From a virus (lineage: Duplodnaviria; Heunggongvirae; Uroviricota; Caudoviricetes): a DNA stretch of 42,124 nt. A program made the translations under genes and the position numbers. The stretch covers positions 1 through 42,124 of the IMG/VR virus record IMGVR_UViG_2909282993_000003. The stretch is one strand, 5' to 3'. The notes below the pieces were generated by a model. The model ran no database searches. It saw only the letters and a list, made by a program, of their open reading frames with translations, and had not been told where the DNA came from. This document shows positions 1 through 42,124 of the stretch, one piece after another; positions within the stretch are counted from its first letter, which is position 1; the number at the start of each line of letters is the position of its first letter.

Positions 1-1119
1 TCAAATAACCAACTTAACCCATTCCTGACCTCGAGTATCGTTATAGCGATCGGTGGTTGCCTGGACTTTATGTCCTAGTAATGTTTTTGTATCGATACCC
101 TGTGCACGGTACAGCCGTTCTGATAGAGAGCGTTGTTCATGAAATGTTGGCGGAGTTTTTCCTGCTGGTGGAATTATCCCAGCCAGATCCCGTGCTTTGG
201 CAAAGTAGTCGCTCAGGTTGTCTTTACTCATCGGCTTCGGTTGTTTCTGGTGCCGACTATGGATTAGATATGGACTTAATATTCTGTCTCGGCACCCATC
301 AATAACTTCTTTTAACGTTATCCCAATGGCATCACAGCGTAGTGTAAGCGGTAACGCCAGACGCATTCCGGTTTTTCCCTGGGTGATATGCAAGTGTTCG
401 TTCCACACATCTGAAAAACGCATGTGGCAAATGTCATCACGGCGCTGACCAGTAACAATCGCAAGAAGCATTGCGTTACGGATAAAGTGTTTTTCAGGCG
501 TTGCATTGTAAATTTTTTGCCAGTCTTCCATGGTGAGCCTGGCTCTGGTTACTTTAGGGATCGGTTTACGGGTAGCCTCCGGAGGATTCCATCCAGGAGG
601 AACTTCCCCTGCATGCTGTGCTTCTTTATAAATATCAACCCATAATCCACGATTTACTCTCGCTGTGCTGACCATGTCTTTATCCAGCCACTCATCCAGT
701 ATTAATGCAAAGTCTCTTACTTCCAGTTCTTTCAATGGGTGGTTTCCCAGACGGGAAACCAAGTATGCAGCCATTCGAGTTTTTTCTTTGTGAGTTGTAG
801 CTGCAATATCTCCATTTTTCAGTCGCGTGTCCTGTATTTTCAGATATCGATCAACCCATGCCTTTAATCTGATACCCCGACGTTTTGTTGCTGACGGACT
901 TTCATCAATTTTGCGCATGAAATATTCAGCTTCTGCTGCAGCTATTCGCTGATTGGCTGTGGAAGCGATTTTTTCTGCCTTACCTTTGTCTGTTCCGAGT
1001 CCGTGAAATTTTCCAGTCACAGGATTTTTATACTGGTAGTAAACTCTGCCAGTTCTGCGATCAAACTTTTCGTAAAGACCGGCTACGTCAGTGCTGTTTT
1101 TTCGTGGCCTCGGTGACAT
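1..1119 (-). CDS. int: Phage integrase, tyrosine recombinase family
   Basis: 372-aa ORF at the prophage edge; C-terminal region with the R..H..R..Y arrangement typical of lambda-type integrases; stop codon at window position 1-3; followed by an overlapping small xis-like gene. Confidence 0.9.
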   Translation of the reverse strand: MSPRPRKNSTDVAGLYEKFDRRTGRVYYQYKNPVTGKFHGLGTDKGKAEKIASTANQRIAAAEAEYFMRKIDESPSATKRRGIRLKAWVDRYLKIQDTRLKNGDIAATTHKEKTRMAAYLVSRLGNHPLKELEVRDFALILDEWLDKDMVSTARVNRGLWVDIYKEAQHAGEVPPGWNPPEATRKPIPKVTRARLTMEDWQKIYNATPEKHFIRNAMLLAIVTGQRRDDICHMRFSDVWNEHLHITQGKTGMRLALPLTLRCDAIGITLKEVIDGCRDRILSPYLIHSRHQKQPKPMSKDNLSDYFAKARDLAGIIPPAGKTPPTFHEQRSLSERLYRAQGIDTKTLLGHKVQATTDRYNDTRGQEWVKLVI

Positions 1120-1357
1120 GAGTTAAAATCTCCTTCAGTGCATCATCATCGCCAGTATGAATTTCCGGCGCAATTCCCGTTTCACCAGGCCCAACAAATA
1201 CTGCTCGGCGATCTATCAGCCAACGCCCACGAATTTTTTGTGGCCTTGGAACGATGTATCCTAGTTTTCCGTATTTCACCAGGGTAGTGTTTGTTATTGG
1301 GAGACTGAACCGTTTTGGTTTCCACTCGTCGAGCGTTATCAGGTACTGTTCGCTCAT
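1088..1357 (-). CDS. xis: Excisionase-like small basic protein
   Basis: Small ORF directly upstream of int and overlapping its start by about 30 nt, the canonical int-xis arrangement; ATG at 1357 preceded by a GGAG ribosome-binding site. No sequence-level match to lambda Xis recalled, so the call is positional. Confidence 0.5.
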   Translation of the reverse strand: MSEQYLITLDEWKPKRFSLPITNTTLVKYGKLGYIVPRPQKIRGRWLIDRRAVFVGPGETGIAPEIHTGDDDALKEILTHVTEATKKQH

Positions 1358-1418
1358 GGCTATCACTCCGGAACGCGCCAGTTGCAGAATATCAACGACA
1401 ACTGGCGACGGTTGAACA

Positions 1419-3890
1419 TTAAAAATCAGCCTGACTCGGGATCAGTTTTTGCCAGATAACTGAAACGTATTTTGCCTGGTAACGGGCGTCATCAAGTGCA
1501 TTATGGCGCTCACCTTCGAATGGAATAGCCGTTCTGGCATCGAAGTCTATGGCTTTCCCCAGCTCAACGATTGTGCGTACATCGCGATCGTTGTAGTAAC
1601 GCCACGGGCAGGGGATCCCCTGCCGTTCGTATGAACGGCGCAAAATCGTGTTGTCGAAGTTGGCTCCATTTCCCCAGACCTGAACAAAAAATTCACCGGA
1701 GTTTTCGTCGATAAATTCCCGCAATTGTAACAGTGCATCATCTAACGGGATTTCATCGGTCATAATGGCAGATTGCGCCTCGCGTGATTGCTTAAGCCAC
1801 CATTTAATGGTGTCACGATCAATGACTCCGCCAGCAGTTTCCAGATCGATAGTCTTACTAAATTCCGGTCCCATATCTCCGGTTTGCGGATCGAAAAATA
1901 TTGCACCTATTGAGATAATCGGGGCATCAGGATTTTTTCCCATGGTTTCAAGGTCGATCATTAGATGGTCACACGTCCTGCTGGTGGATGTGATAACGCG
2001 ATGACCGTTCACCGTAATTAAGGGATCTGCCGTCTCGCCAGTTTCACTATCGCTGGCGTGATCCTGAGCGCTGCCAGCATTCTCCTTGTGTGGGTGTTCA
2101 GCGCCTTCCATTTTCTCCGAATCGTCTTCCTGAACTTCAACCTGGTTCTTGTCATCGAATGTTTCCTGGTATGTTGCGTCGCCCATCACCGCACCACAAT
2201 CAGGGCAGTTGCCACCACCGCTCTGACCGCAGGCGGTGCAGATTTTTTCCGGTTCCTGTTGCACTACTGGTTCAGGTTGTTTCGTTTCTGGCTCGTTTTG
2301 TTGCGTATTTGGGCTGTTTTGTTCCGCTTTCTGGTCGTTCTGTTCCGTTTCTTGCTGGTTCTGGTTCACAGTATCGCGGGTCTGGATCCCCTTAACCCAT
2401 TTCGGATCATTCGGGTCGCTAATCCCTTCAATAAATTCACCACGTGATGCAGCAAGCAACTTATCGGCGTCAGGCTGGCTGATATTGGCTGCCTGCATAA
2501 TTTTGTTTACTTCGTCAGCGGTAACTTTTACCGGTTCTGGCTGTGCGGTCGTGTCAGATGCACCAGTATTTTGTTGTGAACCTGAGTATGTACTGTTTTT
2601 GCGGGCGAAATATTCTTCTTTCGTGATTTCAGTAGCCCCGGCAGCCAGCGCCTTATCCAGACCAGAAAGTTTGTTTGCGCGACCGTATTTTTCGCCATCC
2701 TTGTCGGTGAAGAGGAAGTAGAACGGCCCCTCACGCTCTACAGATGGTTCGACTTCCACTTTGCATTCGGTTTTTTCGTTGTCCGGAATTGCCGTTTCCA
2801 CTGCATCAGTTTCTGGTACTGGCGACGAGAGAGTATCAGTTGCGCTCTGATTTGTTCCTTCATCTTCAAACACGCCCTTTGTAGTCAGGTATTCAGTAAT
2901 GTATTTGTTCAGTGCCACAGGATCTTTGTGAATGTCGATCGGACGTCCACGGACAAGGCCAAAAATAGTCTGGCGGTCGTAGCGAAGGGCATCAGGCTGT
3001 TTGCGCATCGATGCCGAGATACGCTTCCAGTCTTCGCGGTCGTTGTCGATAACTTCATTTTTTGCCCAGCGATGGATGCTGCCGTCAATGTTTCCGGCAT
3101 CCACATCACCAGGCCAGAGAGCGTAGGCCAGTTCGTCATCCAGTGTTTTCCATGTCTGCTTGTATTCGCGATGAATGACTGCAGTGACAGGGGAGATATT
3201 TTCTGCTGAGTTTTCAGTGTGCTGTCGGTTGACTCTGGCGCGGGCGAGATCAACAGCAGACGTGTATTTTCCGGTTTCCTTGCGTTCACCTTCGCGACGT
3301 TTTTTCCAGATGCGCATCTCTGCCTGAATTTCGGGCCATTTAGCTCCAGGCTTACATTTATGCTTAACCCACCCGATGGCATGCAACTTAAGTTCTGGAT
3401 ACATGGCGTTAACTTCTGGCATTTTCATCAACGCTTCAACGATATGTCCGTCGAATGTTGCCATGTCTTCCTGCAACAATTCCTGCGCGCTAATCACCAT
3501 ATCAACGGTGATGTTTTCACATGTGTCGAACTTAACCATGACAGCGTTCTGTACTTCAGGGGCCAGCTTGTCAAAAGTGACGTTCATCGGATCTGATTCA
3601 GTCTCAACCGGGACAAAGGAAGCAGACTCCTCATCCCAGCGGTTTTCCTGCATATATTCAGCATCCCAGGAATCGAGGGCAGGGCGGGGTATACCGGGTT
3701 TATCCTCGCAAACAAGAAATTTATAAGCGCAGTCCTGAGCAGCCGGATAATGCTCCAGGAATTGCCAGTGAAATTTTGCGCGGGCGCGACGTTCATCACC
3801 GGCTTCAATGGCAGTGGCTACAGCGACTGCACCTTCTTCCTTTATTGCCTGTTCGTTCGGAATGGCGGCGCAAATAAAGACTTTACTCAT
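1419..3890 (-). CDS. Putative exonuclease (YdfE-like), C-terminal DnaQ/DEDDh-type 3'-5' exonuclease fold, central Q/E/N-rich linker and Cys4 cluster
   Basis: 823-aa ORF; C-terminal segment has acidic and His motifs (DLETMG, FDNTIL, HNALDDA) consistent with DEDD exonucleases; CTACGQ...CPDCG zinc-ribbon-like motif; low-complexity Q/E/N/P-rich spacer. Matches my recollection of full-length Qin/Rac-type prophage exonuclease-like proteins. Confidence 0.7.
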
Positions 3891-3982
3891 TTTGTTTTAC
3901 CTCATTACAGATTTAAGGGTGAACAAATCCCTGCCATTGCTGGCATATAAGAATGAAAGCGGATGTTTATTACGGAACTGTT

Positions 3983-4174
3983 TTAAAGACCTGCCGGGAT
4001 TTCGTTATTATCCTGGTGAATAACTTTATCGACCGGGTAACAGTTACCGGGAATTTTCTGTTCGGTTGCTGCAGTCATACATTCCTGCATTGTCCTGTGA
4101 ACACTGACTGCAATATCAACTGGCTCTCCGGAAACAAGATAAACTGTCAGAACAAGCGCAAATGCTGAATTCAT
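3983..4174 (-). CDS. ydfD: YdfD-like small protein (Qin prophage lysis-associated protein)
   Basis: 63-aa product MNSAFALVLTVYLVSG... with hydrophobic N-terminus; start overlaps dicB stop by 4 nt (ATGA-type coupling), as in the dicB-ydfD arrangement. Confidence 0.7.
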   Translation of the reverse strand: MNSAFALVLTVYLVSGEPVDIAVSVHRTMQECMTAATEQKIPGNCYPVDKVIHQDNNEIPAGL

Positions 4175-4359
4175 TGTGCACATCCTTTTGGCATCAGACG
4201 TAAACGAGCCAGCATTGAAACAATGCATATTTTATTTAATAGCTCCCGTTCTTGTTTTCTCTTGTTAATGGCATCTTCAGTAAATACTGGGTTACTGATA
4301 GTGACACCAATTTCAAAACAACCTTCAGACGTATTAACGTTTGGTAATAACGTTTCCAT
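4171..4359 (-). CDS. dicB: Cell division inhibitor DicB
   Basis: 62-aa product METLLPNVNTSEGCFEIGVTISNPVFTEDAINKRKQERELLNKICIVSMLARLRLMPKGCAQ, which matches my recollection of E. coli DicB nearly residue for residue; sits about 170 nt downstream of the DicF sequence. Confidence 0.85.
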   Translation of the reverse strand: METLLPNVNTSEGCFEIGVTISNPVFTEDAINKRKQERELLNKICIVSMLARLRLMPKGCAQ

Positions 4360-4528
4360 TATCGCGTCCTCAACAATGAATTTTGTGATGCGGTGCCTGG
4401 TGCCTCCAGGTGACGTTAACCAGTTAACAATTAACGCCGGATACAGAGAACCCACCCATAACACTGTTTTTGGTTTTAACTGTTCCGCGTGCGCTCAGCC
4501 GCATTCACCGCATCACAAAATTCACTTT

Positions 4529-4586
4529 AAAAAGGGCGGCAGAGCAGTCACGGAGTAAAACTGATACCGCTAAACGCCACCAGAAA
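4529..4586 (-). ncRNA. dicF: DicF small RNA (ftsZ-targeting antisense sRNA) with intrinsic terminator
   Basis: Reverse complement reads TTTCTGGTGGCGTTTAGCGGTATCAGTTTTACTCCGTGACTGCTCTGCCGCCCTTTTT, differing at about two positions from the DicF sequence I recall; ends in a GC stem plus U-run. Confidence 0.85.
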
Positions 4587-4917
4587 ATTGATAACAGAGG
4601 GCGTTGCAGCGGGGTTGTCACTTAAGCGTATGGTCAACCTGACAACCCGGTGTCCTCAACGGGGAAGGAATAACCCCGCCATACTTACCGCCGCGCCATT
4701 TCGCGGATTGCCACAACCGGAAGCGCACGGTCGAATTAAATTTAACGACACCGTACAGACAGAATAACTTCGCCGTGCGCTTTCGCGTTATGTCCTGACT
4801 TTTCAGGGATATATCCTTCCAGTAAACTGCCAGTGCCGGATGCTCACCCGTGTCCGGCGCACGCACTCCACCTGACCCGTGGAGAACTCCTTAATTACCA
4901 ACCCTCAGGAGGGTGAA

Positions 4918-5139
4918 ATGACTAGTAAAAATGTAAATATCCAGTTTAACCACGATGTTTCTCCTGCTGGACTTGCGGATGAGCTCACTGCTATAAAAAC
5001 GGCAATTATGCTACTTGCTGCTAAGTTGCCTGCGTCATCAAAGCCAGCGGAAATTTGTGACTCATTGCGTAAGATGAATTCAACAAAATGCAATGAGATG
5101 GCATCACTTATTGAAAGTGCAATTGATTTTAATGATTAA
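4918..5139 (+). CDS. Hypothetical small protein (73 aa), opposite strand to the dicB operon
   Basis: ATG preceded by a strong Shine-Dalgarno (AGGAGGG, 7 nt spacing); 3' end overlaps the convergent 124-aa ORF by 11 nt. No recognisable domain. Confidence 0.4.
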   Translation: MTSKNVNIQFNHDVSPAGLADELTAIKTAIMLLAAKLPASSKPAEICDSLRKMNSTKCNEMASLIESAIDFND

Positions 5140-5503
5140 TCGAAATTTCATGGCTAACTGTAACACTCCCATCTGTGGCGGGATGGTTTAAATCGCTGGG
5201 ATTAATGCCGCACTCAGTAAAATGGTTCTTAAGGGGTTCTATCCGAATCCCTTTCTTTTTCATTAACAAGCCAAACCCCTTATCAATGATATCCATTAAT
5301 TCCAGGAGGTATTTTTCATGTAAATCCTGGTTATCAGAGAGCTGCTTCTCTTCGTACAGACCGATAAAGGCACGACGCACGTTACCGGATATAGTATCGA
5401 TGGTTTCTTTTTCTACGGTACTCAGGTCAAGAGTCGCCAGTTGGGAACGAACTATATTCGCTGCCATTTCCTGGAATTGCATTGGTAAATCTTTAAATTC
5501 CAT
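5129..5503 (-). CDS. Hypothetical protein (124 aa) between ydfC and dicF
   Basis: ORF with a GAGG ribosome-binding site about 8 nt upstream of the ATG; co-oriented with the dicA-ydfABC-dicF-dicB operon. No recognisable family. Confidence 0.5.
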   Translation of the reverse strand: MEFKDLPMQFQEMAANIVRSQLATLDLSTVEKETIDTISGNVRRAFIGLYEEKQLSDNQDLHEKYLLELMDIIDKGFGLLMKKKGIRIEPLKNHFTECGINPSDLNHPATDGSVTVSHEISINH

Positions 5504-5525
5504 TATTAGCCTCGTTGGTTAGCTA

Positions 5526-5744
5526 TTAACGTGGGTATGTAATCATTCTGGCAATGCTTAATGCCGCTGCTTTTTCCAAATTGGTGATATCCTGCTCCAG
5601 AGCGGACAGATTTTCAGCCTGCTTAGCCTTGGCTTCATTGGCCCATTTCAGGTCCTGCGCGGCCTTAATTTTCTGGCGCATCCACTCATAAAGCTCATCA
5701 TCGGTATAGTCTGGCGCGATGATGACGGGTTCTCGTTTCTGCAT
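5526..5744 (-). CDS. ydfC: YdfC-like small protein
   Basis: 72-aa ORF in the position and size of Qin ydfC, immediately downstream of ydfB in the dicA-led operon. Confidence 0.6.
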   Translation of the reverse strand: MQKREPVIIAPDYTDDELYEWMRQKIKAAQDLKWANEAKAKQAENLSALEQDITNLEKAAALSIARMITYPR

Positions 5745-5773
5745 ACTGATTCCTCGCGGTGCTGTTTCGCTTA

Positions 5774-5902
5774 TCAGCCGTTAGATTTTGCCGAGCTGGA
5801 AAGCGCCCGTTTAAATTCGCTGAAGCTGAGAGCTTCTTCGCCTTCGGCAAGGCCTTCGAAGTATTCTTCGTAAGCCTTTTCCATGATTGTGTCGAAATCC
5901 AT
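5774..5902 (-). CDS. ydfB: YdfB-like small protein (42 aa)
   Basis: Found by manual translation (MDFDTIMEKAYEEYFEGLAEGEEALSFSEFKRALSSSAKSNG); below the 60-aa cutoff of the ORF track; 129 nt, same size and position as Qin ydfB; start abuts the ydfA stop. Confidence 0.5.
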   Translation of the reverse strand: MDFDTIMEKAYEEYFEGLAEGEEALSFSEFKRALSSSAKSNG

Positions 5903-5903
5903 A

Positions 5904-6059
5904 TCACTCACCTGAGTTTCTTTCCAGCCAGCGACGGGCACCATTTTCGGTTTTAAACGTTTTGCTTTTGGTATACGTCATCGCGGTGAACGTACCGTCC
6001 TGGTTGGGGAACACGCCACATACCAGAGATTCGCTGTTGCCAAGATCGATAGTATCCAT
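5904..6059 (-). CDS. ydfA: YdfA-like small protein (51 aa)
   Basis: Internal Met of the 5904..6215 ORF gives MDTIDLGNSESLVCGVFPNQDGTFTAMTYTKSKTFKTENGARRWLERNSGE, matching recalled YdfA in size and sequence. Confidence 0.6.
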   Translation of the reverse strand: MDTIDLGNSESLVCGVFPNQDGTFTAMTYTKSKTFKTENGARRWLERNSGE

Positions 6060-6251
6060 GCTGACCTCATTTCCCCTTAACGCCGGGGTAGCGGAACTGT
6101 TTGCGGAGAACACCGTGCGGTGTATTGATGGAGGTAATTTAGTTTTCTCATTATTTTTCGTCAAGGTTTTTTGATGAGAAAACTCAAGTATTGGCGCAAG
6201 ATAAAGCCAATACATTGAAATGTAAGGCTTTAAAATTTTGTGAAGGGATGA

Positions 6252-6659
6252 TTATTGATGCTTGTTGCGTTTGCGAGCCTCTAATAGCTCGGTGAACAGG
6301 CGATTAAAATTCTCAACGCGGGCGCGGAGTTCGCTGAGTTGTGCTTGTTGCTCTGATTTAGGAAGTGCGCGATACAAACGCATCATCTCTAACTCATCTT
6401 CCGATAAGTCTAGGGTACTATCGAGTGAAACAGGGGGAGCTGGTGTTTTGTCCTCGTCGCCAAACAGTATCCAGGTTGGTGAACATTGCAATACCTCGGC
6501 GAGGCGATGCAAATTTTGCCCGCGCGGGGCTGTATGGTCACTTTCCCATAATGAAATTGATGAGCCAGATACGCCAGCAGCTTTGCTTAAACCGTTTTGA
6601 CTTAAGCCTACCTGCTTACGTCTTTCTCTAATGCGTTGACCTAAAGTTTTCTCGTTCAT
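6252..6659 (-). CDS. dicA: HTH-type repressor DicA (XRE family, cI-like immunity repressor)
   Basis: 135-aa product from the internal Met MNEKTLGQRIRERRK...; LQCSPTWILFGDEDK and C-terminal ...LRARVENFNRLFTELLEARKRNK match recalled E. coli DicA closely; divergent from dicC. Confidence 0.9.
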   Translation of the reverse strand: MNEKTLGQRIRERRKQVGLSQNGLSKAAGVSGSSISLWESDHTAPRGQNLHRLAEVLQCSPTWILFGDEDKTPAPPVSLDSTLDLSEDELEMMRLYRALPKSEQQAQLSELRARVENFNRLFTELLEARKRNKHQ

Positions 6660-6736
6660 ATTTAGATATCTTAATAACCCTTGACTTGAGATTCCTTGAG
6701 TGATTAGCATTGAGAAAACTCAATATTGGAGGTGCG
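6660..6736. promoter_or_regulatory. Divergent dicA/dicC promoter-operator region with imperfect palindromes
   Basis: Intergenic segment between divergent repressor genes; contains ATTTAGATATCTTAAT (palindromic core AGATATCT) abutting the dicA start and TTGAGAAAACTCAA (5-bp arms TTGAG/CTCAA) next to the dicC ribosome-binding site. Confidence 0.45.
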
Positions 6737-6964
6737 ATGTTTAAATCAGACGTAATTAATTTTTACGGTACGAAAGCCAAAGTAGCGAAAGCTGCTGGCG
6801 TTGACCCATCTGCTGTTTCTCAATGGCAAGAGCTCGTTCCTGAAGGTCGCGCGATGCGTCTACAGGAGGCATCTGGCGGGGAGCTTCAGTATGATCCCAA
6901 AGTTTATGACGAATATCGTAAGACGAAGCGGGCGGGGCGGTTGAACAATGAAAATCACTCCTGA
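6737..6964 (+). CDS. dicC: Cro-like regulator DicC
   Basis: ATG at 6737 preceded by GGAGGTG; product ends ...LVPEGRAMRLQEASGGELQYDPKVYDEYRKTKRAGRLNNENHS, matching recalled DicC. Confidence 0.85.
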   Translation: MFKSDVINFYGTKAKVAKAAGVDPSAVSQWQELVPEGRAMRLQEASGGELQYDPKVYDEYRKTKRAGRLNNENHS

Positions 6965-7469
6965 ACAGGCTCGTGAGGCTCTGGATGCCTGGATATGTCG
7001 ACCAGGAATGACACAGGAGCAGGCGACGATATTAATCACTGAAGCATTCTGGGCTTTGAAAGAGCGCCCGAACATTGATGTTCAGCGTGTCACATCTGAA
7101 GGTGGCGTGGTTGATCAGCGAGCGCTTGGCGTTAATCGAGTGAAGATATTCGAACGCTGGAAGGCTATCGACACTAGGGATAAGCGTGAAAAGTTCACAG
7201 CGCTAGTGCCTGCAATTATGGAGGCTATCCGGATTAATGATTTCAGGTTGTATCGTGAAATTAGTGACGGAAAAAGCATCACGTACATGATCGCCGGGTT
7301 AAACAAAGAATATGGCGATGTGGTGGAGTCCGGACTGCTTTTTGCTGATCCTGCCGTAGTGGATCGTGAAACTGACGAACTTATAGAAAAAGCAATTGCT
7401 TTCAAACTTGCGTATCGACAGCAATACCAACAAAAAGCTGGATGGAATTATGAGCCTTCTTTTTGCTGA
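6948..7469 (+). CDS. Hypothetical early protein (173 aa) in the cII/ydaT position
   Basis: ORF immediately downstream of the cro-like gene, overlapping its stop by 17 nt; no confident family assignment. Confidence 0.5.
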   Translation: MKITPEQAREALDAWICRPGMTQEQATILITEAFWALKERPNIDVQRVTSEGGVVDQRALGVNRVKIFERWKAIDTRDKREKFTALVPAIMEAIRINDFRLYREISDGKSITYMIAGLNKEYGDVVESGLLFADPAVVDRETDELIEKAIAFKLAYRQQYQQKAGWNYEPSFC

Positions 7470-8415
7470 ACGCCCACTGGTTATAAACACACAGCTTGCG
7501 ATGAAGATTGGCTTAAATGAAGCCATTGTGTTGCAGCAGTTGCATTACTGGTTGAGAGATACCAATTCCGGCATGGAATGTGATGGTGTTCGCTGGATTT
7601 ACAACACAACGGAACAATGGCTGGAACAGTTCCCATTCTGGTCAGAGTCAACGTTAAAGCGCGCGTTTGCAAGTCTGAAAACGCTGGGGCTCTTGCGTTG
7701 TGAAAAGCTCAATAAATCAAAGCGCGATATGACCAATTTCTACACGATTAACTATGGGAGCGAGCTTTTAGATGATGGCAAATTGAGCGAATCCATCGGT
7801 TCAAAATGCGCCGCTCCATCAGGTCAAAATGACACGATGGAAGAGGTCAAAATGAAACGCTCCATTGGTTCAAAACGACCCAATGTCATCGGGTCAAAAT
7901 GGCCCGATGATCCTACAGAGAATACAACAGAGATTACTACAGAGAATAAAAACACTTTTCGTCCGGAAGCTTCGCAACCGGACCCGCAGACGGCTGAACA
8001 GGATTTTTTAATCCGGCACCCTGGCGCAGTTGTGTTTAGTGCGAAAAAACGCCAGTGGGGTAGCCAGGAGGATCTGGCGTGTGCGCAGTGGATATGGGGG
8101 CGGATCGTGGGTCTCTACGAACAGGCCGCCAGTGATGATGGCGAGATCATGCGACCAAAAGAGCCTAACTGGACTGTCTGGGCCAATGATGTGCGCACAA
8201 TGCGGATGCTGGATGGCAGAAGCCACAGACAAATTTGTGAAATGTTTGGTCGGGTACAGCGGGATCCGTTCTGGGTAAAAAACATCATGAGCCCGTCAAA
8301 GCTCCGCGAAAAATGGGACGAACTGGTCATCCGCCTGGGGCGTTCACCTGTACAGCGTTGTGTTAATCATATTTCTGAACCGGATACAGAAATTCCGCCT
8401 GGTTTCAGAGGATAA
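7450..8415 (+). CDS. Replication initiation protein (lambda O-like) containing the origin iterons
   Basis: N-terminal segment LAMKIGLNEAIVLQQLHYWL resembles the DNA-binding N-domain of phage initiator proteins; five direct repeats lie within the coding sequence and encode the repeated SIGSK peptide; AT-rich stretch follows. Start could alternatively be the upstream TTG at 7396. Confidence 0.7.
   Translation: MSLLFAERPLVINTQLAMKIGLNEAIVLQQLHYWLRDTNSGMECDGVRWIYNTTEQWLEQFPFWSESTLKRAFASLKTLGLLRCEKLNKSKRDMTNFYTINYGSELLDDGKLSESIGSKCAAPSGQNDTMEEVKMKRSIGSKRPNVIGSKWPDDPTENTTEITTENKNTFRPEASQPDPQTAEQDFLIRHPGAVVFSAKKRQWGSQEDLACAQWIWGRIVGLYEQAASDDGEIMRPKEPNWTVWANDVRTMRMLDGRSHRQICEMFGRVQRDPFWVKNIMSPSKLREKWDELVIRLGRSPVQRCVNHISEPDTEIPPGFRG
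7793..7902 (+). repeat. Iteron array (5 copies, about 23-bp period, consensus TCCATCGGTTCAAAATG): candidate ori
   Basis: Direct repeats at about 7793, 7816, 7844, 7862 and 7887, followed by AT-rich ACAGAGA-type repeats at 7910-7960; same organisation as lambda ori inside gene O. Confidence 0.7.
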
Positions 8416-8455
8416 GTTTTGATTTCAGGTCATGAGGTAATTTTAAGGGGGACTT

Positions 8456-8878
8456 GTGGCAAAAGTTTTTACACAAGAAGAGCGGGAAAAAATTAAAGGG
8501 CAGGTGGTGGAACTCGTGCGCCAGAGCGGTCGTGAGACGTTACGGCAACTGGAAGTCAAGACAGGTGCGACAAGATATCTGATGAGCGTTCTCGCAAGAG
8601 AGCTGGTTGCCAGCGGCGATGTATACAACTCTGGTTACGGGTTATTCCCGTCTGAACAGGCGCGTAAGGACTGGCAAAATGCCCGTAAAAAGCTCTCAAG
8701 GGCAAAGCTGAAGGAACCATCTGCGGTTGATCCGGACCTTATCTGGTCATTACCTGACGGAGAAATACGTCGCTACGACAGGCGTCAGAACATAATCTGT
8801 CACGAGTGCCGGAAGAGTGAAGTTATGCAGCGCATACTAGCATTCTATCAGGGAAATGCTCGATATTTATTGAAGTGA
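8456..8878 (+). CDS. Hypothetical protein (140 aa) downstream of the initiator
   Basis: GTG start preceded by AAGGGGGA; basic protein; too small for a DnaC/P-type helicase loader; no recognisable motif. Confidence 0.5.
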   Translation: MAKVFTQEEREKIKGQVVELVRQSGRETLRQLEVKTGATRYLMSVLARELVASGDVYNSGYGLFPSEQARKDWQNARKKLSRAKLKEPSAVDPDLIWSLPDGEIRRYDRRQNIICHECRKSEVMQRILAFYQGNARYLLK

Positions 8879-9130
8879 TGAGATTAAAGTTTATTAGTTC
8901 AGATATTGATTGGCTCTTTTGTGGAGTAGGGTAGAGTTAGTGTGTTTGTCTGCTTGGTGCCAGCAGCGGATATGTTTAACAACAGAAAGCATTCAGCATG
9001 GTTAGTGGATTTGCAAAGTGGATTAGGATTTGAGAAACTTTGATGAAGTTGTAAAGCTTGTTTCTATAAAAATAGAAATTTAACTAATAGTTAAACACAC
9101 CTCCAGCTTCATTGAAAAGGATTATTAGCT

Positions 9131-10030
9131 ATGATTGATCCACTTATTAGAAACTTACAGAGTGATATTGCACTACTCCAGCTTTATATCGCGCAACGCA
9201 AACAGGCAGGCTTTCATGACATGGAAAGAATAATTGAGTCATTGACCATCTTTATGTTTCGCGCGCTGAAAATGGGTGAACTGGTAAACATGAATCAGAT
9301 TAAAGTTAATTTTCCCGCCATTGATTTAGCTGATAATAAAAACATGATAGCAGTTCAAGTTACTACGAATGCAAGTCCAGCAAAAATTAAAAAAACTATC
9401 GAATCTTTTGATGAAACAAATGAAATAGGAGAGAGTCTGAAAGATAAATACTCTACTTTATATATTTTTGGTTTTTGTAAAGCCTCAAGATACCTAACTC
9501 CAAGTTATTGTAAAATAATCGACCCCAGCTATTTCGTGAATGAACTTTGCGATAAAGCAGATGAAGATATGGTCCAGGATATGATTGACGCCATTCGACG
9601 CCATCATGATTATACATCATTACATCCATGGAGTGATAAAGATTCACTCGAAATTATACTCAATATTATTAATCGCAATGCAATAAAACATCGGATGAGT
9701 TGCGAAGGCAGTCTGTCTGATATGCTCACTGGTTTAAAAGAAATTAATGAAGTAATTACAAAAGGAACAATTCAACGTAAGCAACGTTCAAAATCGATAT
9801 CTGACTTCAAAGATCAAAGCATGGTGAAATTTATGAGAGGTGTAATGGATGATTTGTCTGTTATTCAAGCCATAGTGAACAAATCTAAAGTTAACCAAGG
9901 TGATATGGTTTATATAAGCCATGAAGATATGATTAATATTGATAAATTAAAAGCTAAAATAGCAAGTGATTCATCAGAGATTGCAAGGCTAAATAATATT
10001 GATATAACACTAAATGTTGTTGATTTATAA
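9131..10030 (+). CDS. Hypothetical protein (299 aa) in AT-rich accessory island; possible abortive-infection/defence protein
   Basis: Long uninterrupted ORF in visibly AT-rich DNA, where random stops are frequent; AT-rich promoter-like upstream region; no NTPase motif; contains an Rx4H tetrad (RNAIKH) that may or may not be HEPN-like. Confidence 0.7.
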   Translation: MIDPLIRNLQSDIALLQLYIAQRKQAGFHDMERIIESLTIFMFRALKMGELVNMNQIKVNFPAIDLADNKNMIAVQVTTNASPAKIKKTIESFDETNEIGESLKDKYSTLYIFGFCKASRYLTPSYCKIIDPSYFVNELCDKADEDMVQDMIDAIRRHHDYTSLHPWSDKDSLEIILNIINRNAIKHRMSCEGSLSDMLTGLKEINEVITKGTIQRKQRSKSISDFKDQSMVKFMRGVMDDLSVIQAIVNKSKVNQGDMVYISHEDMINIDKLKAKIASDSSEIARLNNIDITLNVVDL

Positions 10031-10344
10031 TTGTCGATTTAGCAAAACAGAGAATGCTTTGAAAGTTTCACCGAGAAATATTTATTGTGAACCTCCTTAT
10101 TGTTTATCGACTTTTACTCTCCGCTCATTGCAGTACTGTCGGAGAAGGCTACTATGTACAAGAAGCAGCTAACATAAGCGAGCATCACTATTGATATTAG
10201 GAAGAGTATATAAAAACTTCATGCTGAACCTTACAAAAGTAGGTAAACCGGCAATGGCCTAAGTGGCAGGGTCATGTTGATCCGGCACTGCCGAGCTAAT
10301 AATTAACAAGCAAATCACTCTTTCTAATAATTTGTTGAAATAAA

Positions 10345-11004
10345 CTAAATATGTATATGTTTACCAACAACCACATATGAACTACCTGCTTTGCTCCATG
10401 ATTTTATTATTTCTAAATTATTATCTGAGCATATTTTACTTACAGTATCCACATCTAATAAACCATAGTAGAAAGCATTACGAGAGTTTTGGTATATATA
10501 CCCATGCAAATGTTTAATACCGCTCTCGTACCTCTTGAAATAAGAACTTTTGTATTGATTGACAATCAGTGCTTCACCATCACTCTTTAATAATTTTCTA
10601 ATCGCACTGAGGACTTTGTGAATTGTGGATTCACATGGAATTGCGGAAAGCACGTTTGCGCAAAGTATGAAATCATAATGATTTGTTATTTTATCTATAT
10701 TTTCATAAGAAACAATATTAGCATTCTTATAGTTATTTATCACGTAATCTGGAATCGTGGTTTGTACACCTCTGATAATTTGCACTCTTTCTAGTTGTCT
10801 TCTGGAATCTAAAAATGTCACAGTTTCAAATTTATTTACTAATTGTTCTGAATATCTAAGTTTTCCACATCCAAAATCAAGGGCATTGCCATTTTTATTA
10901 GTGCTTTCAATCTGTTTACAGAGATAGTTAGATGGCATAGTGTGCGGTTTCGCTGCATTTTCTGAACGTATGTTTATTCCATTTATTTTGTAATTCAAAA
11001 TCAA
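10345..11004 (-). CDS. Class I SAM-dependent methyltransferase-like protein
   Basis: 219-aa ORF with motif I ALDFGCGKL (GxGxG), downstream acidic and hydrophobic motif YDFILCANVL and LKSDGEALIV, consistent with a Rossmann-fold methyltransferase; AT-rich; 6-nt gap after the upstream membrane-protein gene. Confidence 0.8.
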   Translation of the reverse strand: MILNYKINGINIRSENAAKPHTMPSNYLCKQIESTNKNGNALDFGCGKLRYSEQLVNKFETVTFLDSRRQLERVQIIRGVQTTIPDYVINNYKNANIVSYENIDKITNHYDFILCANVLSAIPCESTIHKVLSAIRKLLKSDGEALIVNQYKSSYFKRYESGIKHLHGYIYQNSRNAFYYGLLDVDTVSKICSDNNLEIIKSWSKAGSSYVVVGKHIHI

Positions 11005-11010
11005 CCTCGT

Positions 11011-11718
11011 TTAAAAAATATTGTTATTGTTAAAGAATTCTTTTATTTTGCTATCAGGTATTTGTCTTACTTGGCTTTCTGTTCTTGGTTTAACTGATGC
11101 TATGAAAATAAGGAAGTCAAATGCGACAAGAGAAATAATCCACAACCAAAGATTAATTAAAGAGCCAGTAACAGAGAATATATTTGTTAATTTGGCGATA
11201 CTTATTATTAAAATAGTAACAAATGCGATTACTGTATGTTCAAAGAAAACCCAAAAGTAATAAACTTTGTTCCAGAAAAGTTCAACGTAATGTTTGTCTT
11301 TTAACTCTTTAACTTCTGGGTAATACAGTTTACTCATTACCTTGTGAGATTCTTCAGTAGTTAATTTTCTCGTAACGCCTGCAATTTTTGCTAATGGTTT
11401 AATAATTAAATGACTATCCCACATCTTCCTTATTTCAATAATTTTTGCTACATTATTATGTAGATCTAAAGCTCCACTAATTACTGACCAAAAAACTGAA
11501 GATGCAATTGGTAATATGCCAAAGGTTAATATCCATTTAATAAATTCCTCGTAGTCTTTAACGGGGGGGATATACTTGGCATTAATGCCAACCAATGGCA
11601 TGTAGCCATAAATGACTAATGATAGGTAAAATATAAATGTAGTAATAAAAGTCGCCTTATGGAGCATAGGCAACATTTCATTATAACTCTTTGGTGGTTC
11701 TAACATTTTACTCTCCAA
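11011..11718 (-). CDS. Integral membrane protein (about 4 predicted TM helices), first gene of an operon with the methyltransferase
   Basis: 235-aa ORF with four long hydrophobic segments (two N-terminal, two C-terminal) around a central soluble region of about 80 aa; AT-rich; same strand as, and tightly linked to, the methyltransferase. Confidence 0.75.
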   Translation of the reverse strand: MESKMLEPPKSYNEMLPMLHKATFITTFIFYLSLVIYGYMPLVGINAKYIPPVKDYEEFIKWILTFGILPIASSVFWSVISGALDLHNNVAKIIEIRKMWDSHLIIKPLAKIAGVTRKLTTEESHKVMSKLYYPEVKELKDKHYVELFWNKVYYFWVFFEHTVIAFVTILIISIAKLTNIFSVTGSLINLWLWIISLVAFDFLIFIASVKPRTESQVRQIPDSKIKEFFNNNNIF

Positions 11719-12448
11719 ACATTCAAAAAAAAGCTAATCTTCTATAATAACGAAATTCAGCTGGCACAATTAAAGATTAATTGCCACCAATTTCTTGATT
11801 TTATAATTTTATCTAAATGTTTTTGATTAATCTAGTCCTAAAAGAAACCTACTGCATAAATATTTATGCTGATGACCCACTCCCTGTTCGTTAACACATA
11901 GCAACGTTAGTAATGCATCCTAAGTGATCAATATTTTTGCTAGCTTCATCTGCTCGCTCAAAGGGAACTATAATGTTGGCTTGCGTGTGACTTGGCATGT
12001 TTAAAGAAGTGCTGGTGGTGACTGGTTGCTGTTTTCCATTTCCACAGAACAAAATCATAGAAACTATACCCAGTAGTTGTATTGAATCACTGACGAGACA
12101 GCCTCATATTTATCAGGACTGGTGTACGTCCAATACAGGAGGTTGTGGTGCTGGTTCTCAAATGTGCGCTGGCTATTGCTGCTGTAATGGCAATTTATTG
12201 TCTTGCTGTTGTTCTTATGGATCACCTTTCTGATTGATTTCATATTGGCGAGGTAACGGTAGTTAAGTAGAATTGCTGCGGGTGCTTGAGGCTATCTGCC
12301 TCGGGCATCAACACCAAAGGCAGATAGAGAAAAGCCCCAGTTAACATTACGCGTCCGGCAAGACGCTTAACATTAATCTGAGGCCATATCTATGCTCTAC
12401 ACACGTAGGTTAGCCTCTTACGTGCCGAAAGGCAAGGAGAAGCAGGCT

Positions 12449-12604
12449 ATGAAGCAGCAAAAGGCGATGCTAATCGCCCTGATCGTCATCTGTTTAACCG
12501 TCATAGTGACGGCACTGGTAACGAGGAAAGACCTCTGCGAGGTACGAATCCGAACCGGCCAGACGGAGGTCGCTGTCTTCACAGCTTACGAACCTGAGGA
12601 GTAA
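12449..12604 (+). CDS. hokD: Hok/Gef family type I toxin (HokD/RelF-like)
   Basis: 51-aa product MKQQKAMLIALIVICLTVIVTALVTRKDLCEVRIRTGQTEVAVFTAYEPEE, a typical Hok single-TM peptide matching recalled HokD; upstream 9-bp perfect hairpin at 12292-12327 and a downstream GC hairpin plus intrinsic terminator, typical of hok mRNA folding elements. Confidence 0.85.
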   Translation: MKQQKAMLIALIVICLTVIVTALVTRKDLCEVRIRTGQTEVAVFTAYEPEE

Positions 12605-12674
12605 GAGACCCGGCGAGGGAGAAATCCCTCGCCACCTCTGATGTGGCAGGCATCCTCAACGCACCCGCACTTAA

Positions 12675-12699
12675 CCCGCTTCGGCGGGTTTTTGTTTTT
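12675..12699 (+). terminator. Rho-independent terminator downstream of hokD
   Basis: CCCGC-TTCG-GCGGG stem-loop followed by TTTTTGTTTTT. Confidence 0.6.
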
Positions 12700-12820
12700 A
12701 TTTTCAACGCGTTTGAAGTTCTGGACGGTGCCGGAATAGAATCAAAAATACTTAAGTAGCGCGCAGGGATAAGAGGGATGGTCCCTTAAAGGGGAGAGCT
12801 AATTATCCGGAAGGATTCTG

Positions 12821-13072
12821 ATGATGAACATCGAAGAACTGCGTAAAATTTTTTGTGAAGATGGCCTCTATGCTGTGTGCGTTGAAAATGGAAATATTGT
12901 TAGTCATTACCGCATTGTGTGTTTGCAAAAAAATGGGGCTGCGTTAATTAATTTTGTGGATGCCCGAGTGACGGACGGATTTATCTTGCGCGACGGTGAG
13001 TTTGTCACTTCATTACAGGCATTGAAAGAGATCGGAATAAAAGCTGGCTTTTCTGCTTTTTCAGAAGAATAA
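12821..13072 (+). CDS. Hypothetical protein (83 aa)
   Basis: ORF with an AAGGA ribosome-binding site; nin-region position; no recognisable family. Confidence 0.45.
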   Translation: MMNIEELRKIFCEDGLYAVCVENGNIVSHYRIVCLQKNGAALINFVDARVTDGFILRDGEFVTSLQALKEIGIKAGFSAFSEE

Positions 13073-13138
13073 ACTCATCTACAATCTTGCGCGGGGCTGA
13101 ACTCCCGCTGAGTAACACCGTGCCACCGGAGAAAACCG

Positions 13139-13417
13139 ATGGCACGCAACGCAAAATATTACAATCATGATAATTCGACCGTTCTTGCCCACACGCACGA
13201 GCGGTATTCTCATGCATTTAAGTCAGACTGGTACCAGCATCCCCCATGCACTGAAGAACAGGCCGAATGGCTCATTCAGTGTTACCGCAGGCGCGGATGC
13301 GAGGTTAAAAAAGCCCTTAGCCTCGACTACCGTCACTGGATAATCTCCGTCAGGCTCCCTTACTCCGAACGGCCACCGCGTCCGTCCTGCACATTCCAGC
13401 AACGGATCTGGAGGTAA
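13139..13417 (+). CDS. Hypothetical Cys/His-containing protein (92 aa)
   Basis: ORF whose stop abuts the start of the DUF968 gene; nin-region position; family uncertain. Confidence 0.45.
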   Translation: MARNAKYYNHDNSTVLAHTHERYSHAFKSDWYQHPPCTEEQAEWLIQCYRRRGCEVKKALSLDYRHWIISVRLPYSERPPRPSCTFQQRIWR

Positions 13418-13418
13418 T

Positions 13419-14477
13419 GTGCGGGTATTACTTCGACCTGTTCTGGTTCCGGAACTCGGGCTGGTGGTCCTTAAGCCAGGCCGTGAATCCATGCCGGTAT
13501 TCCACAATACCCGGGTACTGGTGGAGCCGGAACCGAAAAGCATGCGTAATCTGCCGTCCGGGGTCGTTCCTGCCGTTCGCCAGTCGCTGGCGGAGGATAA
13601 ATCATTACTGCCATTTTTCAGCGACGAACGAGTGATTCGTGCTGCTGGTGGCGCTGGCGCATTGTCTGACTGGTTACTGCGCCATGTTAAATCCTGCCAG
13701 TGGCCACACGGCGATTATCACCACAGTGAAACCGTCATTCACCGTTATGGTACCGGCGCAATGGTGTTGTGCTGGCACTGCGACAACCAGTTGCGTGACC
13801 AGACCTCAGAATCACTTGAGCAACTTGCTCACCAAAACTTGTCAGCATGGATGATTGACGTCATCCGTCACGCAATCAGCGGTACGCAGGAGAGGGAGTT
13901 ATCGCTGGCCGAATTATCCTGGTGGGCGGTCTGCAATCAGGTGGCTGATGCGCTTCCGGAGTCTGTATCGTGTCGTTCACTGGGATTACCGGTGGAAAAA
14001 ATCCGCTCCGTATACCGTGAGAGTGACATCGTACCGGGAGAACAGACTGCCACCAGCATACTGAAGCAGCGCACAAAAAATATTGCGCTGCCACTTCACG
14101 TCCACCAGCAACAGCCCCCACTCCAGGAAAAGACGTTAGTAAGCATCGCCGTTGATCCGGAGTCTCCGGCTCAGTATCTCCAGCGCCAGAAACCACAACG
14201 GGAAGAGATGCCTGTATACACGCGCTGGGTAAAAACGCAGAAATGCATGACGTGCGGTAATCAGGCAGATGATCCGCATCACATCATTGGTCATGGCCTG
14301 GGAGGTATGGGAACAAAGGCTGATGATTTGTTTGTTATTCCGCTGTGCCGTAAATGTCATAACGAACTGCACGCCGGGGTAAAAGATTTTGAAGAAAAAT
14401 ACGGCAGCCAGCTGTTGTTGCTGATTCGTTTTTTAATGCACGCGAGAAATTCGGGTGTCCTGAAGTGGAAAGCATGA
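13419..14477 (+). CDS. DUF968-family protein (YdfU-like) with C-terminal HNH-like Cys/His motif
   Basis: 352-aa ORF, GTG start preceded by GGAGG; C-terminus CMTCGNQADDPHHIIGHG...CRKCHNELH resembles a zinc-binding HNH-like module; matches recalled Qin YdfU. Confidence 0.7.
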   Translation: MRVLLRPVLVPELGLVVLKPGRESMPVFHNTRVLVEPEPKSMRNLPSGVVPAVRQSLAEDKSLLPFFSDERVIRAAGGAGALSDWLLRHVKSCQWPHGDYHHSETVIHRYGTGAMVLCWHCDNQLRDQTSESLEQLAHQNLSAWMIDVIRHAISGTQERELSLAELSWWAVCNQVADALPESVSCRSLGLPVEKIRSVYRESDIVPGEQTATSILKQRTKNIALPLHVHQQQPPLQEKTLVSIAVDPESPAQYLQRQKPQREEMPVYTRWVKTQKCMTCGNQADDPHHIIGHGLGGMGTKADDLFVIPLCRKCHNELHAGVKDFEEKYGSQLLLLIRFLMHARNSGVLKWKA

Positions 14478-14843
14478 ATGACTGAACGCATAGAATTTGT
14501 TTTGCCTTACCCGCCGACGGTGAATACCTACTGGCGACGTCATGGCAATACGTATTTCATCTCGGAGGCCGGAAAGCGTTATCGCCGTGATGTGGCGCTA
14601 ATTGTTCGCCAGCAGCGGCTGAAATTAAACCTGTCCGGAAGACTGGCAATAAAAATTACTGCAGAGCCACCGGATAAGCGCCGCCGCGACCTGGACAATA
14701 TCCTGAAGGCACCACTGGATGCGCTGACGCATGCCGGACTACTTATAGACGACGAGCAGTTTGATGAAATCAATATTGTGCGCGGTCAGCTCGTTCCTGG
14801 TGGGCGGCTGGGGATAAAAATCACAGAACTGGAGTGCGCATGA
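14478..14843 (+). CDS. rusA: Holliday junction resolvase RusA
   Basis: 121-aa product with YPPTVNTYWRR and DKRRRDLDNILKAPLDALTHAG motifs, matching recalled RusA catalytic residues; start adjacent to the preceding stop. Confidence 0.85.
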   Translation: MTERIEFVLPYPPTVNTYWRRHGNTYFISEAGKRYRRDVALIVRQQRLKLNLSGRLAIKITAEPPDKRRRDLDNILKAPLDALTHAGLLIDDEQFDEINIVRGQLVPGGRLGIKITELECA

Positions 14844-15529
14844 ATAACCAGTATTTACAGTTTGTGCGTGAGCAGCTCATTATCGCCACCGCTGATTTGA
14901 GTGGGGCAACAAAAGGTCAGCTTGAAGCCTGGCAAGAGAATGCCATGTTCGATACAGGGCGTTACAGGCGTAAAAAAATCCGGTACCGCGATGAAGTGAC
15001 TGGAAAAATGATAACGCGGGATAATCCACCAATCCCGGGAAAGCAATCGCTGGCGAAGGGGATGTCAATTCCTCTGGTCAGTCCGGTTGAGTTTTCGACA
15101 TCATCGTGGCGGCGGGCGGTTCTGTCTCTTGAAGAACATCATAAAGCCTGGTTGTTGTGGTGTTACAGCGGGAGTATTTGTTGGGAATATCAGATCGCGA
15201 TAACACAGTGGGCGTGGAATGAATTTAATACTCAATCCGGTACCAGAAAAATTGCAGGGAAAACGCAGGAACGCCTGAAAAAATTAATCTGGCTGGCGGC
15301 GCAGGAAGTAAAAGCAGAACTTTTTGGTGGGGAAGGTTATGAATACCAGGAGCTGGCATTACTGGCGGGAGTGACAACTAAAAACTGGTCCAAAACATTT
15401 ACTCGTCACTGGGTTGCAATGAAACACATTTTTCACCGACTGGATAGTGAGGCTTTATTGTTTGTAATGAGAACACGTTCAAAACAAAAGGCGGCATTTT
15501 CAAAGCAAAGTGTTGCAAAAGCAGATTGA
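14840..15529 (+). CDS. Late-gene antiterminator Q-like protein
   Basis: ORF overlapping the rusA stop (ATGA); sits immediately upstream of a sigma70-like promoter and a strong intrinsic terminator, the Q-PR'-tR' arrangement; consistent in size with Qin-type Q homologs. Confidence 0.65.
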   Translation: MNNQYLQFVREQLIIATADLSGATKGQLEAWQENAMFDTGRYRRKKIRYRDEVTGKMITRDNPPIPGKQSLAKGMSIPLVSPVEFSTSSWRRAVLSLEEHHKAWLLWCYSGSICWEYQIAITQWAWNEFNTQSGTRKIAGKTQERLKKLIWLAAQEVKAELFGGEGYEYQELALLAGVTTKNWSKTFTRHWVAMKHIFHRLDSEALLFVMRTRSKQKAAFSKQSVAKAD

Positions 15530-15541
15530 AAGGCATATATT
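15513..15541 (+). promoter_or_regulatory. Candidate late promoter PR' (TTGCAA-17 nt-TATATT)
   Basis: Near-consensus -35 and -10 hexamers with a 17-nt spacer overlapping the 3' end of Q, followed about 55 nt later by an intrinsic terminator. Confidence 0.45.
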
Positions 15542-15594
15542 TCATGCAAATCTGATATTTTGCCGATTTTGTACGTGATGGCAAAAGCAAACAA

Positions 15595-15619
15595 AACCCG
15601 CCCACAAGCGGGTTTTTTT
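15595..15619 (+). terminator. Rho-independent terminator (tR'-like) downstream of the late promoter
   Basis: CCCGCCC-ACAA-GCGGG stem followed by a run of seven T. Confidence 0.6.
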
Positions 15620-15739
15620 GTGCCACTTATCTCGGATAGACATGGTGAATGCGCTGGTGGAGGAAGTAAGGGTAATTTTTAACCAGGTAATTCTTGAATG
15701 CTTGCAACATTGATTTCGTAACGTTATTATCCTGCGCCC

Positions 15740-15815
15740 GGCCCTTTAGCTCAGTGGTGAGAGCGAGCGACTCATAATCGCCAGGTCGCTGGTTCAAATC
15801 CAGCAAGGGCCACCA
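15740..15815 (+). tRNA. tRNA with CAU anticodon (Ile2/ileX-like or Met)
   Basis: 76-nt cloverleaf folded by hand: acceptor GGCCCTT/AAGGGCC, D arm GCTC/GAGC, anticodon loop CTCATAA, T loop TTCAAAT, 3' CCA encoded; closely resembles recalled host ileX. Confidence 0.85.
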
Positions 15816-15816
15816 A

Positions 15817-15893
15817 CCGCCACTGGCTCATCAGGAAAGAGCGTCAACCCTTTAAGTTGAGTGTGCGAGGTTCGAGTCCCCGGTGGCGGTCCA
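15817..15893 (+). tRNA. tRNA-like gene, anticodon ambiguous (loop CCTTTAA; reads UUU with a non-canonical C33); possibly degenerate
   Basis: Acceptor CCGCCAC/GTGGCGG, D arm GCTC/GAGC, T loop TTCGAGT, CCA encoded; T stem has one mismatch; anticodon loop lacks the conserved U33. Confidence 0.5.
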
Positions 15894-15895
15894 GT

Positions 15896-15971
<76 letters not shown>

Positions 15972-15974
15972 TAT

Positions 15975-16049
<75 letters not shown>

Positions 16050-16108
16050 GTCAGAGTCTTTCAGTCTGCGATGATGGGAAATCCCGGAGTGACTGAAAGA
16101 CGTTTAAG

Positions 16109-16181
16109 TTATGAATGATCGCCTTTTTTTGCAAAATTGCTGTGCAGAAATACTAACCTTCGGGCAGGCGATCATTCATAA
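16109..16181. repeat. Perfect 15-bp inverted repeat (TTATGAATGATCGCC / GGCGATCATTCATAA) with 43-nt spacer in the tRNA-holin intergenic region
   Basis: Read directly; preceded by a second hairpin (11-bp stems at 16056-16066 and 16091-16101) and followed by a terminator-like GC stem plus T-run at about 16256-16282. Confidence 0.6.
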
Positions 16182-16341
16182 GCACTCTGCTTTTATTCCG
16201 ATTAACTGTGGGTGGTTTGTTGGATAGAGTGCTTTCCTTACTGTATATATCGTTTCGCCCGCTTTTGCGGGCTTTTCTTTTCAAATCCCTTTCATTTCTC
16301 AGTGTAAAACTACGCCATCCGTTATTTGCGGAGGTGAGGCT

Positions 16342-16557
16342 ATGAAATCCATGGACAAAATTTCAACGGGCATTGCCTATGGCACCTCCGCAGGCAGTGC
16401 TGGCTACTGGTTTTTACAGTGGCTTGATCAGGTCAGTCCGTCACAGTGGGCTGCGATTGGTGTACTGGGGAGTCTGATTCTGGGCTTCCTGACTTATCTG
16501 ACAAATCTGTACTTCAAAATCAGAGAAGACAAGCGTAAGGCTGCACGGGGAGAGTAA
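16342..16557 (+). CDS. Class II holin / pinholin (phage 21 S-like) with dual-start motif
   Basis: 71-aa product [30 protein letters not shown]... with two TM segments; Met1 and Met4 form the dual-start (antiholin/holin) arrangement known for S21. Confidence 0.9.
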
Positions 16558-16561
16558 TTCA

Positions 16562-16906
16562 ATGATTCAAAACTATGAACTGATTGTGAAAGGGATCCGC
16601 AATTTTGAGAATAAAGTTACGGTAACTTTAGCGTTACGGGACAAAAAACGCTTTGACGGTGAAATTTTTGACCTGGACATCTCGCTGGACCGTGTTGAAG
16701 GTGCCGCGCTGGAGTTTTATGAGGCAGCAGCCAGAAGGAGCATCAGACAGGTCTTCCTGGATGTTGCTGCCGGGTTATGTGAAGGGGATGAGCTGTCGCC
16801 GGAAAAGCGCCCCATAATTTTAGAGGCGCAGAATGTGTGGATAACCTACAAAGGAAAGCTACCGGGAAGAATTACTGGTTCTCTGAAGACTCCGCCGAAA
16901 TGGTAA
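16562..16906 (+). CDS. YdfR-like protein between holin and endolysin
   Basis: 114-aa ORF starting 5 nt after the holin stop (translational coupling); the position matches a conserved unknown-function gene I recall between S and R in Qin-type lysis cassettes. Confidence 0.55.
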   Translation: MIQNYELIVKGIRNFENKVTVTLALRDKKRFDGEIFDLDISLDRVEGAALEFYEAAARRSIRQVFLDVAAGLCEGDELSPEKRPIILEAQNVWITYKGKLPGRITGSLKTPPKW

Positions 16907-17249
16907 TTTCACCAGCATATTTTTCTTCCAGTAATACCGCCAGCCACTTGAAAGAATTTTGTTGTTGCTGGGACCATTTGGGGTTGAGTGATTCAAGCTG
17001 GAGCGATGCCAGTGTTGGTTGCATTTGTTCCTTGGGAATTGAGAATGCCAGATATGAAAATGCGACAGTAAGGGCATTTACATCATCCCGAAGCTTGGAA
17101 ATGCAGTCGAGCAACTCCTGTAGAGAAATGGTGCTATTGTCCATAAACAATCCTCTCTATTGTATTTAACTATTCCTTGCCTGATTCAACAGGCCGGGAC
17201 AGATAAACATATCCAGGGTTCAGAAACCGATAAATCCTGATAAATATCC

Positions 17250-17783
17250 ATGAACGTAAAAATCAGATACGGCCTGTCGGCTGCCGTTCTGGCACTGATT
17301 GCCGTCGGTGCGCCTGCGCCTGATATTCTCGACCAGTTTCTGAATGAAAAAGAAGGTAACCACACAACGGCATACCGCGATGGTTCCGGTATATGGACCA
17401 TCTGTCGTGGTGCCACAATGGTGGATGGTAAGCCCGTCATACCGGGAATGAAGCTGTCGAAGGAAGAATGCGACCAGGTTAACGCTATTGAACGTGATAA
17501 GGCGCTGGCATGGGTGGAGCGCAATATTAAAGTACCACTGACCGAACCACAGAAAGCGGGTATAGCGTCATTTTGTCCCTATAACATTGGCCCCGGTAAG
17601 TGTTTCCCGTCGACGTTTTATAAGCGGCTGAATGCCGGTGATCGTAAGGGTGCATGCGAGGCGATTCGCTGGTGGATAAAAGATGGTGGGCGCGATTGCC
17701 GCATACGTTCAAATAACTGCTATGGACAGGTTATTCGCCGTGACCAGGAAGCGGCACTGGTGTGCTGGGGTATCGACAGCTAG
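17250..17783 (+). CDS. SAR-endolysin (T4-lysozyme-like muramidase, phage 21 R-like)
   Basis: 177-aa product with N-terminal weakly hydrophobic Gly/Ala-rich signal-anchor-release segment (GLSAAVLALIAVGAPAP) followed by the E..D..T catalytic region typical of lysozyme R21. Confidence 0.9.
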   Translation: MNVKIRYGLSAAVLALIAVGAPAPDILDQFLNEKEGNHTTAYRDGSGIWTICRGATMVDGKPVIPGMKLSKEECDQVNAIERDKALAWVERNIKVPLTEPQKAGIASFCPYNIGPGKCFPSTFYKRLNAGDRKGACEAIRWWIKDGGRDCRIRSNNCYGQVIRRDQEAALVCWGIDS

Positions 17784-18485
17784 CAGAATATTTTGCTGAA
17801 AAATGGCGTGTGCTCCCGCGAGCGGATAACACGAAATCCTGCAAACTGGCAAAAGGTAAGTGAATAAAAGTAAAACCCCGGCTGGGGGAACAGTCCGGGG
17901 TTGCATTTTGACAAATCAGACATGGATATAATTCATGCAGGTAAAGGATAACAATAAAACCTTTCTGAGTATAGGGTGCAGTATGACACCTAAAGCAGCA
18001 AATATTGCCGGAATTATTCTTGCATTATCGGCAATGATCGGGGCAATTGGTTTTGCGGTTGCAGCGATAGCATATGTTTGTAGATAAGACAGAAAATACG
18101 GCGAATCTCTGCCTTATCCGGGCGGTGGCTTTTGCCATTAAGTGGGTGGCGGTTGGCATCGCCGTGTCTCCGATGCTGTATGGGCTGGCAAAATTGATTG
18201 TTGCTCTGAAATCGTGAGTGGTGATGGGTGTCATGAGGGACATGGCAACTGATGATAAAAGCAGAAACAACTTCGCAGGGTGCTGACGATGCCGCAAAAA
18301 TCATCGCGGTATGCCGGGGCATCAGACATATACTGACGCCAGTTGCATGGATTATTTGTACTGCACTGGTTGCATACACAACAATTTATTTAAACAGATG
18401 AGTGCTGATTTTATTCGGGCAACGGCCTTTGCAATTCGCCTTGTGGCGGTCGCTGTTCTGGTCTGGGCAATCCGTTGGTGGTGAT

Positions 18486-18953
18486 ATGAACCGTGTTCTG
18501 TATGTAGTGATTGCTATGCTGCTGGTGGCCTGTGTTGTGCTTAGTCTGGGGCTGAATCATTACCGTGATAACGCCATCGCCTACAAAGAACAGCGTGATA
18601 AAAAAGTCAGTGAGCTGAAGCAGGCGACCGCCACCATCGCTGACATGCAGCAGCGTCAGCGTGATGTTGCTGCGATCGATGCAAAATACACGAAGGAGTT
18701 AGCCGATGCGAAAACTGAAAATGAAACTCTGCGCGCTGATGTTGCCGCTGGTCGTAAGCGCCTGCGGGTCAATGCCAGTTGCTCCGCAGCCGTGCGTGAA
18801 GCCACCGGACCCACCAGCATGGATAATGCAACCAGCCCCCGACTGGCAGACACCGCTGAACGGGATTATTTCACCCTCAGAGAACGGTTGATGACGATGC
18901 AGAAGCAACTGGAAGGGGCGCAGGAATATATCCGCACCCAGCGCATTAAGTAG
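18486..18953 (+). CDS. Spanin inner-membrane subunit Rz (i-spanin)
   Basis: Start MNRVLYVVIAMLLVACVV (N-terminal TM) then coiled-coil-like sequence; contains the embedded Rz1 frame. Confidence 0.8.
   Translation: MNRVLYVVIAMLLVACVVLSLGLNHYRDNAIAYKEQRDKKVSELKQATATIADMQQRQRDVAAIDAKYTKELADAKTENETLRADVAAGRKRLRVNASCSAAVREATGPTSMDNATSPRLADTAERDYFTLRERLMTMQKQLEGAQEYIRTQRIK
18706..18891 (+). CDS. Spanin outer-membrane lipoprotein Rz1 (o-spanin), embedded in the +1 frame of Rz
   Basis: 61-aa ORF wholly inside Rz; lipobox VVSAC followed by a Pro-rich mature peptide, the hallmark of Rz1. Confidence 0.75.
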   Translation: MRKLKMKLCALMLPLVVSACGSMPVAPQPCVKPPDPPAWIMQPAPDWQTPLNGIISPSENG

Positions 18954-18974
18954 CTGGAGAAAAAACACGAATCT

Positions 18975-19337
18975 GTGGTTTTTACTGAGCGCGGTGTACA
19001 CGGTGGAACATATGGCGGGAAGTTTGTTGCTTATGATTATGCAGCATGGCTAAACCCCGGATTTAAATATGCAGCCTATAAAGTCCTGGATGACTACTTC
19101 ACCGGAGAACTTCAGCATCGCAACAGCTTAAGTGCGCAGCTCAATATGAAGTGTCATGAGTTTGATCAGAAAAAAGATATGGCGAGCTTCTGTGGACAAG
19201 GGCTGGCGGCATGGCGCTATACGAAGCCAGTGTTGGTCGCTGAGATTAACTCCCTGGCTAACCAGCTGCGGATAACGATCCCCGGGCTGTCCGGTATTTG
19301 CCGGTATGAAATTACCGGAAGGCGCGGTCGTTACTGA
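18975..19337 (+). CDS. Hypothetical protein (120 aa) downstream of Rz
   Basis: ORF with a GTG-type start; may be a KilA/antirepressor-like remnant but no secure match. Confidence 0.45.
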   Translation: MVFTERGVHGGTYGGKFVAYDYAAWLNPGFKYAAYKVLDDYFTGELQHRNSLSAQLNMKCHEFDQKKDMASFCGQGLAAWRYTKPVLVAEINSLANQLRITIPGLSGICRYEITGRRGRY

Positions 19338-19604
19338 GTAACAGCAGGCATTACAGCAGCCCTTCACTGAGGGGCTGCGATAATGTGAGGAATAAAAAAC
19401 CGGCAGGGGAAATCCATTGAAGATTTGCCGGTGGCAAAAGATGGCCATGCTTTTAACCTTAGTAGCAGAGTTACGGAGTTCAACAACGACCGTCGCCGTT
19501 ATCTTGCTGAAAGGCGTTTCAATGATTTTCATCAATTTATTCATCAGCAATGGTGATAATCACTCTCATTTTGGCGGGTCCTTCCGGTGGGGTGGCCTGC
19601 CACG

Positions 19605-19616
19605 GGGCGGGAGCGT
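19605..19616. other. Candidate cosN cohesive-end site (GGGCGGGAGCGT) about 190 bp upstream of the small terminase
   Basis: Local sequence ACGGGGCGGGAGCGTCGCGG parallels the recalled lambda left end (GGGCGGCGACCTCGCGG) in sequence and in distance to the Nu1-like gene; an 11-bp perfect inverted repeat at 19660-19687 lies in the cosB-equivalent interval. Confidence 0.4.
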
Positions 19617-19790
19617 CGCGGAAAAAGGCTAGTTTTTGAAATTTCATTCGTCATCACCACCACTGTAATAGATTGATATTACAGTGGTTTTATTTTTATG
19701 GTGTCGATTTTGATTGTTTTTTGTTCATCACTAACACCGTTTGCCTAAAGTTGTTCGCAAGATGCATGTTTAAAACATTCTGGAGCGGGT

Positions 19791-20285
19791 ATGGATCGAG
19801 AGTTAAAAAATCTGACGCTGAATATCAGTCAACTGGCGGCACTGTCAGGTGTACATCGCCAGACTGCTGCGGCAAGGCTGCAAAATCTACCCGTTGCAGG
19901 GGGGCATGAAAGCAACCTCAAGCTTTATCGGGTGGTTGATATTGTGTCGGCATTTCTGGCATTGCCACCGCCGGTTGCAGAAGGCGAAATGGACGCGCAT
20001 GAGCGCAAAGCCTGGTATCAGTCTGAACGTGAGCGTCTTAAGTTCGAACAGGAAACGGCACAACTCATTCCGGCCAGTGATGTCAGACGGGAGTTTGCCA
20101 TCTGGGCAAAAGCGGTCGTGCAGGTGCTGGAGACATTACCGGATATTCTGGAACGTGACTGCGGTCTGCAGCCTGCCGCTGTGAGCCGTGTTCAGTCCAT
20201 TATTGATGATCTGCGCGATCAGATAGCCCTGCGGGTGACTGAAGCAGGTGCGGATGATGAGGAGGAATTACAGCAGGAGGAGTAA
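19791..20285 (+). CDS. Terminase small subunit (Nu1-like, N-terminal HTH)
   Basis: 164-aa ORF immediately upstream of, and coupled to, the large terminase gene; N-terminal HTH-like segment ISQLAALSGVHRQTAAARL; acidic C-terminus. Confidence 0.75.
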   Translation: MDRELKNLTLNISQLAALSGVHRQTAAARLQNLPVAGGHESNLKLYRVVDIVSAFLALPPPVAEGEMDAHERKAWYQSERERLKFEQETAQLIPASDVRREFAIWAKAVVQVLETLPDILERDCGLQPAAVSRVQSIIDDLRDQIALRVTEAGADDEEELQQEE

Positions 20286-22387
20286 TGCTGAATCAGGAAA
20301 CCGCAAAGGCAGCACGAACCGATTCAGGTTATATCCTTCGCGCACCGAGACGAATGCGGGTTGCTGATGCCGTTGCTCAGTATATGCGGGTGCCCATGGG
20401 GGCAGGGAACTCAGTCCCGTGGGATCCGCTGGTGGCACCGTATGTTATTGAGCCGATGAACTGCCTGGCCTCGCGTGAATACGACGCAGTGATATTTGTT
20501 GGCCCGGCACGAACCGGCAAGACTATCGGCCTGATTGACGGCTGGGTGATTTACAACGTGATTTGCGACCCTGCGGATATGCTGATCATTCAGATGACGG
20601 AGGAAAAAGCCCGCGAACACTCCAAAAAACGACTCGCCAGAACGTTTCGCGTCAGCCCGGAAGTGGTCAGTCGCCTGAGTCCGAACAAAAATGACAACAA
20701 CGTTTATGACAGAACATTCCTTGCTGGCAACTACCTGAAAATCGGCTGGCCGTCAGTCAATATCATGTCCTCATCAGATTATAAATGCGTCGCGCTGACG
20801 GATTATGACCGTTTTCCGGAAGATATTGATGGCGAGGGGGATGCTTTCTCTCTTGCCTCAAAACGTACCACAACATTTATGTCCAGTGGTATGACGCTGG
20901 TGGAGAGTTCCCCCGGCAGGGATGTGAAGGATGTGAAATGGCGACGGACTTCACCGCATGAGGCTCCACCAACCACTGGGATACTGTCGCTCTATAACCG
21001 TGGCGATCGCCGTCGCTGGTACTGGCCCTGTCCACACTGTGGTGAGTATTTTCAGCCCTGCGGCGATGTGGTTGCTGGTTTCCGTGATATTGCCGATCCC
21101 GTGCTGGCAAGTGAGGCGGCTTATATTCAGTGTCCTTCCTGTTCAGGACGGATTATGCCTGAACAAAAACGTGAGCTGAACGGACGTGGGGTCTGGCTGC
21201 GGGATGGTGAATCCATCAATGCGGATGGCAGTCGTTATGGTGATCCCCGACGCTCACGTATTGCGTCATTCTGGATGGAGGGTCCGGCAGCTGCTTACCA
21301 GACACTCTCGCAACTCGTTTACAAACTGCTTACTGCAGAACAGGAATACGAGACAACCGGAAGTGAAGAAACACTCAAGACGGTTATCAATACCGACTGG
21401 GGATTACCTTATCTTCCCCGCGCCAGCATGGAGCAACGAAAAAGTGAACTGCTTGAGCAGCGGGCAGAGCCAGTTCCTTCCCGCAGTGTGCCGGATGGCG
21501 TTAATTTCCTTGTGGCGACAGTGGATGTGCAGGCGGGACGTCATCGCCGTTTTGTGGTTCAGGTAACGGGCTATGGCAGCCGTGGCGAACGCTGGATTAT
21601 TGATCGTTACAACATCACGCAGTCATTGCGCGGTGACAGCGACGGGGAGAGCCAGCGAATTGATCCGGCCAGCTATCCGGAAGACTGGGATGTCCTGCTG
21701 ACGGATGTTTTTCATAAAAGCTGGCCGCTGGCCTCCGATCCTTCTCAACAAATGCGACTGATGGCAATGGCGGTGGACTCCGGCGGTGAAGACGGGGTCA
21801 CTGATAATGCCTATAAATTCTGGCGTCGTTGCCGTCGTGATGGCCTTGGTAAACGTATTTACCTGTTTAAGGGCGACAGCATCCGGCGCGCAAAACTGAT
21901 CACCCGTACATTCCCTGATAACACCGGACGAACGGGCCGACGGGCGCAGGCCGCAGGTGATGTGCCGCTCTGGCTTCTTCAGACGGATGCCCTGAAAGAC
22001 CGGGTGAATAACGCGTTATGGCGTGACTCTCCAGGTCCCGGCTATGTGCATTTCCCTGACTGGCTGGGGAGCTGGTTTTACGACGAACTGACGTATGAAG
22101 AGCGGAGTAGTGACGGGAAATGGAGTAAGCCGGGTCGCGGTGCCAACGAAGCTTTTGACCTGATGGTGTATGCCGAGGCTCTGGTCATTCTGCATGGATA
22201 CGAAAAGATCCGCTGGCCGGATGCACCGGAGTGGGCGAGCCGGGAAACCTGGCTGGAGTGTGTCCCGGACAGTACCGGACCGTCACCCTCACCGGAACCG
22301 GTATCCACGCCTGTTAAAAAACAAAAACGGAAGAAAACAGTGACTGACGATGTTAACCCCTGGCTGACTTCCGGAGGATGGTTATGA
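20285..22387 (+). CDS. Terminase large subunit (lambda gpA-like)
   Basis: 700-aa ORF; Walker A-like VGPARTGKT; size and position typical of gpA-family large terminases. Confidence 0.9.
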   Translation: MLNQETAKAARTDSGYILRAPRRMRVADAVAQYMRVPMGAGNSVPWDPLVAPYVIEPMNCLASREYDAVIFVGPARTGKTIGLIDGWVIYNVICDPADMLIIQMTEEKAREHSKKRLARTFRVSPEVVSRLSPNKNDNNVYDRTFLAGNYLKIGWPSVNIMSSSDYKCVALTDYDRFPEDIDGEGDAFSLASKRTTTFMSSGMTLVESSPGRDVKDVKWRRTSPHEAPPTTGILSLYNRGDRRRWYWPCPHCGEYFQPCGDVVAGFRDIADPVLASEAAYIQCPSCSGRIMPEQKRELNGRGVWLRDGESINADGSRYGDPRRSRIASFWMEGPAAAYQTLSQLVYKLLTAEQEYETTGSEETLKTVINTDWGLPYLPRASMEQRKSELLEQRAEPVPSRSVPDGVNFLVATVDVQAGRHRRFVVQVTGYGSRGERWIIDRYNITQSLRGDSDGESQRIDPASYPEDWDVLLTDVFHKSWPLASDPSQQMRLMAMAVDSGGEDGVTDNAYKFWRRCRRDGLGKRIYLFKGDSIRRAKLITRTFPDNTGRTGRRAQAAGDVPLWLLQTDALKDRVNNALWRDSPGPGYVHFPDWLGSWFYDELTYEERSSDGKWSKPGRGANEAFDLMVYAEALVILHGYEKIRWPDAPEWASRETWLECVPDSTGPSPSPEPVSTPVKKQKRKKTVTDDVNPWLTSGGWL

Positions 22388-22596
22388 ACAAGAATGATAT
22401 TGAAGCCATGATTCAGCGTTATACGGAAGCTGAAATGGCGGTGCTGGACGGAAAATCCGTCACCTTTAATGGTCAGCAGATGACCATGGAAAACTTATCT
22501 GAGATCCGGCAGGGGCGGCAGGAGTGGGAGCGCCGCCTTGTGGCTCTGACCGCGCGGCGACGGGGGAATCCGGGGTATAAACTGGCGAGGTTCTGA
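22384..22596 (+). CDS. Head-tail joining protein gpW-like
   Basis: About 70-aa ORF overlapping the terminase stop, between terminase and portal as in lambda; C-terminus ...RRRGNPGYKLARF resembles the lambda W C-terminus. Confidence 0.7.
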   Translation: MNKNDIEAMIQRYTEAEMAVLDGKSVTFNGQQMTMENLSEIRQGRQEWERRLVALTARRRGNPGYKLARF

Positions 22597-24101
22597 TGGC
22601 AATTCTTGATGATGTGATTGGTGTTTTTTCTCCCGGCTGGAAAGCTGCGAGGTTGCGCTCAAGGGCGTTAATTCGCGCTTATGAGGCCGTGAAACCCACC
22701 CGCACACACAAAGCCCGACGGGAAAACCGTTCTGCCGACCAGCTCAGTAAGTACGGGGCGGTTTCTCTGCGGGAACAGGCCCGTTTTCTGGACATCAATC
22801 ATGACCTGGTAATCGGTGTTTTCGACAAACTTGAGGAGCGGGTGATTGGTGCAAAGGGGATCATTGTTGAACCACAACCATTACTGAAAAATGGTGATAT
22901 GGCTACAGAGCTGGCAATGATTATCCGTCGTTTGTGGGCGGAATGGTCTGTCAGTCCGGATGTGACCGGGCAGCATACGCGCCCCATGCTCGAACGTCTG
23001 CTGTTGCGTACCTGGTTACGTGATGGAGAAGTGTTTGCCCAGATGGTCAGAGGCGCAGGTGCCGGGCTGGCGCGGACTGCCGGTGTGCCTTTCTGGCTCG
23101 AGGCAATGGAGCCGGATTTTGTGCCCATGCTCAGTGATGAGTCTGCGGGAATGAATCAGGGGGTTTTTCTGGATAAATGGGGCAGGCCGAAAAAATATTT
23201 GGTTTATAAAAATTATCCGGTTACCGGGCGACAGAGCGAAACCAAAGAGATCGCCGCTGAAAATATGGTGCATCTGAAGTTTACCCGCCGCCTTCATCAG
23301 ACGCGTGGCACATCCATGTTGTCAGGTGTGCTGATGCGGATCAGTGCGCTTAAGGAATATGAAGATGCTGAGCTGGTAGCGGCGCGCATTGCTGCGGCAC
23401 TGGGGCTGTATATTCGTAAAGGAGACGGGCAGGATTATGAGGAACCTGTGACGAATAAAGGTAATGATCGGGAACTGCATATCACTCCTGGAATTATTTA
23501 TGACGATCTGCGTAAGGGGGAAGATATTGGCATGGTCAAATCTGATCGGCCTAACCCTAATCTGGAAACTTTTCGTAATGGTCAGTTGCGGGCCATGGCG
23601 GCGGGCACTCGTCTGAGTTTTTCCAGTGCAGCACGTAACTATAACGGTACCTACAGTTCCCAGCGACAGGAGCTGGTTGAGTCCACCGATGGCTATCTGA
23701 TCCTGCAGGACTGTTTTATTGGTGCTGTAACCCGTCCGGTGTACCGGGCATGGCTGAATATGGTGGTTGCCGCGGGGTTGCTGAAAATTCCGTCGGATGT
23801 GGATATAAAAACATTATATAACGCAACATATTCTGGTCCGGTCATGCCGTGGATTGATCCTGTCAAGGAAGCTGAAGCCTGGAAAATCCAGATTCGTGGT
23901 GGTGCGGCAACAGAATCAGACTGGGTGCGCGCCAGTGGTCGTAATCCGGATGATGTTAAACGTCGGCGCAAGGCCGAAATTGATGAAAACCGCAGGCTGG
24001 ATCTGGTGTTTGATACCGATCCGGCCTGCGATAAAGGAGGTGGTAATGCTGAAACAGAACGCGTGGTTTCGCGGCGAACCGAAGGCCAGTCTGAAGAATA
24101 A
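22596..24101 (+). CDS. Portal protein (lambda gpB-like)
   Basis: 501-aa ORF following W and preceding the protease/capsid gene; size and order canonical. Confidence 0.9.
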   Translation: MAILDDVIGVFSPGWKAARLRSRALIRAYEAVKPTRTHKARRENRSADQLSKYGAVSLREQARFLDINHDLVIGVFDKLEERVIGAKGIIVEPQPLLKNGDMATELAMIIRRLWAEWSVSPDVTGQHTRPMLERLLLRTWLRDGEVFAQMVRGAGAGLARTAGVPFWLEAMEPDFVPMLSDESAGMNQGVFLDKWGRPKKYLVYKNYPVTGRQSETKEIAAENMVHLKFTRRLHQTRGTSMLSGVLMRISALKEYEDAELVAARIAAALGLYIRKGDGQDYEEPVTNKGNDRELHITPGIIYDDLRKGEDIGMVKSDRPNPNLETFRNGQLRAMAAGTRLSFSSAARNYNGTYSSQRQELVESTDGYLILQDCFIGAVTRPVYRAWLNMVVAAGLLKIPSDVDIKTLYNATYSGPVMPWIDPVKEAEAWKIQIRGGAATESDWVRASGRNPDDVKRRRKAEIDENRRLDLVFDTDPACDKGGGNAETERVVSRRTEGQSEE

Positions 24102-26106
24102 TTCCTGGTTCAGGATGAAGGCGCGTCATAAAAGTGACGCAGATATTTATATCTATGACGAGATTGGTTTCTGGGGAGTTACGGCGAAGCAGTTTGTTAG
24201 CGATCTGAATGCGCTGGGTAATATCACTCACATTAATCTCCATATCAATTCACCGGGTGGCGATGTCTTTGAAGGCATCGCCATTTTTAATGCGCTGAAA
24301 ACACATGGTGCGTCCATTACCGTTTATGTCGACGGTGTGGCGGCATCAATGGCGTCGGTCATTGCGATGGTGGGAAACCCGGTCATTATGCCGGAAAACA
24401 CCTTCATGATGATTCATAAACCATTTGGCTTTACGGGCGGTGATGCGGAGGACATGCGCACCTATGCCGACCTGCTCGATAAAGTTGAGGCGGTTCTGTT
24501 ACCCGCTTATGCACAGAAAACCGGGAAAACCACCGATGAAATTGCTGCCATGCTGGCGGATGAGACCTGGATGTCCGGTGCCGAATGTCTGGCACATGGA
24601 TTTGCTGATCAGGTGACACCGGAAGTTAAGGCAATGGCATGTATTCAGTCAAAACGTACAGAGGAATTTAAAAAAATGCCGGAATCCATTCGAAATATGA
24701 TTATTCCGCCACGCAACAGTGCAACGCGTGAACCTGAAAACAAAAATACTGCATCTCAGACACAGGATCAGACTACGGCTCCAGTTGCTACAACCGCGAC
24801 TACCACAAATGCACTTTCCGCAGATGAAAGCAGTATCCGTGCGCAGGTACTGGCAGAGCAAAAAGCACGTGTGAGTGGTATTAATGAACTGTTTGGTATG
24901 TTTGGCGGGCGCTATCAGACATTGCAGGCCAGTTGTCTTTCCGATCCGGAGTGCTCGCTTGAGCAGGCCCGTGAGAAATTACTTAACGAAATGGGTAAGG
25001 AATTTTCACCATCAAATAAAAATACCCCGGCCCATATTTATGCTGGAAACGGTAATTTTGTGGGGGACGGGATCCGTCAGGCGCTGATGGCGCGTGCCGG
25101 ATTTGCTGAGCGTGAACAGGATAACGTCTATAACGGGATGACCCTGCGTGAATATGCCCGAATGTCACTGACAGAACGGGGGATTGGGGTTTCCGGGTAT
25201 AACCCGATGCAGATGGTCGGGGCAGCGTTCACGCACAGTACGTCTGATTTCGGTAATATTCTGCTGGATGTCGCGAACAAAGCCATTCTGCAGGGATGGG
25301 AAGAAGCCCCTGAGACTTACGAACAGTGGACCCGGAAAGGTCAGTTGTCTGATTTTAAAATTGCCCATCGTGTGGGTATGGGGGGCTTCAGTGCTCTGCG
25401 TCAGGTGCGTGAAGGGGCGGAATATAAATACGTCACCACCGGAGATAAACAGGCCACTATTGCACTGGCGACCTATGGCGAGCTGTTCAGTATCACCCGT
25501 CAGGCCATTATCAATGATGATCTGAATATGCTGACCGATGTCCCGATGAAACTGGGCCGTGCGGCGAAATCCACTATTGCCGATCTGGTTTATGCCATTC
25601 TGACGTCTAACCCGAAAATCTCCACAGATAATGTAAGTCTGTTCGATAAAGCGAAACATGCAAACGTACTGGAGAGCGCTGCAATGGACGTGGCATCGCT
25701 GGATAAAGCCCGCCAGTTGATGCGCGTTCAGAAAGAGGGGGAGCGTCATCTGAATATTCGTCCTGCGTTCGTACTGGTACCGACGGCGATGGAGTCTGTT
25801 GCTAACCAGGTCATTCGCTCCTCAAGTGTCAAGGGGGCTGACATTAACGCCGGTATTATTAACCCGGTGAAAGATTTTGCGACCGTTATTGCAGAGCCTC
25901 GTCTTGATGATAACAGCCAGACCACTTTCTACCTGGCTGCGTCCAAAGGCTCCGATACGATTGAAGTGGCTTATCTCAACGGTGTGGATACGCCATATAT
26001 TGATCAGATGGAGGGCTTCAGTGTGGATGGCGTGACAACGAAAGTGCGTATTGACGCCGGTGTCGCGCCAGTTGATCACCGCGGTCTGGTGAAATGTACG
26101 GCGTAA
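24046..26106 (+). CDS. Fused prohead protease (ClpP/S49-like) - scaffold - major capsid protein
   Basis: ATG at 24046 with an AAGGAGGTGG ribosome-binding site; N-terminal serine-protease-like region (NSPGGDVFEGIAIFNALK, SMASVIAMVG), central Thr/Ala-rich linker, C-terminal capsid-like domain; overlaps the portal 3' end by about 55 nt. Confidence 0.85.
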   Translation: MLKQNAWFRGEPKASLKNNSWFRMKARHKSDADIYIYDEIGFWGVTAKQFVSDLNALGNITHINLHINSPGGDVFEGIAIFNALKTHGASITVYVDGVAASMASVIAMVGNPVIMPENTFMMIHKPFGFTGGDAEDMRTYADLLDKVEAVLLPAYAQKTGKTTDEIAAMLADETWMSGAECLAHGFADQVTPEVKAMACIQSKRTEEFKKMPESIRNMIIPPRNSATREPENKNTASQTQDQTTAPVATTATTTNALSADESSIRAQVLAEQKARVSGINELFGMFGGRYQTLQASCLSDPECSLEQAREKLLNEMGKEFSPSNKNTPAHIYAGNGNFVGDGIRQALMARAGFAEREQDNVYNGMTLREYARMSLTERGIGVSGYNPMQMVGAAFTHSTSDFGNILLDVANKAILQGWEEAPETYEQWTRKGQLSDFKIAHRVGMGGFSALRQVREGAEYKYVTTGDKQATIALATYGELFSITRQAIINDDLNMLTDVPMKLGRAAKSTIADLVYAILTSNPKISTDNVSLFDKAKHANVLESAAMDVASLDKARQLMRVQKEGERHLNIRPAFVLVPTAMESVANQVIRSSSVKGADINAGIINPVKDFATVIAEPRLDDNSQTTFYLAASKGSDTIEVAYLNGVDTPYIDQMEGFSVDGVTTKVRIDAGVAPVDHRGLVKCTA

Positions 26107-26129
26107 ACGTCGCAGACAACAACTCTGAT

Positions 26130-26149
26130 GGCCCGTAAGGGCTTTTTTT
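26130..26149 (+). terminator. Putative intrinsic terminator after the capsid gene
   Basis: Short GCCC-GTAA-GGGC hairpin followed by seven T. Confidence 0.45.
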
Positions 26150-26192
26150 GTACCTGAAATCAGCCCCTGAACGGGGCTGTGCGGAGACAGTT

Positions 26193-26516
26193 ATGGCAAA
26201 GAATTTTGTAGAAGAAGGAAAAACGGTGGCGATTGTTGCCAGTGCAGCCATCAGCAGCGGAGATCTGGTGCAGGTGGGTGATGTTTTTGCGGTGGCGCTG
26301 ACCGATATTCCACAGGGTGAAACAGGCGACGGCATGACCGAAGGTGTGTTTATGCTGCCTAAGCTGAAAACGGATGACATGAAAACGGGTAAGAAGGTTT
26401 ATCTGAAGTCTGGAAAAGTTCAGCTGACTAACAGCGGCTCTGATCCGCTGGTCGGGGTTGTCTGGGCAGATGCCGGAACCAGTGCAGAAGAAGTGCCGGT
26501 AAAACTCAATGTCTGA
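26193..26516 (+). CDS. Small head protein (decoration/DUF2190-like), about 107 aa
   Basis: ORF directly after the capsid gene, in the gpD-equivalent position; Gly/Val-rich beta-type sequence. Confidence 0.5.
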   Translation: MAKNFVEEGKTVAIVASAAISSGDLVQVGDVFAVALTDIPQGETGDGMTEGVFMLPKLKTDDMKTGKKVYLKSGKVQLTNSGSDPLVGVVWADAGTSAEEVPVKLNV

Positions 26517-26784
26517 TCCCTTTTCCCGGCTGGCAGCGCGTATGGATGCTATCACGGTCAGAAAGATGGGAAAGACAGCCTCGATTAATGATGTCGATAT
26601 GACTGTGATCCCGGGAGAAACACTGGCAGAGCTGAATGCTTTGTCCGGACCTGCGGTCTCTCTGGTGGTGTTTTCTTCGGGATACCGCCCACGGCGCGGG
26701 GATCGCGTTGTTTATGACGGACAACAATGGACGGTCACACGGCATGAACGTTTTAACGGTAAGCCAATGATCTTTATTGAGTAA
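26509..26784 (+). CDS. Head completion / head-tail connector protein (about 91 aa)
   Basis: Small ORF overlapping the preceding stop; FII-equivalent position between head and tail genes. Confidence 0.5.
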   Translation: MSDPFSRLAARMDAITVRKMGKTASINDVDMTVIPGETLAELNALSGPAVSLVVFSSGYRPRRGDRVVYDGQQWTVTRHERFNGKPMIFIE

Positions 26785-26795
26785 AGAGGTGTGGG

Positions 26796-27374
26796 ATGAA
26801 GGGGCTTGAGAATGCCATCCGCAATCTGAACAGTCTTGATACCCGTATGGTGCCACAGGCCAGCGCATGGGCGATAAACCGTGTGGCACAGAAAGCGGTC
26901 TCGGTTGCCACCCGGCAGGTTGCCGGGAATACCGTTGCGGGAGATAACCAGGTGAAAGGGATCCCCCTGAAACTGGTACGTCAGCGTGTCCGGGTGTTTA
27001 AAGCCAGTCCGTCAGGAAAAATGACGGCCAGGATCCGCATTAACCGGGGCAATCTGCCCGCCATTAAGCTGGGGACAGCCCGGGTCAGACTGGCCCGGCG
27101 TGGTGGAAAACTGCAGTACCGTGGAAGTGTGCTGAAGGTGGGTAAATATCTTTTCCGGGATGCGTTTATTCAGCAACTGGCGAATGGTCGCTGGCATGTG
27201 ATGCGGCGTATTGATGGCAAAAATCGTTACCCCATTGATGTGGTGAAAATCCCGCTGTCCGGACCGCTGACACAGGCATTTGAAGATGCCCGCGACCGCA
27301 TCATTGCTGCGGAAATGCCGAAACAGCTGGGGTATGCACTGAAACAACAACTGAGATTATGGCTGACCCGATGA
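26796..27374 (+). CDS. Minor tail protein Z-like (tail completion)
   Basis: 192-aa ORF immediately preceding the U, V, G/GT, H series; position matches lambda Z. Confidence 0.7.
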   Translation: MKGLENAIRNLNSLDTRMVPQASAWAINRVAQKAVSVATRQVAGNTVAGDNQVKGIPLKLVRQRVRVFKASPSGKMTARIRINRGNLPAIKLGTARVRLARRGGKLQYRGSVLKVGKYLFRDAFIQQLANGRWHVMRRIDGKNRYPIDVVKIPLSGPLTQAFEDARDRIIAAEMPKQLGYALKQQLRLWLTR

Positions 27375-27772
27375 ACCGACATACACAAATCCGCCAGGTC
27401 GTACTGGCACGCCTTCGGGAACAGTGTGGAGACAGCGCCACGTTTTTTGACGGACTTCCGGCATTTGTTGATGCGCAGGAACTGCCTGCCGTGGCGGTGT
27501 GGCTGAGTGATGCTCAGTACACCGGAAAAATGACGGATGAAGATGACTGGCAGGCTGTTCTGCATATTGCTGTCTTCATCCGGGCACAGGCACCGGATTC
27601 AGAGCTGGATATGTGGATGGAGAGCACCATTTTCCCGGCACTGAATGATGTACCGGCACTTTCCGGACTCATCGACACCCTGATCCCACTCGGTTTTAAC
27701 TATCAACGTGATAATGAGATGGCCACCTGGGCGATGGCGGAAATCACGTACCAGATCACGTACACGAATTAA
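27371..27772 (+). CDS. Tail terminator protein U-like
   Basis: Product contains ATFFDG, PAVAV and ...DSELDMWMES..., recognisably similar to recalled lambda gpU; ATGA overlap with Z. Confidence 0.8.
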   Translation: MNRHTQIRQVVLARLREQCGDSATFFDGLPAFVDAQELPAVAVWLSDAQYTGKMTDEDDWQAVLHIAVFIRAQAPDSELDMWMESTIFPALNDVPALSGLIDTLIPLGFNYQRDNEMATWAMAEITYQITYTN

Positions 27773-27782
27773 GGAGGTGGTA

Positions 27783-28526
27783 ATGACCACACCAAATCCA
27801 CTGGCAAAAACGAAAGGTGCGGGAACGACGTTCTGGATGTATACCGGCAAGGGCGATGCGTTTGCGAACCCTTTATCGGACACTGACTGGCTGCGTCTTG
27901 CGATGGTGAAGGATCTGCAACCTGGCGAAATGACCGCTGATGCAGAAGATGACACTTATCTCGATGATGAAGATGCAGACTGGAAAACGACAACCCAGGG
28001 GCAGAAATCAGTCGGTGATACTTCGGCGACGTTGGCCTGGCGTCCGGGGGACAGCGGGCAGAAAAAACTGGTTCAGTTGTTCGACTCCGGTGAAGTCTGC
28101 GCGTTTCGTATCAAATATTCCAACGGTACTGTTGATGTTTTCCGTGGCTGGCTGAGTTCACTGGGTAAAACCATTGCCTCAAAAGACGTGATGACCCGCA
28201 CCGTGAAAATCAGCGGTGTGGGGCGTCCGTATCTGGCAGAGGAAGGCACTGAAACCGTGGGCGTTACCGGGCTGACGGTGGCACCGGCATCTGCCAGTGT
28301 AAAAGTGGGAGCAGCCACCACGCTGACCTTTACAGTAAAACCTGACGGAGCCAGTGACAAAGCGATCAGTGTGCATTCGACAGATCCACAGACTGCCACG
28401 GTGACCCTGAACGGGCTTGTGGCCACGGTGAAAGGCGTGAAGCAGGGCAGTGTCAGCATTGTGGGCATGACTTCTGACGGCGATTTTGTGGCAGTGGCTA
28501 CGGTGGCTGTCAGCGCCGCAGGTTAA
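27783..28526 (+). CDS. Major tail tube protein V-like with C-terminal Ig-like (Big_2) domain
   Basis: N-terminus MTTPNPLAKTKGAGTTFWMYTGKGDAFANPLSD closely parallels recalled lambda gpV; AGGAGG ribosome-binding site; C-terminal Thr/Val-rich Ig-like region. Confidence 0.9.
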   Translation: MTTPNPLAKTKGAGTTFWMYTGKGDAFANPLSDTDWLRLAMVKDLQPGEMTADAEDDTYLDDEDADWKTTTQGQKSVGDTSATLAWRPGDSGQKKLVQLFDSGEVCAFRIKYSNGTVDVFRGWLSSLGKTIASKDVMTRTVKISGVGRPYLAEEGTETVGVTGLTVAPASASVKVGAATTLTFTVKPDGASDKAISVHSTDPQTATVTLNGLVATVKGVKQGSVSIVGMTSDGDFVAVATVAVSAAG

Positions 28527-28546
28527 CAGGATGATACTCATCATTT

Positions 28547-28570
28547 GCCCCGGTTATCCGGGGCTTTTTT
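28547..28570 (+). terminator. Intrinsic terminator after V
   Basis: GCCCCGG-TTAT-CCGGGGC stem-loop followed by six T. Confidence 0.65.
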
Positions 28571-28583
28571 GCAGGTGTAGAAC

Positions 28584-28973
28584 ATGATGTTTCTGAAACA
28601 GGACACGTTTAATTATGAAAAACAGTCCGTGGTGCTCAGTGAGCTGTCCGGGCTGCAGAGAATTGAATATCTGGCGTTTGTTCAGCAGCGAACGGCAAAG
28701 TTTGATGCCGGGGAGGGAGAACTGCCGGAGGCTGAACGACAGATTGCTTTTCTGCGGATGGGGATGGATATCAATGCCTGGCTGGTTTCCCGCTCACTGT
28801 GGAATGCGGATCAGTCTAAGGATGTAGAGACGCTTTGCGCATCCGTTATTACAACATGGTCGTATGATGCCCTGGGAGCGGGGGCGGAGATGGTTCTGTC
28901 GCTGAGCGGTATGGGGGCCATTGATAATGCCGGGGATGATGAGCATGAGGCGCTGACGCCGGAAAAGTCCTGA
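28584..28973 (+). CDS. Tail assembly chaperone G
   Basis: 129-aa ORF between V and the tape measure gene, with the downstream -1 frame (T) open from 28949; canonical G/GT arrangement. Confidence 0.8.
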   Translation: MMFLKQDTFNYEKQSVVLSELSGLQRIEYLAFVQQRTAKFDAGEGELPEAERQIAFLRMGMDINAWLVSRSLWNADQSKDVETLCASVITTWSYDALGAGAEMVLSLSGMGAIDNAGDDEHEALTPEKS

Positions 28974-29311
28974 CGCGGGAAATGCAGTTTGTCATGCGGC
29001 TTGCCCGGGAGTTCAGGCGGGCAGACTGGCGGCGGATGCTGTCGGAAATGTCGGCCACTGAGCTTGGTGAGTGGGGCGATTATTTCCGGATGCAGAGCTT
29101 CAGTGATGTGTGGATGGATGCGCAGTTTGCCTCGCTGAAGGCATTGATCGTGAGAATGGTGTCCGGCAGCAGTGATGCTGCGGTGGCTGATTTCAGCCTT
29201 TTACCGGAAGAGAACGGGATACCGGAGCGAACGGACGAAGAACTGATGCATCTTGGGGAAGGTATTTCCGGAGGTGTGCGTTATGGACCAGATAGCCAAC
29301 CTGGTCATTGA
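28949..29311 (+). CDS. T portion of the tail assembly chaperone GT, expressed by programmed -1 frameshift from G
   Basis: The -1 frame relative to G is open from 28949 and runs to 29311, overlapping the start of the tape measure gene; the A-rich stretch CCGGAAAAG sits at the last codons of G. Confidence 0.7.
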   Translation, partial: GADAGKVLTREMQFVMRLAREFRRADWRRMLSEMSATELGEWGDYFRMQSFSDVWMDAQFASLKALIVRMVSGSSDAAVADFSLLPEENGIPERTDEELMHLGEGISGGVRYGPDSQPGH

Positions 29312-32300
29312 TTTGGGGATTGATGCGGCAGAGTTTAAAAATGAAATTCCCCGTATCAAAAACCTTCTGAATGGTGCAGCCAGCGATGCAGAACGGTCTT
29401 CTGCCCGTATGCAGCGTTTTATGGAGCGTCAGACTCAGGCCGCCCGGCAGACAACGCAGGCGGCTTCTTCGGCTGCAACAGCCGCATCCGTCCATGCGCA
29501 GACGGTGGAGAAGAACGCACAGGCTCATGAACGCATGGCCCGCGAGGTGGAGAAAACCCGCCAGCGCATGGAGGCACTGAGCCAGAAAATGCGTGAGGAA
29601 CAGGCGCAGGCCATGGCTCTGGCGGAGGCTCAGGATAAAGCGGCTGCTGCGTTTTATCGTCAGATTGACAGTGTGAAACAGGCCAGTGCGGGGCTGCAGG
29701 AATTACAGCGTATTCAGCAGCAGATCCGACAGGCCAGAAACAGTGGCGGGATTGGTCAGCAGGATTATCTGGCGCTGATTTCTGAGGTTACGGCGAAAAC
29801 CCGTGTTCTTACACAGGCTGAGGAAGAGGCTACCCGACAGAAAGTGGCGTTTATCCGTCAGCTTAAAGAGCAGGCAACCCGCCAGAATCTTTCATCTTCT
29901 GAGTTGCTTCGTGCCAGGGCAGCCCAGCTGGGGGTAAGCAGTGCTGCAGAAGTGTATATCCGCAAAATGGAGCAGGCAGGAAAAGCCACGCATTCGCTGG
30001 GTCTGAAAAGTGCAGCAGCCCGCCAGGAGATAGGCGTTCTGATAGGTGAACTGGCCCGTGGCAATTTAGGAGCGCTGAGGGGATCCGGGATAACGCTGGC
30101 TAACCGTGCCGGATGGATAGACACACTGATGTCACCGAAAGGCATGATGCTGGGCGGGGTTATTGGCGGTATTGCCGCGGCCGTCTATGGTCTGGGTAAA
30201 GCCTGGTATGACGGTCAGAAGGAGGGGGAAGAATTTAACCGCCAGCTGTCACTGGCGGGGCATTATGCCGGAGTCACTGCCGGGCAGCTGTGGACGCTCA
30301 GTCGTGCTATTTCCGGGAATGGTATCACGCAACATGCTGCAGCCGGTGCGCTGGCTCAGGTGGTGGGGAGTGGTGCATTTCGTGGAAACGATATCGGTAT
30401 GGTGGCGAGAGCTGCCGCACAGATGGAGCGATCGGTTGGCCAGTCGGTCAGCGATACCATAAATCAGTTTAAGCGGCTGAAGGATGATCCTGTAAATGCC
30501 GCGAAGGCTCTGGACAATGAGCTGCATTTTCTTACTGCCACTCAGCTTGAGCAGATACGCGTCCTTGGGGATCAGGGGCGGTCCAGTGATGCGGCACGGA
30601 TAGCCATGTCTGCACTGGCAGAGGAAACCGGTCGGCGTACTGCGGATATTGATAATAACCTCAATGCGCTGGGCAGTACGCTGAAGTATCTGTCTGATTT
30701 ATGGAGTCGTTTCTGGGATGCGGCCATGAATATTGGTCGTGAAGACTCGCTGGATGAACAGATTGCCGCTTTACAGGAGAAAGTGTCGCGGGCGAAAAGA
30801 CTCCCCTGGACGGCATCATCTTCTCAGGTTGAATACGATCAGCAGCGTCTTAACGATCTTCAGGAGAAAAAACGCCAGAAGGATTTGCAGGATGCAAAAG
30901 AGCAGGCAGAGCGGAATTATCAGGAGCAACAGAAACGCCGTAATGCTGAAAATGCTGCACTGAACCGGATGAATGAAACGGAAGCAGCACGACATCAGCG
31001 TGAAATTGCGCGTATTAATTCCATGCAGTACGCCGATCAGGCTGTCAGGGATGCGGCGATACAACGTGAAAATGAACGTTACGAGAAAGCCCTGGCATCC
31101 GGTAAGAAAAAAACACGCGAAACCCGTAATGATGAGGCCACCCGGTTATTGCTGCAGTACAGTCAGCAACAGGCACAGGTGGAAGGACAGATTGCTGCTG
31201 CCAGACAGTCAGCAGGCATTGCCACGGAAAGGATGACAGAAGCGCATAAACAGCTCCTGGCTCTGCAGCAGCGCATCAGCGACCTGGACGGGAAAAAACT
31301 GACGGCAGATGAAAAGAGTGTGCTGGCCCGTAAAGATGAACTGATTCAGGCACTGACGCTGCTGGATGTAAAACAGCAGGAGCTTCAGAAACAGACGGCA
31401 CTCAACGAGCTGAAGAAAAAAACAATTCAGCTGACCAGTCAACTGGCTGAAGAAGAGCGCGCTCAGCGTCAGCAACATGACCTGGATATCGCCACGGTGG
31501 GTATGGGTGATCAGCAGCGACAGCGATATCAGGTACAACTGAGTCTTCGCCAGAAATACCAGCAACAGCTGGAGCAGTTGAGGCGGGATAGTGAGCAGAA
31601 AGGGACATATAACACGGATGACTACAGAAAGGCCGAGCAGGCGCTGACGGAGAGCCTGAACCGACAACTGAATGAGAATCGCCGTTACTGGCAACAGCTT
31701 GAAGTTGTGCAGGGTAACTGGAAAAACGGAGTCCTGCGTGCATTTCAGGATTTTACCGTGGATGCAGATAATACGGCAGAAACAGCAGAACAGGTGTTCT
31801 CGTCAGCCTTCAGCAACATGGGAAATGGCCTGGCAACTTTTGTCACTACCGGCAAACTCAATTTCAAATCCTTCACCTCTTCTGTGCTGTCAGATATGGC
31901 GAAAATCCTGGCGCAGGCAACCATGATGAAATCGATAAAAGGGATTGGCAGTGTACTGGGATTTGATCTCAGCAGCCTTTCCCTGAATGCCAATGGGGGG
32001 ATTTATCAGTCTGCTGATTTGAGTCGTTACAGTGGCACGGTGGTTAACCGTCCGACGTTTTTTGCTTTTGCAAAAGGCGCGGGTGTGATGGGGGAAGCGG
32101 GACCTGAAGCCATTCTGCCATTGCGTCGTGGTGCTGACGGTAAGCTGGGGGTTGTGGCGGATATTGGGGGTTCAGGTATGGCGATGTTTTCCCCGCAGTA
32201 CAACATCGAGATCAATAACGATGGCACGAACGGGCAGATAGGTCCGGCTGCCCTGAAGGTGGTTTATGACCTTGGGAAAAAAGCGGCAGCGGACTTTATG

Positions 32301-32348
32301 CAACAGCAGGCCCGTGATGGTGGTCGGTTAAGTGGAGCATATCGGTAA
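29283..32348 (+). CDS. Tail tape measure protein (gpH-like)
   Basis: About 1020-aa ORF with long coiled-coil/Ala-Gln-rich regions between the chaperone and M genes; GGAGG-type ribosome-binding site before the ATG at 29283. Confidence 0.9.
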   Translation: MDQIANLVIDLGIDAAEFKNEIPRIKNLLNGAASDAERSSARMQRFMERQTQAARQTTQAASSAATAASVHAQTVEKNAQAHERMAREVEKTRQRMEALSQKMREEQAQAMALAEAQDKAAAAFYRQIDSVKQASAGLQELQRIQQQIRQARNSGGIGQQDYLALISEVTAKTRVLTQAEEEATRQKVAFIRQLKEQATRQNLSSSELLRARAAQLGVSSAAEVYIRKMEQAGKATHSLGLKSAAARQEIGVLIGELARGNLGALRGSGITLANRAGWIDTLMSPKGMMLGGVIGGIAAAVYGLGKAWYDGQKEGEEFNRQLSLAGHYAGVTAGQLWTLSRAISGNGITQHAAAGALAQVVGSGAFRGNDIGMVARAAAQMERSVGQSVSDTINQFKRLKDDPVNAAKALDNELHFLTATQLEQIRVLGDQGRSSDAARIAMSALAEETGRRTADIDNNLNALGSTLKYLSDLWSRFWDAAMNIGREDSLDEQIAALQEKVSRAKRLPWTASSSQVEYDQQRLNDLQEKKRQKDLQDAKEQAERNYQEQQKRRNAENAALNRMNETEAARHQREIARINSMQYADQAVRDAAIQRENERYEKALASGKKKTRETRNDEATRLLLQYSQQQAQVEGQIAAARQSAGIATERMTEAHKQLLALQQRISDLDGKKLTADEKSVLARKDELIQALTLLDVKQQELQKQTALNELKKKTIQLTSQLAEEERAQRQQHDLDIATVGMGDQQRQRYQVQLSLRQKYQQQLEQLRRDSEQKGTYNTDDYRKAEQALTESLNRQLNENRRYWQQLEVVQGNWKNGVLRAFQDFTVDADNTAETAEQVFSSAFSNMGNGLATFVTTGKLNFKSFTSSVLSDMAKILAQATMMKSIKGIGSVLGFDLSSLSLNANGGIYQSADLSRYSGTVVNRPTFFAFAKGAGVMGEAGPEAILPLRRGADGKLGVVADIGGSGMAMFSPQYNIEINNDGTNGQIGPAALKVVYDLGKKAAADFMQQQARDGGRLSGAYR

Positions 32349-32677
32349 TGGAGACGTTTCACTGGAAAGTGCGCCCGGATATGAATGTGGTATCAGAGCC
32401 GAAAGTGGTGACAGTGAAGCTGGGCGATGGTTATGAACAGCGTCGTGCGGCGGGACTGAATAACCAGTTGTCGACTTACAGCGTGACGATACGTGTTCGT
32501 AAATGTGAACACCCATCTTTAAAAGCCTTTCTGGAACGGCACGGTGGCGTCCGCGCATTTCAGTGGACGCCACCTTATGACTGGAGGCCGATCAGGGTGG
32601 TTTGTCGTAAATGGTCGGCAAGCGTGGGGGCGCTGTGGGTAACCATAACGGCAGATTTTGAACAGGTCGTGGCATAG
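32348..32677 (+). CDS. Minor tail protein M
   Basis: 109-aa ORF, same length and position as lambda gpM. Confidence 0.85.
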   Translation: METFHWKVRPDMNVVSEPKVVTVKLGDGYEQRRAAGLNNQLSTYSVTIRVRKCEHPSLKAFLERHGGVRAFQWTPPYDWRPIRVVCRKWSASVGALWVTITADFEQVVA

Positions 32678-32686
32678 GAGGCCCTG

Positions 32687-33385
32687 ATGCAGGATATTCC
32701 ACAGGAAACACATCATGAGACGACACGCCTTACTCAGTCAGCCCTGGTGGTGCTCTGGGAAATCGATCTGACAGAGGTCGGTGGTGAACGTTATTTTTTC
32801 TGTAATGAGCAGAACGAAAAAGGTGAGCCGGTCACCTGGCAGGGGCGGCAGTATCAGGCATACCCCATTCAGGGGACGGGATTTGAACTGAACGGTAAGG
32901 GCAGTGCTGCCCGTCTGACACTGACGGTCTCTAACCTGCACGGCATGGTCACCGGGATGGCGGAAGACCTGCAGAGTCTGGTCGGCGGAACGGTGGTCAG
33001 GCGTAAGGTTTACGCCCGTTTTCTGGATGCGGTGAACTTCGTCAACGGAAACAGCGACGCCGATCCGGAGCAGGAGGTGATCAGCCGCTGGCGCATCGAG
33101 CAGTGCAGCGAACTGAGTGCGGTCAGTGCCTCCTTTGTGCTCTCCACACCGACGGAAACGGATGGTGCTGTTTTTCCGGGGCGCATCATGCTGGCCAACA
33201 CCTGCACCTGGACCTATCGCGGTGATGAGTGCGGTTATCATGGTCCGGCTGTCGCGGATGAATATGACCAGCCGACGTCCGATATCACGAAGGATAAATG
33301 CAGCAAATGCCTGAGCGGCTGTAAGTTTCGCAATAACGTCGGCAACTTTGGCGGCTTCCTTTCCATTAACAAACTTTCGCAGTAA
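32687..33385 (+). CDS. Minor tail protein L
   Basis: 232-aa ORF, same length and position as lambda gpL; C-terminal Cys cluster (CTWTYRGDECGY...CSKCLSGC) consistent with the iron-sulfur-binding region of gpL. Confidence 0.85.
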   Translation: MQDIPQETHHETTRLTQSALVVLWEIDLTEVGGERYFFCNEQNEKGEPVTWQGRQYQAYPIQGTGFELNGKGSAARLTLTVSNLHGMVTGMAEDLQSLVGGTVVRRKVYARFLDAVNFVNGNSDADPEQEVISRWRIEQCSELSAVSASFVLSTPTETDGAVFPGRIMLANTCTWTYRGDECGYHGPAVADEYDQPTSDITKDKCSKCLSGCKFRNNVGNFGGFLSINKLSQ

Positions 33386-33389
33386 TCCC

Positions 33390-34133
33390 ATGACACAGAC
33401 AGAATCAGCGATTCTGGCGCACGCCCGGCGATGTGCGCCAGCGGAGTCGTGCGGCTTCGTGGTGAGAACGCCGGAAGGGGAAAGATATTTTCCCTGCGTG
33501 AATATCTCCGGTGAGCCGGAGGCGTATTTCCGGATGTCGCCGGAGGACTGGCTGCGGGCAGAGATGCAGGGTGAGATTGTGGCGCTGGTCCACAGCCACC
33601 CCGGTGGTCTGCCCTGGCTGAGTGAGGCTGACAGGCGGCTGCAGGTGCAGAGCGATTTGCCTTGGTGGCTGGTCTGCCGGGGTGAGATTCATAAGTTCCG
33701 CTGTGTGCCGCATCTTACCGGGCGGCGCTTTGAGCACGGGGTGACGGACTGTTACACGCTGTTCCGGGATGCTTATCATCTGGCGGGGATTGAGATGCCG
33801 GACTTTCATCGTGAGGATGACTGGTGGTGTAACGGCCAGAATCTCTATCTGGATAATCTGGAGGCCACAGGGCTGTATCAGGTGCCGTTGTCAGCGGCGC
33901 AGCCGGGCGATGTGCTGCTGTGCTGTTTTGGTTCATCGGTGCCGAATCATGCCGCCATTTACTGCGGCGACGGTGAGCTGTTGCACCATATTCCTGAACA
34001 ACTGAGCAAACGAGAGAGGTATACCGACAAATGGCAGCGACGCACACACTCCCTCTGGCGTCACCGGGCATGGCACGCATCTGCCTTTACGGGGATTTAC
34101 AACGATTTGGCCGCCGCATCGACCTTCGTGTAA
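33390..34133 (+). CDS. Tail assembly protein K (JAB/MPN plus NlpC/P60-like)
   Basis: HSHP (JAMM-like) motif near the N-terminus and a Cys/His-containing C-terminal half; lambda K position; start just after the L stop. Confidence 0.8.
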   Translation: MTQTESAILAHARRCAPAESCGFVVRTPEGERYFPCVNISGEPEAYFRMSPEDWLRAEMQGEIVALVHSHPGGLPWLSEADRRLQVQSDLPWWLVCRGEIHKFRCVPHLTGRRFEHGVTDCYTLFRDAYHLAGIEMPDFHREDDWWCNGQNLYLDNLEATGLYQVPLSAAQPGDVLLCCFGSSVPNHAAIYCGDGELLHHIPEQLSKRERYTDKWQRRTHSLWRHRAWHASAFTGIYNDLAAASTFV

Positions 34134-34678
34134 AAACGGGGGCTGAAGCCATCCGGGCGTTGTCCACACAGCTCCCGGCGTTTCGTCAGAAACTGAATGA
34201 CGGCTGGTATCAGGTGCGCATTGCCGGGCGTGATGCAGGTGAAACCGAATTATCTGCCCGTCTTAATGAGCCGCTGGCAAATGGTGCCGTGATCCACATC
34301 GTGCCGCGTCTGGCGGGAGCTAAAAGTGGCGGTGTGTTTCAGGTGGTGCTGGGGGCGGCGCTGATTGCGGTGGCATGGTGGAACCCTGTGGGCTGGCTGG
34401 GTGCCGCGGCTGTATCGGGCATGTATGCGGCAGGGGCCAGTATGATCCTGGGTGGTGTGGCCCAGATGCTGGCACCGAAAGCCCGGACGCCCACAGCGAC
34501 CAGCACGGATAACGGTAAGCAGAACACCTATTTCTCATCACTGGATAACATGGTTGCCCAGGGCAATGTTCTGCCTGTTCTGTACGGTGAAATGCGCGTG
34601 GGGTCGCGGGTGGCTTCTCAGGAGATCAGCACGGCAGACGAGGGGGACGGTGGTCAGGTTGTGGTGATTGGTCGTTGA
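34031..34678 (+). CDS. Tail assembly protein I
   Basis: N-terminus MAATHTLPLASPGMARICLYGDLQRFGRRIDLRV and C-terminus ...QEISTADEGDGGQVVVIGR match recalled lambda gpI very closely; overlaps the K 3' end as in lambda. Confidence 0.9.
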   Translation: MAATHTLPLASPGMARICLYGDLQRFGRRIDLRVKTGAEAIRALSTQLPAFRQKLNDGWYQVRIAGRDAGETELSARLNEPLANGAVIHIVPRLAGAKSGGVFQVVLGAALIAVAWWNPVGWLGAAAVSGMYAAGASMILGGVAQMLAPKARTPTATSTDNGKQNTYFSSLDNMVAQGNVLPVLYGEMRVGSRVASQEISTADEGDGGQVVVIGR

Positions 34679-34738
34679 TGAAAAACGTTTTATGTGAAAC
34701 CGCCTCAGGGCGGTTTTGTCGTTTCTGGAGCGTGAGGA

Positions 34739-37700
34739 ATGGGTAAAGGCAGCAGTAAGGGGCATACCCCGCGCGAAGCGAAGGACAACCTGAAGTCCAC
34801 GCAGATGCTGAGCGTGATAGACGCCATCAGTGAAGGGCCGATTGAAGGTCCGGTGGACGGATTAAAAAGTGTGCTGCTGAACAGTACGCCAGTGCTGGAC
34901 AGTGAGGGGAATACCAATATCTCCGGTGTCACGGTGGTTTTCCGGGCAGGTGAGCAGGAGCAGACACCGCCGGAGGGATTTGAATCCTCCGGCTCCGAGA
35001 CGGTGCTGGGTACGGAAGTGAAGTACGACACGCCGATTACCCGGACCATCACGTCTGCAAACATCGACCGTCTGCGCTTTACCTTCGGTGTGCAGGCACT
35101 GGTGGAAACCACCTCAAAGGGGGACCGGAATCCGTCGGAAGTCCGCCTGCTGGTTCAGATACAGCGTAACGGTGGCTGGGTGACGGAAAAAGACATCACC
35201 ATTAAAGGCAAAACCACCTCACAGTATCTGGCATCGGTGGTGGTGGGTAACCTGCCGCCGCGCCCGTTTAATATCCGGATGCGCAGGATGACACCGGACA
35301 GCACCACAGACCAGCTGCAGAACAAAACGCTCTGGTCGTCATACACCGAAATCATCGATGTGAAACAGTGCTACCCGAACACGGCACTGGTCGGCGTGCA
35401 GGTGGACTCGGAACAGTTCGGCAGCCAGCAGGTGAGCCGTAATTATCATCTTCGCGGGCGCATTCTGCAGGTGCCGTCGAACTATAACCCGCAGACGCGG
35501 CAATACAGCGGTATCTGGGACGGAACGTTTAAGCCAGCATACAGCAACAACATGGCCTGGTGTCTGTGGGATATGCTGACCCATCCGCGCTACGGCATGG
35601 GGAAACGTCTTGGTGCGGCGGATGTGGATAAATGGGCGCTGTATGTCATCGGCCAGAATTGCGACCAGTCGGTGCCGGATGGCTTTGGTGGCACGGAGCC
35701 GCGCATCACCTGTAATGCGTACATGACCACGCAGCGCAAGGCGTGGGATGTGCTCAGTGATTTCTGCTCGGCGATGCGCTGTATGCCGGTATGGAACGGG
35801 CAGACGCTGACGTTCGTGCAGGACCGACGGTCGGATAAGGTGTGGACCTATAACCGCAGTAATGTGGTGATGCCGGATGATGGCGCGCCGTTCCGCTACA
35901 GCTTCAGCGCCCTGAAGGACCGCCATAATGCCGTTGAGGTGAACTGGATTGACCCGAATAATGGCTGGGAGACGGCGACAGAGCTTGTGGAGGACACGCA
36001 GGCCATTGCCCGTTACGGTCGTAACGTCACGAAGATGGATGCTTTTGGCTGTACCAGTCGGGGGCAGGCACACAGAGCCGGGCTGTGGCTGATTAAAACG
36101 GAACTGCTGGAAACGCAGATCGTGGACTTCAGCGTGGGTGCCGAAGGGCTTCGCCATGTGCCGGGCGATGTCATTGAAATCTGTGATGATGACTATGCCG
36201 GTATCAGCACCGGTGGTCGTGTGCTGGCGGTGAACAGCCAGACCCGGACGCTGACGCTCGACCGTGAAATCACGCTGCCATCCTCCGGCACCACGCTGAT
36301 AAGCCTGGTTGACGGACAGGGGAATCCGGTCAGCGTGGAGGTCCAGTCCGTCACCGACGGCGTGAAGGTAAAAGTAAGCCGTGTTCCTGACGGCGTTGCA
36401 GAATACAGCGTGTGGGGGCTGAAGCTGCCGACGCTGCGCCAGCGCCTGTTCCGCTGTGTGAGTATCCGTGAGAACGATGACGGCACGTATGCCATCACTG
36501 CCGTGCAGCATGTACCGGAAAAAGAGGCCATCGTGGATAACGGGGCGCACTTTGACGGCGACCAGAGCGGCACGGTGAACGGTGTCACGCCGCCAGCGGT
36601 GCAGCACCTGACTGCCGAAGTCACCGCAGACAGCGGGGAATATCAGGTGCTGGCGCGCTGGGACACGCCGAAGGTGGTGAAGGGGGTGAGCTTTATGCTT
36701 CGCCTGACCGTGGCAGCGGATGACGGCAGTGAGCGGCTGGTCAGCACGGCCCGGACGACGGAAACCACATACCGCTTCACGCAACTGGCGCTGGGAAACT
36801 ACAGGCTGACAGTCCGGGCAGTAAATGCGTGGGGGCAGCAGGGCGATCCGGCGTCGGTATCGTTCCGGATTGCCGCACCGGCAGCACCGTCGAGGATTGA
36901 GCTGACGCCGGGCTATTTTCAGATAACCGCCACGCCGCATCTTGCGGTTTATGATCCGACGGTACAGTTTGAGTTCTGGTTCTCGGAAAAGCGGATTGCT
37001 GATATCAGGCAGGTTGAAACCACAGCCCGCTACCTCGGCACGGGGCTGTACTGGATAGCCGCCAGTATCAATATCAAACCGGGCCATGATTATTACTTTT
37101 ATATCCGCAGTGTGAACACCGTTGGCAAATCGGCATTCGTGGAGGCCGTCGGTCGGGCGAGCGATGATGCGGAAGGTTACCTGGATTTTTTCAAAGGCCA
37201 TATAACCGAATCCCATCTCGGTAAAGAGCTGCTGGAAAAAGTAGACCTGACGGAGGATAACGCCAGCAGACTGGATGAGTTTTCGAAAGAGTGGAAGGAC
37301 GCTAACGATAAATGGAATGCTATGTGGGGCGTCAAAATTGAGCAGACCAAAGACGGCAAACATTATGTCGCGGGTATTGGCCTCAGCATGGAGGACACGG
37401 AGGAAGGCAAGCTGAGCCAGTTTCTGGTTGCCGCCAATCGTATCGCGTTTATTGACCCGGCAAACGGGAATGAAACGCCGATGTTTGTGGCGCAGGGCAA
37501 CCAGATATTCATGAACGACGTGTTCCTGAAACGCCTGACGGCTCCCACCATTACCAGCGGTGGAAATCCGCCGGCATTTTCCCTGACACCGGACGGAAAG
37601 TTGACCGCTAAAAATGCGGATATCAGCGGTAATGTGAATGCAAATTCAGGGACGCTCAACAACGTCACGATTAACGAGAACTGTCGGGTTCTGGGAAAAC

Positions 37701-38134
37701 TGTCCGCGAACCAGATTGAAGGCGATCTCGTTAAAACAGTGGGCAAAGCTTTCCCCCGGGACTCCCGTGCACCGGAGCGGTGGCCATCAGGGACCATTAC
37801 CGTCAGGGTTTATGACGATCAGCCGTTTGACCGGCAAATTGTTATTCCTGCGGTGGCTTTCAGCGGTGCCAGACATGAGCGGGAGAATAGCGATACTTAT
37901 TCGTCATGCCGCCTGATAGTGAAGAAAAACGGGGCTGAAATTTATAACCGAACGGCTCTGGATAATACGCTGATATACACGGGTGTTATTGATATGCCTG
38001 CAGGCAGTGGCGTAATGACACTGGAGTTTTCTGTATCAGCATGGTGGGTAAATGGTTGGTATCCCACAGCAAGTATCAGCGATTTGCTGGTTGTTGTGAT
38101 GAAGAAAGCCACTGCAGGCATCACGATTAGCTGA
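34739..38134 (+). CDS. Tail tip / host specificity protein J
   Basis: 1131-aa ORF in the lambda J position and of lambda J size (about 1132 aa); fibronectin-like repeats. Confidence 0.95.
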
Positions 38135-38153
38135 ATTTTATAACCCAGATACG

Positions 38154-38177
38154 GGCGCCAGAAATGGCGCCTTTTTT
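38154..38177 (+). terminator. Intrinsic terminator after J
   Basis: GGCGCC-AGAAAT-GGCGCC stem-loop followed by six T. Confidence 0.65.
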
Positions 38178-38201
38178 ATTGCAGAAAAGCGAGAGGTAAT
38201 T

Positions 38202-38801
38202 ATGCGTAAATTATGTGCTGTTATTCTGTCCGCAGTAGTCTGGCTGGTTGCCGCTGGTACGCCAGCGAGTGCAGCAGAGCATCAGTCCACACTAAGCTCC
38301 GGGTATATTCAGTCCCATACTGATATGCCCGGCAACGATGACCTGAAGGGCATTAACGTGAAATACCGTTATGAATTTACGGACACGCTGGGGCTGGTGA
38401 CGTCATTCAGTTATGCCGGAGACAAGAATCGCCAGATTACCCGTTACAGTGATACCCGCTGGCATGAAGATTCAGTGCGTAACCGCTGGTTCAGCATGAT
38501 GGCGGGGCCATCTGTGCGCGTGAATGAATGGTTCAGCGCGTATGCGATGGCAGGCGTGGCTTACAGCCGTGTGTCGACTTTTTCCGGGGATTATCTCCGC
38601 GTAACTGACAACAAGGGAAAAACGCACGACGTGCTGACCGGAAGTGATGACGCTCGCCACAGTAACACCTCTCTGGCGTGGGGAGCTGGCGTGCAGTTTA
38701 ACCCGACCGAATCCGTGGCCATTGATATTGCTTATGAAGGCTCCGGCAGTGGTGACTGGCGCACTGACGGTTTTATCGTGGGTGTCGGTTATAAATTCTG
38801 A
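38202..38801 (+). CDS. lom: Outer membrane protein Lom (Ail/Lom family)
   Basis: 199-aa ORF with signal peptide and C-terminal ...[25 protein letters not shown], matching the recalled lambda Lom C-terminus exactly; position after J. Confidence 0.9.
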
Positions 38802-38817
38802 TTAGCAGTGTTATGAC

Positions 38818-38844
38818 AGCCCGCATATTCTGGCGGGCTTTTTT
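38818..38844 (+). terminator. Intrinsic terminator after lom
   Basis: AGCCCGC-ATATTCTG-GCGGGCT stem followed by six T. Confidence 0.6.
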
Positions 38845-38855
38845 GTGGGGTGGAT

Positions 38856-40685
38856 ATGGCAGCAGTAAAAATCTCAGGTGTGCTGAAAGATGGTGCGGGA
38901 AAACCAATACAGAACTGCACTATTCAACTGAAGGCAAAACGTAACAGCACAACGGTTGTGGTGAACACGGTGGCCTCAGAAAATCCGGATGAAGCTGGAC
39001 GTTACAGCATGGATGTTGAGTATGGTCAGTACAGCGTCACCCTGTTGGTTGAAGGTTTTCCGCCTTCACATGCCGGGACCATTACCGTTTATGAAGGTTC
39101 CAGACCAGGTACGCTGAATGATTTTCTGACTGCCCCCGACGAAGGCGACCTGAAGCCAGATGTGGTGAAACGATTTGAAGATTTGACAAGTCAGGCGCAA
39201 CGAAGTGCAGATGTGGCAATATCAGCGACAAAAAGGGCAGAAGCGTTACTGTCTGAAATGCAGGGAATAGCCGATAGTTTTCCCGGTTTGCGCTTTGAGA
39301 ACTTTGACGACATCGTGAGTCGTTGCACTACTGCAATGTTAAAACTGGAACAACCCGAGGTTGTTAATACATCAATATCTTTAAAAATAAAAGAAAATAT
39401 CGATTTTAATTATGTCGGTGCAGTTAACGGATATTGCGATATTTCTGAACCAGAAAAGTATAAAGTCGAAATGTATGCTTATACAACCGGAGAGTATTTT
39501 AACGGCGACGCTAATTTGAATAGTGACGGAACTTTCTATTTCAGACGTTGCTGGACGGGAGCAAAACAGTTTCGTCTTATTCGGATTGAGGATAATGTGT
39601 GGATCACAACGCTGGAGTTTCCACTGCTCATTCGTAGCTACTGGATGCCGGAGGACGCAGACCCCGAAGTGATCAGGGTGATGAAAGATCGGTGTTACAC
39701 GTATGACCAGGCGCTGGCAGCACTGGCGTTGATGGTTCAGCGACATGAGGCTGTAGAAAGATACGTTGCGGGCTTGTGTGCGCTTGTTGATGAAAACGGT
39801 GGAGTAAAGTTTTTTGTTAACAGGCTGTCTGCCATGTCACCGCGTACCTATTACCGCTTGGGCAATGCGGCATGGGTTTATTATGCTCTTGCTTTCTATC
39901 TGGAGAAGTATCCGGACGGTACTCAGACTGCGCGGGTCAGAGAAAAACTATTGGCAGGCATTGCCTGGCTGGATACTTTTCTGGTGAGCACACCAGGCGA
40001 CCTGCGTGAAGGCCTGTATAAAGGGGGGCAGGGGCGTTATGTGGACGGCAATTTTGATGAAACTTTTGTCGCCGAATGGTGCGCACTGGAGCATAACGTT
40101 GATATCTGGTTTTTGTTTGAACTGATGGGACGGCTGGGATTTGACGGTTTCAGTGAGCGGGCTGACAGGCTGGCAAAGAGCATCATCAGAGGTCTGTGGG
40201 TGGAAGATGAAGGCCGATTTCGACAGGGGGTTCATTCAACCCACTATGACAACGCAGCGGCGCTGGATCAGTCTTCCTGGGGCGGATTGTTTGTTGCCAA
40301 TATTGATGCTGAGAAAGCGGCTAAGTGCCGAAAATATATGGGGCGTTTTTTATTTGGTACGAGGGAAACCACGGGTTACACACCGTACCACCCTGATTAT
40401 GGTTATAGTGGTCACAGCCGTGGCGTGTGGGTGGAAGGAACGGCAGGTGTGGCACTTTTTGAGCGCAAGCTGGGTAATGAGCTGAATGCGGTGAATCTTG
40501 TGGCAGCAATGGCTCCACTTTTTAATGAGTACGGTTATCGTGATTCTTGCGATGACCCGGCATACGATGTGCTGCCTTCCTGGTCATCAACAACAAACAC
40601 TGCCTGGATCATTCTGGCTGTAAAGCCAGATAATTTCTGGTTAGTGGATTCGCCAGAAATGGATGTAGGGACAATCCGCTATTGA
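38856..40685 (+). CDS. Side tail fibre protein: lambda Stf-like N-terminal anchor fused to a non-lambda C-terminal domain (possible alpha/alpha-barrel glycosidase-like depolymerase)
   Basis: First about 100 residues (MAAVKISGVLKDGAGKPIQNCTIQLKAKRNSTTVVVNTV...YGQYSVTLLVEGFPPSHAGTITVYE) nearly match recalled lambda Stf; the rest lacks the Stf Ala/Ser-rich repeats and is rich in Trp/Tyr/Phe motifs (AWVYYALAFYL, WCALEHNVDIWFLFELMG, SSWGGLFVA); an AT-rich stretch at about 39370-39550 marks a mosaic junction. Confidence 0.8.
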   Translation: MAAVKISGVLKDGAGKPIQNCTIQLKAKRNSTTVVVNTVASENPDEAGRYSMDVEYGQYSVTLLVEGFPPSHAGTITVYEGSRPGTLNDFLTAPDEGDLKPDVVKRFEDLTSQAQRSADVAISATKRAEALLSEMQGIADSFPGLRFENFDDIVSRCTTAMLKLEQPEVVNTSISLKIKENIDFNYVGAVNGYCDISEPEKYKVEMYAYTTGEYFNGDANLNSDGTFYFRRCWTGAKQFRLIRIEDNVWITTLEFPLLIRSYWMPEDADPEVIRVMKDRCYTYDQALAALALMVQRHEAVERYVAGLCALVDENGGVKFFVNRLSAMSPRTYYRLGNAAWVYYALAFYLEKYPDGTQTARVREKLLAGIAWLDTFLVSTPGDLREGLYKGGQGRYVDGNFDETFVAEWCALEHNVDIWFLFELMGRLGFDGFSERADRLAKSIIRGLWVEDEGRFRQGVHSTHYDNAAALDQSSWGGLFVANIDAEKAAKCRKYMGRFLFGTRETTGYTPYHPDYGYSGHSRGVWVEGTAGVALFERKLGNELNAVNLVAAMAPLFNEYGYRDSCDDPAYDVLPSWSSTTNTAWIILAVKPDNFWLVDSPEMDVGTIRY

Positions 40686-40946
40686 CTCTCTTGTTGTTTG
40701 ATAAACCGACAAAAGGATAAATATCAGCGATCCATTCTGTGCTGTTTGATTGTGCGCTCCCCGCTCAGAATTGCGCGTCAATTAGCCTATAAAAAATCGC
40801 GAAGATACAATACGTACTTCATTGCGCTTGAACACCCCAGGCATAATATCGCTGGATTGAAATGTTCGGACATGGCAAGCGTATGAATATGCCGTGGTGG
40901 GGCGTGCCTGCGAATCTGGCTGTTGGTTAATCGTGGGTGAAAAAGG

Positions 40947-41078
40947 TGAGCAGTATATGCAACGAAGGAGGAAACATCATTGCTGGCGGCATGGAAGGCA
41001 TGCAGGGTGTTGCTGAACCGTGTTGATACATCAACTGCACCTGATATTGAGTGGCCTACGAACCCTGTCAGGGAGTAA
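40947..41078 (+). pseudogene. Tail fibre assembly (tfa) 3'-terminal remnant, about 43 codons
   Basis: Translation ...[36 protein letters not shown] resembles the conserved Tfa C-terminus; no N-terminal part upstream. Confidence 0.5.
40968..41057 (+). repeat. Imperfect direct repeat, copy A (tfa 3' end); copy B at about 42013-42103
   Basis: About 90 bp with long identical runs (TGTTGCTGAACCGTGTTGATACATCAAC...GCACCTGATATTGAGTGGCC) shared with the window's last 110 bp; the two copies flank the methyltransferase gene. Confidence 0.7.
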
Positions 41079-41132
41079 TCATTGGGATTATGCCGCAGCA
41101 CGTCGTGCGCAAGAACGTGCTGCGGCTGGATG

Positions 41133-41801
41133 CTATTTTTTCCCTGAAGCGGAAAACATTACTACAGTACCTTTAATCTTGGTTTTAACATTCTCGAAAT
41201 GCTCTGAGAGTATATGTGTTAAGCCTTCTTCGGAATCTTTTGTGTTTGAAAAGATGCCTTTTTGATTGTAAATGCGCATCAGTTTTTGACCGAAGCTATT
41301 GTGCACAACGCCGTCACCAAGAATTGTGGCTCCGTATAGAGTTCCATCGTCAGTTAAGGCCTGCGCCGCATTGCGTATTACACAGCTTTTTGTAGATATA
41401 TTTCCAGGCAGGCAGTGAAGAAGGTAAAACATGGAAATGGAATCAAATTGACCATGTAATGCCGCGGGATAAGGTTCAAAAACATCATGGCTAATTTTAT
41501 GTTTAATTTTTGATTCCCCAGCCCTTGTCGATGCCGCGTTCAGGCTAGCTTCGTTCAAATCCATTAAAGATATCAGACTACTCTCAGGTACGTGAGTAAG
41601 GTAAAACCCAGTTCCAACACCAATATCCAGATGGTTGTTACCTAAATGTTCCAGAAAGTGTGGAAGAAGGTGTTCCTTTGTAGGACATCCCCATGCAAGC
41701 CGATTTGATACTCCCAAAACCCACCAGTCATAAAGCTTTAGGGTAAGTGGTGTGTAAATTTTAGCCCCATCATCTGTGTTTTTTTTCATTAATTTCACCA
41801 T
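41133..41801 (-). CDS. Class I SAM-dependent methyltransferase (moron at the tail-fibre end)
   Basis: 222-aa ORF with motif I HLDIGVGTGFYL and downstream Rossmann-type motifs; opposite strand to the tail genes; AT-richer than the flanks. Confidence 0.8.
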   Translation of the reverse strand: MVKLMKKNTDDGAKIYTPLTLKLYDWWVLGVSNRLAWGCPTKEHLLPHFLEHLGNNHLDIGVGTGFYLTHVPESSLISLMDLNEASLNAASTRAGESKIKHKISHDVFEPYPAALHGQFDSISMFYLLHCLPGNISTKSCVIRNAAQALTDDGTLYGATILGDGVVHNSFGQKLMRIYNQKGIFSNTKDSEEGLTHILSEHFENVKTKIKGTVVMFSASGKK

Positions 41802-41857
41802 GTTATAGTTTTATTTGTGAATTAAATCAATTGTGGCGATGAATTACAAGGGGTTAA

Positions 41858-42124
41858 ATGCTGCCGCAGCATAGCGATATTGAAATAGCCTGGTATGCTT
41901 CGATACAGCAGGAGCCGAATGGCTGGAAGACCGTCACCACACAGTTCTACATCCAGGAATTCAGTGAGCATATTGCGCCACTTCAGGATGCTGTAGATCT
42001 GGAGATCGCAACGGAGGAAGAAAACTCGTTGCTGGAAGCCTGGAAGAAGTATCGGGTGTTGCTGAACCGTGTTGATACATCAACCGCACCTGATATTGAG
42101 TGGCCGACTTCACCTGCAGAGTAA
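41858..42124 (+). CDS. Tail fibre assembly protein, C-terminal portion (likely 5'-truncated tfa)
   Basis: 88-aa ORF ending ...[36 protein letters not shown], the conserved Tfa C-terminus; shorter than a typical Tfa (about 190 aa). Confidence 0.6.

Follow-up and report, generated by a model that had tools for sequence, protein, structure and literature searches.

The dicB operon is among the commonest prophage modules of E. coli, and codes for two toxic regulators that act on the division and the metabolism of the host. In a λ-like E. coli prophage (42,124 nucleotides, hereafter the window), this cell-division-inhibitor operon holds, between ydfC and the gene of the small RNA DicF, two convergent open reading frames (ORFs) of 124 and 73 aa. 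An earlier note, made from the sequence alone, had taken them for an insert that could be regulatory or toxin-antitoxin-like. What is this pair of genes, and what might it do in such a place? We examined the origin, coding status, distribution and arrangement of the pair, and weighed the readings that these allow.

A 602-nt insert between ydfC and dicF

The positions of the genes and signals discussed below are collected in Table 1. The genes of the operon are on the minus strand; the 124-aa ORF (gene A) therefore has the same orientation as the operon, and the 73-aa ORF (gene B) is antisense to it, in agreement with the earlier note. Alignment with K-12 Qin and phage Tritos confirmed that the insert is genuine: both lack the 602 nt, and in both the order is ydfC, a 340-nt spacer and DicF, so that the genes flanking the cassette are adjacent there. 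The ydfC-dicF interval thus measures 940 nt in the window and 340 nt in Qin. The empty site (...ACCAACC / TTAGCTTCGTTGGT...) is a hairpin, with the insert occupying its loop. The GC content of the cassette is about 40% (0.38-0.43 across its length), against 52-55% in the adjoining spacer. The ends of the cassette were searched for target-site duplications and terminal repeats, and none was found.

The spacer next to the cassette is itself conserved. It shows 91-94% identity in phages Tritos and PPompW, and K-12 Qin has it as well; spacer and gene B, taken as one unit, are 72% identical to Salmonella L091, and positions 4610-4706 are homologous to the leader of the ban operon of phage P1. About 85% of complete E. 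coli genomes had sequence similar to at least some of this region, and places with such a partial match to dicF/ydfC number about 11,000.

Table 1. Features of the dicB operon and of the inserted gene pair (positions in the window).
Feature	Position	Strand	Remarks
HTH repressor	6252-6710	minus	first in the operon listing, ahead of ydfA
ydfA (DUF1391) and ydfB		minus	between the HTH repressor and ydfC
ydfC	5526-5744	minus	upstream neighbour of gene A; ORF listing and PGAP annotation of an identical region
Cassette, 602 nt	4904-5505		missing from K-12 Qin and phage Tritos; blastn and MAFFT alignments
Gene A, 124 aa	5129-5503	minus	ORF listing
Terminator-like hairpin and T-run	5231-5263	plus	92 nt past the B stop codon, within A codons ~81-91
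3' overlap of A and B, 11 nt	5129-5139		TTAATGATTAA; contains both stop codons
Gene B, 73 aa	4918-5139	plus	small acidic three-helix protein, antisense to the operon
Conserved ydfC-dicF spacer	4586-4903		holds the B leader and promoter-like site; also in cassette-less operons
B leader, anti-SD/SD hairpin	4887-4891/4907-4911	plus	last hairpin (CUCCU/AGGAG); pairs the Shine-Dalgarno sequence
B 5' leader	4833-4911	plus	H1 4833-4843/4850-4860; H2 4866-4871/4879-4884
Promoter-like site for B	4800-4828	plus	TTTTCA-N17-TAAACT; -10 (4823-4828) ends 89 nt before the ATG
DicF sRNA	4534-4585	minus	Rfam RF00039, 68.6 bits (gathering score 48)
dicB	4174-4362	minus	Pfam DicB, 1.4e-40
ydfD (DUF1482)		minus	last gene listed in the operon

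Both ORFs code for conserved proteins

Both ORFs turned out to be real genes. NCBI's PGAP annotates the two in identical prophages, as WP_000394538.1 and WP_000202162.1; each has full-length homologues that have diverged, and their dN/dS ratios are well below 1. The ribosome-binding sites that the earlier note had seen were found again: GAGG lies 6 nt ahead of the ATG of gene A, as read from the sequence, and AGGAGG lies 7 nt ahead of the ATG of gene B, within the palindrome CCCTCAGGAGGG. The plus-strand ORF as a whole covers 4879-5139; read from a GTG it gives 86 aa, and read from the ATG at 4918 it gives 73 aa.

The product of gene A matches phrog_6937 over positions 1-124 of the 124 of the profile (E 1.3e-81), and its homologues make up 239 clusters, from Escherichia and a few Salmonella. 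It consists of a conserved N-terminal module (residues 1-55), a helical middle (56-95), a variable tail predicted to be disordered (96-119) and the invariant end ISINH, with dN/dS of 0.19, 0.18, 0.44 and 0.02, respectively; overall, dN/dS is 0.2-0.4, indicating purifying selection. In the last five codons, pS reaches 0.34 for a pN of 0.01. The N-terminal module is also found with other C-termini (phrog_1363, 2151, 9419 and 33007), and in a scan of a single genome per species it was detected in E. albertii only. The protein is acidic, soluble and of cytoplasmic type (top 19-residue Kyte-Doolittle mean 0.56), and its AF2 model has three helices and a tail with a pLDDT below 50.

The product of gene B matches phrog_7249 (E 5.8e-46, positions 1-73 of 73). 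Its full-length homologues, 37-74% identical, come from Salmonella, Yersinia and metagenomes and have the family motif ELxAIKxAxxLIxAKIPxxxxPxxIxDSLR; the hosts of the family are E. coli, Salmonella, Yersinia and unassigned enterobacterial-type prophage contigs. Its dN/dS is 0.12-0.28, with dS up to saturation relative to Salmonella. It is acidic and soluble (top 19-residue Kyte-Doolittle mean 1.27), and its AF2 model has a pLDDT of 75.7.

Neither PHROG family carries a functional annotation. Searches of A and B against Pfam, NCBIfam, PADLOC and PDB sequences gave no match, and A, B and the PPompW pair hit no family of the PADLOC-DB 2.0 defence HMMs at E up to 1. Compared with the PDB and with predicted viral structures, the AF2 models had a single significant match, a 52-aa stand-alone copy of the A N-terminal module in phage phi191. 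A literature search by protein accession or PHROG identifier found no paper.

Cassette types and distribution

At least four types of cassette were recognised, which have in common the first ~38-55 codons of A and the ribosome-binding site of B. Across the four types the N-terminus of A is 72% identical over 60 aa, and from one type to another the C-terminus of A and all of B are replaced by unrelated sequence. Types I and II have A residues 1-95 in common, and their B proteins are unrelated. A two-helix membrane protein is another occupant of the place of B. Among 5426 complete E. coli genomes, 1358 have the A N-terminal module and 100 the part specific to the 73-aa B protein (B73). Qin-type prophages thus do not all carry the pair here, and, both ORFs being conserved as proteins, neither of the findings that the earlier note had named as refuting it was obtained. 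The two genes also come apart: many prophages have A without B, the A-only alleles retaining the same tail end, and in at least nine complete genomes A is broken by IS1 and B intact.

Three relationships suspected during this survey were dropped. B73, B91 and B92 had looked by eye like distant homologues, and a 76-aa partner in Yersinia like the N-terminal domain of A; hhalign supported neither. A fusion origin of the type III A gene was also considered, and the genes upstream of KHII-type partners, once checked, were not A-like.

A conserved convergent overlap and the signals around gene B

The ORF listing bore out the 11-nt overlap reported earlier between the 3' ends of the two genes. The same layout recurs elsewhere: 12 out of 12 examined junctions overlap, by 11 to 83 nt and always by 2 mod 3, and three of them involve B proteins unrelated to B73. 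In all 9 contexts of the B family, the gene at the end of an early-left or late lytic operon converges with B and overlaps it, and B without a convergent overlapping gene was never found among them. The partner proteins in these contexts are mutually unrelated; the convergent layout is the same regardless. All B73 partners have a common C-terminal motif, [ILY][ST][IVF][NRKH]. We considered it as a functional peptide and gave this up, as half of it, the last two residues, is forced by the B stop codon in antisense.

Within 260 nt upstream of B, the top score of a position-weight scan went to a site that we regard as a candidate promoter (Table 1). A stricter standard scan missed it because it matches 8 of 12 consensus positions. 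Comparable promoter-like sites stand 88-89 nt from the ATG in L093, Salmonella L091 and L096, and in B-family contexts these sites keep conserved distances from the ATG, of about 89 nt or about 31-34 nt. Between this site and B lies a structured leader. In RNAalifold analysis of six sequences, its plus strand forms 22 pairs (-33.6 kcal/mol), 3 of them with compensatory changes, a covariation that rests on about four independent sequences, and H2 and the SD hairpin have no broken pairs. For the minus strand there are 18 pairs (-25.8 kcal/mol); G.U pairs, found only on the strand of B, become A.C mismatches there. In RNAfold the z scores are -4.3 (plus) and -2.3 (minus). As the leader and the promoter-like site are kept in cassette-less operons (K-12 Qin), they may serve something other than B. 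Neither the spacer nor an antisense RNA was mentioned in the DicF/dicB literature consulted or in a K-12 sRNA survey. Downstream of B, terminator-like hairpins inside the partner gene are present in 5 of the 9 B-family contexts, and the count of terminator-like sites in the region is not above that of shuffled controls.

Taken together, the conserved convergent overlap and the structured leader of B point to possible antisense or translational control of the pair itself; this evidence does not extend to control of dicF or dicB.

Possible roles of the pair

We tentatively favour the view that the pair is a polymorphic accessory (“moron”-type) cassette, sitting at a recombination hot spot in the early-left (dicB) operon of lambdoid prophages. 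Being read with the operon, A would be made early in lytic growth, and only after repression has ended. B would be a separate transcription unit directed against the operon, with a promoter-like site of its own, a leader of about 80 nt and a terminator-like hairpin inside A, and it could probably be expressed in the lysogen. After induction, transcription of the operon would run antisense across all of B, and the 3' end of B would be antisense to the end of A. Expression of A and of B would therefore be mutually exclusive. Judging from their position and variability, the likeliest use of small proteins that are swapped so fast would be in phage-phage or phage-host conflict, rather than in a self-addiction module.

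Alternatively, A and B may be chance neighbours, two unrelated accessory genes in a compact genome without any link between them, whose overlap and phase would reflect compaction of the genome and a junction inherited from a common ancestor. We take this to be somewhat unlikely, if a serious contender. That each gene is seen alone or with unrelated partners agrees with it, as do the stop codon that dictates the last two residues of the partner tails and the lack of enrichment in terminator-like sites. However, chance does not readily account for 12 overlapping junctions in a single phase, three of them with B proteins unrelated to B73, nor for a B gene never found without a convergent overlapping gene, nor for the excess of pS over pN in the last five codons of A.

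The pair could also provide defence together with self-immunity: B, present in the lysogen, would block incoming or resident phages, and A, made early in lytic growth, would neutralise B through its variable C-terminal region, the alleles co-varying since the tail of A must fit its own B. Several observations go in this direction: at the dicB site an exchange of the C-terminus of A goes with an exchange of B, B is antisense to lytic operons, all B73 partners have the same C-terminal motif, the tail of A is predicted to be disordered, as a segment folding on binding might be, and the membrane protein found in the place of B is of a kind typical of exclusion factors. Yet linkage alone predicts that adjacent DNA co-varies, types I and II combine a common A residues 1-95 with unrelated B proteins, A-only alleles retain the tail end, and known defence systems are unmatched, so that we judge this reading unlikely. 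A still bolder proposal, to which we give slightly less credit, is that of a prophage conflict module of a kind not described so far, in which a lysogen-expressed, leader-controlled B would be physically interlocked, by an obligatory and phase-fixed 3' overlap, with any early lytic gene that happens to precede it, and the tail of this partner, read partly from the 3' end of B itself, would recognise or neutralise B. If true, this would make a portable “defence plus self-immunity tail” unit, able to turn any upstream early gene into an antidote.

The toxin-antitoxin-like reading of the earlier note, taken as an addiction module, found no support and is in our view very unlikely, whether the module is pictured as type I-like, on the model of 3'-overlapping Bacillus prophage pairs, or as two interacting proteins. 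It was suggested by the convergent, 3'-overlapping layout in a prophage and by small proteins without assigned function, but neither product matches a toxin, antitoxin or defence family, neither has a hydrophobic segment (19-residue maxima 0.56 for A and 1.27 for B), and B is a conserved protein instead of a non-coding antisense RNA. Moreover the genes are not co-directional, partners are unrelated, and the two genes uncouple, A-only prophages being common and IS1-broken A genes standing next to intact B genes. Finally, that B is no gene at all, its ORF being a by-product of an antisense or structural RNA, is scarcely credible: the leader region is indeed conserved where B is absent, but a low dN/dS at a dS reaching saturation, full-length homologues with a conserved motif and a strong ribosome-binding site common to all cassette types speak for a protein.

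Comparison with known systems

How does the accessory cassette that we favour compare with known phage elements? Phage morons are extra transcription units between conserved lambdoid genes, for example λ bor and lom. The concept reportedly goes back to Juhala and Hendrix in 2000. Like morons, the cassette lies between genes that are adjacent in close relatives, has a GC content below that of its flanks and is carried by a minority of related prophages; B, like λ bor, is oriented against the lytic operon. The promoter-like and terminator-like sites are candidates for the promoter and factor-independent terminator that a moron has of its own. The cassette departs from morons in having two genes where they have one. 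A is transcribed as part of the host operon, and its N-terminus is common to the alleles; the 3' overlap of the converging genes is conserved, as is its phase, and expression of B from a repressed prophage, a trait of morons, is here a prediction.

Type I toxin-antitoxin pairs of Bacillus prophages, txpA/RatA and bsrG/SR4, are convergent and overlap at their 3' ends. A and B are likewise prophage-borne, convergent and overlapping, by 11 nt for the ORFs and with the terminator-like site of B 92 nt inside A (transcript ends being predicted), and RNase III could cleave a duplex formed by their transcripts. In contrast to these pairs, there is no small hydrophobic toxin here, the “antisense” partner codes for a conserved soluble protein, and either gene has been lost or broken independently. 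Type II systems are co-directional bicistronic operons, whereas A and B are convergent, do not obligatorily co-occur (A-only and IS1-disrupted A forms) and matched no toxin or antitoxin family or fold in the sequence and structure searches described above.

Among lambdoid regulators, the λ oop RNA, which overlaps cII, is 77 nt long and non-coding, and its position is fixed and universal. As with oop and cII, the putative B transcript would converge on the 3' end of an early gene and link lysogenic and lytic expression, but the B unit is protein-coding, and as a cassette it is optional and can be swapped. The BstA/aba system of Salmonella phage BTP1 is a prophage defence with self-immunity, in which BstA is a large protein and the immunity element is DNA. 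Both this system and A/B are found close to the repressor, in the early-left region, and, should the pair be a defence, each would supply the lysogen with a factor to be overcome by the phage during its own lytic growth; there is no sequence or fold similarity. Polymorphic toxin/immunity cassettes, finally, also combine a constant N-terminus, a variable C-terminus and a co-varying adjacent small gene. Here, however, domain searches matched neither a toxin-family C-terminal domain nor a trafficking or secretion domain, and the partner is convergent, unlike the co-directional downstream immunity gene of these cassettes.

Significance

In about one dicB operon in seven, a two-gene cassette that can be swapped lies directly upstream of DicF, including a probable antisense transcription unit that points into the operon. 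This defines a new accessory-gene hot spot, and a source for mining uncharacterised phage conflict genes. The phase-fixed 3' overlap, kept across unrelated partner genes, is a regularity that calls for an explanation. Strains such as ETEC, EHEC and K-12 may differ in DicF/DicB expression as a result of convergent transcription from the cassette or from the leader, which is still present even in K-12.

Gene A and gene B in the dicB operon

The window is a lambda-like prophage whose early-left operon is transcribed on the minus strand. An earlier note had described, between ydfC and dicF, a 124-aa ORF on the operon strand (gene A) converging on a 73-aa ORF on the opposite strand (gene B); ORF calls and direct reading of the sequence bore out this description in every particular, i.e. 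positions, strands, overlap and ribosome-binding sites. The 11 nt common to the two genes, TTAATGATTAA, contain both stop codons. GAGG precedes the ATG of A, and AGGAGG that of B, within the palindrome CCCTCAGGAGGG; with an alternative GTG start at 4879, B is 86 aa long.

Features of the window
Feature	Position	Strand	Remark
Cro-like gene	6710-6964	plus
HTH repressor	6252-6710	minus	faces Cro-like gene
ydfA		minus	operon member, DUF1391
ydfB		minus	operon member
ydfC	5526-5744	minus
Cassette	4904-5505		602 nt
Gene A	5129-5503	minus	124-aa ORF
Terminator-like hairpin and T-run	5231-5263		within A
A/B overlap	5129-5139		11 nt
Gene B	4918-5139	plus	73-aa ORF
Anti-SD hairpin	4887-4891 with 4907-4911	plus	CUCCU with Shine-Dalgarno AGGAG
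Leader hairpin H2	4866-4871 with 4879-4884	plus
Leader hairpin H1	4833-4843 with 4850-4860	plus
Promoter-like site	4800-4828		TTTTCA-N17-TAAACT
DicF	4534-4585	minus	Rfam 68.6 bits, gathering score 48
STnc100 (Salmonella sRNA family)	4327-4536	minus	sub-threshold, 39.4 bits, cutoff 47; spans dicF-dicB spacer
dicB		minus	operon member, Pfam DicB, 1.4e-40
ydfD		minus	operon member, DUF1482
823-aa exonuclease		minus	operon member
sok antitoxin RNA	12280-12454	plus	Rfam RF01794, 114 bits
Four tRNAs	15740-16049	plus	Met(cat), Lys(ttt), Thr(tgt), Gly(tcc)
Rfam family IS009	41881-42084	plus	129 bits, right end of window

The sok match indicates that, away from this operon, the prophage has a hok/sok type I toxin-antitoxin locus.

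A and B are two genuine protein genes. Both are annotated by PGAP in identical prophages (WP_000394538.1, WP_000202162.1). A has 239 homologue clusters, nearly all in Escherichia; close relatives of B are few, and exhaustive HMMER searching plus a profile search found homologues of 71-107 aa in Salmonella, Yersinia and metagenomes, 37-74% identical and with the common motif ELxAIKxAxxLIxAKIPxxxxPxxIxDSLR. By the Nei-Gojobori method, dN/dS was 0.12-0.28 for B, Salmonella comparisons with saturated dS included, and 0.2-0.4 for A. Along A, it was 0.19 for residues 1-55, 0.18 for 56-95 and 0.44 for 96-119, and fell to 0.02 in the terminal pentapeptide ISINH, the codons of which frequently change synonymously (pS 0.34). 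AlphaFold2 (AF2) predicts a three-helix protein for B (pLDDT 75.7), and for A three helices followed by a tail, residues 92-124, with pLDDT below 50. Both proteins are acidic, and neither has a hydrophobic segment. Searches of Pfam, NCBIfam, PADLOC and PDB sequence profiles gave no family match for either, nor did structural searches of the PDB and of predicted viral structures; the PHROG families concerned, phrog_6937 (A) and phrog_7249 (B), are of unknown function. No mention of these proteins, or of an insert at this position, was found in a literature search.

A cassette with several alleles

That the pair is an insert, as the earlier note had it, was confirmed by comparison with the K-12 Qin prophage, where the ydfC-dicF interval measures 340 nt against 940 nt in the window. 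Phage Tritos, in which ydfC, spacer and DicF are present, agrees: its alignment to the window breaks off after 4903 and resumes at about 5506. Its empty junction, ACCAACC|TTAGCTTCGTTGGT, forms a hairpin in whose loop the extra 602 nt are located. GC content is about 40% in the cassette versus 52-55% in the adjoining spacer; neither target duplication nor terminal repeats were found at the cassette ends.

At this site, PPompW prophages of EHEC have another convergent pair, of 135 aa and 77 aa. The DNA match to the window extends to 4917, immediately ahead of the ATG of B, so that the RBS of B is shared, and resumes at 5391, so that the first 60 or so residues of A are 72% identical; the C-terminus of A and the whole of B are unrelated. 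With the N-terminal 53 residues of A as query, we collected 80 viral contigs and two E. albertii loci, which were parsed together with the window and PPompW.

Alleles of the cassette
Type	Content	Loci	Overlap (nt)
I (window)	A124 + B73	20	11
II	A106/109 + unrelated 91-aa B	27	23 or 32
III	A133 + 92-aa B	13	41
IV	PPompW	1	23
A124 without B73		20	not applicable

hhalign detected no link between B73 and the remaining B proteins. Among loci with A124 and no B73, the stop codon of A abuts the spacer in the 7 inspected, which are thus A-only; in four others, B is replaced by a convergent 148-aa protein with two hydrophobic helices. This occupant (phrog_6315, unknown function; L034, L037, L039 and L040, some 80-525 nt downstream of A) resembles superinfection-exclusion-type membrane proteins.

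Some part of the dicF/ydfC region occurs at 10,974 places in 4591 of 5426 complete E. coli genomes, the N-terminal module of A at 1591 places in 1358 of them, and the type I-specific part at 106 places in 100, mainly ETEC. A is split by IS1, with B intact, in nine or more complete ETEC genomes. The split leaves a 104-aa truncated product (L005; L101, E. coli 99-3165, 1136-2082), and also cuts off dicF and dicB from the operon promoter. The site is a hot spot, occupied by a low-GC two-gene cassette whose several alleles have both ends in common.

Conserved convergence in a single phase

Eight further loci encoding a B73-family protein were compared, one of which (L093) is another E. coli prophage. 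Without exception, B is convergent with the final gene of an opposite-strand phage operon and overlaps it: the partner protein is variable, the convergent overlap constant.

Partners of B73-family genes
Locus	Partner	Overlap (nt)
L093 (E. coli)	126-aa A homologue directly after ydfA	11
L087 (Yersinia)	76-aa protein between antiterminator Q and holin	17
L089 (Yersinia)	zf-C4_ClpX protein (Pfam 36.5 bits) beside cI	83
L091 (Salmonella)	111-aa protein after Cox-like gene	20
L095	66-aa protein	17
L096	57-aa protein	17
L097	81-aa protein	41
L098	70-aa protein resembling A N-terminal module	23

Type III A, in its C-terminal half, shares sequence with the partners in L095 and L096. The zinc-finger partner of the Yersinia loci L089 and L090 (4185-4457) has 90 aa, with a ClpX-type C4 finger (PF06689), and adjoins the cI repressor gene. 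In E. coli prophages L093 and L094, the cassette directly follows ydfA without ydfB or ydfC; its upstream neighbour is thus itself variable.

Overlap length was 2 mod 3 at all 12 junctions (11, 17, 17, 17, 20, 23, 23, 23, 32, 41, 41 and 83 nt), drawn from the window, L002, L087, L089, L091, L095-L098, and types II-III in L006-L073. A single relative reading phase is therefore used, unrelated B proteins included. Near the C-terminus of every B73 partner is the motif [ILY][ST][IVF][NRKH], encoded antisense to the end of B; the TAA or TGA of B forces its last two residues in this phase, the first two being unforced. The constant phase is most simply explained if the last codons of the partner and B move together in a single DNA segment.

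Putative expression signals of B and the spacer

Of the sigma-70-like sites in the 260 nt preceding B, the promoter-like site scores best, with 8 of 12 consensus positions matched and its -10 ending 89 nt before the ATG; a stricter promoter scan did not return it. Comparable sites lie 88-89 nt from the ATG in L093, Salmonella L091 and L096, and 30-34 nt from it in four unrelated B contexts. The terminator-like hairpin lies 92 nt beyond the stop of B, and such a hairpin is found within the partner gene in 5 of 9 B contexts.

Between promoter-like site and ATG, the leader folds on the plus strand with 22 pairs at -33.6 kcal/mol, 3 of them with compensatory changes (RNAalifold, six sequences), variable positions remaining paired via G.U. 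On the minus strand, 18 pairs at -25.8 kcal/mol are obtained, and the positions in question turn into A.C mismatches; the RNAfold z-score is -4.3 for plus and -2.3 for minus. As the sample amounts to about four independent sequences, these results do no more than suggest a covarying leader on the strand of B. In Salmonella L091, the entire spacer and B are conserved as a single unit (72% identity) without A or DicF, which ties the leader to B. Cassette-less operons, among them those of Tritos (91-94% identity) and K-12 Qin, nevertheless keep both leader and promoter-like site: either these operons arose by deletion, or the plus-strand RNA itself has a function. This retention, with G.U pairing on the plus strand only, hints that the spacer (4586-4903), especially 4800-4911, may give rise to an RNA, so far unannotated, that runs antisense to pre-DicF.

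The part of the spacer nearest DicF (4610-4706) shares 78-82% identity with the ban operon leader of phages P1 and P7, an operon under C1 control; the matching P1 segment (L099 2501-2595) adjoins the annotated 'dicF-like region'. It also occurs immediately downstream of cI in phage cdtI and Stx2c phages.

Discussion

The convergent overlap of A and B is conserved. B would be an autonomous antisense unit, probably expressed in the lysogen, and A an early lytic gene; operon transcription across B upon induction, and 3' extension of B transcripts into A, would make their expression mutually exclusive.

The earlier note's suggestion of a toxin-antitoxin-like insert found no support. A classical toxin-antitoxin pair is unlikely, given the absence of any family match or hydrophobic peptide, the convergent genes, the occurrence of both A-alone and A-disrupted forms, and the promiscuity of partners. 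Defence coupled to self-immunity, the tail of A neutralising B, would be the most interesting outcome if true, and we hold it to be rather improbable.

Rapid allele replacement, position in lytic operons and small size suggest, from sequence comparison, a putative role of the A/B cassette in phage-phage or phage-host conflict. The cassette fits best among phage morons, or accessory cassettes, as a new variant that stands out by its conserved architecture and the regularity of its phase.

Follow-up and report, generated by a model that had tools for sequence, protein, structure and literature searches.

A low-GC, two-module cargo block carrying a SMEK-domain gene and a ymfE-ymfD operon in a Qin-like lambdoid prophage: a candidate immunity or exclusion locus

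Results

The window analysed in this study is a 42,124-nucleotide stretch of viral DNA with an overall GC content of 0.495, and the locus described here lies between two conserved sets of genes within it. On the left is a DUF977 gene (8456-8878, plus strand; RefSeq annotation of an identical locus), which ends the replication module, and on the right are the sok RNA and the hokD toxin gene (12280-12604, plus strand), with sok at 12280-12454 (Rfam, 114 bits, E = 2.3e-26) and hokD annotated by RefSeq in the identical locus at 12449-12604. These features are the flanks of a hotspot and belong to its context rather than to its cargo. The GC content is 0.494 in the DUF977 gene and 0.526 in hokD. 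Per 1-kb window it is 0.31-0.33 at 9001-12000, compared with 0.46-0.49 on the left side and 0.47-0.53 on the right side, which agrees with the original prediction of an AT-rich island at this position. The extent proposed for that island, 8879-12300, has to be reduced. Colinear blastn matches of 83-86% identity in unrelated prophage backgrounds have common ends (8959-11863 in locus L049, 8952-11872 in L068 and 8957-11872 in L069 and L071), and these ends delimit a mobile block of about 2.9 kb at 8952-11872 with a GC content of 0.323. On the left side, matches in other strains stop at about 8857-8970. The segment 11873-12300 has a GC content of 0.45 and is part of a conserved hok/sok-proximal flank common to the phages Tritos, Evi and mEp460; a cysteine-rich 78-aa open reading frame at 11997-12233 is probably non-coding.

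The gene layout within the block is as first described, with a 299-aa gene convergent with a two-gene operon in which a membrane protein precedes a methyltransferase. A region at 8952-9130 (plus strand) travels with the first gene and is also kept at loci that have this gene alone, where the match begins at 8942 (L004) or 9007 (L075); it presumably contains the gene's own promoter. The gene itself (9131-10030, plus strand; GC 0.330) encodes a protein with a SMEK domain. It is followed by a convergent intergenic spacer at 10031-10344 that is partly allele-variable, homology to L069 and L071 being lost between 10190 and 10259. On the minus strand are a ymfD-like gene (10345-11004, 219 aa, or 217 aa from the RefSeq start at 10998; GC 0.314) and, separated from it by 6 nt, a ymfE-like gene (11011-11718, 235 aa, or 231 aa from the RefSeq start at 11706; GC 0.305). 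The upstream region of this operon and the right end of the block (11719-11872, minus strand), as defined by the blastn ends and composition, have a GC content of 0.253. Scans of the island for promoter consensus sites and for terminators gave no more sites than expected by chance, and the spacer has no terminator-like site. The only Rfam match is sok, outside the block, with none in the spacer. The description of all three genes as unassigned does not hold, because the first protein carries the curated SMEK_N domain and the other two are orthologues of the Escherichia coli K-12 genes ymfD and ymfE.

The SMEK protein consists of an Mrr-like PD-(D/E)XK nuclease domain at residues about 1-145 and a family-specific helical bundle at about 145-299. 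Residues 5-120 match the SMEK_N profiles of Pfam (PF21941, 79.7 bits against a cut-off of 27, E = 2.5e-22) and NCBIfam (NF033859, 105.3 bits against a cut-off of 30, E = 1.1e-30). The nuclease domain has the alpha/beta core of restriction endonuclease-like folds and shares homology with the Mrr domain structure determined for a short-pAgo system of Kordia (PDB 26bh, E = 2.9e-12). Alignment of the family shows that E36, D65 and Q76 are invariant. The position of the motif lysine is occupied by an invariant threonine, T78, in the arrangement Q76-V-T78, and the Kordia Mrr domain likewise has Q-I-T here. Because the lysine of the canonical D...(D/E/Q)xK motif is replaced in this way, catalysis by the SMEK protein is not assured. 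In the following helix K85 is invariant and K88 nearly so, and from the alignment one or the other might stand in for the motif lysine. The C-terminal domain is restricted to this two-domain architecture and its structural matches are generic up-down helical bundles only, so a sensor role for it is a conjecture. The whole 299-aa architecture is kept from Enterobacteria to Bacteroidota and the motifs persist across phyla at identities as low as about 30%, indicating that the protein is under purifying selection. No relationship was found between the SMEK protein and Lit, its positional counterpart in the e14 prophage, and our literature search returned no account of a stand-alone SMEK protein.

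Mrr-like nuclease domains characteristically occur in Type IV restriction enzymes, which are encoded by stand-alone genes and do not need a cognate methyltransferase. The SMEK protein could accordingly be a constitutive enzyme of this type, in which modified phage DNA is recognised by the C-terminal domain and cleaved by the Mrr-like domain, with no abortive infection. Its single gene and size of about 300 aa (EcoKMrr has 304 aa) and the absence of a conserved partner would fit this explanation, as would the three genes for Mrr_cat enzymes found as neighbours at other SMEK loci, which point to restriction-rich islands. The up-down helical bundle, however, is unlike the winged helix, SRA and PUA-like readers of modified bases. 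The order of the two domains is also the reverse of that in EcoKMrr, the hhalign comparison of EcoKMrr with the SMEK family profile gave a probability of 0.3% and detected no direct relationship, and Pfam gave no Mrr_cat match in the SMEK protein at E <= 1. In addition, the nearest homologue of the nuclease domain serves as a trigger-dependent effector of a pAgo system (PMC10810196). We regard a constitutive Type IV enzyme as unlikely and favour a triggered immunity or exclusion factor.

SMEK loci in other genomes usually lie in defence islands or mobile elements, and the GC content of the gene is below that of its flanks in all 19 of 19 loci. Its neighbours include a CBASS cyclase with a 4TM effector, DpdF, AriA, DRT, IetS, PDC-S05, PDC-S19 and PDC-S21, Mrr_cat, AAA_21, Abi_alpha and SLATT_5 genes, toxin-antitoxin pairs and integrases. 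No partner is conserved: across 23 loci from other species no other family is common to more than two within 6 kb. YmfD and YmfE are absent within 10 kb in all 23, and a further three loci (EC05, L004 and L075) also have SMEK without ymfED.

The second module is related to a cassette of the e14 prophage of K-12, where ymfE (b1138) and ymfD (b1137) are adjacent in the same order on one strand. The orthology is full-length, with 59% identity over 232 aa for YmfE and 68% over 214 aa for YmfD, and DNA identity to the e14 allele is about 69%. This gene order was constant in all loci examined, including Marinobacter, with 36% and 44% identity. Copies of the pair that have no SMEK gene beside them are present in e14 (283 E. 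coli genomes) and in P2/186-like and lambdoid prophages, as well as in Enterobacter, Cronobacter, Yersinia, Providencia and Marinobacter, with some of these copies at about 84% identity, as close as the diverged alleles that accompany SMEK. It is almost confined to prophage cargo sites, and in e14 it adjoins lit. YmfD is a class I SAM-dependent methyltransferase, but not of the DNA methyltransferase type: the motifs (D/N/S)PP(Y/F/W), PCQ and ENV are all absent. Its Pfam matches are weak (Methyltransf_12/23 and TehB), and its best matches overall, also weak, are to TehB, UbiG, BioC, NodS and PmtA-type small-molecule or lipid methyltransferases. A PDB search with the single sequence gave no match, and a profile search of the PDB gave weak generic methyltransferases at E >= 0.002 (a protein-lysine methyltransferase, TehB and UbiG). 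YmfE is an inner-membrane protein. Its hydropathy profile (peaks at about 25-45, 63-84, 150-181 and 188-209) and its AlphaFold model both support four transmembrane segments, as had been predicted. The second and third are joined by a charged, helical loop some 65-75 residues long. The AF2 model is all helical (pLDDT 87.3, pTM 0.82). YmfE matched no family in Pfam, NCBIfam or PADLOC, and structural comparison with the PDB and BFVD yielded no specific analogue. Both are named K-12 genes, already known though uncharacterised. Our search of the literature on them found incidental mentions, a negative test as m6A writer and the absence of a growth phenotype, and nothing more. Knocking out ymfD in K-12 gives no growth phenotype, and neither gene is SOS-induced alongside the lytic genes of e14 (PMC12096079, PMC11002266); these growth and SOS data are neutral on defence.

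The slot between the DUF977 gene and sok/hokD is hypervariable in Qin-like lambdoid prophages of E. coli. The full island is present in 151 of 5426 complete E. coli genomes, whereas other strains carry in the same slot genes for RelA/SpoT-domain, DUF4209, KwaB-like, SIR2 and AbiH proteins, an NgoMIV restriction-modification system, QueH or relBE. In E. coli IAI1 and XJ6-3, for example, the equivalent slot is occupied by ydfW-flxA-ydfV-relB-relE, in line with the predicted position of the island beside hokD, where related prophages carry relBE. Non-defence genes such as QueH and flxA are also among the occupants. The site thus has the features of a cargo hotspot, that is, a fixed slot with conserved phage genes on each side, variable occupancy and known defence genes among the alternatives, which bears out the proposal that the island was acquired separately as accessory cargo. 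The block was found in none of the deposited phage genomes searched.

The block could also be cargo with no anti-phage role, in which ymfED serves host physiology, for example by TehB-like methylation of toxic compounds or by modification of lipids or quinones, and the SMEK gene is a selfish or decaying hitch-hiker in a slot prone to recombination. The weak similarities of YmfD to small-molecule and lipid methyltransferases are consistent with this, and so are the missing catalytic lysine of SMEK, the IS5 insertion or frameshift that disrupts some E. coli copies, and the occurrence of QueH and flxA in the slot. Against it are the conservation of full-length SMEK and its motifs across phyla, the marked abundance of defence genes and mobile elements in SMEK neighbourhoods, and the near confinement of ymfED to prophage cargo sites, beside lit in e14. 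We give this explanation only a small chance of being correct, and the defensive reading of the block remains the one that we prefer.

The original prediction implied that the three genes form a single system, and synteny gives a divided answer. In a single prophage lineage of enterobacteria the trio moves as one block, at no fewer than four different insertion sites, and is kept as one block across about 12-17% protein divergence. At allele levels of about 99%, 88% and 83% the gene order, orientation and block ends are the same and all open reading frames are intact; the trio-linked SMEK proteins form one clade, and the E. coli allele counts of SMEK and ymfED coincide (146 at >=99% and 5 at 80-90%). 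Elsewhere the modules are separate, and each is widespread without the other. An integrated three-component system would account for the constancy of the block at four or more unrelated prophage positions. It could, for example, be a restriction-modification-like or toxin-antidote arrangement in which YmfE organises methylation by YmfD at the membrane and this methylation shields the host from the SMEK nuclease or gates that nuclease. An integrated system agrees poorly with the SMEK loci that have no ymfED, with the ymfED copies in e14 and five other genera that have no SMEK, with the absence of DNA methyltransferase motifs from YmfD, and with the convergent arrangement of two units that each have a separate upstream region. 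After these co-occurrence tests we consider it quite improbable. Because the trio is co-inherited as a block in one prophage lineage, SMEK and ymfED could nevertheless cooperate functionally rather than merely travel together.

Discussion

In this study we describe a block of about 2.9 kb that we consider, with moderate confidence, to be a horizontally acquired cargo ("moron") block of a Qin-like lambdoid prophage, made up of two independently mobile modules and with a candidate role in immunity or exclusion. The joining of an immunity-type nuclease gene to the known ymfE-ymfD pair makes the block a plausible candidate for an anti-phage function, though not as a single new system of three genes. 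It is composite hotspot cargo and probably defensive, a role suggested by its genomic context.

The closest comparison for the first module is with short Argonaute systems, in which SMEK is the effector nuclease domain (PMC10810196; bioRxiv 10.1101/2023.06.08.544223; 10.1101/2025.04.08.647717). SPARMA of Kordia jejudonensis has a homologous N-terminal nuclease domain, and the motif NFPAIDLAD...Q-x-T is common to both. SPARMA, however, also has an APAZ domain and an Argonaute. The SMEK protein lacks APAZ, its C-terminal half being an all-helical bundle unique to the family, and no Argonaute is annotated within 9 kb here or found in the related loci examined. Thus direction by a guide, as in SPARMA, is impossible for the SMEK protein, and membership in SPARMA is ruled out. 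The Type IV enzymes, such as Mrr and the MspJI-AspBHI class, are likewise stand-alone proteins of two domains, about 300 aa long, that adopt an Mrr-like PD-(D/E)XK fold. The SMEK D...Q-x motif presumably resembles the D...QxK of the MspJI/AspBHI class, and the SPARDA preprint named AspBHI as the closest homologue. The SMEK protein differs from these enzymes in having no recognisable reader of modified DNA, in the threonine that replaces the motif lysine and in the lack of similarity to EcoKMrr.

For the second module the e14 cassette is similar in gene order, spacing, low GC content and prophage cargo position, but it adjoins lit, whereas the cassette here is joined to the SMEK gene in another prophage, another slot and another allele. 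TehA/TehB likewise combines a membrane protein with a class I methyltransferase, and YmfD scores 24 bits with the Pfam TehB profile (cut-off 20.4). However, its score with the NCBIfam TehB profile is 28, far under the cut-off of 218, YmfE with its four transmembrane segments has no similarity to TehA, and gene order and context also differ. A restriction-modification system can be rejected, as YmfD has no DNA methyltransferase motifs and co-occurrence of the nuclease and methyltransferase genes is not obligate. With respect to known defence systems, PADLOC gave only a partial match of the SMEK protein to Aga_REase (E = 1.4e-20, profile positions 9-143 of 463) and a match of YmfD to mad2 (E = 8.2e-5) that reflects weak generic methyltransferase similarity, which agrees with the earlier view that no described defence system fits this gene set. 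The location resembles other prophage hotspots, such as those of P2 and P4 and the lambdoid moron slots (for example, relBE-hokD in Qin), in its fixed slot with conserved phage genes on each side, in its strain-variable, defence-containing cargo and in the low GC content of that cargo, but the gene combination found here is not a catalogued system.

We propose that the SMEK protein is a single-gene, cytoplasmic, two-domain immunity or exclusion factor based on a stand-alone nuclease. Its helical domain may hold the nuclease inactive and either sense a phage cue or drive oligomerisation, and activation would lead it to cleave DNA, most likely with abortive infection as the outcome, if the domain is an active nuclease. 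YmfD, acting with YmfE, may methylate a non-DNA substrate on the cytoplasmic side of the membrane, and the lysogen might benefit through exclusion or through modification of the envelope or of a metabolite. A stronger proposal is that both modules are undescribed anti-phage systems, a pAgo-independent SPARMA-type Mrr nuclease with a new helical sensor and a YmfE-YmfD pair overlooked until now beside Lit in e14, and that their repeated co-transfer reflects synergy or coupling; this we hold to be improbable.

Should both modules prove to have no defensive role, the block would be ordinary cargo of a prophage. If SMEK with its helical bundle does defend, the Mrr-type effector of short Argonaute systems would also work on its own, as a one-gene immunity module that has another sensor, which would help to explain how such nucleases are switched on. 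A phage-related role for ymfE-ymfD, if true, would give a function to two long-standing y-genes of K-12. Qin-like prophages now have a defined hypervariable slot, from the DUF977 gene to sok/hokD, that could be mined for more cargo.

Results

The sharp fall in GC content claimed for this region is real, with 1-kb windows giving 0.31-0.33 at 9001-12000 against 0.46-0.49 upstream and 0.47-0.53 downstream. By feature, GC content is 0.330 for the SMEK gene, 0.314 for the ymfD-like gene, 0.305 for the ymfE-like gene and 0.253 for the region upstream of the ymfED pair; the flanking genes stand at 0.494 (DUF977) and 0.526 (hokD). ORF calling also recovers the three predicted genes in the arrangement described, namely a 299-aa SMEK ORF (9131-10030, plus strand) convergent with a two-gene operon on the minus strand, in which the ymfE-like ORF (11011-11718) precedes the ymfD-like ORF at its 3' side (10345-11004). 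An identical RefSeq locus, in E. coli F9792, shows a Qin-like lambdoid prophage whose genes run int, xis, exo, ydfD, dicB, ydfC/B/A, repressor, cro, ydaT, replication gene, DUF977, island, hokD, rem, DUF968, rusA, Q, tRNAs and lysis genes. The RefSeq annotation of this identical locus (L001) has four clustered tRNA genes (Ile, Lys, Thr, Gly) directly downstream of the antiterminator Q gene, at 15862-16171 of L001 and about 15740-16049 of the window. To the right of the block lies an intact hok/sok module (12280-12604), in which sok RNA (114 bits and E = 2.3e-26 in Rfam) and the hokD start overlap, and Rfam gives a weak isrK-like match, under the gathering score, at 12613-12694. Between the block and sok/hokD is an unannotated 78-aa ORF with 13 cysteines (11997-12233, plus strand; ending ...YCCCNGNLLSCCCSYGSPF) that is also open in phages Tritos and Evi. 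Because its amino-acid identity (92%, 90%) is under the DNA identity of the same stretch (94%), this ORF is probably non-coding.

The SMEK protein had been described as unassigned, but it matches SMEK_N in both Pfam (2.5e-22) and NCBIfam (1.1e-30). The PADLOC model for Argonaute-associated REase matches as well (1.4e-20), limited to the first ~146 residues. A family profile retrieves one solved structure, the Mrr domain of the Kordia jejudonensis Mrr-APAZ pAgo (E = 2.9e-12), with which the protein shares an NFPAIDLAD...Q-x-T motif. SMEK has been reported as the Mrr-like nuclease effector of clade S2B short-pAgo systems, named SPARMA (PMC10810196; bioRxiv 10.1101/2023.06.08.544223; bioRxiv 10.1101/2025.04.08.647717). 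Two points qualify this assignment. Across the family an invariant threonine replaces the canonical motif lysine (E36, D65, Q76-V-T78), and an invariant K85 and a nearly invariant K88 lie near this motif. Profile comparison found no similarity of EcoKMrr to the SMEK family. The SMEK domain joined to a helical bundle is an uncharacterised variant on a known effector domain.

The other two proteins are full-length orthologues of YmfD (68% identity) and YmfE (59%) from the K-12 e14 element. By sequence YmfD belongs to the class I SAM-dependent methyltransferases, and the DNA-methyltransferase motifs we looked for are absent from it. YmfE is a protein of four TM helices plus a charged helical loop, with a confident model (pLDDT 87, pTM 0.82), and family and structural-analogue searches with it gave no match. 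Literature mentions of ymfD and ymfE are incidental: knocking out ymfD leaves growth normal and the gene is not the mRNA m6A writer (PMC12096079), and neither gene is induced along with the e14 lytic genes in the SOS response (PMC11002266). The ymfED pair is already known and uncharacterised.

The original prediction of a single new three-gene system is not supported, as SMEK occurs without ymfED and ymfED without SMEK. Scanning one genome per species gave 27 SMEK loci, 23 of them with a full-length or near-full-length gene, ranging over gamma- and beta-proteobacteria, Campylobacterota and Bacteroidota. YmfD or YmfE homologues were found within 10 kb of SMEK at none of these 23 loci, and no other gene family within 6 kb was common to more than two of them; SMEK is therefore a stand-alone gene. 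The ymfE-ymfD pair occurs without SMEK in e14 (283 E. coli genomes), at P2/186-like prophage ends in Providencia, Enterobacter asburiae and Yersinia, in an Enterobacter lambdoid prophage at its post-replication slot, at the end of a Cronobacter prophage, and in Marinobacter (36% identity for YmfE, 44% for YmfD), flanked by IS elements and a Phd/YoeB toxin-antitoxin pair.

Elsewhere, SMEK orthologues have a lower GC content than the DNA around them (19/19 loci) and adjoin integrases, resolvases, an AAA_13 ATPase, SymE and TacAT, Abi_alpha, SLATT_5 and Gp49/HTH genes. Strong matches among 100 neighbouring ORFs at 21 species loci include a CBASS cyclase with its 4TM effector, DpdF, AriA, defence reverse transcriptases, IetS, candidate systems PDC-S05/S19/S21, three Mrr_cat enzymes and AbiEii-like ATPases. 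Together these neighbourhoods bear the clear mark of defence islands and mobile elements. In Vibrio cyclitrophicus (L043-L045, about 7001-8755), the interval between the core genes matE and gcvP contains an insert of just two genes, SMEK and one with an Abi_alpha domain; this is possibly a small defence islet, or else a pairing specific to the lineage. In three Pseudomonas contigs (L046-L048; 7001-10736 in L046) the genes after SMEK, on its strand, encode in a conserved arrangement a 219-aa protein, one with a SLATT_5 domain and a 309-aa protein, the 219-aa and 309-aa proteins belonging to no known family; the set may constitute a system of its own or an extended one. A 3048-bp contig filed as Streptomyces sp. 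(L003, NZ_JBFBIU010000052.1), whose SMEK gene product is 87% identical to that of E. coli, is probably a contaminant of enterobacterial source.

Within one enterobacterial lineage the three genes form a discrete block. Window 8952-11872 is colinear, intergenic DNA included, with four other loci, which share its ends and are 83-86% identical to it: a second lambdoid prophage, whose replication module is of the DnaB type (L049), a site downstream of a tail-tip J gene (L068), and two sites between an integrase/GT4 glycosyltransferase pair and tail-fibre genes (L069, L071). A search for homologues of the window's flanking genes in these four loci gave zero matches. Pectobacterium (L004) and a P2-like prophage, the latter adjoining a DUF4062 protein (L075), carry only a smaller unit nested in the block, SMEK with its upstream region (about 8942-10033). 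Neighbour-joining trees group the trio-linked SMEKs in a single clade that has these solo copies as its sister, and solo ymfED cassettes (about 84% identity) interleave with trio copies. The simplest reading of these sequence relationships is that two modules fused once into one cargo cassette, which would then have been transferred en bloc with occasional separation. The GT4 'conflict-system' glycosyltransferase of L071 (6596-7738; PF20706, 7e-13), which directly precedes the block and adjoins the integrase, is probably further lysogenic-conversion or defence cargo. Decaying copies of the island were also seen, with an IS5 insertion inside it in TW14425, SMEK split by a 1-nt deletion in two strains, and a ymfE match cut short in the IMG/VR contig L053; the genomes with such copies are E. 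coli NZ_CP127265.1, NZ_CP043217.1 and NZ_CP148416.1, together with L053.

Discussion

Of 5426 complete E. coli genomes, 151 carry the island in full, and none was found among deposited phage records. The slot from DUF977 to hokD is hypervariable, and in a spread sample other strains carry different cargo there, namely RelA/SpoT-domain, DUF4209, KwaB-like, SIR2, AbiH, NgoMIV R-M, QueH, RelE/ParE or DUF7167 genes, or the K-12-type set ydfW-flxA-ydfV-relBE. Membership tests for SPARMA, R-M systems and TehAB led us to reject the block from each; it belongs to the class of prophage hotspot cargo.

From its homology, the SMEK protein would act as a nuclease effector, kept inactive by the helical domain private to it and switched on through a phage cue or oligomerisation, in analogy to SPARDA, SPARHA and SPARMA effectors, after which it would degrade DNA. 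The main alternative is that it is a constitutive Type IV-like enzyme. The ymfED pair, to judge from its motifs and conserved pairing, may be a membrane-anchored methylation module with a non-DNA substrate, and its strict prophage-cargo distribution and position beside lit suggest a possible role in exclusion or defence.

Follow-up and report, generated by a model that had tools for sequence, protein, structure and literature searches.

A stand-alone SMEK-domain gene in an Escherichia coli prophage cargo slot as a candidate single-gene anti-phage nuclease

Introduction

What might a 299-aa protein contribute when its gene lies, with its own leader, in an AT-rich island of a lambdoid Escherichia coli prophage? 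This question is raised by the window analysed here, the whole 42,124-nt stretch of IMG/VR virus record IMGVR_UViG_2909282993_000003. An initial annotation had described the product as unknown, had singled out the string RNAIKH as a possible HEPN-like RNase motif next to a charged, coiled-coil-like C-terminal third, and had proposed an abortive-infection (Abi) effector. The protein is less anonymous than that description implied, as its RefSeq record is already titled 'SMEK domain-containing protein'. Furthermore, a scan for Rx4H alone proves a poor guide to this gene, because the informative domain sits at the other end of the protein. By combining profile searches, predicted structures, residue conservation and comparative gene neighbourhoods, we arrive at a reasonable candidate for an anti-phage nuclease, in which a SMEK/Mrr-like nuclease fold is joined to a helical C-terminal domain that may act as its regulator.

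Results

A functional gene in a variable cargo slot

The window is a lambdoid (Qin/Rac-like) E. coli prophage inserted beside potC, and its 8800-12300 portion is 100% identical to E. coli O169:H41 strains. Genes run from a cI-like repressor through cro, ydaT, a replication gene and a DUF977 gene to an AT-rich island, followed by hokD/sok, rem, DUF968, rusA and Q (coordinates in Table 1). The AT-rich setting ascribed to the gene is borne out, with a GC content of 0.30-0.35 over about 8880-12100 compared with 0.45-0.53 in the flanking DNA. Phage Tritos carries in this slot, from a DUF977-type gene to hokD, a 444-aa FRG-domain protein (locus L002, 4317-5651) that corresponds to the PADLOC candidate system PDC-S15 (1e-98); because a candidate defence system takes up the slot in Tritos, we regard the DUF977-hokD interval as a variable cargo and defence hotspot.

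Several other elements were seen along the prophage. The sok antisense RNA (Rfam, 114 bits) overlaps hokD to the right of the island (12280-12454, 12449-12604). The DicF sRNA (Rfam, 68.6 bits) lies at 4534-4585 on the minus strand beside dicB and ydfD, as given by the annotation of an identical RefSeq region; DicF, dicB and ydfD make up a Qin-type cell-division inhibition cassette. Four tRNA genes (Ile, Lys, Thr and Gly per RefSeq) are located at 15740-16046, just 3' of the Q antiterminator, and Rfam IS009 is matched over its full length (129 bits against a gathering score of 117) at 41881-42084, near the right end of the window.

The ORF itself is complete, exactly as the initial annotation had it, and is indeed preceded by an AT-rich non-coding leader of its own, of ~250 nt, whose plus strand holds no ORF of at least 40 aa. 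A simple consensus scan returned no sigma-70 site in this leader, no terminator was detected by scanning between the DUF977 gene and the ATG, and scans of the leader and 3' region for inverted repeats, promoters and terminators were uninformative. The reported absence of an NTPase motif also holds, with no Walker A motif in the protein and no NTPase family matched in Pfam or NCBIfam.

More than 100 full-length homologues were collected, and a full-library scan matched 543 cluster representatives at E<=0.001. Compared with an E. coli copy at 88% identity, the whole gene has a dN/dS of 0.30. Because of these many homologues and the purifying selection, we take the gene to be real and functional rather than a chance ORF. 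By domain, dN/dS is 0.41 for the N-terminal and 0.20 for the C-terminal part; the C-terminal domain is the more strongly constrained of the two.

Table 1. Positions of the gene, its domains and residues, and the surrounding island in the window.
Feature	Protein positions	Window positions	Strand	Basis or remark
AT-rich cargo island between DUF977 gene and hokD/sok, ~3.2 kb		8880..12100	.	composition and annotation
AT-rich non-coding leader		8879..9130	+	direct reading of sequence
Shine-Dalgarno AAGGA		9117-9121	+	9 nt 5' of ATG 9131
299-aa ORF with stop	1-299	9131..10030	+	ATG to stop; RefSeq WP_032200795.1
SMEK_N / Mrr-like PD-(D/E)xK nuclease domain	1-157	9131..9601	+	
Catalytic-type residues of nuclease core		9236..9385	+	conservation and alignment to Kordia Mrr domain
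E36	36	9236-9238	+	
D65	65	9323-9325	+	
Q76-V-T78	76-78	9356-9364	+	
K85	85	9383-9385	+	
Four-helix-bundle C-domain, no known family	158-299	9602..10027	+	predicted models
HPWSD string	165-169	9623-9637	+	only D169 deeply conserved
Most conserved polar C-domain positions (also R182, G212)		9635..9793	+	93-98% in 41 representatives
D169	169	9635-9637	+	
RNAIKH, R182-H187	182-187	9674..9691	+	end of first C-domain helix
E192-G193	192-193	9704-9709	+	
K221	221	9791-9793	+	
Methyltransferase		10345-11004	-	
Membrane protein		11011-11718	-	

The N-terminal domain has a SMEK/Mrr-like nuclease fold

Two curated models place the N-terminal part of the protein in the SMEK_N family, each well above its cut-off: Pfam PF21941 (SMEK_N) matches aa 10-120 with 79.7 bits (cut-off 27) and NCBIfam NF033859 matches aa 5-97 with 105.3 bits (cut-off 30). 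This membership is accompanied by a solved homologue and a restriction-endonuclease-like alpha/beta core. Indeed, a profile built from 98 homologues retrieved PDB 26bh, the Mrr domain of the Mrr-APAZ pAgo of Kordia jejudonensis, over aa 20-145 (E 1.6e-13), and the strings E...NFPAIDLAD...QxT/S...K...T are common to this structure and the 299-aa family. A PADLOC match to Aga_REase-PNTD1-PNTD2 (1.4e-20) covers the nuclease part only, at positions 9-143 of the 463-position profile, and Pfam Mrr_cat gave no match to the protein at E<=1. The initial annotation had named HEPN, Abi and SMEK-type folds for comparison; the SMEK-type fold is the one that we recover, in this domain, and no HEPN match was obtained for the C-terminal one, as described below.

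The nuclease core carries an invariant catalytic-type constellation. Among 41 cluster representatives, reaching down to 19% identity, E36, N55, D65, Q76 and K85 are conserved in every sequence, with T78 kept in 95% and otherwise replaced by S, and the Kordia Mrr domain aligns the same core residues (AIDLAD...FQITS...K). In the predicted structure the core consists of helix 31-45, strands 66-68 and 73-81 and helix 83-94, and the modelled placement of the core residues on these elements fits an E...D...(E/Q)xK layout. T78 stands at the position of the canonical (D/E)xK lysine, and the invariant K85 opens the following helix, seven residues beyond T78. This arrangement recurs in the Kordia domain, which likewise has T in place of the lysine. 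K85 may stand in for the canonical lysine, and the predicted nuclease activity would then rely on this relocated residue. That E36, D65, Q76 and K85 never vary speaks for a catalytic role.

In our full-library scan, SMEK_N recurs as the N-terminal module of NACHT/STAND-TPR and PIN-TPR-GreABC proteins. An N-terminal module is the usual position of an effector. In a branch of short Argonaute systems, SMEK has been described as an Mrr-like nuclease effector (PMC10810196; PMC12205087; bioRxiv 10.1101/2023.06.08.544223), and the Kordia SMEK complex was reported to have weak collateral DNase activity (PMC12205087). A search of the literature with the family, its Pfam accession and the RefSeq accession returned nothing beyond Argonaute papers.

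A second large class of SMEK_N proteins, 320-355 aa in length, was also encountered (P0180, P0192, P0195, P0198, P0216, P0224, P0231 and others); its members have a different, unannotated C-domain of ~190 aa with a conserved terminal 'DFS/T.LD'. SMEK_N joined to a small, variable C-domain thereby appears to be a recurrent architecture.

The C-terminal four-helix bundle and the HEPN reading

The same four helices of the C-domain (169-182, 195-210, 229-251 and 264-287), together with small beta elements, emerge from the full-length model and from one built for aa 129-299 alone. The C-terminal third had been called charged and coiled-coil-like; neither description survives, as its share of charged residues is 29% against 26-27% elsewhere, with a net charge of +1, and it is predicted to form two long helices of the four-helix bundle, not a coiled coil. 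The C-domain as a whole is acidic-to-neutral, with a net charge of -1.

The RNAIKH string on which the HEPN proposal was built is certainly in the protein, yet it turns out to say little. When the 299-aa protein is shuffled, 23% of the resulting sequences contain one or more Rx4H strings and 55% one or more Rx4-6H, and the protein holds a second Rx4-6H match, RKQAGFH at aa 23; given these shuffle frequencies, the presence of an Rx4H lies within chance. Nor are both motif residues kept in homologues. R182 is found in 95% of the 41 representatives (39/41) and A184 in 98%, but H187 in only 71% (29/41), with D in its place in 8/41 (20%) and N, C, I or Q in one each. Close relatives have R182 and A184 invariant and H187 in at least 90%; in members still further removed the stretch becomes R.A[LF]..D....EG, and no histidine consistently makes up for the loss. 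Other positions of the domain are better conserved than H187 in the same 41 representatives, namely R182 itself, D169, E192 and K221 (95% each), G193 (93%) and G212 (98%), and the E192-G193-S194 stretch forms a beta bridge in the model. To us, R182...E192-G193 looks like a clamp or switch in a loop, conserved for structural reasons, rather than a catalytic dyad.

Searches for a HEPN domain point the same way. At E<=0.001, Foldseek comparison of the C-domain with the PDB gave nothing. Two proteins with helical domains that the HEPN census lists as inactive HEPN, GlnE and DrrA, came up at ranks 47-48 with probabilities of 0.08-0.10, which is noise. No HEPN family was hit in a Pfam scan of five isolated C-domains at E<=10, nor did HEPN appear in PDB profile searches from two alignments (A2 and A5; E<=10), of which the A5 search returned only coiled-coil noise. 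The C-domain profile (A5) also retrieved only SMEK_N proteins or fragments and no fusion to another effector, in a search that depends on shared words. Topology likewise disagrees. The HEPN domain is defined by an Rx4-6H at the end of helix 3, running into the loop to helix 4, and by an insert between helices 2 and 3 (PMC3710099), whereas RNAIKH ends the first helix of the bundle (169-182); the two helices before it (132-142 and 145-156) belong to the SMEK/Mrr domain, whose limits are set by the Pfam profile, the 26bh alignment and the full-length Pfam matches seen in other proteins.

The HEPN fold is a four-helix bundle, and circular permutations of it are known, so we keep a divergent, permuted HEPN under consideration as a very doubtful reading. 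It would make the C-domain an RNase with R182 and H187 as its active site, and the protein an Abi RNase or, with the SMEK domain, a dual DNase/RNase. Some features do sit well with it: a small polar residue (N, S or D) follows R182 in 32/41 representatives, and in 38/41 the last helix has D or N at the position of D271, which could correspond to the acidic residue of HEPN helix 2 if the domain were circularly permuted. Moreover, RNAIKH closes one helix of a four-helix bundle and continues into the loop that connects to the next, as in HEPN; D in place of H is tolerated in some HEPN families; and fusions of REase to HEPN as well as neighbourhoods with SymE are known for DUF4145-type HEPN (PMC3710099), two SMEK relatives being adjacent to SymE. 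Set against these features are the lack of any sequence or structural HEPN match, the position of RNAIKH on the wrong helix and the poor conservation of H187. With conservation, topology and searches all counting against it, the initial claim of a HEPN-like RNase is not upheld, and a strongly diverged, permuted HEPN giving a dual-activity protein seems to us very unlikely.

One further candidate was examined and rejected. The PDB profile search weakly matched the catalytic-loop region of a Fic protein (PDB 7cb8, E 1.6) through an 'LHPYxDxD' string ('LHPWxDxD' in the C-domain). Fic/Doc proteins are recognised by HxFx(D/E)GN(G/K)R with an invariant His; the protein lacks the GNGR part, and no more than 12/41 representatives keep H165, so that we treat the match as chance.

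A lone, mobile gene found in defence hotspots

Among 5426 complete E. coli genomes, 150 (~3%) carry the gene, in every case on the chromosome, and 145 copies share at least 99% identity. Across 50,697 deposited phage genomes, tblastn found one phage, a Klebsiella prophage deposited as two records, with a partial match only, and PHROGs yielded only a weak hit (4e-4), to a family whose function is unknown.

We compared 11 contexts of homologues at 45-88% identity and saw no resemblance between contexts in the genes flanking the homologue on either side. The Cupriavidus homologue is accompanied by Hachiman (HamA and a helicase), a DUF87 ATPase and SymE; that of Citrobacter by Lamassu (LmuB_C) and the PtuA-like PDC-M01A/B; and one from a metagenome by a SMODS and S_4TM pair and ArdC. 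In Yersinia the gene lies in an ICE-like region with a DNA methyltransferase, AbiGi and ArdC, in Pantoea in a P4-like satellite (primase, AlpA and Ash), and in Enterobacter in integrase and resolvase islands or, in another case, in the order yebG, SMEK, SymE and TacT/TacA. A DRT-type SLATT protein is found beside it in Pseudomonas, an Abi_alpha gene in a two-gene insert in Vibrio, and two different prophages carry it in E. coli. The single gene is thus mobile and resides in phage-defence hotspots, although this placement in defence islands is only an association.

Two details of these neighbourhoods deserve mention. A SymE-type toxin gene directly adjoins the SMEK homologue in Cupriavidus taiwanensis (L006, 8154-8369) and in an Enterobacter (L011, 7407-7871); DUF4145 HEPN-REase proteins have been reported near symE (PMC3710099). 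In Pseudomonas (L003, 7001-10736) the homologue heads a co-oriented cluster of SMEK, a 219-aa protein, SLATT_5 and a 309-aa unknown, in which the 219-aa protein has a weak, sub-threshold match to HEPN_RiboL-PSP (0.0039) and the SLATT_5 protein matches the DRT-associated SLATT at 2e-31.

Across the 11 contexts we saw no conserved antitoxin or partner gene beside the SMEK homologues, and so none of the conserved adjacent antitoxins that mark a type II toxin-antitoxin system. Since no antitoxin-like neighbour is conserved, the nuclease would need to restrain itself.

The same distribution bears on whether the gene defends the host at all. It could instead serve the cycle of the prophage, by degrading host or competitor DNA in lytic growth or through a nuclease-free superinfection exclusion, or could be a dead scaffold or regulator. 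Its position downstream of the early-right replication genes, from which it could be read from PR, would be in keeping with such roles, as would the failure to find a promoter of its own, the replacement of K by T at the canonical nuclease site and the title 'regulator' on some homologue records. We nevertheless find these roles quite unlikely: the protein is not confined to prophages but is also encountered in defence islands of chromosomes and in integrative elements; a single phage with a partial match among so many phage genomes argues against a core phage function; the invariant core residues speak for catalysis; and the 'regulator' titles find no domain support in Pfam.

The adjoining methyltransferase and membrane-protein pair

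Beyond the SMEK gene, the island encodes a methyltransferase and a membrane protein on the opposite strand. The methyltransferase matches TehB-type and generic class I families in Pfam and NCBIfam, not DNA methyltransferase families, and has a weak PADLOC match to mad2 (8e-5). It might be supposed that the SMEK gene, this class I SAM methyltransferase and the membrane protein form one three-gene system, either restriction-modification-like or a toxin with its immunity. The SMEK gene and the pair are indeed each found in 150/5426 E. coli genomes, the whole island being present in all 150, and the trio is kept in the 88%-identical copy within a different prophage. However, P2-like prophages of Providencia and Enterobacter asburiae carry the pair behind ogr, and a lambdoid prophage of E. 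hormaechei carries it behind O/P, in each case with no SMEK gene, and the pair is missing beside SMEK homologues at 74-82% identity and beside all more distant ones. Furthermore, the methyltransferase is of the TehB-type, small-molecule class, leaving the gene with no linked, co-varying DNA methyltransferase of the restriction-modification kind, and SMEK gene and pair are convergent, not co-transcribed. Because the modules are distributed independently, we reject the three-gene system as extremely improbable and consider the island to hold two independent cargo modules in one hotspot.

The pair is of some interest in its own right. The membrane protein (231-235 aa, multi-pass, no Pfam family) is followed by the TehB-like class I SAM methyltransferase, and its homologues outside E. 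coli are always followed by a TehB-like methyltransferase. They constitute a conserved, mobile module of two genes, possibly an uncharacterised moron or defence pair. A relationship between these two proteins and the Pseudomonas 219-aa and SLATT proteins was considered and dismissed, no kinship having been found.

Discussion

Here we have traced a 299-aa prophage gene to the SMEK family of Mrr-like nuclease domains. Part of the initial proposal is retained in this assignment: the idea of a defence effector is partly supported, now through the SMEK nuclease domain and the defence hotspots, and its HEPN route falls away. By analogy with characterised SMEK proteins, we judge the chances about even that the gene encodes a stand-alone immune-type nuclease, with SMEK as effector and the C-domain as regulator, acting through DNA degradation and abortive infection. 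In such a scheme, the SMEK domain would most likely be a metal-dependent DNase, in which E36, D65 and Q76 bind a divalent ion and K85 provides the lysine. The four-helix C-terminal domain, unique to the 299-aa family, would be the regulatory part and most likely holds the nuclease inactive in the lysogen, until a phage-derived cue releases or oligomerises it. Non-specific DNA degradation would then lead to abortive infection, and the lysogen population may thereby be protected. These proposed steps are modelled on the behaviour of SMEK in Argonaute and STAND systems, in which the nuclease is silent until the sensor part oligomerises; a helical bundle of 140 aa is unusual as a sensor.

Perhaps the gene represents a previously unrecognised single-gene anti-phage system, in which SMEK is gated by a new four-helix sensor whose D169/R182-x-A/E192-G193/K221 switch detects a phage product. 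We hold this more specific version tentatively and give it a little less than an even chance.

Mrr-family nucleases are classic modification-dependent enzymes, and the main rival to the abortive-infection reading is accordingly a Type IV-like restriction, in which incoming modified or structured DNA is cut directly, the C-domain dimerises or reads the target, and the cell survives. The closest nuclease homologue named for SMEK is AspBHI, itself modification-dependent (bioRxiv 10.1101/2023.06.08.544223). In keeping with a Type IV enzyme, the SMEK gene stands by itself across its contexts and is not accompanied by a cognate DNA methyltransferase, and relatives adjoin SymE, which belongs to the E. 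coli immigration-control region. Yet no modified-base reader (SRA, winged helix or YTH) is recognisable in the 299-aa protein, the C-domain is the acidic-to-neutral helical bundle described above, and in every characterised setting SMEK is a trigger-activated, non-specific effector. On balance we consider Type IV-like restriction unlikely. Compared with Mrr and AspBHI, moreover, the domains come in the opposite order, nuclease first; the protein lacks any known domain for binding DNA or its modifications; and T78 occupies the position of the canonical lysine.

The abortive-infection reading draws on two groups of known systems. The first is the short pAgo SMEK/Mrr-APAZ effector (Kordia KjAgo, 'SPARMA', PDB 26bh; PADLOC Aga_REase-PNTD1-PNTD2), whose N-terminal nuclease domain is homologous to that of the 299-aa protein and is an immune effector nuclease. 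Unlike SPARMA and SPARDA, the 299-aa protein has no APAZ domain and no Argonaute gene nearby, its neighbours being the DUF977 gene, the methyltransferase and the membrane protein instead of a MID-PIWI gene, and in contrast to the Kordia effector the nuclease is joined at its C-terminal side to a four-helix bundle of 140 aa and is encoded by a lone gene. The second group comprises STAND/NACHT (Avs-like) and PIN-TPR-GreABC proteins, in which the same SMEK_N domain takes the N-terminal effector position. Their logic is presumably shared: the nuclease would stay in check until a cue is sensed by the C-terminal part. Compared with STAND/Avs proteins, however, the 299-aa protein has neither a P-loop NTPase nor repeats, and is 299 aa long against 450-1500 aa. 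HEPN Abi and toxin proteins (AbiD/F/J/U2/V, HepT, RnlA and DUF4145) offer a more superficial likeness, in a helical bundle, an R-polar-x3-H string at a helix end and a setting in defence islands and prophages, in addition to the existence of REase-HEPN fusions (PMC3710099); they are set apart by the absent sequence and structural match, the misplaced motif and its poorly conserved H.

The SMEK domain and its RefSeq label were already known; what is new is the minimal stand-alone architecture with a new C-terminal domain, for which PADLOC has no system model combining SMEK_N with a four-helix C-domain. As a candidate single-gene defence system, it is solid and testable, and would be no surprise to specialists. 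SMEK/Mrr-like nucleases are known as effectors in short Argonaute and STAND proteins, switched on by large sensor modules, and the 299-aa version spreads alone through prophage, satellite, ICE and chromosomal-island hotspots of alpha-, beta- and gammaproteobacteria. If the proposed mechanism is true, this would be the smallest known context of a SMEK effector, in which neither an Argonaute nor a STAND NTPase takes part. If the gene defends its host, it would add to bacterial immunity a system that current defence finders do not call, and would offer a minimal model for how a SMEK nuclease is silenced and then triggered.

Follow-up and report, generated by a model that had tools for sequence, protein, structure and literature searches.

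The window analyzed here, a stretch of 42,124 nucleotides, is a complete lambdoid prophage that runs from the integrase through the tail fibres and has ompW as its integration site. Two co-oriented open reading frames on the minus strand together span positions 10345–11718 exactly. ORF calling gives as the longest frames a membrane protein gene at positions 11011–11718 (235 aa) and a methyltransferase gene at positions 10345–11004 (219 aa), both with a TTG start. These are separated by 6 nt with the membrane protein gene first, as described in the initial annotation, where the strand was left unstated.

The likely true starts are internal to these frames. The membrane protein gene likely begins with the ATG at position 11706 and encodes 231 aa (positions 11011–11706), because a GGAG at 11713–11716 lies six nt upstream and homologues start with MLEPPKSY. 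The in-frame TTG at 11718 is unlikely to be the initiation codon of the gene, and positions 11707–11718 would represent its 5′ leader. The methyltransferase gene likely begins at the second TTG, at position 10998, with a product of 217 aa (positions 10345–10998), because a GAGG at 11005–11008 lies six nt upstream and the M[RH]Y of distant homologues aligns there. The record of strain F9792, which is 100% identical, has the same starts in its PGAP annotation (11706 and 10998), thus the real gap is 12 nt (positions 10999–11010) and the pair encodes 231 and 217 aa. PGAP annotates a shorter methyltransferase of 197 aa in E. coli 55989. This call is probably wrong, since it cuts off the conserved N-terminal motif.

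The 12-nt spacer with its Shine-Dalgarno sequence indicates a single operon and makes translational coupling probable. Pairs at other loci abut or have a 4–20 nt overlap. A scan for promoters and terminators on the minus strand gave nothing convincing, and no consensus sigma-70 promoter was found upstream of the pair. Both are real genes and not chance open reading frames, given their length as ORFs in AT-rich DNA and their protein homologues in many phyla.

By sequence comparison the pair is a diverged copy of ymfE-ymfD from the cryptic prophage e14 of E. coli K-12. The membrane protein displays 59% identity with K-12 YmfE (b1138) over 232 aa (E-value = 3e-108, BLASTP), and the methyltransferase 68% identity with K-12 YmfD (b1137) over 214 aa, with the N-terminal extension included (E-value = 7e-114, BLASTP). 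The homology is full length, and the strand, the position of the membrane gene first and the abutting of the two genes are alike. Both copies lie in a prophage accessory region that adjoins a defence gene, i.e. lit in e14 and a gene for a SMEK-domain protein in the window; the latter is missing in e14. The alleles differ however (about 69% DNA identity), as do the gaps (0 nt in e14, 12 nt in the window) and the locations in the prophage, which are att-proximal in e14 and between the replication and nin regions in the window. A ymfED-type pair is accessory in E. coli, where it is present as two alleles in 434 of 5426 complete genomes. The prophage of the ompW site is found in 146 of the 5426, and these 146 genomes have the two ORFs intact with an identity of 99% or more.

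The match to e14 names the pair without explaining its function. The initial annotation considered the architecture to have no established role; the arrangement does have precedents in the uncharacterised ymfE-ymfD and in tehA-tehB. A Keio ymfD deletion in K-12 grows like the wild type and ymfD has no specific role in mRNA m6A (PMC12096079), whilst early biofilm formation is reduced in a ymfD deletion (PMC3105296). Beyond this biofilm phenotype and the negative m6A test, the literature on ymfD and ymfE consists of incidental mentions, and nothing in it ties ymfED or its homologues to phage resistance. The pair has the accessions WP_001718106.1 and WP_024171483.1, and its accessions are not listed in the available portions of the DefensePredictor text and supplements.

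The pair and the SMEK-domain gene are carried on an approximately 3 kb insert (about positions 8900–12000) with a GC content of 30–34%, compared with roughly 50% in the surrounding phage DNA. The replication region (DUF977 gene) flanks the insert on one side, and sok/hokD and nin-type genes flank it on the other, with the sok RNA at positions 12280–12454. The pair is transcribed opposite to the early-right operon. These properties are those of a prophage moron, as had been proposed.

The SMEK-domain gene is at positions 9131–10030 on the plus strand, convergent with the pair, and encodes 299 aa with the SMEK domain at the N-terminus. It matches Pfam SMEK_N (2.5e-22), the NCBIfam model (1.1e-30) and PADLOC Aga_REase-PNTD (1.4e-20). 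The SMEK domain is a nuclease effector domain of short-Argonaute systems (PMC10810196). The gene accompanies the pair only in E. coli, Salmonella and Pectobacterium (loci L075–L080, with the same arrangement) and is missing beside the pair in e14, in Yersinia and in all non-enteric loci examined. Its role is that of a lineage-specific accessory or of a defence gene in its own right. An obligate third component was considered and rejected, as the gene is confined to the E. coli/Salmonella/Pectobacterium sub-clade and is outside of the universal core. A second methyltransferase gene in the window, at positions 41133–41801, was considered as a paralogue and also rejected, as there is no similarity.

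The YmfE-like inner-membrane protein was assigned from its ORF, the PGAP coordinates, homology to K-12 YmfE, the family alignment, hydropathy and an AF2 model. Hydropathy displays four hydrophobic segments, at about residues 21–41, 59–80, 159–177 and 187–205, and the AF2 model is all-helical (pLDDT 88.7). Hydropathy and the positive-inside rule together predict four transmembrane helices with both the N- and C-termini inside, which agrees with the four-helix protein of the initial annotation. A conserved helical domain of about 70 residues (about residues 81–150) is predicted from the family alignment and the topology to be cytoplasmic. It carries the family motif S-x3-L-H-[DN]...I-R-x2-[FW]-D...I-[LI]-x-P. 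The protein has no match in Pfam, NCBIfam, PHROGs or PADLOC, and its fold finds nothing in PDB and BFVD beyond generic helical hairpins. None of the isolated phages in INPHARED carries it. In two loci the YmfE-like protein has a C-terminal TIR domain (TIR_2, E-value about 4e-21) after the four transmembrane helices. These two fusion proteins are closely related and probably derive from one fusion event.

The YmfD-like protein is a class I SAM-dependent methyltransferase of 217 aa without an extra domain. It has a motif I, L-D-F-G-C-G-K-L-R-Y-S, an acidic residue, D66, at the end of beta-2, and a seven-stranded Rossmann-like fold, and thus the class given in the initial annotation is borne out. 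There is a further motif, C-x-N-V-L-S-A-I-P, and the N-terminus has a motif specific to the family, I-R-S-E-N-A-A-K-P. Throughout the family the SAM-binding residues are invariant. The enzyme is of the small-molecule type (TehB/Methyltransf_12/23) with intact SAM-binding motifs, and is predicted to be active and cytoplasmic. At the sequence level no solved relative was found for either protein of the pair or for its profile.

That the methyltransferase might be a fragment of a DNA methyltransferase was considered and rejected. The sequence has no [DNS]PP[YFW] motif, no PP dipeptide at all and no target-recognition domain; there is no match to a PADLOC restriction-modification (RM) methylase, and the enzymes nearest in fold are of the small-molecule kind. 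With PADLOC v2 the only match is a weak one to mad2 (8.2e-5) in the Rossmann core. The Pfam TehB profile is matched marginally above its cut-off (24.0 bits, cut-off 20.4). The NCBIfam TehB equivalogs however have cut-offs of 218 and 303 bits, and the enzyme scores only 28.7 and 28.3. Other weak NCBIfam matches are to the OvoA C-terminal domain, BioC, PmtA and NodS, and all specific families other than TehB are likewise far under cut-off.

The two genes were found together in every informative locus, i.e. every genome locus with enough flanking sequence. In all 59 of these a YmfE-like ORF directly adjoins the methyltransferase gene on the same strand. The loci are from more than ten phyla and include Gammaproteobacteria, Alphaproteobacteria, Bacillota, Actinomycetota, Planctomycetota, Acidobacteriota, Nitrospirota, Verrucomicrobiota and others. 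The ymfE-like gene is first in 43 loci and the ymfD-like gene in 14, and in two there is a single ORF. The distance matrices of the YmfE- and YmfD-like proteins correlate (r = 0.71, Mantel p = 0.001), which represents co-divergence. No further neighbour is conserved, as no other gene family is common to more than four of the loci.

The single-ORF form in Bradyrhizobium lacks the third and fourth transmembrane helices and may be a decay product, as seen by hydropathy. As evidence of interaction between the two proteins it was downgraded after the hydropathy check.

A defence-related gene is present within two ORFs of the pair in at least 16 of about 56 non-redundant loci, a count that includes SMEK, RmrA, a partial DrmD-like match and Schlafen as defence-related. 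Components of established defence systems are near the pair in about 10–12 of the approximately 56. These counts are semi-quantitative, as the first ten loci were picked for large adjacent genes and only the nearest neighbours were scored. By comparison, of all genes in E. coli, 2% have a known defence gene no more than ten genes away (PMC13092281). The known systems that adjoin the pair are Olokun, Lamassu (LmuB), Gabija and type III RM, and genes for LmuA, a type II C5 methylase, a DrmD-like protein and RmrA also adjoin it. Hachiman HamA/HamB are adjacent in two loci, and a type I HsdM and a Schlafen/AlbA_2 ATPase are among the neighbours. McrBC and SMEK are beside the pair in a Pectobacterium ICE, as are SMEK and a GT4-conflict glycosyltransferase in Salmonella. 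The pair itself matches no catalogued anti-phage system in PADLOC-DB v2.0.0, where the membrane protein has zero matches.

Integrases, small serine recombinases and T4SS/conjugation genes are the mobile-element neighbours. Small serine recombinases have been proposed as defence markers (PMC13552941). In Vibrio cholerae the pair is located in an integron-type cassette array with ParDE and Phd/YefM-ParE-type cassettes, and several loci have housekeeping flanks, e.g. aconitase B, MutS and AlaRS. An argument from genomic neighbours also fits other cargo of mobile elements, such as resistance or addiction genes.

We consider it on balance probable that YmfE-YmfD is a self-contained, mobile two-gene module that functions at the cytoplasmic face of the membrane in conflict between genomes, most likely in defence of the lysogen. 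The methyltransferase would dock on the conserved cytoplasmic domain of the YmfE-like protein, and the two proteins would act as one unit on that side of the membrane, most likely to protect the lysogen from other phages or mobile DNA. In the most likely division of labour, the methyltransferase would be the arm that senses, marks or makes a signal, and the membrane protein would be the effector arm that perturbs the membrane. The effector may be reinforced in some lineages by the fused TIR NADase. Defence is favoured because of the defence-island and mobile-element context and the TIR fusions. The pair is a good candidate for a new phage-defence system because its adjacency is kept over many phyla, usually on mobile elements beside anti-phage systems. 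The sensor/effector role raised in the initial annotation is favoured by the same context and fusions, as a candidate role.

A more specific proposal is that YmfE-YmfD represents an anti-phage immune system, so far undescribed and spread over phyla, that is based on methyl transfer. This is speculative and we hold it to be doubtful in its full form. On infection the methyltransferase would make a methylated small-molecule signal; alternatively a methyl mark would be kept or lost, e.g. when SAM-degrading enzymes of the phage deplete SAM. The conserved cytoplasmic domain of the four-helix partner would read the signal or mark, and the partner would then kill or arrest the cell via the membrane or via the fused TIR NADase.

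Pycsar (PycC with PycTM or PycTIR), CBASS with transmembrane effectors, RexA with the four-helix RexB, and Kiwa also combine a cytoplasmic protein with a multi-pass membrane partner (PMC13069673). As with the pair, the partner can carry a TIR domain, and prophages and defence islands are where the genes are located. The proteins of the pair resemble none of these systems in sequence or fold. The analogy is only one of working principle, and the pair has a methyltransferase as its enzyme rather than a nucleotide cyclase. RM, MADS and PD-lambda-5 share with the pair a SAM methyltransferase in a defence context, and the weak match to the mad2 core belongs here. Unlike these, the pair has no DNA-methylase motif or target-recognition domain and no universally linked nuclease, and it has a membrane partner. 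PD-lambda-5 and Toutatis were considered as the identity of the pair and rejected, as they contain methyltransferases but are different systems.

The initial annotation proposed that the pair modifies envelope lipid or polysaccharide, with superinfection exclusion or receptor masking as the result. Modification of envelope polysaccharide, LPS or O-antigen and receptor masking are unlikely as a general role, since monoderm phyla have the pair and it is present in Bacillota, Actinomycetota and Planctomycetota. They are also disfavoured by the predicted cytoplasmic location of both the methyltransferase and the conserved part of the membrane protein. No Pfam or PHROG matches to Gtr/Oac-type seroconversion or LPS-modification modules were found.

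tehA-tehB is an established operon in which a membrane protein gene is followed by a SAM methyltransferase gene. The pair displays the same order, with a methyltransferase of roughly 200 aa of the same class. It may be, although we think it rather unlikely, that the pair is a TehAB-like or other module for methylation of small molecules or lipids. The methyl acceptor at the membrane would be a toxic anion, a metabolite, a quinone or the head group of a phospholipid, the four-helix protein would be a channel, substrate presenter or anchor, and the benefit would be resistance, altered physiology (e.g. biofilm) or an envelope change as in the initial annotation. The Pfam TehB match, the weak matches to the NCBIfam families and the similarity of motif I and the beta-4 region are consistent with this; as read from the sequence, G-C-G-x-x-R-x-S in motif I and Y-D-F-I-L resemble TehB. 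Resistance genes are often carried on integron cassettes and mobile elements, and the lower early biofilm of the ymfD deletion would also fit (PMC3105296). The equivalog scores of about 28 bits argue against it. TehA is a TDT/SLAC1-type protein with ten transmembrane helices whereas the partner here has four and no family match, and no similarity of YmfE to TehA or any transporter family was found. The genomic context also differs, being one of defence islands and mobile elements. The TIR fusions are without counterpart in TehAB and are left unexplained, as is the recurrent location of the pair beside Gabija, Olokun, Lamassu, Hachiman, RM and McrBC.

It is very improbable that the pair is a toxin-antitoxin or addiction module that stabilises a mobile element, in which a membrane-damaging toxin would be checked by the methyltransferase, or the reverse. 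The genes are two in number, tightly coupled and on a mobile cassette, small multi-transmembrane proteins are often toxins, the toxin-antitoxin type cassettes are nearby in Vibrio, and hok/sok adjoins the pair in the window. The normal growth of the Keio ymfD deletion argues however that YmfE is not a toxin that requires YmfD at native expression (PMC12096079), and thus the classical toxin/immunity pair suggested in the initial annotation is unlikely. Both gene orders are found as well as one-polypeptide forms, the invariant catalytic and SAM-binding site would be needless in an antitoxin that merely binds, and the proteins, with 217 and 231 aa, exceed the size that is typical of type II modules.

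The least probable proposal is that the pair is inert cargo that hitch-hikes in this prophage with no current selected role, for which biofilm as the sole known phenotype, the low-GC DNA, probably silenced in E. coli as judged from composition, and the lack of a consensus sigma-70 promoter upstream on the minus strand could be cited, but against which stand the intact, nearly identical ORFs in the 146 E. coli genomes, the conservation of the proteins and their invariant motifs over phyla, and the strict synteny that persists through changes in gene order.

The genes ymfD and ymfE are among the remaining genes of unknown function in K-12, and the proposed role of the pair in defence of the lysogen is a concrete hypothesis that can be tested cheaply. 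If the pair is not protective, the TehAB-like alternative leaves a defined biochemical question, i.e. the identity of the methyl acceptor. If it is protective, this would explain why e14 and the prophage of the ompW site carry the pair beside lit or a gene with a SMEK nuclease domain, and YmfE-YmfD would be a defence system with a non-DNA methyltransferase as its enzymatic arm. We know of no characterised defence system with such chemistry. Were the doubtful methyl-transfer mechanism also true, bacterial immunity would be found to use a signalling or guard chemistry that is new, and E. coli K-12 itself would have it.

Positions 10345..11718 are occupied by two open reading frames in the same orientation on the minus strand. 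The upstream frame (longest ORF 11011..11718) has a hydrophobic product and the downstream frame (longest ORF 10345..11004) has a product with methyltransferase motifs. The initial annotation of co-oriented genes, membrane protein first, with a 6-nt gap is correct by longest ORF; from the likely starts the intergenic gap is 12 nt. For the membrane protein gene the likely start codon is the ATG at 11706, which GGAG precedes by six nt and which agrees with the MLEPPKSY N-terminus of homologues. For the methyltransferase it is the second TTG, 10998, with GAGG six nt before it and the initial M-[RH]-Y of distant homologues in alignment with it. These starts give products of 231 aa (membrane protein) and 217 aa (methyltransferase), and PGAP uses identical start coordinates in the 100% identical strain F9792 chromosome. 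RefSeq entries for the same methyltransferase gene disagree, with 197 aa in E. coli 55989 (12146..12739 of locus L001) versus 217 aa in F9792 (10345..10998 of locus L071). In 55989 PGAP begins the gene at a later, internal ATG, whereas the F9792 form begins at the TTG. The 197-aa form is without an N-terminal motif that is kept across phyla, and its start is probably a mis-call.

The membrane protein is homologous to YmfE (59% identity) and the methyltransferase to YmfD (68% identity) of e14, a cryptic prophage of E. coli K-12. In e14, ymfE and ymfD abut in the same order and adjoin the defence gene lit and intE. The e14 pair is known but uncharacterised, and the present locus represents a new allele of it. 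The architecture had been thought to lack an established role; the pair itself proves to be a known one, but no function for ymfD or ymfE was found in the literature searched, where the remaining mentions are incidental. A ymfD deletion shows reduced early biofilm (PMC3105296); its growth is normal and it displays no specific role in mRNA m6A (PMC12096079). YmfE-like genes are also present in two E. coli "plasmid" records of about 15.2 kb, OR902851.1 (62% identity) and OR902858.1 (37%), and these may be excised prophage circles, as 15.2 kb is the size of e14.

The methyltransferase scores above the Pfam cut-offs for Methyltransf_12, _23, _11 and TehB, and far under cut-off for the NCBIfam equivalogs TehB, OvoA C-terminal domain, BioC, PmtA and NodS. 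Motif I (L-D-F-G-C-G-K-L-R-Y-S) is kept in alignment from E. coli to Firmicutes and Acidobacteria, as are D66-S67, C-x-N-V-L-S-A-I-P, N-Q-x-[RK]-[SN]-S-Y-F and the family-specific N-terminal motif I-R-S-E-N-A-A-K-P. The AF2 model is a compact Rossmann fold (pLDDT 89.3). The Pfam matches, motif I and the model bear out the class I SAM methyltransferase assignment; sequence and profile searches of the PDB gave no match. The sequence has no DNA-methylase motif and no additional domain, which rules out a fragment of a DNA methyltransferase. Thus, judged from conserved motifs, Pfam matches, the Rossmann model and the missing DNA-methylase motif, this is an intact, probably active non-DNA enzyme of a distinct subfamily. 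The homology search for substrate class yielded this subfamily placement but no substrate assignment.

The membrane protein displays four hydrophobic segments by hydropathy, at positions 21–41, 59–80, 159–177 and 187–205, as had been proposed, and its AF2 model is confident and all-helical (pLDDT 88.7, pTM 0.82). The 78-residue TM2-TM3 loop has 13 Lys/Arg and the C-terminal tail five, and the predicted topology is therefore N-in/C-in with a cytoplasmic loop. The strongest conservation among 53 diverse homologues is in the cytoplasmic region right after TM2 and not in the membrane helices; the family motif there is S-x3-L-H-[DN]...I-R-x2-[FW]-D...I-[LI]-x-P, and F-W...E at the start of TM3 is also among the best-conserved parts. 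No family was found in Pfam, NCBIfam, PHROG or PADLOC, there is no PDB sequence match, and the structure search gave no relative except generic helical hairpins. An exhaustive profile search recovered only 217 representative clusters, nearly all of 220–250 aa.

A methyltransferase profile scan of one genome per species yielded 61 loci, which fall in Gamma- and Alphaproteobacteria, Bacillota, Actinomycetota, Planctomycetota, Acidobacteriota, Nitrospirota, Verrucomicrobiota, Dormibacterota, Gemmatimonadota and others. In each of the 59 loci whose flanks were long enough, the membrane-protein profile finds a YmfE-like ORF immediately adjoining the methyltransferase in the same orientation, so that co-occurrence in other genomes is confirmed. 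The membrane gene is first in 43 of these, second in 14 and part of a single joined ORF in two, and the genes mostly abut or overlap by 4–20 nt. Clustering of flanking ORFs gave no further family common to more than four loci, and the distance matrices of the two proteins are correlated (r = 0.71, Mantel p = 0.001). The pair is therefore a self-contained unit whose members move and diverge together. The one-ORF form in Bradyrhizobium retains only TM2 and the cytoplasmic motif ahead of the methyltransferase, and for this reason may be a decay product. Three contigs of 2.4–3.0 kb (L003, L004, L005), assigned to "Candidatus Scatousia", "uncultured Haemophilus" and "Streptomyces sp.", carry pairs 85–99% identical to the E. 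coli copy and are probably mis-binned or contaminant enterobacterial DNA. Three Acidobacteriota loci have a conserved gene between the two (L033 5447..6025, L040 5529..6038, L041 1596..2063); its product of 155–192 aa has the motifs HLWA-YVRGFN and NNLHL-LE and no Pfam family, and is possibly a lineage-specific third component. In L067–L070 (Aeromonas and metagenomes) the pair is preceded by two more same-strand genes (229 and 204 aa, no Pfam match; 5846..7244 in L067).

The window is an entire lambdoid prophage by annotation, from integrase and excisionase through tail fibres; the corresponding prophage in E. coli 55989 adjoins ompW. The pair and a convergent gene (9131..10030, plus strand) form a 3-kb stretch of 30–34% GC within phage DNA of about 50% GC, flanked by the replication region (DUF977 gene) and by sok/hokD, rem, DUF968, rusA and Q. 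Transcription of the pair runs opposite to the early-right operon, a typical moron-like arrangement that agrees with the moron setting first proposed. Copies at least 99% identical are found in 146 of 5426 complete E. coli genomes, or 434 when the e14 allele is also counted, and all are chromosomal. The product of the convergent gene is 299 aa long; its N-terminal part is a SMEK domain, which in short-Argonaute systems is the nuclease effector domain, and its C-terminal 180 aa have no assignment. A prophage of Salmonella and an ICE of Pectobacterium carry the same three-gene block (SMEK 86–88%, pair 78–85% identity). The SMEK gene is absent beside the pair in e14, Yersinia and non-enteric loci, and may be a stand-alone defence gene.

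Several other loci in the prophage are of separate interest. A sok antisense RNA (Rfam, 114 bits) with hokD, a type I toxin-antitoxin locus (12280..12604, plus strand), is oriented away from the membrane gene, with 730 bp of AT-rich spacer between them. DicF sRNA (4534..4585, minus) with dicB and ydfD (3983..4359, minus) is the module by which Qin/Rac-type prophages inhibit cell division. Immediately 3′ of the Q antiterminator lie genes for four tRNAs (Ile, Lys, Thr, Gly; 15740..16049, plus); E. coli 55989 has tRNAs Ile, Arg and Arg at this position, and after Q also a Ser/Thr kinase and PP2C phosphatase pair that is absent from the window. An intact 611-aa ORF (38850..40685, plus) starts with a tail-fibre-like N-terminal domain and runs on for about 470 aa; within the whole ORF, PGAP marks 38856..39272 alone, as a truncated pseudogene. 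Another class I SAM methyltransferase (41133..41801, minus; 222 aa; Methyltransf_12/23/25/11) has no sequence relation to the YmfD-like enzyme and no membrane partner; it lies at the prophage right end among tail-fibre-assembly pseudogene fragments and adjoins an Rfam IS009 match (41881..42084).

The commonest Pfam families in the 140 nearest flanking ORFs are resolvase (6), phage integrase, recombinase, ResIII and SMC_N (3 each) and HamA (2). Scans of individual proteins place known defence systems, whole or in part, directly beside the pair: Olokun OloA and OloB in Microbulbifer, Lamassu LmuB in Pseudomonas simiae, Gabija GajA and GajB in Eubacterium multiforme, Type III RM in an Acidimicrobiia MAG, LmuA (L008), a Type II C5 methylase (L009), a DrmD-like protein (L022), RmrA (L038), Hachiman at two loci, most likely L011 and L017, and Type I HsdM and a Schlafen/AlbA_2 ATPase (L049, L061). 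The pair lies between two prophage integrases in Yersinia, adjoins SMEK, a GT4-conflict glycosyltransferase and an integrase in Salmonella, and has McrBC on one side and SMEK on the other in the Pectobacterium ICE. In Vibrio cholerae (L064, 6360..7693; 209 and 216 aa) it is one unit of a cassette array with ParDE, Phd/YefM-ParE, DUF3709 and acetyltransferase cassettes, superintegron-typical by gene content. In Aeromonas the island that holds the pair also has an integrase, Fic/DUF4172 and a ParS/MbcA-type antitoxin module. Other loci have a phage tail gene or a T4SS coupling protein nearby, or housekeeping genes at the border of the insertion. Small serine recombinases, proposed as defence-locus markers (PMC13552941), are beside the pair in three phyla. 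A known or defence-related gene is at most two ORFs away in at least 16 of about 56 non-redundant loci, a semi-quantitative count of inspected loci, and about 10–12 of those contain components of established systems. For E. coli, PMC13092281 reports a known defence gene no more than ten genes away for 2% of all genes, versus 17% of known defence genes.

Two YmfE-like proteins, from a Binatia MAG and a Terriglobales MAG, have a C-terminal TIR domain (TIR_2, E about 4e-21). Both (L056 671..3214, L058 6674..7846) retain four TM segments and the family motif, and in both the methyltransferase gene is directly upstream; in L056 the protein extends past the TIR into one more TM segment and an Lcl_C domain. 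As the two are closely related, they probably stem from one fusion event. The predicted C-in topology would place the TIR in the cytoplasm. TIR domains are signature effector and signalling domains of bacterial immunity. The literature searched contained no description of the synteny across phyla, of the embedding in defence islands or of the TIR fusion, although prior discovery is possible, and neither protein is present in PADLOC v2.

Strict synteny in either order, no third conserved gene, co-divergence, and a conserved cytoplasmic domain together with an intact catalytic site fit a conflict module that is mobile, has two components and acts on the cytoplasmic side of the membrane. The enzyme would dock on the conserved cytoplasmic domain of the membrane protein. 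The defence-island and mobile-element context and the TIR fusion lead us to lean slightly towards anti-phage or anti-MGE defence as its role. LPS modification or receptor masking, suggested initially, is unlikely to be the general function of a pair that also occurs in monoderm phyla and whose conserved parts are cytoplasmic. TehAB-like detoxification, or methylation of a lipid or metabolite, seems unlikely too: TehAB has the identical operon layout and the enzyme a marginal TehB match, but the membrane partner is unrelated to TehA, and the genomic context and TIR fusion would be left unexplained. A toxin-antitoxin or addiction module is very improbable, as the ymfD deletion is healthy and the catalytic site invariant, and inert cargo is rated lower still.

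In Pycsar, CBASS and Rex, a multi-TM or TIR effector is under the control of a cytoplasmic protein. For a defence role of the YmfE-YmfD pair we favour, by analogy to these, a methyltransferase that would act as the sensing, marking or signal-making arm, with the membrane protein as effector.

Follow-up and report, generated by a model that had tools for sequence, protein, structure and literature searches.

A conserved three-hairpin RNA cassette between the tRNA genes and the holin gene of enterobacterial lambdoid prophages

The 292-bp interval that separates the tRNA genes from the holin gene in a Qin-like lambdoid prophage of E. coli (positions 16050–16341 of the window, by which we mean the whole 42,124 nt stretch of DNA that was analysed) carries three hairpins, termed H1, H2 and H3 here, followed by a spacer and an intrinsic terminator. 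This cassette is well supported as a previously unannotated structured-RNA family of enterobacterial lambdoid prophages, and it is of a kind already known, namely a tRNA-operon trailer or non-coding RNA of the moron slot. Our preferred reading of its function, to which we assign a probability of roughly 45%, is that it specifies a stable processed non-coding RNA resembling a tRNA 3' external transcribed spacer (3'ETS), together with an insulating terminator that Q-modified RNA polymerase would read through. Around one in ten complete E. coli genomes carries the cassette, for which Rfam has no family and RefSeq no annotation. Should the trailer accumulate, it would represent a new phage-borne non-coding RNA family in the host regulatory network, and the second functional tRNA trailer after 3'ETS-leuZ; if it is cis-acting, it would bear on how lambdoid phages can express lysis genes from behind tRNA genes when tRNA processing cuts the late transcript. 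Either way, the alignment and structure allow the family to be annotated, and the hairpins are directly mutable.

The layout of the locus, in which all features lie on the + strand, agrees with a prior sequence-only reading that placed a non-coding, RNA-structured segment in the slot between Q and holin. The late-gene antiterminator gene Q (14834–15529; Pfam PF06323 Phage_antiter_Q, E = 5e-92), whose homologue is labelled antitermination protein Q in RefSeq, ends in a candidate late promoter pR' identified by consensus scan (TTGCAA-17-TATATT, 15513–15541), at the position expected from lambdoid phages, and a tR'-like intrinsic terminator (15590–15619, inverted repeat AACAAAACCCGC/GCGGGTTTTTTT) would close a short pR' leader RNA. 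Next comes a putative tRNA-operon promoter (TTGCAA-17-TATTAT, 15702–15730, followed by the GC-rich CCTGCGCCC and then the first tRNA), which was recognized by consensus scan and conservation, and four tRNA genes (15740–16049; ARAGORN, Rfam tRNA model 43–74 bits) reading CAU (Ile2/Met), an atypical UUU, Thr-UGU and Gly-UCC. Behind the cassette, a 5' UTR with the Shine-Dalgarno sequence GGAGGUG (16283–16341), invariant in close relatives, leads into a class II holin of the phage 21 (S21) type with the dual start MKSM (16342–16557; Pfam PF04971, E = 1e-35), which is followed downstream by DUF1327 and then lysozyme. Elsewhere in the window three Rfam families match above their gathering scores, DicF (4534–4585, − strand), sok (a hok/sok-type antitoxin RNA, 12280–12454, + strand) and IS009 (41881–42084, + strand), all of which fit with a Qin-like prophage.

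H1 (16056–16101) is built on a perfect 11-bp inverted repeat (16056–16066 with 16091–16101), just as the sequence-only reading had reported, enclosing a 24-nt loop with inner helices of 2 bp and 4 bp and the conserved loop sequence GCGAUGAUGGG...CCCGGAGU. H2 (16109–16181) had been described as a perfect 15-bp inverted repeat with a 43-nt spacer; the repeat is indeed perfect but measures 16 bp with a spacer of 41 nt (16109–16124 with 16166–16181), within which are an 8-bp inner stem (UUUUUGCA/UGCAGAAA), the apical loop AAAUUGCUG and a small CC-UUCG-GG arm. These two and the terminator were the structures listed previously and all three are present, but the list omitted the conserved H3 (16182–16234), which takes up most of the gap before the terminator and consists of an 8-bp outer stem (16182–16189 with 16227–16234; AGCACUCU/AGAGUGCU), inner helices and the conserved core GGGUGGUUUGUUGG. 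The outer stem of H3 abuts H2 with zero unpaired nucleotides between them. An unstructured AU-rich spacer (16235–16256), more variable than any other part of the cassette, precedes the intrinsic terminator (16257–16282), which the previous reading had described as a terminator-like stem plus T-run at about 16256–16282: it comprises a 6-bp all-GC stem with a 4-nt loop (GCCCGC-TTTT-GCGGGC, 16257–16272) and then TTTTCTTTTC, or in the transcript GCCCGC-UUUU-GCGGGC and UUUUCUUUUC. Inverted repeats of at least 11 nt lying within 60 nt of each other number 14 in the whole 42-kb window; the 16-bp repeat of H2 is the longest perfect one in the window, and two of the four perfect ones fall inside this 130-nt stretch. 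When the interval was folded, as the sequence-only reading had proposed, the + strand RNA 16050–16285 gave −84.8 kcal/mol (z = −5.9 against dinucleotide shuffles), and its predicted fold is a row of four independent hairpins.

Relatives were gathered by searching IMG/VR, and one genome for each species, for the patterns of the H2 loop and the H3 core, yielding about 100 true homologues (loci with L numbers below); among the matches listed from genome contigs for the 18-nt H3 core most were chance matches, and the taxonomic range given here is a lower bound. Far from being a conserved but unstructured spacer in these relatives, the interval retains its hairpins. Among 38 distinct H2+H3 sequences from at least five genera, 97.6% of alignment cells are paired, compared to 40–52% when the 3' partners are slid, and compensatory double changes occur at 10 pairs (1–7 when slid), with a covariation score of 0.266 (at most 0.118 when slid). 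H1 behaves likewise in 26 distinct homologues, with 96.6% of cells paired (38–48% slid), five pairs showing double changes (at most two slid) and a covariation score of 0.214 (at most 0.105). The compensatory changes affect four or five pairs of the outer helix of H2 and two of its inner helix (UA/UG/CG), while one pair of H3, stand-alone copies included, is seen as CG, AU, UA and UG; pairing is thereby kept across approximately 25% sequence divergence. Much of this covariation separates two or three clades, and therefore represents a modest number of independent events. The strand is also apparent, as G-U cells far outnumber A-C cells (137 vs 8), pairing reaches 98.0% on the + strand compared to 86.6% on the − strand, and with a covariance model of H3 (R1) the + strand reaches 69 bits but the − strand 15 bits. 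The G-U excess and the strand bias of the model thus place the structure on the RNA, in the sense of late transcription, and argue against a palindrome maintained at the DNA level.

Nucleotide diversity among close relatives, which is based on 15 distinct sequences and is indicative only, is 0 in H1, 0.003 in H2 and 0 in H3, compared to 0.008 in the tRNAs, 0.013 at holin third codon positions, 0.042 in the terminator, 0.054 at Q third codon positions and 0.057 in the spacer between H3 and the terminator; the low diversity extends to the holin and its UTR. These values contradict the previous suggestion that the segment is a scar of cargo exchange, since a scar would decay, whereas H1–H3 display a diversity of 0–0.003 against 0.054 at Q third positions and hold their pairing through compensatory changes. 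In the alignments of relatives the hairpin loops are less variable than the stems. The conserved loops, together with the retention of the cassette behind a dead tRNA in phage HK639, indicate a sequence-specific function that goes beyond that of a passive hairpin and beyond serving one tRNA.

The interval is present at ≥ 80% identity in 529 of 5426 complete E. coli genomes, always on the chromosome, with a median of one and a maximum of five copies per carrier genome (535 of the 5426 match at blastn sensitivity, and the core genome is without a copy); carriers include ETEC, ST131 and APEC strains. RefSeq annotates no feature under the interval in the E. coli copies listed. H1–H3 occur in lambdoid prophages of at least five genera (Escherichia, Shigella, Enterobacter hormaechei, Phytobacter ursingii and Yokenella regensburgei), phage HK639 has a version of the cassette that is 76% identical, and the Salmonella prophage Fels-1 carries H2 alone. 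With few copies, and with every sampled context lying in a phage late region, the cassette is not a dispersed palindromic repeat of the REP/BIME, ERIC/IRU or MITE kind.

Part of the evidence that the interval belongs to a tRNA operon comes from the sequence upstream of the tRNA genes. The promoter footprint TTGCAr-17-TATYAT, lying 9 nt from the mature tRNA 5' end, is kept in relatives including L008 and Enterobacter L185, in which the promoter spacer and the upstream DNA have diverged beyond alignment while the hexamers, the 17-nt spacing and the 9-nt distance are retained. Conservation of the footprint amid diverged DNA supports a genuine sigma-70 promoter at this position; the GC-rich discriminator is typical of stable-RNA promoters. 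No terminator was found by consensus scan between tRNA-Gly and H3, and the layout is that of a tRNA operon with a 3'ETS: promoter, tRNAs (15740–16049), trailer (16050–16256) and terminator (16257–16282), all on the same strand. Downstream, nearly all H2+H3 copies have an intrinsic terminator 14–31 nt after H3, in one of three unrelated sequences, which likewise speaks for an autonomous unit, and in relatives H1 or H2 closely follows the last tRNA, as befits a trailer. Given its conserved promoter, the tRNA operon can therefore be regarded as autonomous and the interval as its 3' trailer plus terminator. Two of the tRNAs in this operon, tRNA-Thr(UGU) and tRNA-Gly(UCC) (15896–16049), are 100% identical to thrU and glyT of E. 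coli K-12, and the similarity to the host operon thrU-tyrU-glyT-thrT-tufB ends exactly at the tRNA ends, which suggests that the phage took them over from the host recently or that they underwent gene conversion with the host genes; in view of the same boundary a host origin of the trailer was rejected. The second tRNA gene (15817–15893) is low-scoring at 43 bits and is called Lys(UUU) by ARAGORN and RefSeq, its homologue in L008 (5537–5609) is called Phe(AAA), and one phage record leaves the gene unannotated; it is an atypical tRNA-like gene whose anticodon call differs among relatives. A consensus scan upstream of the tRNA-less copy L140 found no promoter.

In the reading that we prefer, the tRNA operon would be a moron inserted between the late promoter and the lysis genes, with the interval as its 3'ETS plus terminator. 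Lysogens would transcribe the operon from the promoter 9 nt ahead of the first tRNA, and polymerase would proceed through the four tRNAs and H1-H2-H3 and stop at 16257–16282, so that this terminator would shield the holin from the tRNA promoter. Such a terminator is needed by a tRNA unit with its own promoter, since holin expression in a lysogen would be harmful. Processing of the tRNAs by RNase P and RNase E would yield a compact trailer RNA, about 230 nt long and resistant to exonucleases, and its conserved loops may then act in trans, as a small RNA, a sponge or the ligand of an RNA-binding protein, in the manner of STnc100/PasD or 3'ETS-leuZ. After induction, Q-modified RNA polymerase coming from pR' would pass both tR' and the terminator at 16257–16282 and enter the lysis genes; that Q-modified polymerase ignores terminators of this type is expected from established lambdoid biology. 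A small RNA was one of three suggestions made in the sequence-only reading and has become the best supported of them, being plausible in view of the covariation, the G-U strand bias and the neighbouring STnc100-type sRNAs. Hfq-bound sRNAs are also known to be encoded in the moron slot at pR' (PMC4104026; bioRxiv 10.64898/2026.05.13.724894).

Several known RNAs resemble the cassette in part. The closest in layout is 3'ETS-leuZ of the E. coli operon glyW-cysT-leuZ, which is likewise non-coding and located between the last tRNA and the intrinsic terminator of the operon, from which it is released by tRNA processing as we propose by analogy for the cassette. It is, however, a chromosomal sRNA sponge of about 50 nt, for which Hfq binding and the sponge targets RyhB and RybB have been demonstrated, whereas the cassette is phage-borne, about 230 nt long with three conserved hairpins, and shares no sequence with it. 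STnc100/PasD (RF02076) occupies the same slot between Q and holin, lies on the strand of late transcription and ends in an intrinsic terminator; it is the tandem neighbour of the cassette in HK639 and shares the slot with H2 in Fels-1. There is no sequence or model similarity between the two, and it is for PasD that Hfq binding has been shown. The tRNA cluster of phage T4 includes two stable, structured non-tRNA RNAs ('species 1' and 'species 2'), which are co-transcribed and co-processed with the tRNAs and whose function was long unknown; they belong to an unrelated phage lineage and lie within the cluster, whereas the cassette lies behind it. The lambda 6S and IsrK-IsrJ pR' leaders are also short non-coding late-leader RNAs made in lysogens and ending at an intrinsic terminator, but their counterpart in the window is the segment 15545–15618 upstream of the tRNAs, not the interval 16050–16341. 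This leader bears a weak resemblance to IsrJ/IsrK, sRNAs of Salmonella Gifsy-1 (22–25 bits, below the gathering score), and the HK639 copy (L001 2255–2327) scores 34.6 bits compared to a gathering score of 37; both appear to belong with IsrJ/IsrK to one class of pR' leader RNAs.

The search of RNA family models recommended by the sequence-only reading matched no family to H1–H3. With cmscan at E up to 10, none of the 4227 models of Rfam 15 matched inside 16062–16234; the two sub-threshold matches were confined to the surroundings of the terminator and at chance level, and no family reached its gathering threshold in the interval. Equally permissive searches with the HK639 and Fels-1 copies gave nothing for H1–H3, HK639 yielding sub-threshold istR, isrB and rsmX matches over H3 and the terminator (22–26 bits vs 35–56). 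STnc100/PasD itself has no match in the window at E ≤ 10, whereas its true copies in HK639 and Fels-1 score 52–138 bits, and when the PasA, PasC and PasD loci of EPEC E2348/69 were compared by blastn, all matches were at chance level. Mimicry of GcvB, with which a 10-mer (GGUCUGCGAU) and a G/U-rich core are shared, was rejected because local alignment did not exceed shuffled sequences in either sense, and complementarity to or mimicry of rRNA amounted to short chance-level matches. No targets for the conserved loops were found within the window. On comparison by eye with consensus sequences, a sigma-70 or sigma-54 promoter in the H2 loop, a LexA box in the spacer, a hammerhead-like three-way junction, an RfaH ops-like site in H3 and CsrA GGA motifs either did not fit or were not conserved across cassette types.

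Some of these results count against a non-coding RNA product, in particular the lack of target complementarity in the window and of similarity to GcvB, rRNA or the Pas sRNAs. Of the features of an Hfq-dependent sRNA, a terminator with U-tail, an AU-rich spacer and conserved loops can be seen, but the spacer and terminator are the least conserved parts; as they set the 3' end and in a classical sRNA would make up the Hfq-binding module, this also weighs against the reading. The spacer is non-homologous between cassette types. In many copies the terminator stem is eroded to 3–4 bp through G-to-T changes, and thus terminator strength probably differs between prophages. Among near-identical relatives the segment 16235–16282 is hypervariable, with GCGGGC changed to GCGGTT or GCGTTT and the T-run lengthened.

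The main rival, unlikely in our judgement but the most serious, holds that the hairpins work in cis on the processing or stability of the late and tRNA transcripts, without a product acting in trans. They might direct RNase E or RNase III to the tRNA 3' end and afterwards either shield the 5'-monophosphate terminus thus created on the downstream lysis mRNA from RNase E, or keep 3' exonucleases away from the tRNAs or moron mRNAs upstream. H1, H2 and H3 are separable and lie behind whichever tRNA or small gene is last in the slot between Q and holin. H1 or H2 starts 1–6 nt past the CCA of the last tRNA (Gly in the window, Ile2 in L121), in some loci the tRNA is followed directly by H2 without H1, and in Fels-1, L096 and L140 H2 comes directly past the stop codon of a small moron gene. 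This is the geometry of a 5'- or 3'-terminal protective stem-loop, such as is established for mRNA decay in E. coli. The internal architecture of H2 (16 + 8 bp around an asymmetric internal loop) presumably also resembles phage RNase III sites, which would favour action in cis. H2 occurs without H3 in L006, L121 and Fels-1, and H3 occurs alone, just behind the pR'-tR' unit or another terminator, in L128, L130, L153 and L155. Such stand-alone copies of H3 are often without a terminator and lie in the 5' UTR of the next gene (L128, L130), where they look cis-acting, and they therefore count both for this rival and against a non-coding RNA. Neighbours vary from at least five unrelated Q-type proteins or other morons upstream to several holin classes downstream; independence of Q type and holin type would be expected of a generic element of RNA metabolism, and the strong conservation of the hairpins compared to the terminator and spacer also favours this rival. 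However, a hairpin serving as a mere barrier could have any loop sequence, and here it is the loops that vary least; three different hairpins in fixed order exceed the needs of protection, and HK639 has kept the cassette behind a dead tRNA fragment. In this phage just the 3' 45 nt of tRNA-Gly are left ahead of H1 (L001 2443–2489), and the pairing of H1–H3 is intact; its single intact tRNA begins 8 nt behind tR' without a promoter of its own, so that the cassette could be transcribed there only through read-through from pR'. By inference, we regard a product acting in trans as more probable than elements acting in cis.

In a reading that we consider improbable, H1, H2 and H3 are three independent portable RNA 'genes' of an unrecognised class, which with the tRNAs and STnc100-type sRNAs would turn the late leader of enterobacterial lambdoid phages into an RNA-gene island. 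Their loops would bind a host factor (an RNase, RNA polymerase, Hfq, ProQ, CsrA or a tRNA-targeting defence nuclease) and act as a decoy or regulator rather than as a base-pairing sRNA, controlling the timing of lysis or protecting the co-encoded tRNAs. Independently of this reading, the slot is in effect a small RNA-gene island, a tandem array of terminator-ended RNA modules. In HK639 a bona fide STnc100 sRNA (RF02076, 52.6 bits; L001 2754–2959) lies directly downstream of the cassette, followed by further terminators, Fels-1 has three STnc100 copies in the slot (L294 773–986, 1187–1309 and 2310–2528), and in L121 H3 lies 1 kb upstream of tRNA-Thr, an STnc100-like piece and tRNA-Ile2, which are then followed by H1-H2-terminator. 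The HK639 record annotates four terminators between Q and holin.

We hold it to be less probable again that the cassette has no function of its own, being a hitch-hiking linker, a boundary at which modules recombine, a decayed tRNA, or a DNA palindrome kept by templated repair. It does sit at a mosaic junction, flanked on either side by a wide range of neighbours, it has been hit by several IS elements, and since the low diversity spans the holin and UTR its conservation may partly reflect hitch-hiking. Against this, compensatory changes hold the pairing over approximately 25% divergence, the asymmetry of G-U over A-C is a signature of RNA and not of DNA, and the elements are retained in at least five genera. 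Nor is there support for H1 as a decayed copy of the adjacent tRNA-Gly: its resemblance to the four tRNAs is not significant for any of them (p = 0.28), and the tRNA model does not detect it. The IS insertions in or at the edge of the cassette are independent (L099, L151, L033/L065, L069), with insertion points right after H2, just before H3, in the 3' arm of H3 and after the terminator, and the hairpins may be preferred IS targets.

Very unlikely, to our minds, is a put-like antiterminator RNA or an attenuator that decides the passage of polymerase into the lysis genes. The abutting H2 and H3, with a terminator within 14–31 nt in nearly all copies, superficially recall the put sites of HK022 and HK639, which are also two adjacent stem-loops upstream of terminators in a lambdoid transcript. 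However, put sites lie just downstream of early promoters in phages without N, whereas the cassette belongs to the late leader of Q phages, and the Q proteins encoded by these phages already provide late antitermination; moreover, a cis-acting antiterminator behind a constitutive tRNA promoter would lead to holin expression in lysogens. A putL-like RNA (34187–34312) is present in HK639 alongside the cassette, and the two differ in sequence and fold: the former folds as two unrelated stem-loops, by inspection has no evident sequence resemblance to H2-H3 and does not share their architecture, and the HK639 record annotates only terminators in this region. The attenuator put forward in the sequence-only reading is likewise unsupported, as the fold of 16050–16285 contains no predicted alternative antiterminator pairing, including pairing of H3 with the terminator; the four hairpins fold independently and the terminator is better explained as the end of the tRNA operon.

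The description of the interval as being without ORFs was nearly right, in that it is non-coding but contains mechanical ORFs of 38, 43 and 45 aa (the first two at 16111–16227 on the + strand and 16153–16284 on the − strand). That either of these two encodes a small protein can be set aside as scarcely credible: both exist, and 16153–16284 (−) is recorded as a 'hypothetical protein' in two phage records (ON470583 and ON470580), but neither, when searched, matched Pfam, no RefSeq gene covers them in the E. coli copies listed, just 23–30 of 39 close relatives have the three ORFs intact (43 aa in 30, 38 aa in 23; broken in 9–16) compared to 37 of 39 for the holin, the frame is destroyed because the H2 loop has a T-run that ranges between 6 and 9 residues, and the ORFs cannot exist in HK639-type copies.

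At the downstream border of the interval, a perfect 10-bp inverted repeat (16327–16336 with 16383–16392) pairs the holin Shine-Dalgarno sequence (UGCGGAGGUG) with holin codons 14–17, and may provide an sdi-like control of the holin/antiholin ratio or of the rate of translation.

Follow-up and report, generated by a model that had tools for sequence, protein, structure and literature searches.

Four very small genes between endolysin and spanin in a lambdoid prophage: a probable mobile cassette of membrane proteins

The lysis cassettes of lambdoid phages, with their holin, endolysin and spanin genes, are among the best-studied gene sets, and the triggering of holins is known to be sensitive to membrane potential. 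Lambdoid phages also carry morons, including lom and bor of lambda. For very small hydrophobic proteins, the peptides Hok, TisB, Ibs and Ldr provide a set against which size and hydrophobicity can be compared. A moron, as described in PMC3594210, has a promoter of its own and a terminator downstream, is expressed while the prophage is repressed and deviates in GC content. Within lysis cassettes, the releasin gp25 of phage Mu is a protein of 99 aa with a single transmembrane domain (TMD), a 73-aa cytoplasmic domain and the Pfam domain DUF2730 (PMC9239132).

Here, we describe the 702-bp gap between the endolysin and spanin genes of a lambdoid Escherichia coli prophage, whose late region makes up the window (the whole stretch of DNA analysed, 42,124 nucleotides). 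The gap very probably holds genuine late-operon genes for small membrane proteins, which together form a mobile cassette. The late genes of the window run in the order Q, pR'/tR', tRNAs, an S21-type holin, YdfR (DUF1327), the SAR lysozyme R, the gap, Rz/Rz1 and terminase. An 861-bp stretch around the small ORFs recurs with 100% identity in chromosomal prophages of about 30 complete E. coli genomes, and several of these belong to O169:H41 or O27:H7 strains. In one genome with this identical stretch, the PGAP annotation lists, all on the plus strand, the antiterminator Q, four tRNAs, a class II (S21-type) holin, YdfR, lysozyme rrrQ, two tiny hypothetical proteins, the 'lysis protein' Rz with Rz1 embedded in it, a 120-aa ORF, and the small and large terminase subunits. 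A tR'-like terminator lies at 15589, immediately 3' of Q, and it shares one strand with Q and all the late genes. Q, the late gene order and this terminator therefore identify a Q-dependent late operon of a lambdoid prophage. The gap, its contents and its borders are as follows.

17250 to 17783, plus strand: SAR-type lysozyme R (177 aa, rrrQ-like), upstream border of the gap; from the ORF list and the PGAP 'lysozyme rrrQ' of a 100%-identical genome
17784 to 17871, plus strand: conserved non-coding block directly 3' of the R stop, reading AGCAGAATATTTTGCTGAAAAATG...GGATAACACGAAATCCTG...TAAGTGAATAAAAGT
17872 to 17909, plus strand: intrinsic-terminator-like hairpin, the 5' leader element of the small-ORF array; from a terminator scan and folding
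17935 to 18087, plus strand: ORF A, 50 aa, from the ORF list and a PGAP call in a sister genome; an internal start at 17983 gives 34 aa
18074 to 18217, plus strand: ORF B, 47 aa, PGAP WP_000496062, with the core IRAVAFAIKWVAVGIAVSPMLYGLAKLIVALKS
18252 to 18401, plus strand: ORF C, 49 aa, identified by its 29 homologues and frame-specific selection
18398 to 18484, plus strand: ORF D, 28 aa, MSADFIRATAFAIRLVAVAVLVWAIRWW, PGAP WP_085950722, coordinates checked
18486 to 18953, plus strand: i-spanin Rz, downstream border of the gap; PGAP 'lysis protein' with matching coordinates
18706 to 18891, plus strand: o-spanin Rz1, embedded in Rz, with the lipobox VVSAC (ORF list)

GC content is 0.44-0.50 within the gap against 0.44-0.56 around it, which is no deviation. 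A search of 15500-19800 with Rfam cmscan (E<=1) returned the four tRNAs and weak leader-like and isrK-like matches near pR', and left the gap empty. On the far side of Rz, at 18975-19337, lies an antirepressor-like fragment that matches only the middle of phrog_129; it is the sole antirepressor-like remnant in the neighbourhood of the gap.

The gap contains four tightly packed plus-strand ORFs, A to D, rather than the three recognized in an earlier note on this DNA. The three are present where that note had put them, at 17983-18087 (34 aa), 18074-18217 (47 aa, not 48) and 18252-18401 (49 aa); the ORF at 18398-18484 and the 50-aa form of the first one had been missed. We favour the upstream start of ORF A, at 17935, because homologues in E. 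coli and Citrobacter retain the motif NKTFL.IGG; GGAT/GGAG lies 8-12 nt 5' of this ATG. The 50-aa protein has a polar N-terminus, MQVKDNNKTFLSIGCS, and a hydrophobic core at residues 27-45, and its residues 6-48 are covered by a match to phrog_12997 (E=5.4e-7). ORF B matches PHROGs 1115, 3246 and 4493 (E=4e-19) and has 88 homologues in the database. ORF D is a short paralogue of B: it can be aligned with B, hits the same PHROGs (E=2.4e-6) and has in common with it the motif IRA.AFAI[KR].VAV. In ORF C, a polar head, MIKAETTSQGADDAAK, is followed by the basic stretch CRGIRH and then by a hydrophobic core at residues 27-45. Its 29 homologues come from E. coli and Salmonella, with identities down to about 65%, and the family is narrow, with eight representatives found among 1.8 billion proteins by exhaustive profile search. 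When the profile of the C family was compared with that of B/D, the probability was 7.6%, i.e. no relationship, and the two are kept as separate families.

Annotation of these genes is patchy. PGAP calls B and D, two of the four, in most genomes and the 50-aa form of A in the sister genome; C is never called, and it has no PHROG match. Searches of all the small proteins against Pfam, NCBIfam and PADLOC gave no match. The genes are arranged for translational coupling: the 5' end of B overlaps A by 14 nt, D overlaps the stop codon of C through ATGA, and a single nucleotide separates the TGA of D from the Rz ATG at 18486, so that the junction reads TGAtATG. From this junction, Rz itself is predicted to be translationally coupled to D.

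To follow the genes beyond the window, loci encoding relatives of C and of B/D were fetched from IMG/VR and from annotated genomes, giving 130 loci, and pN/pS was calculated from Nei-Gojobori counts on the distinct DNA versions among them. All four ORFs are real genes under purifying selection in their own frame. Own-frame values across A to D are 0.16-0.37, against 0.57-6.3 in the other two plus-strand frames. For ORF A, the ratio is 0.16 over the 34-aa core and 0.28 over the 50-aa form; for the core of B it is 0.23, against 0.57 and 6.3 in the other frames; for C, 0.19 against 1.5 and 1.7 (24 distinct DNA sequences); and for D, 0.37 against 1.05 and 1.65. Long minus-strand ORFs of 121 aa and 90 aa are not retained in relatives that carry B-C-D at 92-94% identity. 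Conservation had been proposed earlier as one check on the small ORFs, and both the homologues and the frame-specific selection bear them out.

The proteins look alike in outline. In each of A to D, 19 or more residues form a hydrophobic core (Kyte-Doolittle means of 1.9-2.5), which is followed by a C-terminal flank of 4-16 residues with one or two basic residues. AlphaFold2, run on family alignments, models B as one helix over residues 2-46 (pLDDT 84.9) and C as one long helix over residues 8-48 (pLDDT 81), and neither the models nor the hydropathy profiles show a soluble domain after the helix. The hydrophobic, helix-like segment that the earlier note saw in each of its ORFs is thus confirmed by a long core in every case and by the single-helix models for B and C. 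Its suggestion of small membrane peptides also holds up, with homologues, purifying selection, hydrophobic cores and these two models all pointing the same way.

The leader region ahead of ORF A consists of two elements. The conserved block closes with stop codons in all three frames (TAAGTGAATAA) and occurs in 33 distinct versions across the loci. It lies 3' of R in R21-type cassettes, including that of phage 933W, and M15- and GH108-type cassettes have it at their 3' ends. RNAalifold predicts only invariant small hairpins in it, with no covariation, and Rfam gives no match. The second element is the GC hairpin with a T-run that had been noticed earlier, and it is well founded: an A-tract, a stem formed by CCCCGGCTG (17876-17884) and CAGTCCGGGG (17891-17900), and a T-rich tail, TTGCATTTT. 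Homologous GC hairpins, with the consensus AAAgCCCCGGCTGnTGnAACAGTCGGGGCTTT, precede the arrays in all six genomic contexts, and in every context the array starts 35-50 nt 3' of the hairpin. Across 17 distinct versions, RNAalifold finds 14 base pairs, five of which show compensatory double changes. With its GC-rich stem-loop, U-run and covariation, the hairpin has the features of an intrinsic terminator; the U-run in the window is interrupted (UUGCAUUUU), which makes its termination efficiency uncertain. Two loci (L038 and L047) contain repeats of the hairpin-ORF unit, and only in these two do hairpins flank a unit on both sides.

The TTGACA and TATAAT hexamers reported near the hairpin are present, at 17908-17913 and 17927-17932, but they are poor evidence of a promoter. 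They are spaced by 13 nt, and a sigma-70 scan of both strands over 17200-19100 called no promoter, although a consensus scan of this kind may miss a weak or non-sigma-70 promoter. The contexts of three relatives likewise have no plus-strand promoter ahead of the array, between hairpin and ORFs. Since relatives have GGAGAT in place of TATAAT, 8-9 nt before the first ATG, this position more plausibly represents the ribosome-binding region of ORF A. Shine-Dalgarno-like GGAG or GGGAG precedes the first ORF of the arrays.

The window is far from an isolated case. Of 5426 complete E. coli genomes, 1883 (about a third) have a match to at least part of the gap interval. The 130 loci draw on a shuffled pool of at least seven small single-helix families, namely A, B/D, C, E (phrog_4906), F (phrog_6632), G and a 60-aa lipoprotein (phrog_7528), in the following architectures, besides which rarer combinations occur.

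R-B-E-Rz (O157:H7 type): 40 loci
R-A-B-C-D-Rz (the type of the window): 23 loci
R-F2-E-B-D-Rz: 10 loci
M15 peptidase-C-D-lipoprotein: 7 loci
GH108-B-E-lipoprotein: 6 loci
Ig-like-B-C-D-lipoprotein: 4 loci
237-aa gene-[G]-C-[F-F]-115-aa gene, near Baseplate_J: 12 loci
tail-fibre-assembly-C-G-DUF1353: 2 loci

Most of the arrays lie between an endolysin and either Rz or the small lipoprotein, and they follow three unrelated endolysin families (GH24 SAR lysozyme, Peptidase_M15_4 and GH108). About 40% of C-family loci are outside lysis cassettes, in the slot between the 237-aa and 115-aa genes near Baseplate_J or after tail-fibre-assembly genes; the C-family loci in these baseplate and tail slots fit generic late-gene cargo as well as they fit a role in lysis. 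Shuffling extends into the ORFs themselves, as seen in chimeras that join a C head to a B helix (P0058) or an E head to a C body (P0021). Stx2a phages have a single F-type ORF, which ends 1 nt before Rz. Phage 933W bears out the earlier statement that some relatives carry an antirepressor gene between R and Rz: it has ant there and, between ant and Rz, an unannotated E-type ORF just before Rz. The 933W ant is a different cargo in the R-Rz slot, not the ancestor of the gap sequence. In the Qin prophage of K-12, there is no array and R overlaps Rz, so the array is dispensable for a working S-R-Rz cassette layout. YmfR of the K-12 e14 prophage, considered as a possible C-family member, was rejected on its unrelated translation. 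The Pas sRNAs of EPEC and EHEC prophages were set apart by position, since they lie beside holin-lysozyme genes or in structural operons and not between R and Rz.

The explanation that we prefer, as a whole only tentatively, is that the gap is an accessory cargo slot of the late operon occupied by a shuffled, terminator-led cassette of tiny membrane proteins that modulate lysis. The cassette, comprising a terminator-type hairpin and four genes of 28-50 aa, would be shuffled horizontally. A to D would be transcribed only when Q-modified RNA polymerase from pR' passes the hairpin, that is, in late lytic growth and together with S, R and Rz. Their products would then insert into the cytoplasmic membrane. 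Because the same proteins accompany any set of lysis partners, their target may lie in the host, be it the membrane, its energised state or one of the cell's own membrane proteins, and not in one particular phage protein. They would most probably shift when, or how efficiently, the membrane steps of lysis take place, for example holin triggering; as this responds to membrane potential, a membrane-active peptide of a generic kind would suit any holin. We prefer modulation of lysis because the arrays are so strongly concentrated between endolysin and spanin or lipoprotein, and such a tuning function is possible, if open to considerable doubt. Any effect on lysis would be non-essential, given that array-free cassettes exist. 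Searches of Pfam, NCBIfam and PHROG did not connect the proteins with any family of holins, antiholins, releasins or spanins, the only holin hit being a non-significant PHROG match (E=0.036).

The same genes could also be read as moron-type cargo made in the lysogen, either for protection, such as superinfection exclusion at DNA entry in the manner of HK97 gp15, or to modulate a host membrane protein. HK97 gp15, a small inner-membrane moron protein from a tail operon, is a fitting precedent (PMC3594210), and the arrays show both presence/absence and combinatorial polymorphism among close relatives. Their slots are common to other cargo, ant between R and Rz in 933W and AntA/Rha-like genes in the 237-aa/115-aa slot, and the same proteins turn up in tail operons and alongside more than one lysis module, as would be expected if they were directed at the host. 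We nevertheless consider this reading rather unlikely: no sigma-70 promoter precedes any array examined (the window and three relatives), the terminator is 5' of the genes instead of 3' and would block read-through expression in the lysogen, GC content is like that of the surroundings, the last ORF is coupled to Rz and PADLOC finds nothing. Another reading takes the proteins as helpers in the outer-membrane step, which would act with the spanin Rz/Rz1 or its replacement lipoprotein or prepare the membrane for it. In essentially all gapped R21-type cassettes, including 933W downstream of ant, only 1-8 nt separate the end of D, E or F from the Rz ATG, and the M15 and GH108 arrays end with the 60-aa lipoprotein (phrog_7528) at the same junction sequence, with no Rz-like ORF in the fetched flanks. 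A role of this kind is improbable, however, for proteins essentially without a periplasmic domain; array-free cassettes have R overlapping Rz, B or C is sometimes last, arrays also occur in baseplate operons, and the kept ...RWW-TGA-t-ATG end may simply preserve the ribosome-binding site of Rz.

Dedicated partners of the S21 pinholin or the SAR endolysin, antiholin-like or releasin-like and controlling the release of tethered R, would suit the window itself, which pairs an S21-type class II holin with a SAR lysozyme and has the array directly after R; a precedent is Mu gp25, a non-holin membrane protein able to control the release of a SAR endolysin (PMC9239132). This becomes quite improbable once the relatives are considered. 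High-identity copies of B, C, D and E follow Peptidase_M15_4 and GH108 endolysins, in which no signal-anchor was apparent by eye at the N-terminus and which are paired with different holins; there is no DUF2730 match, and proteins of 28-50 aa compare poorly with a releasin of 99 aa that has a 73-aa cytoplasmic domain. Type I toxin-like or addiction peptides silenced by an antisense RNA, as the earlier note had proposed, would have the right size and hydrophobic cores, A to D resembling known toxin peptides in both respects. The locus has a different build: neither strand has a promoter call that could serve the genes or an antisense RNA, Rfam finds no antitoxin or sRNA in the gap, the ORFs lie in sense orientation and are coupled to their neighbours inside the late operon, and they come in variable tandem arrays instead of stand-alone toxin/antisense pairs. 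We therefore regard this proposal as very improbable. The other earlier suggestion, a decayed gene such as ant, or a non-coding spacer with ORFs arising by chance, might be entertained on the grounds that 933W has ant in the same slot and that, in most genomes, no more than two of the four ORFs have a PGAP call. It is refuted by an empty six-frame Pfam scan of 17784-18486 (E<=1) and by the frame-specific purifying selection on each ORF; moreover, the ORFs are intact in hundreds of loci, with homologues in E. coli, Salmonella and Citrobacter, and A, B and D belong to PHROGs. We consider it practically out of the question.

The preferred explanation, a late-operon cassette that modulates lysis, would have consequences for well-known phages. 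Most S21/R21-type cassettes in E. coli have one to four extra conserved small membrane-protein genes between endolysin and spanin; the carriers include the medically important Shiga-toxin phages, and the genes often go unannotated. If proteins of the A-D type tune the timing or efficiency of lysis, toxin release and phage burst in pathogens would be affected. If they are exclusion or anti-defence cargo instead, they would make up a further family of very small effectors. The terminator-led combinatorial arrays are also a concrete example of how tiny genes move among phage operons. More broadly, the arrays might belong to an unrecognised class of phage 'micro-membrane-protein cassettes', made up of at least seven families (28-65 aa, single-helix), shuffled even within ORFs, led by a terminator hairpin and placed in late-operon slots of temperate enterobacterial phages. 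Such a class would have a general host-directed late function, for example as a new layer of control over lysis timing or the outer-membrane step, or as a counter to membrane-acting defences. We offer this wider reading as speculation, and it is unlikely to hold in full.

Among known systems, the type I toxins (Hok/Gef, TisB, Ibs, Ldr and ShoB) resemble A to D in size, 28-50 aa, and in having one hydrophobic helix. They differ in that A to D have neither their own promoter nor an antisense RNA locus and are arranged as an operon, coupled within phage late genes. Two-component i-spanins differ too, because A to D lack a long periplasmic coiled-coil and a canonical Rz/Rz1 pair follows at 18486. 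Mu gp25 is, like them, a non-holin, single-TMD protein of a lysis cassette with a SAR endolysin, but A to D, at 28-50 aa, have no Pfam or DUF2730 match and are also found with endolysins that, judged by eye, lack a signal-anchor. The holins and antiholins (S21 pinholin, lambda S105/S107 and P1 LydB) are small membrane proteins of the lysis cassette encoded beside the endolysin, and late expression and a possible effect on lysis timing could be common to both groups. Holins, however, are set apart by a charged hydrophilic C-terminal tail, which A to D, with their single hydrophobic helix, do not have. The cassette already has its own holin, the same small proteins accompany unrelated holins, and there is no sequence relation, the match of ORF A to the holin phrog_526 (E=0.036) being non-significant.

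Morons share with the array their nature as optional extra genes between essential late genes, their small inner-membrane products and the use of slots that are common to other cargo such as ant. As with morons, the extra DNA is found at the same position in some close relatives only: Qin has none, and others have different arrays or ant. The array departs from them in three of the four features tested, having no detected promoter of its own, no downstream terminator and no deviant GC content; its terminator lies upstream, its GC is ordinary and it is coupled to Rz. The closest counterparts are the entries of the PHROG catalogue itself. PHROGs 1115, 3246 and 4493 (B and D), 12997 (A), 4906 (E) and 6632 (F) are the same proteins, catalogued from other enterobacterial phages under the label 'unknown function', with no context and no link between the families. 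Our literature searches on the A-D ORFs and the conserved block after R found no paper. What is already known thus amounts to these PHROG entries and, in part, RefSeq hypothetical proteins; what is unusual is their terminator-led, combinatorial organisation.

Immediately 3' of R, the SAR-type lysozyme gene, R21-type cassettes carry a conserved non-coding block of ~90 nt, and the same block is found at the 3' end of the lysis cassettes with a Peptidase_M15_4 (M15) or GH108 endolysin. Its copies, and those of a lipoprotein gene of the latter cassettes, are located as follows (L-numbers are comparison loci).

Window 17782-17871: conserved non-coding block, ~90 nt
L132 (phage 933W) 2584-2680; L008 1632-1720; L023, L061 and others: further copies of the block
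L008 1465-1620; L020/L021 3235-3417; L029 3235-3417: phrog_7528 lipoprotein

The block follows the pattern AGCAGAATATTTTGCTGAAAAATG ... GGATAACACGAAATCCTG ... TAAGTGAATAAAAGT, has stops in all three frames, and contains a short, hypervariable and partly palindromic core. An Rfam scan of the block gave no match, covariation was sought within it and none was seen, and a literature search returned no match. It may mark a recombination boundary, serve as a protein-binding site or be a 3'-UTR RNA.

In the M15 and GH108 cassettes, the last member of the small-ORF array is a 60-aa lipoprotein (phrog_7528), with the lipobox LLVGC and a mature part of 30 aa that includes three Cys. It occupies the place that Rz has in the window, and the junction sequence is identical (..CGTTGGTGGTGAtATGAnCCGT); no Rz-like ORF was seen in the flanking sequence retrieved for these loci.

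Units consisting of the terminator-like hairpin and a small ORF are tandemly repeated in L038 (at 2504 and 2735) and L047 (at 652 and 900). In the latter, a single A-type gene with a hairpin on each side lies at the extreme prophage end, adjoining the host's cytochrome b561 and ZinT genes. This tandem repetition, together with the bracketing of the L047 gene by hairpins, suggests that the mobile unit is the hairpin plus the ORF. Among the small proteins P0021, P0058 and P0062 there are chimeras, e.g. an E head on a C body or a C head on a B helix, and recombination therefore also occurs inside the mini-genes. Since, in addition, gene callers place the starts of these ORFs inconsistently, at many different sites, the database lengths (38-83 aa) are unreliable.

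Three further features lie around the array.

Window 15538-15622 and 15740-16046: tR'-like terminator, Rfam matches and tRNA cluster
Window 16872-17150, minus strand: 92-aa ORF between ydfR and R, PGAP-annotated
Window 18975-19337, plus strand: 120-aa ORF directly 3' of Rz

Of the 273 positions in the profile of phrog_129, a Rha/KilA-type transcriptional regulator (anti-repressor-like), the 120-aa ORF aligns solely with 69-175, and from this alignment it looks like a truncated regulator gene; it is the sole antirepressor-like remnant near the lysis genes. The 92-aa ORF, which matches phrog_2411 (unknown function; E=2e-59), is a gene inside the lysis cassette in the opposite orientation. The tR'-like terminator is at 15589, in a region with weak, sub-threshold Rfam matches to isrK/isrJ and leader families; 3' of it, four tRNA genes are clustered between Q and the holin gene.

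Between its ant and Rz genes, the reference Stx2 phage 933W carries a small membrane ORF of the E type (..SDKLITLVKSLCVLVGISFLVMLVAIFFSTAWRVLTLSGLVG) that is missing from its annotation (L132 3421-3570, corresponding to 27420-27569 of the record).

Follow-up and report, generated by a model that had tools for sequence, protein, structure and literature searches.

The 42,124-base stretch of DNA analysed here (the window) is identical to positions 4754020-4796143 of the chromosome of Escherichia coli F8111-1SC3 (NZ_CP024269.1; O169:H41 group). It represents an apparently complete E. coli O169:H41 prophage of the lambdoid type, which starts with an integrase gene, continues with head and lambda-type tail genes, and ends next to potB. 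The gene order J-lom-fibre gene places the ORF under study in the Stf slot of the lambda-type tail module (Table 1). This ORF has zero internal stops and an alternative GTG start at position 38850. E. coli O169:H41 genomes carry it unchanged (100% identity), and a version with 99.4% identity, labelled 'tail protein', is present in phiSTEC1575-Stx2k, a deposited phage genome. RefSeq/PGAP annotates only positions 38856-39272, as a pseudogene ('incomplete; missing C-terminus'), with the remainder left bare; strain TW10690 shows a split annotation, consisting of a 417-bp N-terminal pseudogene and a separate CDS that covers the last ~215 codons, and in many other genomes a protein of 608-609 aa is annotated intact. 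The pseudogene label leaves ~1.4 kb, including the C-terminal module described below, without any annotated feature in many genomes, and can mislead both prophage-intactness calls and surveys of receptor-binding proteins.

Table 1. Features of the fibre gene, its product, and the flanking regions (window coordinates)
Feature	Residues	Coordinates	Strand	Evidence or remark
Integrase		2-1120	-	Start of the prophage
J		34739-38134		Upstream of lom
lom		38202-38801		Between J and the fibre gene
Terminator-like hairpin		38818..38844	+	7-bp GC-rich stem, then T run; between lom and the fibre gene; pattern scan
Chimeric side tail fibre gene, complete	609 aa	38856..40685	+	ATG 38856 to stop 40685
N-terminal virion anchor (lambda Stf N-terminal domain)	3-128	38862..39239	+	PF08400, E 2e-62
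Single long alpha-helix	101-141	39156..39278	+	AlphaFold2 full-length monomer, pLDDT 54-65
Exchangeable C-terminal module	146-609	39291..40682	+	BLASTP boundary, AlphaFold2, PHROGs
Low-GC island, first part of the module	146-230	39291..39545	+	GC 0.353 vs 0.49-0.51 on flanks
Predicted beta-sandwich subdomain	~175-254	39378..39617	+	DSSP strands, AlphaFold2 models
Predicted (alpha/alpha)6 barrel	~270-600	39663..40655	+	AlphaFold2 models
Motif E412-H413-N-V-D416 (family consensus STEHNxD)	412-416	40089..40103	+	Start of the third inner helix
Motif W525-V-E527-G528 (family consensus VWxEG)	525-528	40428..40439	+	Start of the fifth inner helix
Small ORF, TTG start	62 aa	40698..40886	+	Shortened form of a 99-aa 'hypothetical protein' in phiSTEC1575-Stx2k
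First 3' remnant of tfa		40959..41078	+	RefSeq pseudogene annotation
Class I SAM-dependent methyltransferase		41133..41801	-	Pfam Methyltransf_12/23/25; phrog_2132; cargo, not part of the fibre
Second tfa remnant, Tfa C-terminal part	88 aa	41858..42124	+	PF02413 E 3.5e-26, profile positions 75-131 only

The 62-aa ORF that follows the fibre gene differs from the corresponding phiSTEC1575-Stx2k DNA by a 1-nt indel and a 62-nt deletion. It moves together with the module and is probably non-functional here; the idea that it encodes a dedicated chaperone was rejected because the ORF is frameshifted and shortened with respect to its phiSTEC1575 counterpart. Approximately 210 nt past the fibre stop codon are common to phiSTEC1575-Stx2k, and from ~40896 onward the sequence is that of a common lambdoid island. 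No intact tfa is present downstream of the fibre gene, where only two 3' remnants occur, the second of which (start 41858/41951) matches phrog_2341 over its full length. Phages ev243, 2G7b, and PhiR49_1 share this arrangement of a tfa fragment, a methyltransferase gene and another tfa fragment. The preliminary description of this DNA had regarded the loss of tfa as fitting the new fibre head: an intact tfa is indeed absent, which fits a globular head, but this loss is specific to the gene only in part: the tfa-flanked methyltransferase island is common in lambdoid phages.

An Stf anchor joined to an exchangeable module

Within the PF08400 anchor, residues 3-93 align with residues 2-92 of lambda Stf (PDB 9e7m) at 81 of 91 positions (89% identity; E 9e-49), and the strands in the AlphaFold2 full-length model delimit an anchor beta-sandwich at residues 4-78. 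At the DNA level, similarity to lambda-like phages stops at base 272 of the query, i.e., at window position 39127. The long helix predicted at residues 101-141 is probably a trimeric coiled-coil neck, by analogy with lambda Stf; its low confidence in the monomer model is expected for a coiled coil.

The left boundary of the module is defined by two observations that coincide. Similarity to differently anchored relatives started at residue 146/147 in all such BLASTP comparisons (7/7), and residue 146 is also the left edge of the low-GC island, which thus marks the left edge of the exchangeable module. The module matches PHROGs 13714, 4128, and 7032, each annotated 'tail fiber', whereas searches with residues 131-609 retrieved no curated family from Pfam or NCBIfam and no PDB entry either by sequence or by profile. 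PF03406 and other fibre repeats are absent, the predicted model is globular, and F, W, and Y together account for 14.3% of residues 261-609 versus 6.4% of residues 1-94. The module arrived as a cassette extending from ~39291 to ~40895, which took the place of the shaft and tip of Stf and of most of tfa.

These data bear out the chimera put forward in the preliminary description, i.e., an Stf anchor joined to an unrelated, aromatic-rich C-terminal part that lacks the Stf shaft and fibrous tip, with PF08400 at residues 3-128 and another fold at 146-609. Two of its details needed adjustment. The first ~100 residues, described as nearly identical to lambda Stf, do form an Stf anchor, but at 89% identity the wording was slightly generous. 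Likewise, the compositional break reported at ~39370-39550 is real, but its sharp edge lies at nt 39291, so that the junction had been set ~80-250 nt too far to the right.

Predicted fold and candidate catalytic residues

AlphaFold2 modelled residues 131-609 from an 80-sequence alignment with a pLDDT of 95.9 and a pTM of 0.94, and the full-length protein with a pLDDT of 91.0. According to these models, the module almost certainly adopts a glycoside hydrolase-like fold of the clan GH-L type, in which a beta-sandwich is combined with an (alpha/alpha)6 barrel whose inner helices span residues 282-294, 335-351, 411-426, 470-481, 526-538, and 579-589 in the full-length model. The best structural neighbours of the barrel were glycoside hydrolases, at identities of 6-15%, and Foldseek gave the same superfold; the search of a viral fold library yielded one real relative only, F9VHN7. 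The alpha/alpha-barrel, glycosidase-like C terminus anticipated from the sequence was therefore recovered in the models, which display no beta-structured fibre tip devoid of a pocket; the companion search of the C-terminal part for a glycosidase family returned no curated GH match in Pfam or NCBIfam.

An exhaustive search collected 491 representative clusters at E values up to 0.001, and conservation was assessed on an alignment of 80 members whose identity to the query ranges over 23-88%. Residues Y283, G336, E412, L470, D471, E527, and G528 are invariant across the 80 sequences, and R260, S261, D284, W408, H413, D416, W448, D465, W475, W525, and W584 are conserved in at least 90% of them. 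In the AlphaFold2 models, the conserved acidic and aromatic pocket residues lie where the six inner helices begin, at their N-terminal tips, which is where the active-site funnel of (alpha/alpha)6 barrels sits. The E412-H413-N-V-D416 motif (E412 in 80/80 sequences, H413 in 78/80, and D416 in 79/80) is a candidate general acid region. In the W525-V-E527-G528 motif, with E527 and G528 kept in 80/80 sequences, E527 is a candidate general base that occupies the same relative position along the barrel as Glu262 of MmpH and may be its equivalent. As judged by position along the barrel only, D284 or E412 would be the likely acid. The catalytic base of MmpH (345 residues) is Glu262 and its acid is Asp47 or Asp50, located in the first hairpin, whereas in GH15 glucodextranase these roles are played by Glu628 (base) and Glu430 (acid) (PMC9883506). 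A thioester (TED-like) domain was also considered and discarded, because the Cys of C409-A-L-E412 is not conserved and the family consensus at this site reads S-T-E-H-N.

Relatives of the module in phages and bacteria

The same module is joined to two divergent PF08400 anchors, to PF12571, PF18668, and PF25613, and to a P1 S-like fibre with PF03406; the anchors bearing it include P2/Mu-like, P1 S-like, and tailspike types. In more distant relatives, the fusion partners are T4 gp5 C-terminal spike repeats, a T7-type nozzle protein, and a CBM5/12 module. The genomic contexts inspected comprised a P2/Mu-like baseplate module, where the gene encodes a second fibre, a siphovirus prophage inserted at the same potB site, and a P1-like tail fibre operon, and in none of them does a Caudo_TAP chaperone gene directly follow the module. 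The homologue in jumbo phage ph0011 is anchorless and lies outside a tail gene cluster, indicating that some members of the family are not virion-bound. Overall, the domain was found in 16 of 50,697 phage records and the module in 54 of 5,426 complete E. coli genomes. The bacterial genome that hosts the window carries a second copy of the module (P0036) at the Rac site; comparison of the two copies over 464 codons gave a dN/dS of 0.076 at a dS of 0.90, which indicates that the protein is maintained by strong purifying selection.

Bacterial chromosomes encode stand-alone relatives of 350-430 aa, with which the phage module shares only ~25-33% identity and whose names say little ('hypothetical' and, in one case, an automatically assigned 'lanthionine synthetase-like'). 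The stand-alone gene clustered with a gene for a ~500-aa processive GT2 synthase in four of the five loci that were looked at; one Myxococcota operon combines the homologue with genes for a GT2, a kinase, a regulator, and a HEAT protein. A scan of 80 stand-alone loci, taken from one genome per species after a locus search with a 6-sequence alignment, detected a PgaC/IcaA-like processive GT2 synthase within the stretch of DNA covered in 47/80, although these loci are mostly from Myxococcota and hence not independent. The synthase gene was at most 2 kb away in 41 loci, and on the same strand in 39 of these. The best NCBIfam match of the synthases was PgaC/IcaA, far below its cut-off. Besides Myxococcota, the pairing is seen in Actinomycetota, Spirochaetota, and Acidobacteriota. 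A glycanase, e.g., BcsZ or PssZ, is a typical component of synthase-dependent exopolysaccharide operons; the observed pairing thus supports the view that the family cleaves polysaccharides.

Proposed function and comparison with known systems

We favour, with a probability of roughly 0.6, the reading that the gene encodes an Stf-anchored side tail fibre in which a glycosidase-like enzyme head replaces the shaft and the tip. A receptor-binding role of this head is highly probable; an enzymatic reading has good support from fold and family, and catalysis itself is on balance probable. The anchor (residues 3-128) fixes the fibre to the tail tip. In the mechanism that we propose, helix 101-141 would form a trimeric coiled coil whose three globular heads are independent of one another, like those of endosialidase-type tailspikes, with each head folding without the Tfa chaperone. 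In the funnel at the mouth of its barrel, every head would bind a polysaccharide of the host surface and cleave its glycosidic bonds by acid/base catalysis, with E527 as the likely base and E412 or D284 as the likely acid. The phage would thereby adsorb reversibly and clear the glycan layer locally before J meets its outer-membrane receptor.

As to the substrate, capsule, O-antigen, and colanic acid, all of them named in the preliminary description, are guesses. The module is present at nucleotide identities of at least 99.3% in strains of serotypes O169:H41, O27:H7, O6:H16, and APEC O18, and this near identity across four O types weakly suggests a target independent of the O-antigen; it carries little weight, since infection by lambda-type phages is possible in the absence of Stf. 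A more specific version, which we regard as distinctly unlikely, makes the module the phage branch of a new GH family whose bacterial members would be PgaC-like exopolysaccharide glycanases, with a serotype-independent target in E. coli (PNAG, cellulose, or ECA). Such a target would explain the near-identical head in O169, O27, O6, and O18 strains.

Among the alternatives, the head may be a non-catalytic, lectin-like receptor-binding domain whose (alpha/alpha)6 funnel binds a sugar epitope without cutting it. This is unlikely. An enzymatic role is favoured by the invariant acids at the barrel mouth, the shuffling of anchors, the purifying selection, and the relatives encoded in polysaccharide-synthase operons. 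No characterised family member was found in the literature searched. Very unlikely is a head that acts as a polysaccharide lyase or as another carbohydrate-modifying enzyme (of the epimerase or isomerase type) rather than as a hydrolase. The fibre protein has no curated GH family by sequence, with faint MGH1-like (GH63-type) matches in 3/80 relatives; an AGE-type epimerase was rejected, as a single His is conserved across the family, which argues against this assignment, and the combination of two catalytic His residues and a Pfam GlcNAc_2-epim match that defines the AGE superfamily was not found. Finally, the RefSeq view of a decaying remnant, in which unrelated DNA of a non-coding or junk nature lies behind a truncated Stf pseudogene, to which the PGAP 'incomplete' call on 38856-39272, the bare module in many genomes, and the split annotation of TW10690 would lend themselves, is rejected in the face of a frame open across 609 codons, a dN/dS of 0.076 over 464 codons at a dS of 0.9, a very confident AlphaFold2 model of the module, and intact annotations of 608-609 aa in many genomes and in one deposited phage genome.

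If the enzyme head that we favour is active, it would represent a new glycoside hydrolase family of 491 representative clusters devoid of a Pfam, NCBIfam, or solved-structure sequence relative. Members of this family are borne by phage tails of many kinds and are also encoded in exopolysaccharide operons of bacteria. The family would widen the set of phage depolymerase folds. The module would also provide a compact, chaperone-independent head for engineering the host range of lambda-type phages, and an enzyme that attacks a conserved surface or biofilm glycan of E. coli could be obtained from it.

Clan GH-L enzymes (GH15 glucodextranase, isomaltose glucohydrolase, and dextran dextrinase, as well as the endo-alpha-1,4-mannosidase MmpH) are related to the module in fold, at identities of 9-13%, and the beta-sandwich that precedes the (alpha/alpha)6 barrel in bacterial GH15/clan GH-L proteins is predicted in the module too. 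GH15 itself (PF00723) was not matched by the fibre at E values up to 0.1, or by any of the 80 relatives at E values up to 10, and the GH63/MGH1-like group ('glucosidase family protein' in RefSeq) gave no above-threshold match to Pfam MGH1-like_GH or Glyco_hydro_63. The operon glycanases BcsZ (cellulose) and PssZ (Listeria) belong to GH8, unlike the module family. With lambda Stf, the fibre shares the PF08400 anchor (89% over residues 3-93), the slot after J and lom, and a helical segment behind the anchor, but it has no Ala/Ser-rich shaft, PF03406 repeats, fibrous tip, or intact downstream tfa, and its distal 464 residues are predicted to form a globular beta-sandwich and (alpha/alpha)6 barrel instead. 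The fibre is thus a member of the Stf family by its anchor only, and not by shaft, tip, or chaperone features. Depolymerase tailspikes (K1 endosialidases and P22/HK620 endorhamnosidases) likewise combine a conserved anchor with an exchangeable C-terminal domain of the carbohydrate-active type, and there too the same head moves among anchors and phage types; they differ in having a beta-helix or a beta-propeller where an (alpha/alpha)6 barrel is predicted here. Alpha/alpha toroids have been noted as an infrequent fold among predicted depolymerases of phages (11/984; PMC11326577), accounting for 29 domains, or <1%, in prophages (PMC12491483). Collectively, this comparison leaves the enzyme family as the only uncharacterised element of the fibre, its design, an anchor bearing an enzymatic head, being already known.

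Annotation and immediate surroundings of the fibre gene

The intact 609-codon fibre gene (window 38856-40685) is recorded in the RefSeq/PGAP annotation as a 417-bp pseudogene "missing C-terminus" (feature 38856-39272), and its remaining ~1.4 kb carries no RefSeq/PGAP annotation in the window. Many other complete genomes likewise lack any annotated feature over the module DNA. The annotation of strain TW10690 covers only the last ~215 codons of the module, under the product name "glucosidase family protein."

Upstream of the fibre gene, two terminator-like hairpins were observed, against 0.7 expected from shuffles (see the table). A small ORF 3′ of the fibre gene (window 40698-40886) is common to the window and the deposited phage genome phiSTEC1575-Stx2k. 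The phage version encodes a 99-aa "hypothetical protein." The window ORF is the shorter of the two, owing to a 1-nt indel and a deletion of 62 nt. Farther downstream (window 40959-42124), a class I SAM-dependent methyltransferase gene on the opposite strand (41133-41801) is located between two 3′ fragments of the tail fibre assembly chaperone gene tfa, and this tfa-fragment/methyltransferase island is commonly found among lambdoid phages. The 88-aa ORF at 41858-42124 has a full-length match to PHROG 2341 and is thus one of a recurrent class of short Tfa-C-terminal proteins.

Elsewhere in the prophage, the annotation places four clustered tRNA genes (Ile, Lys, Thr, and Gly; window 15740-16049) 3′ of the gene for the Q antiterminator. 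The early region (window 9132-11425) has Qin/Rac-like cargo genes, namely hokD, dicB/ydfABCD, and genes for a SMEK-domain protein and for a second SAM-dependent methyltransferase of class I on the opposite strand.

Hairpins near the fibre gene and additional module-bearing genes
Feature	Position	Size and identity	Context
Terminator-like hairpin	window 38153-38172		3′ of J
Terminator-like hairpin	window 38818-38839		3′ of lom, directly 5′ of the fibre gene
Second fibre copy, P0036	L012 6001-7827 (NZ_CP024269.1 163077-164903)	608 aa	Same genome as the window
Anchor-less homologue	L014 4926-6410	494 aa, 56% identity	Escherichia phage ph0011, jumbo phage, 348 kb

The head module in a second fibre and in other phages

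P0036, the second module-bearing fibre of the host genome, has a divergent version of the PF08400 anchor and resides at a Rac-type site adjoining uspF/ompN/ydbK. A Caudo_TAP gene and a tail module of the Baseplate_J type precede it. Its beta-sandwich part is much more similar to that of the window fibre (dS, 0.29) than is the barrel (dS, 1.26), a disparity in sequence divergence that suggests a recent partial exchange.

In a different siphovirus prophage, the same head module is joined to a PF18668 tailspike-type anchor (L007 5001-6911); that prophage and the window prophage have one integration site in common, potB/potA/pepT/roxA. The ph0011 homologue is flanked by small hypothetical genes rather than placed in a tail cluster, and it may represent a soluble form of the predicted enzyme.

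Stand-alone bacterial relatives

Stand-alone bacterial relatives of the module (loci L016, L017, L019, L020, and L021-L100) directly adjoin genes for PgaC/IcaA-like processive GT2 synthases. Frequent further members of these clusters are a histidine kinase, a response regulator, and a HEAT-repeat protein of ~1200 aa. The arrangement has the appearance of a synthase-dependent exopolysaccharide cluster not described before, present mainly in Myxococcota.
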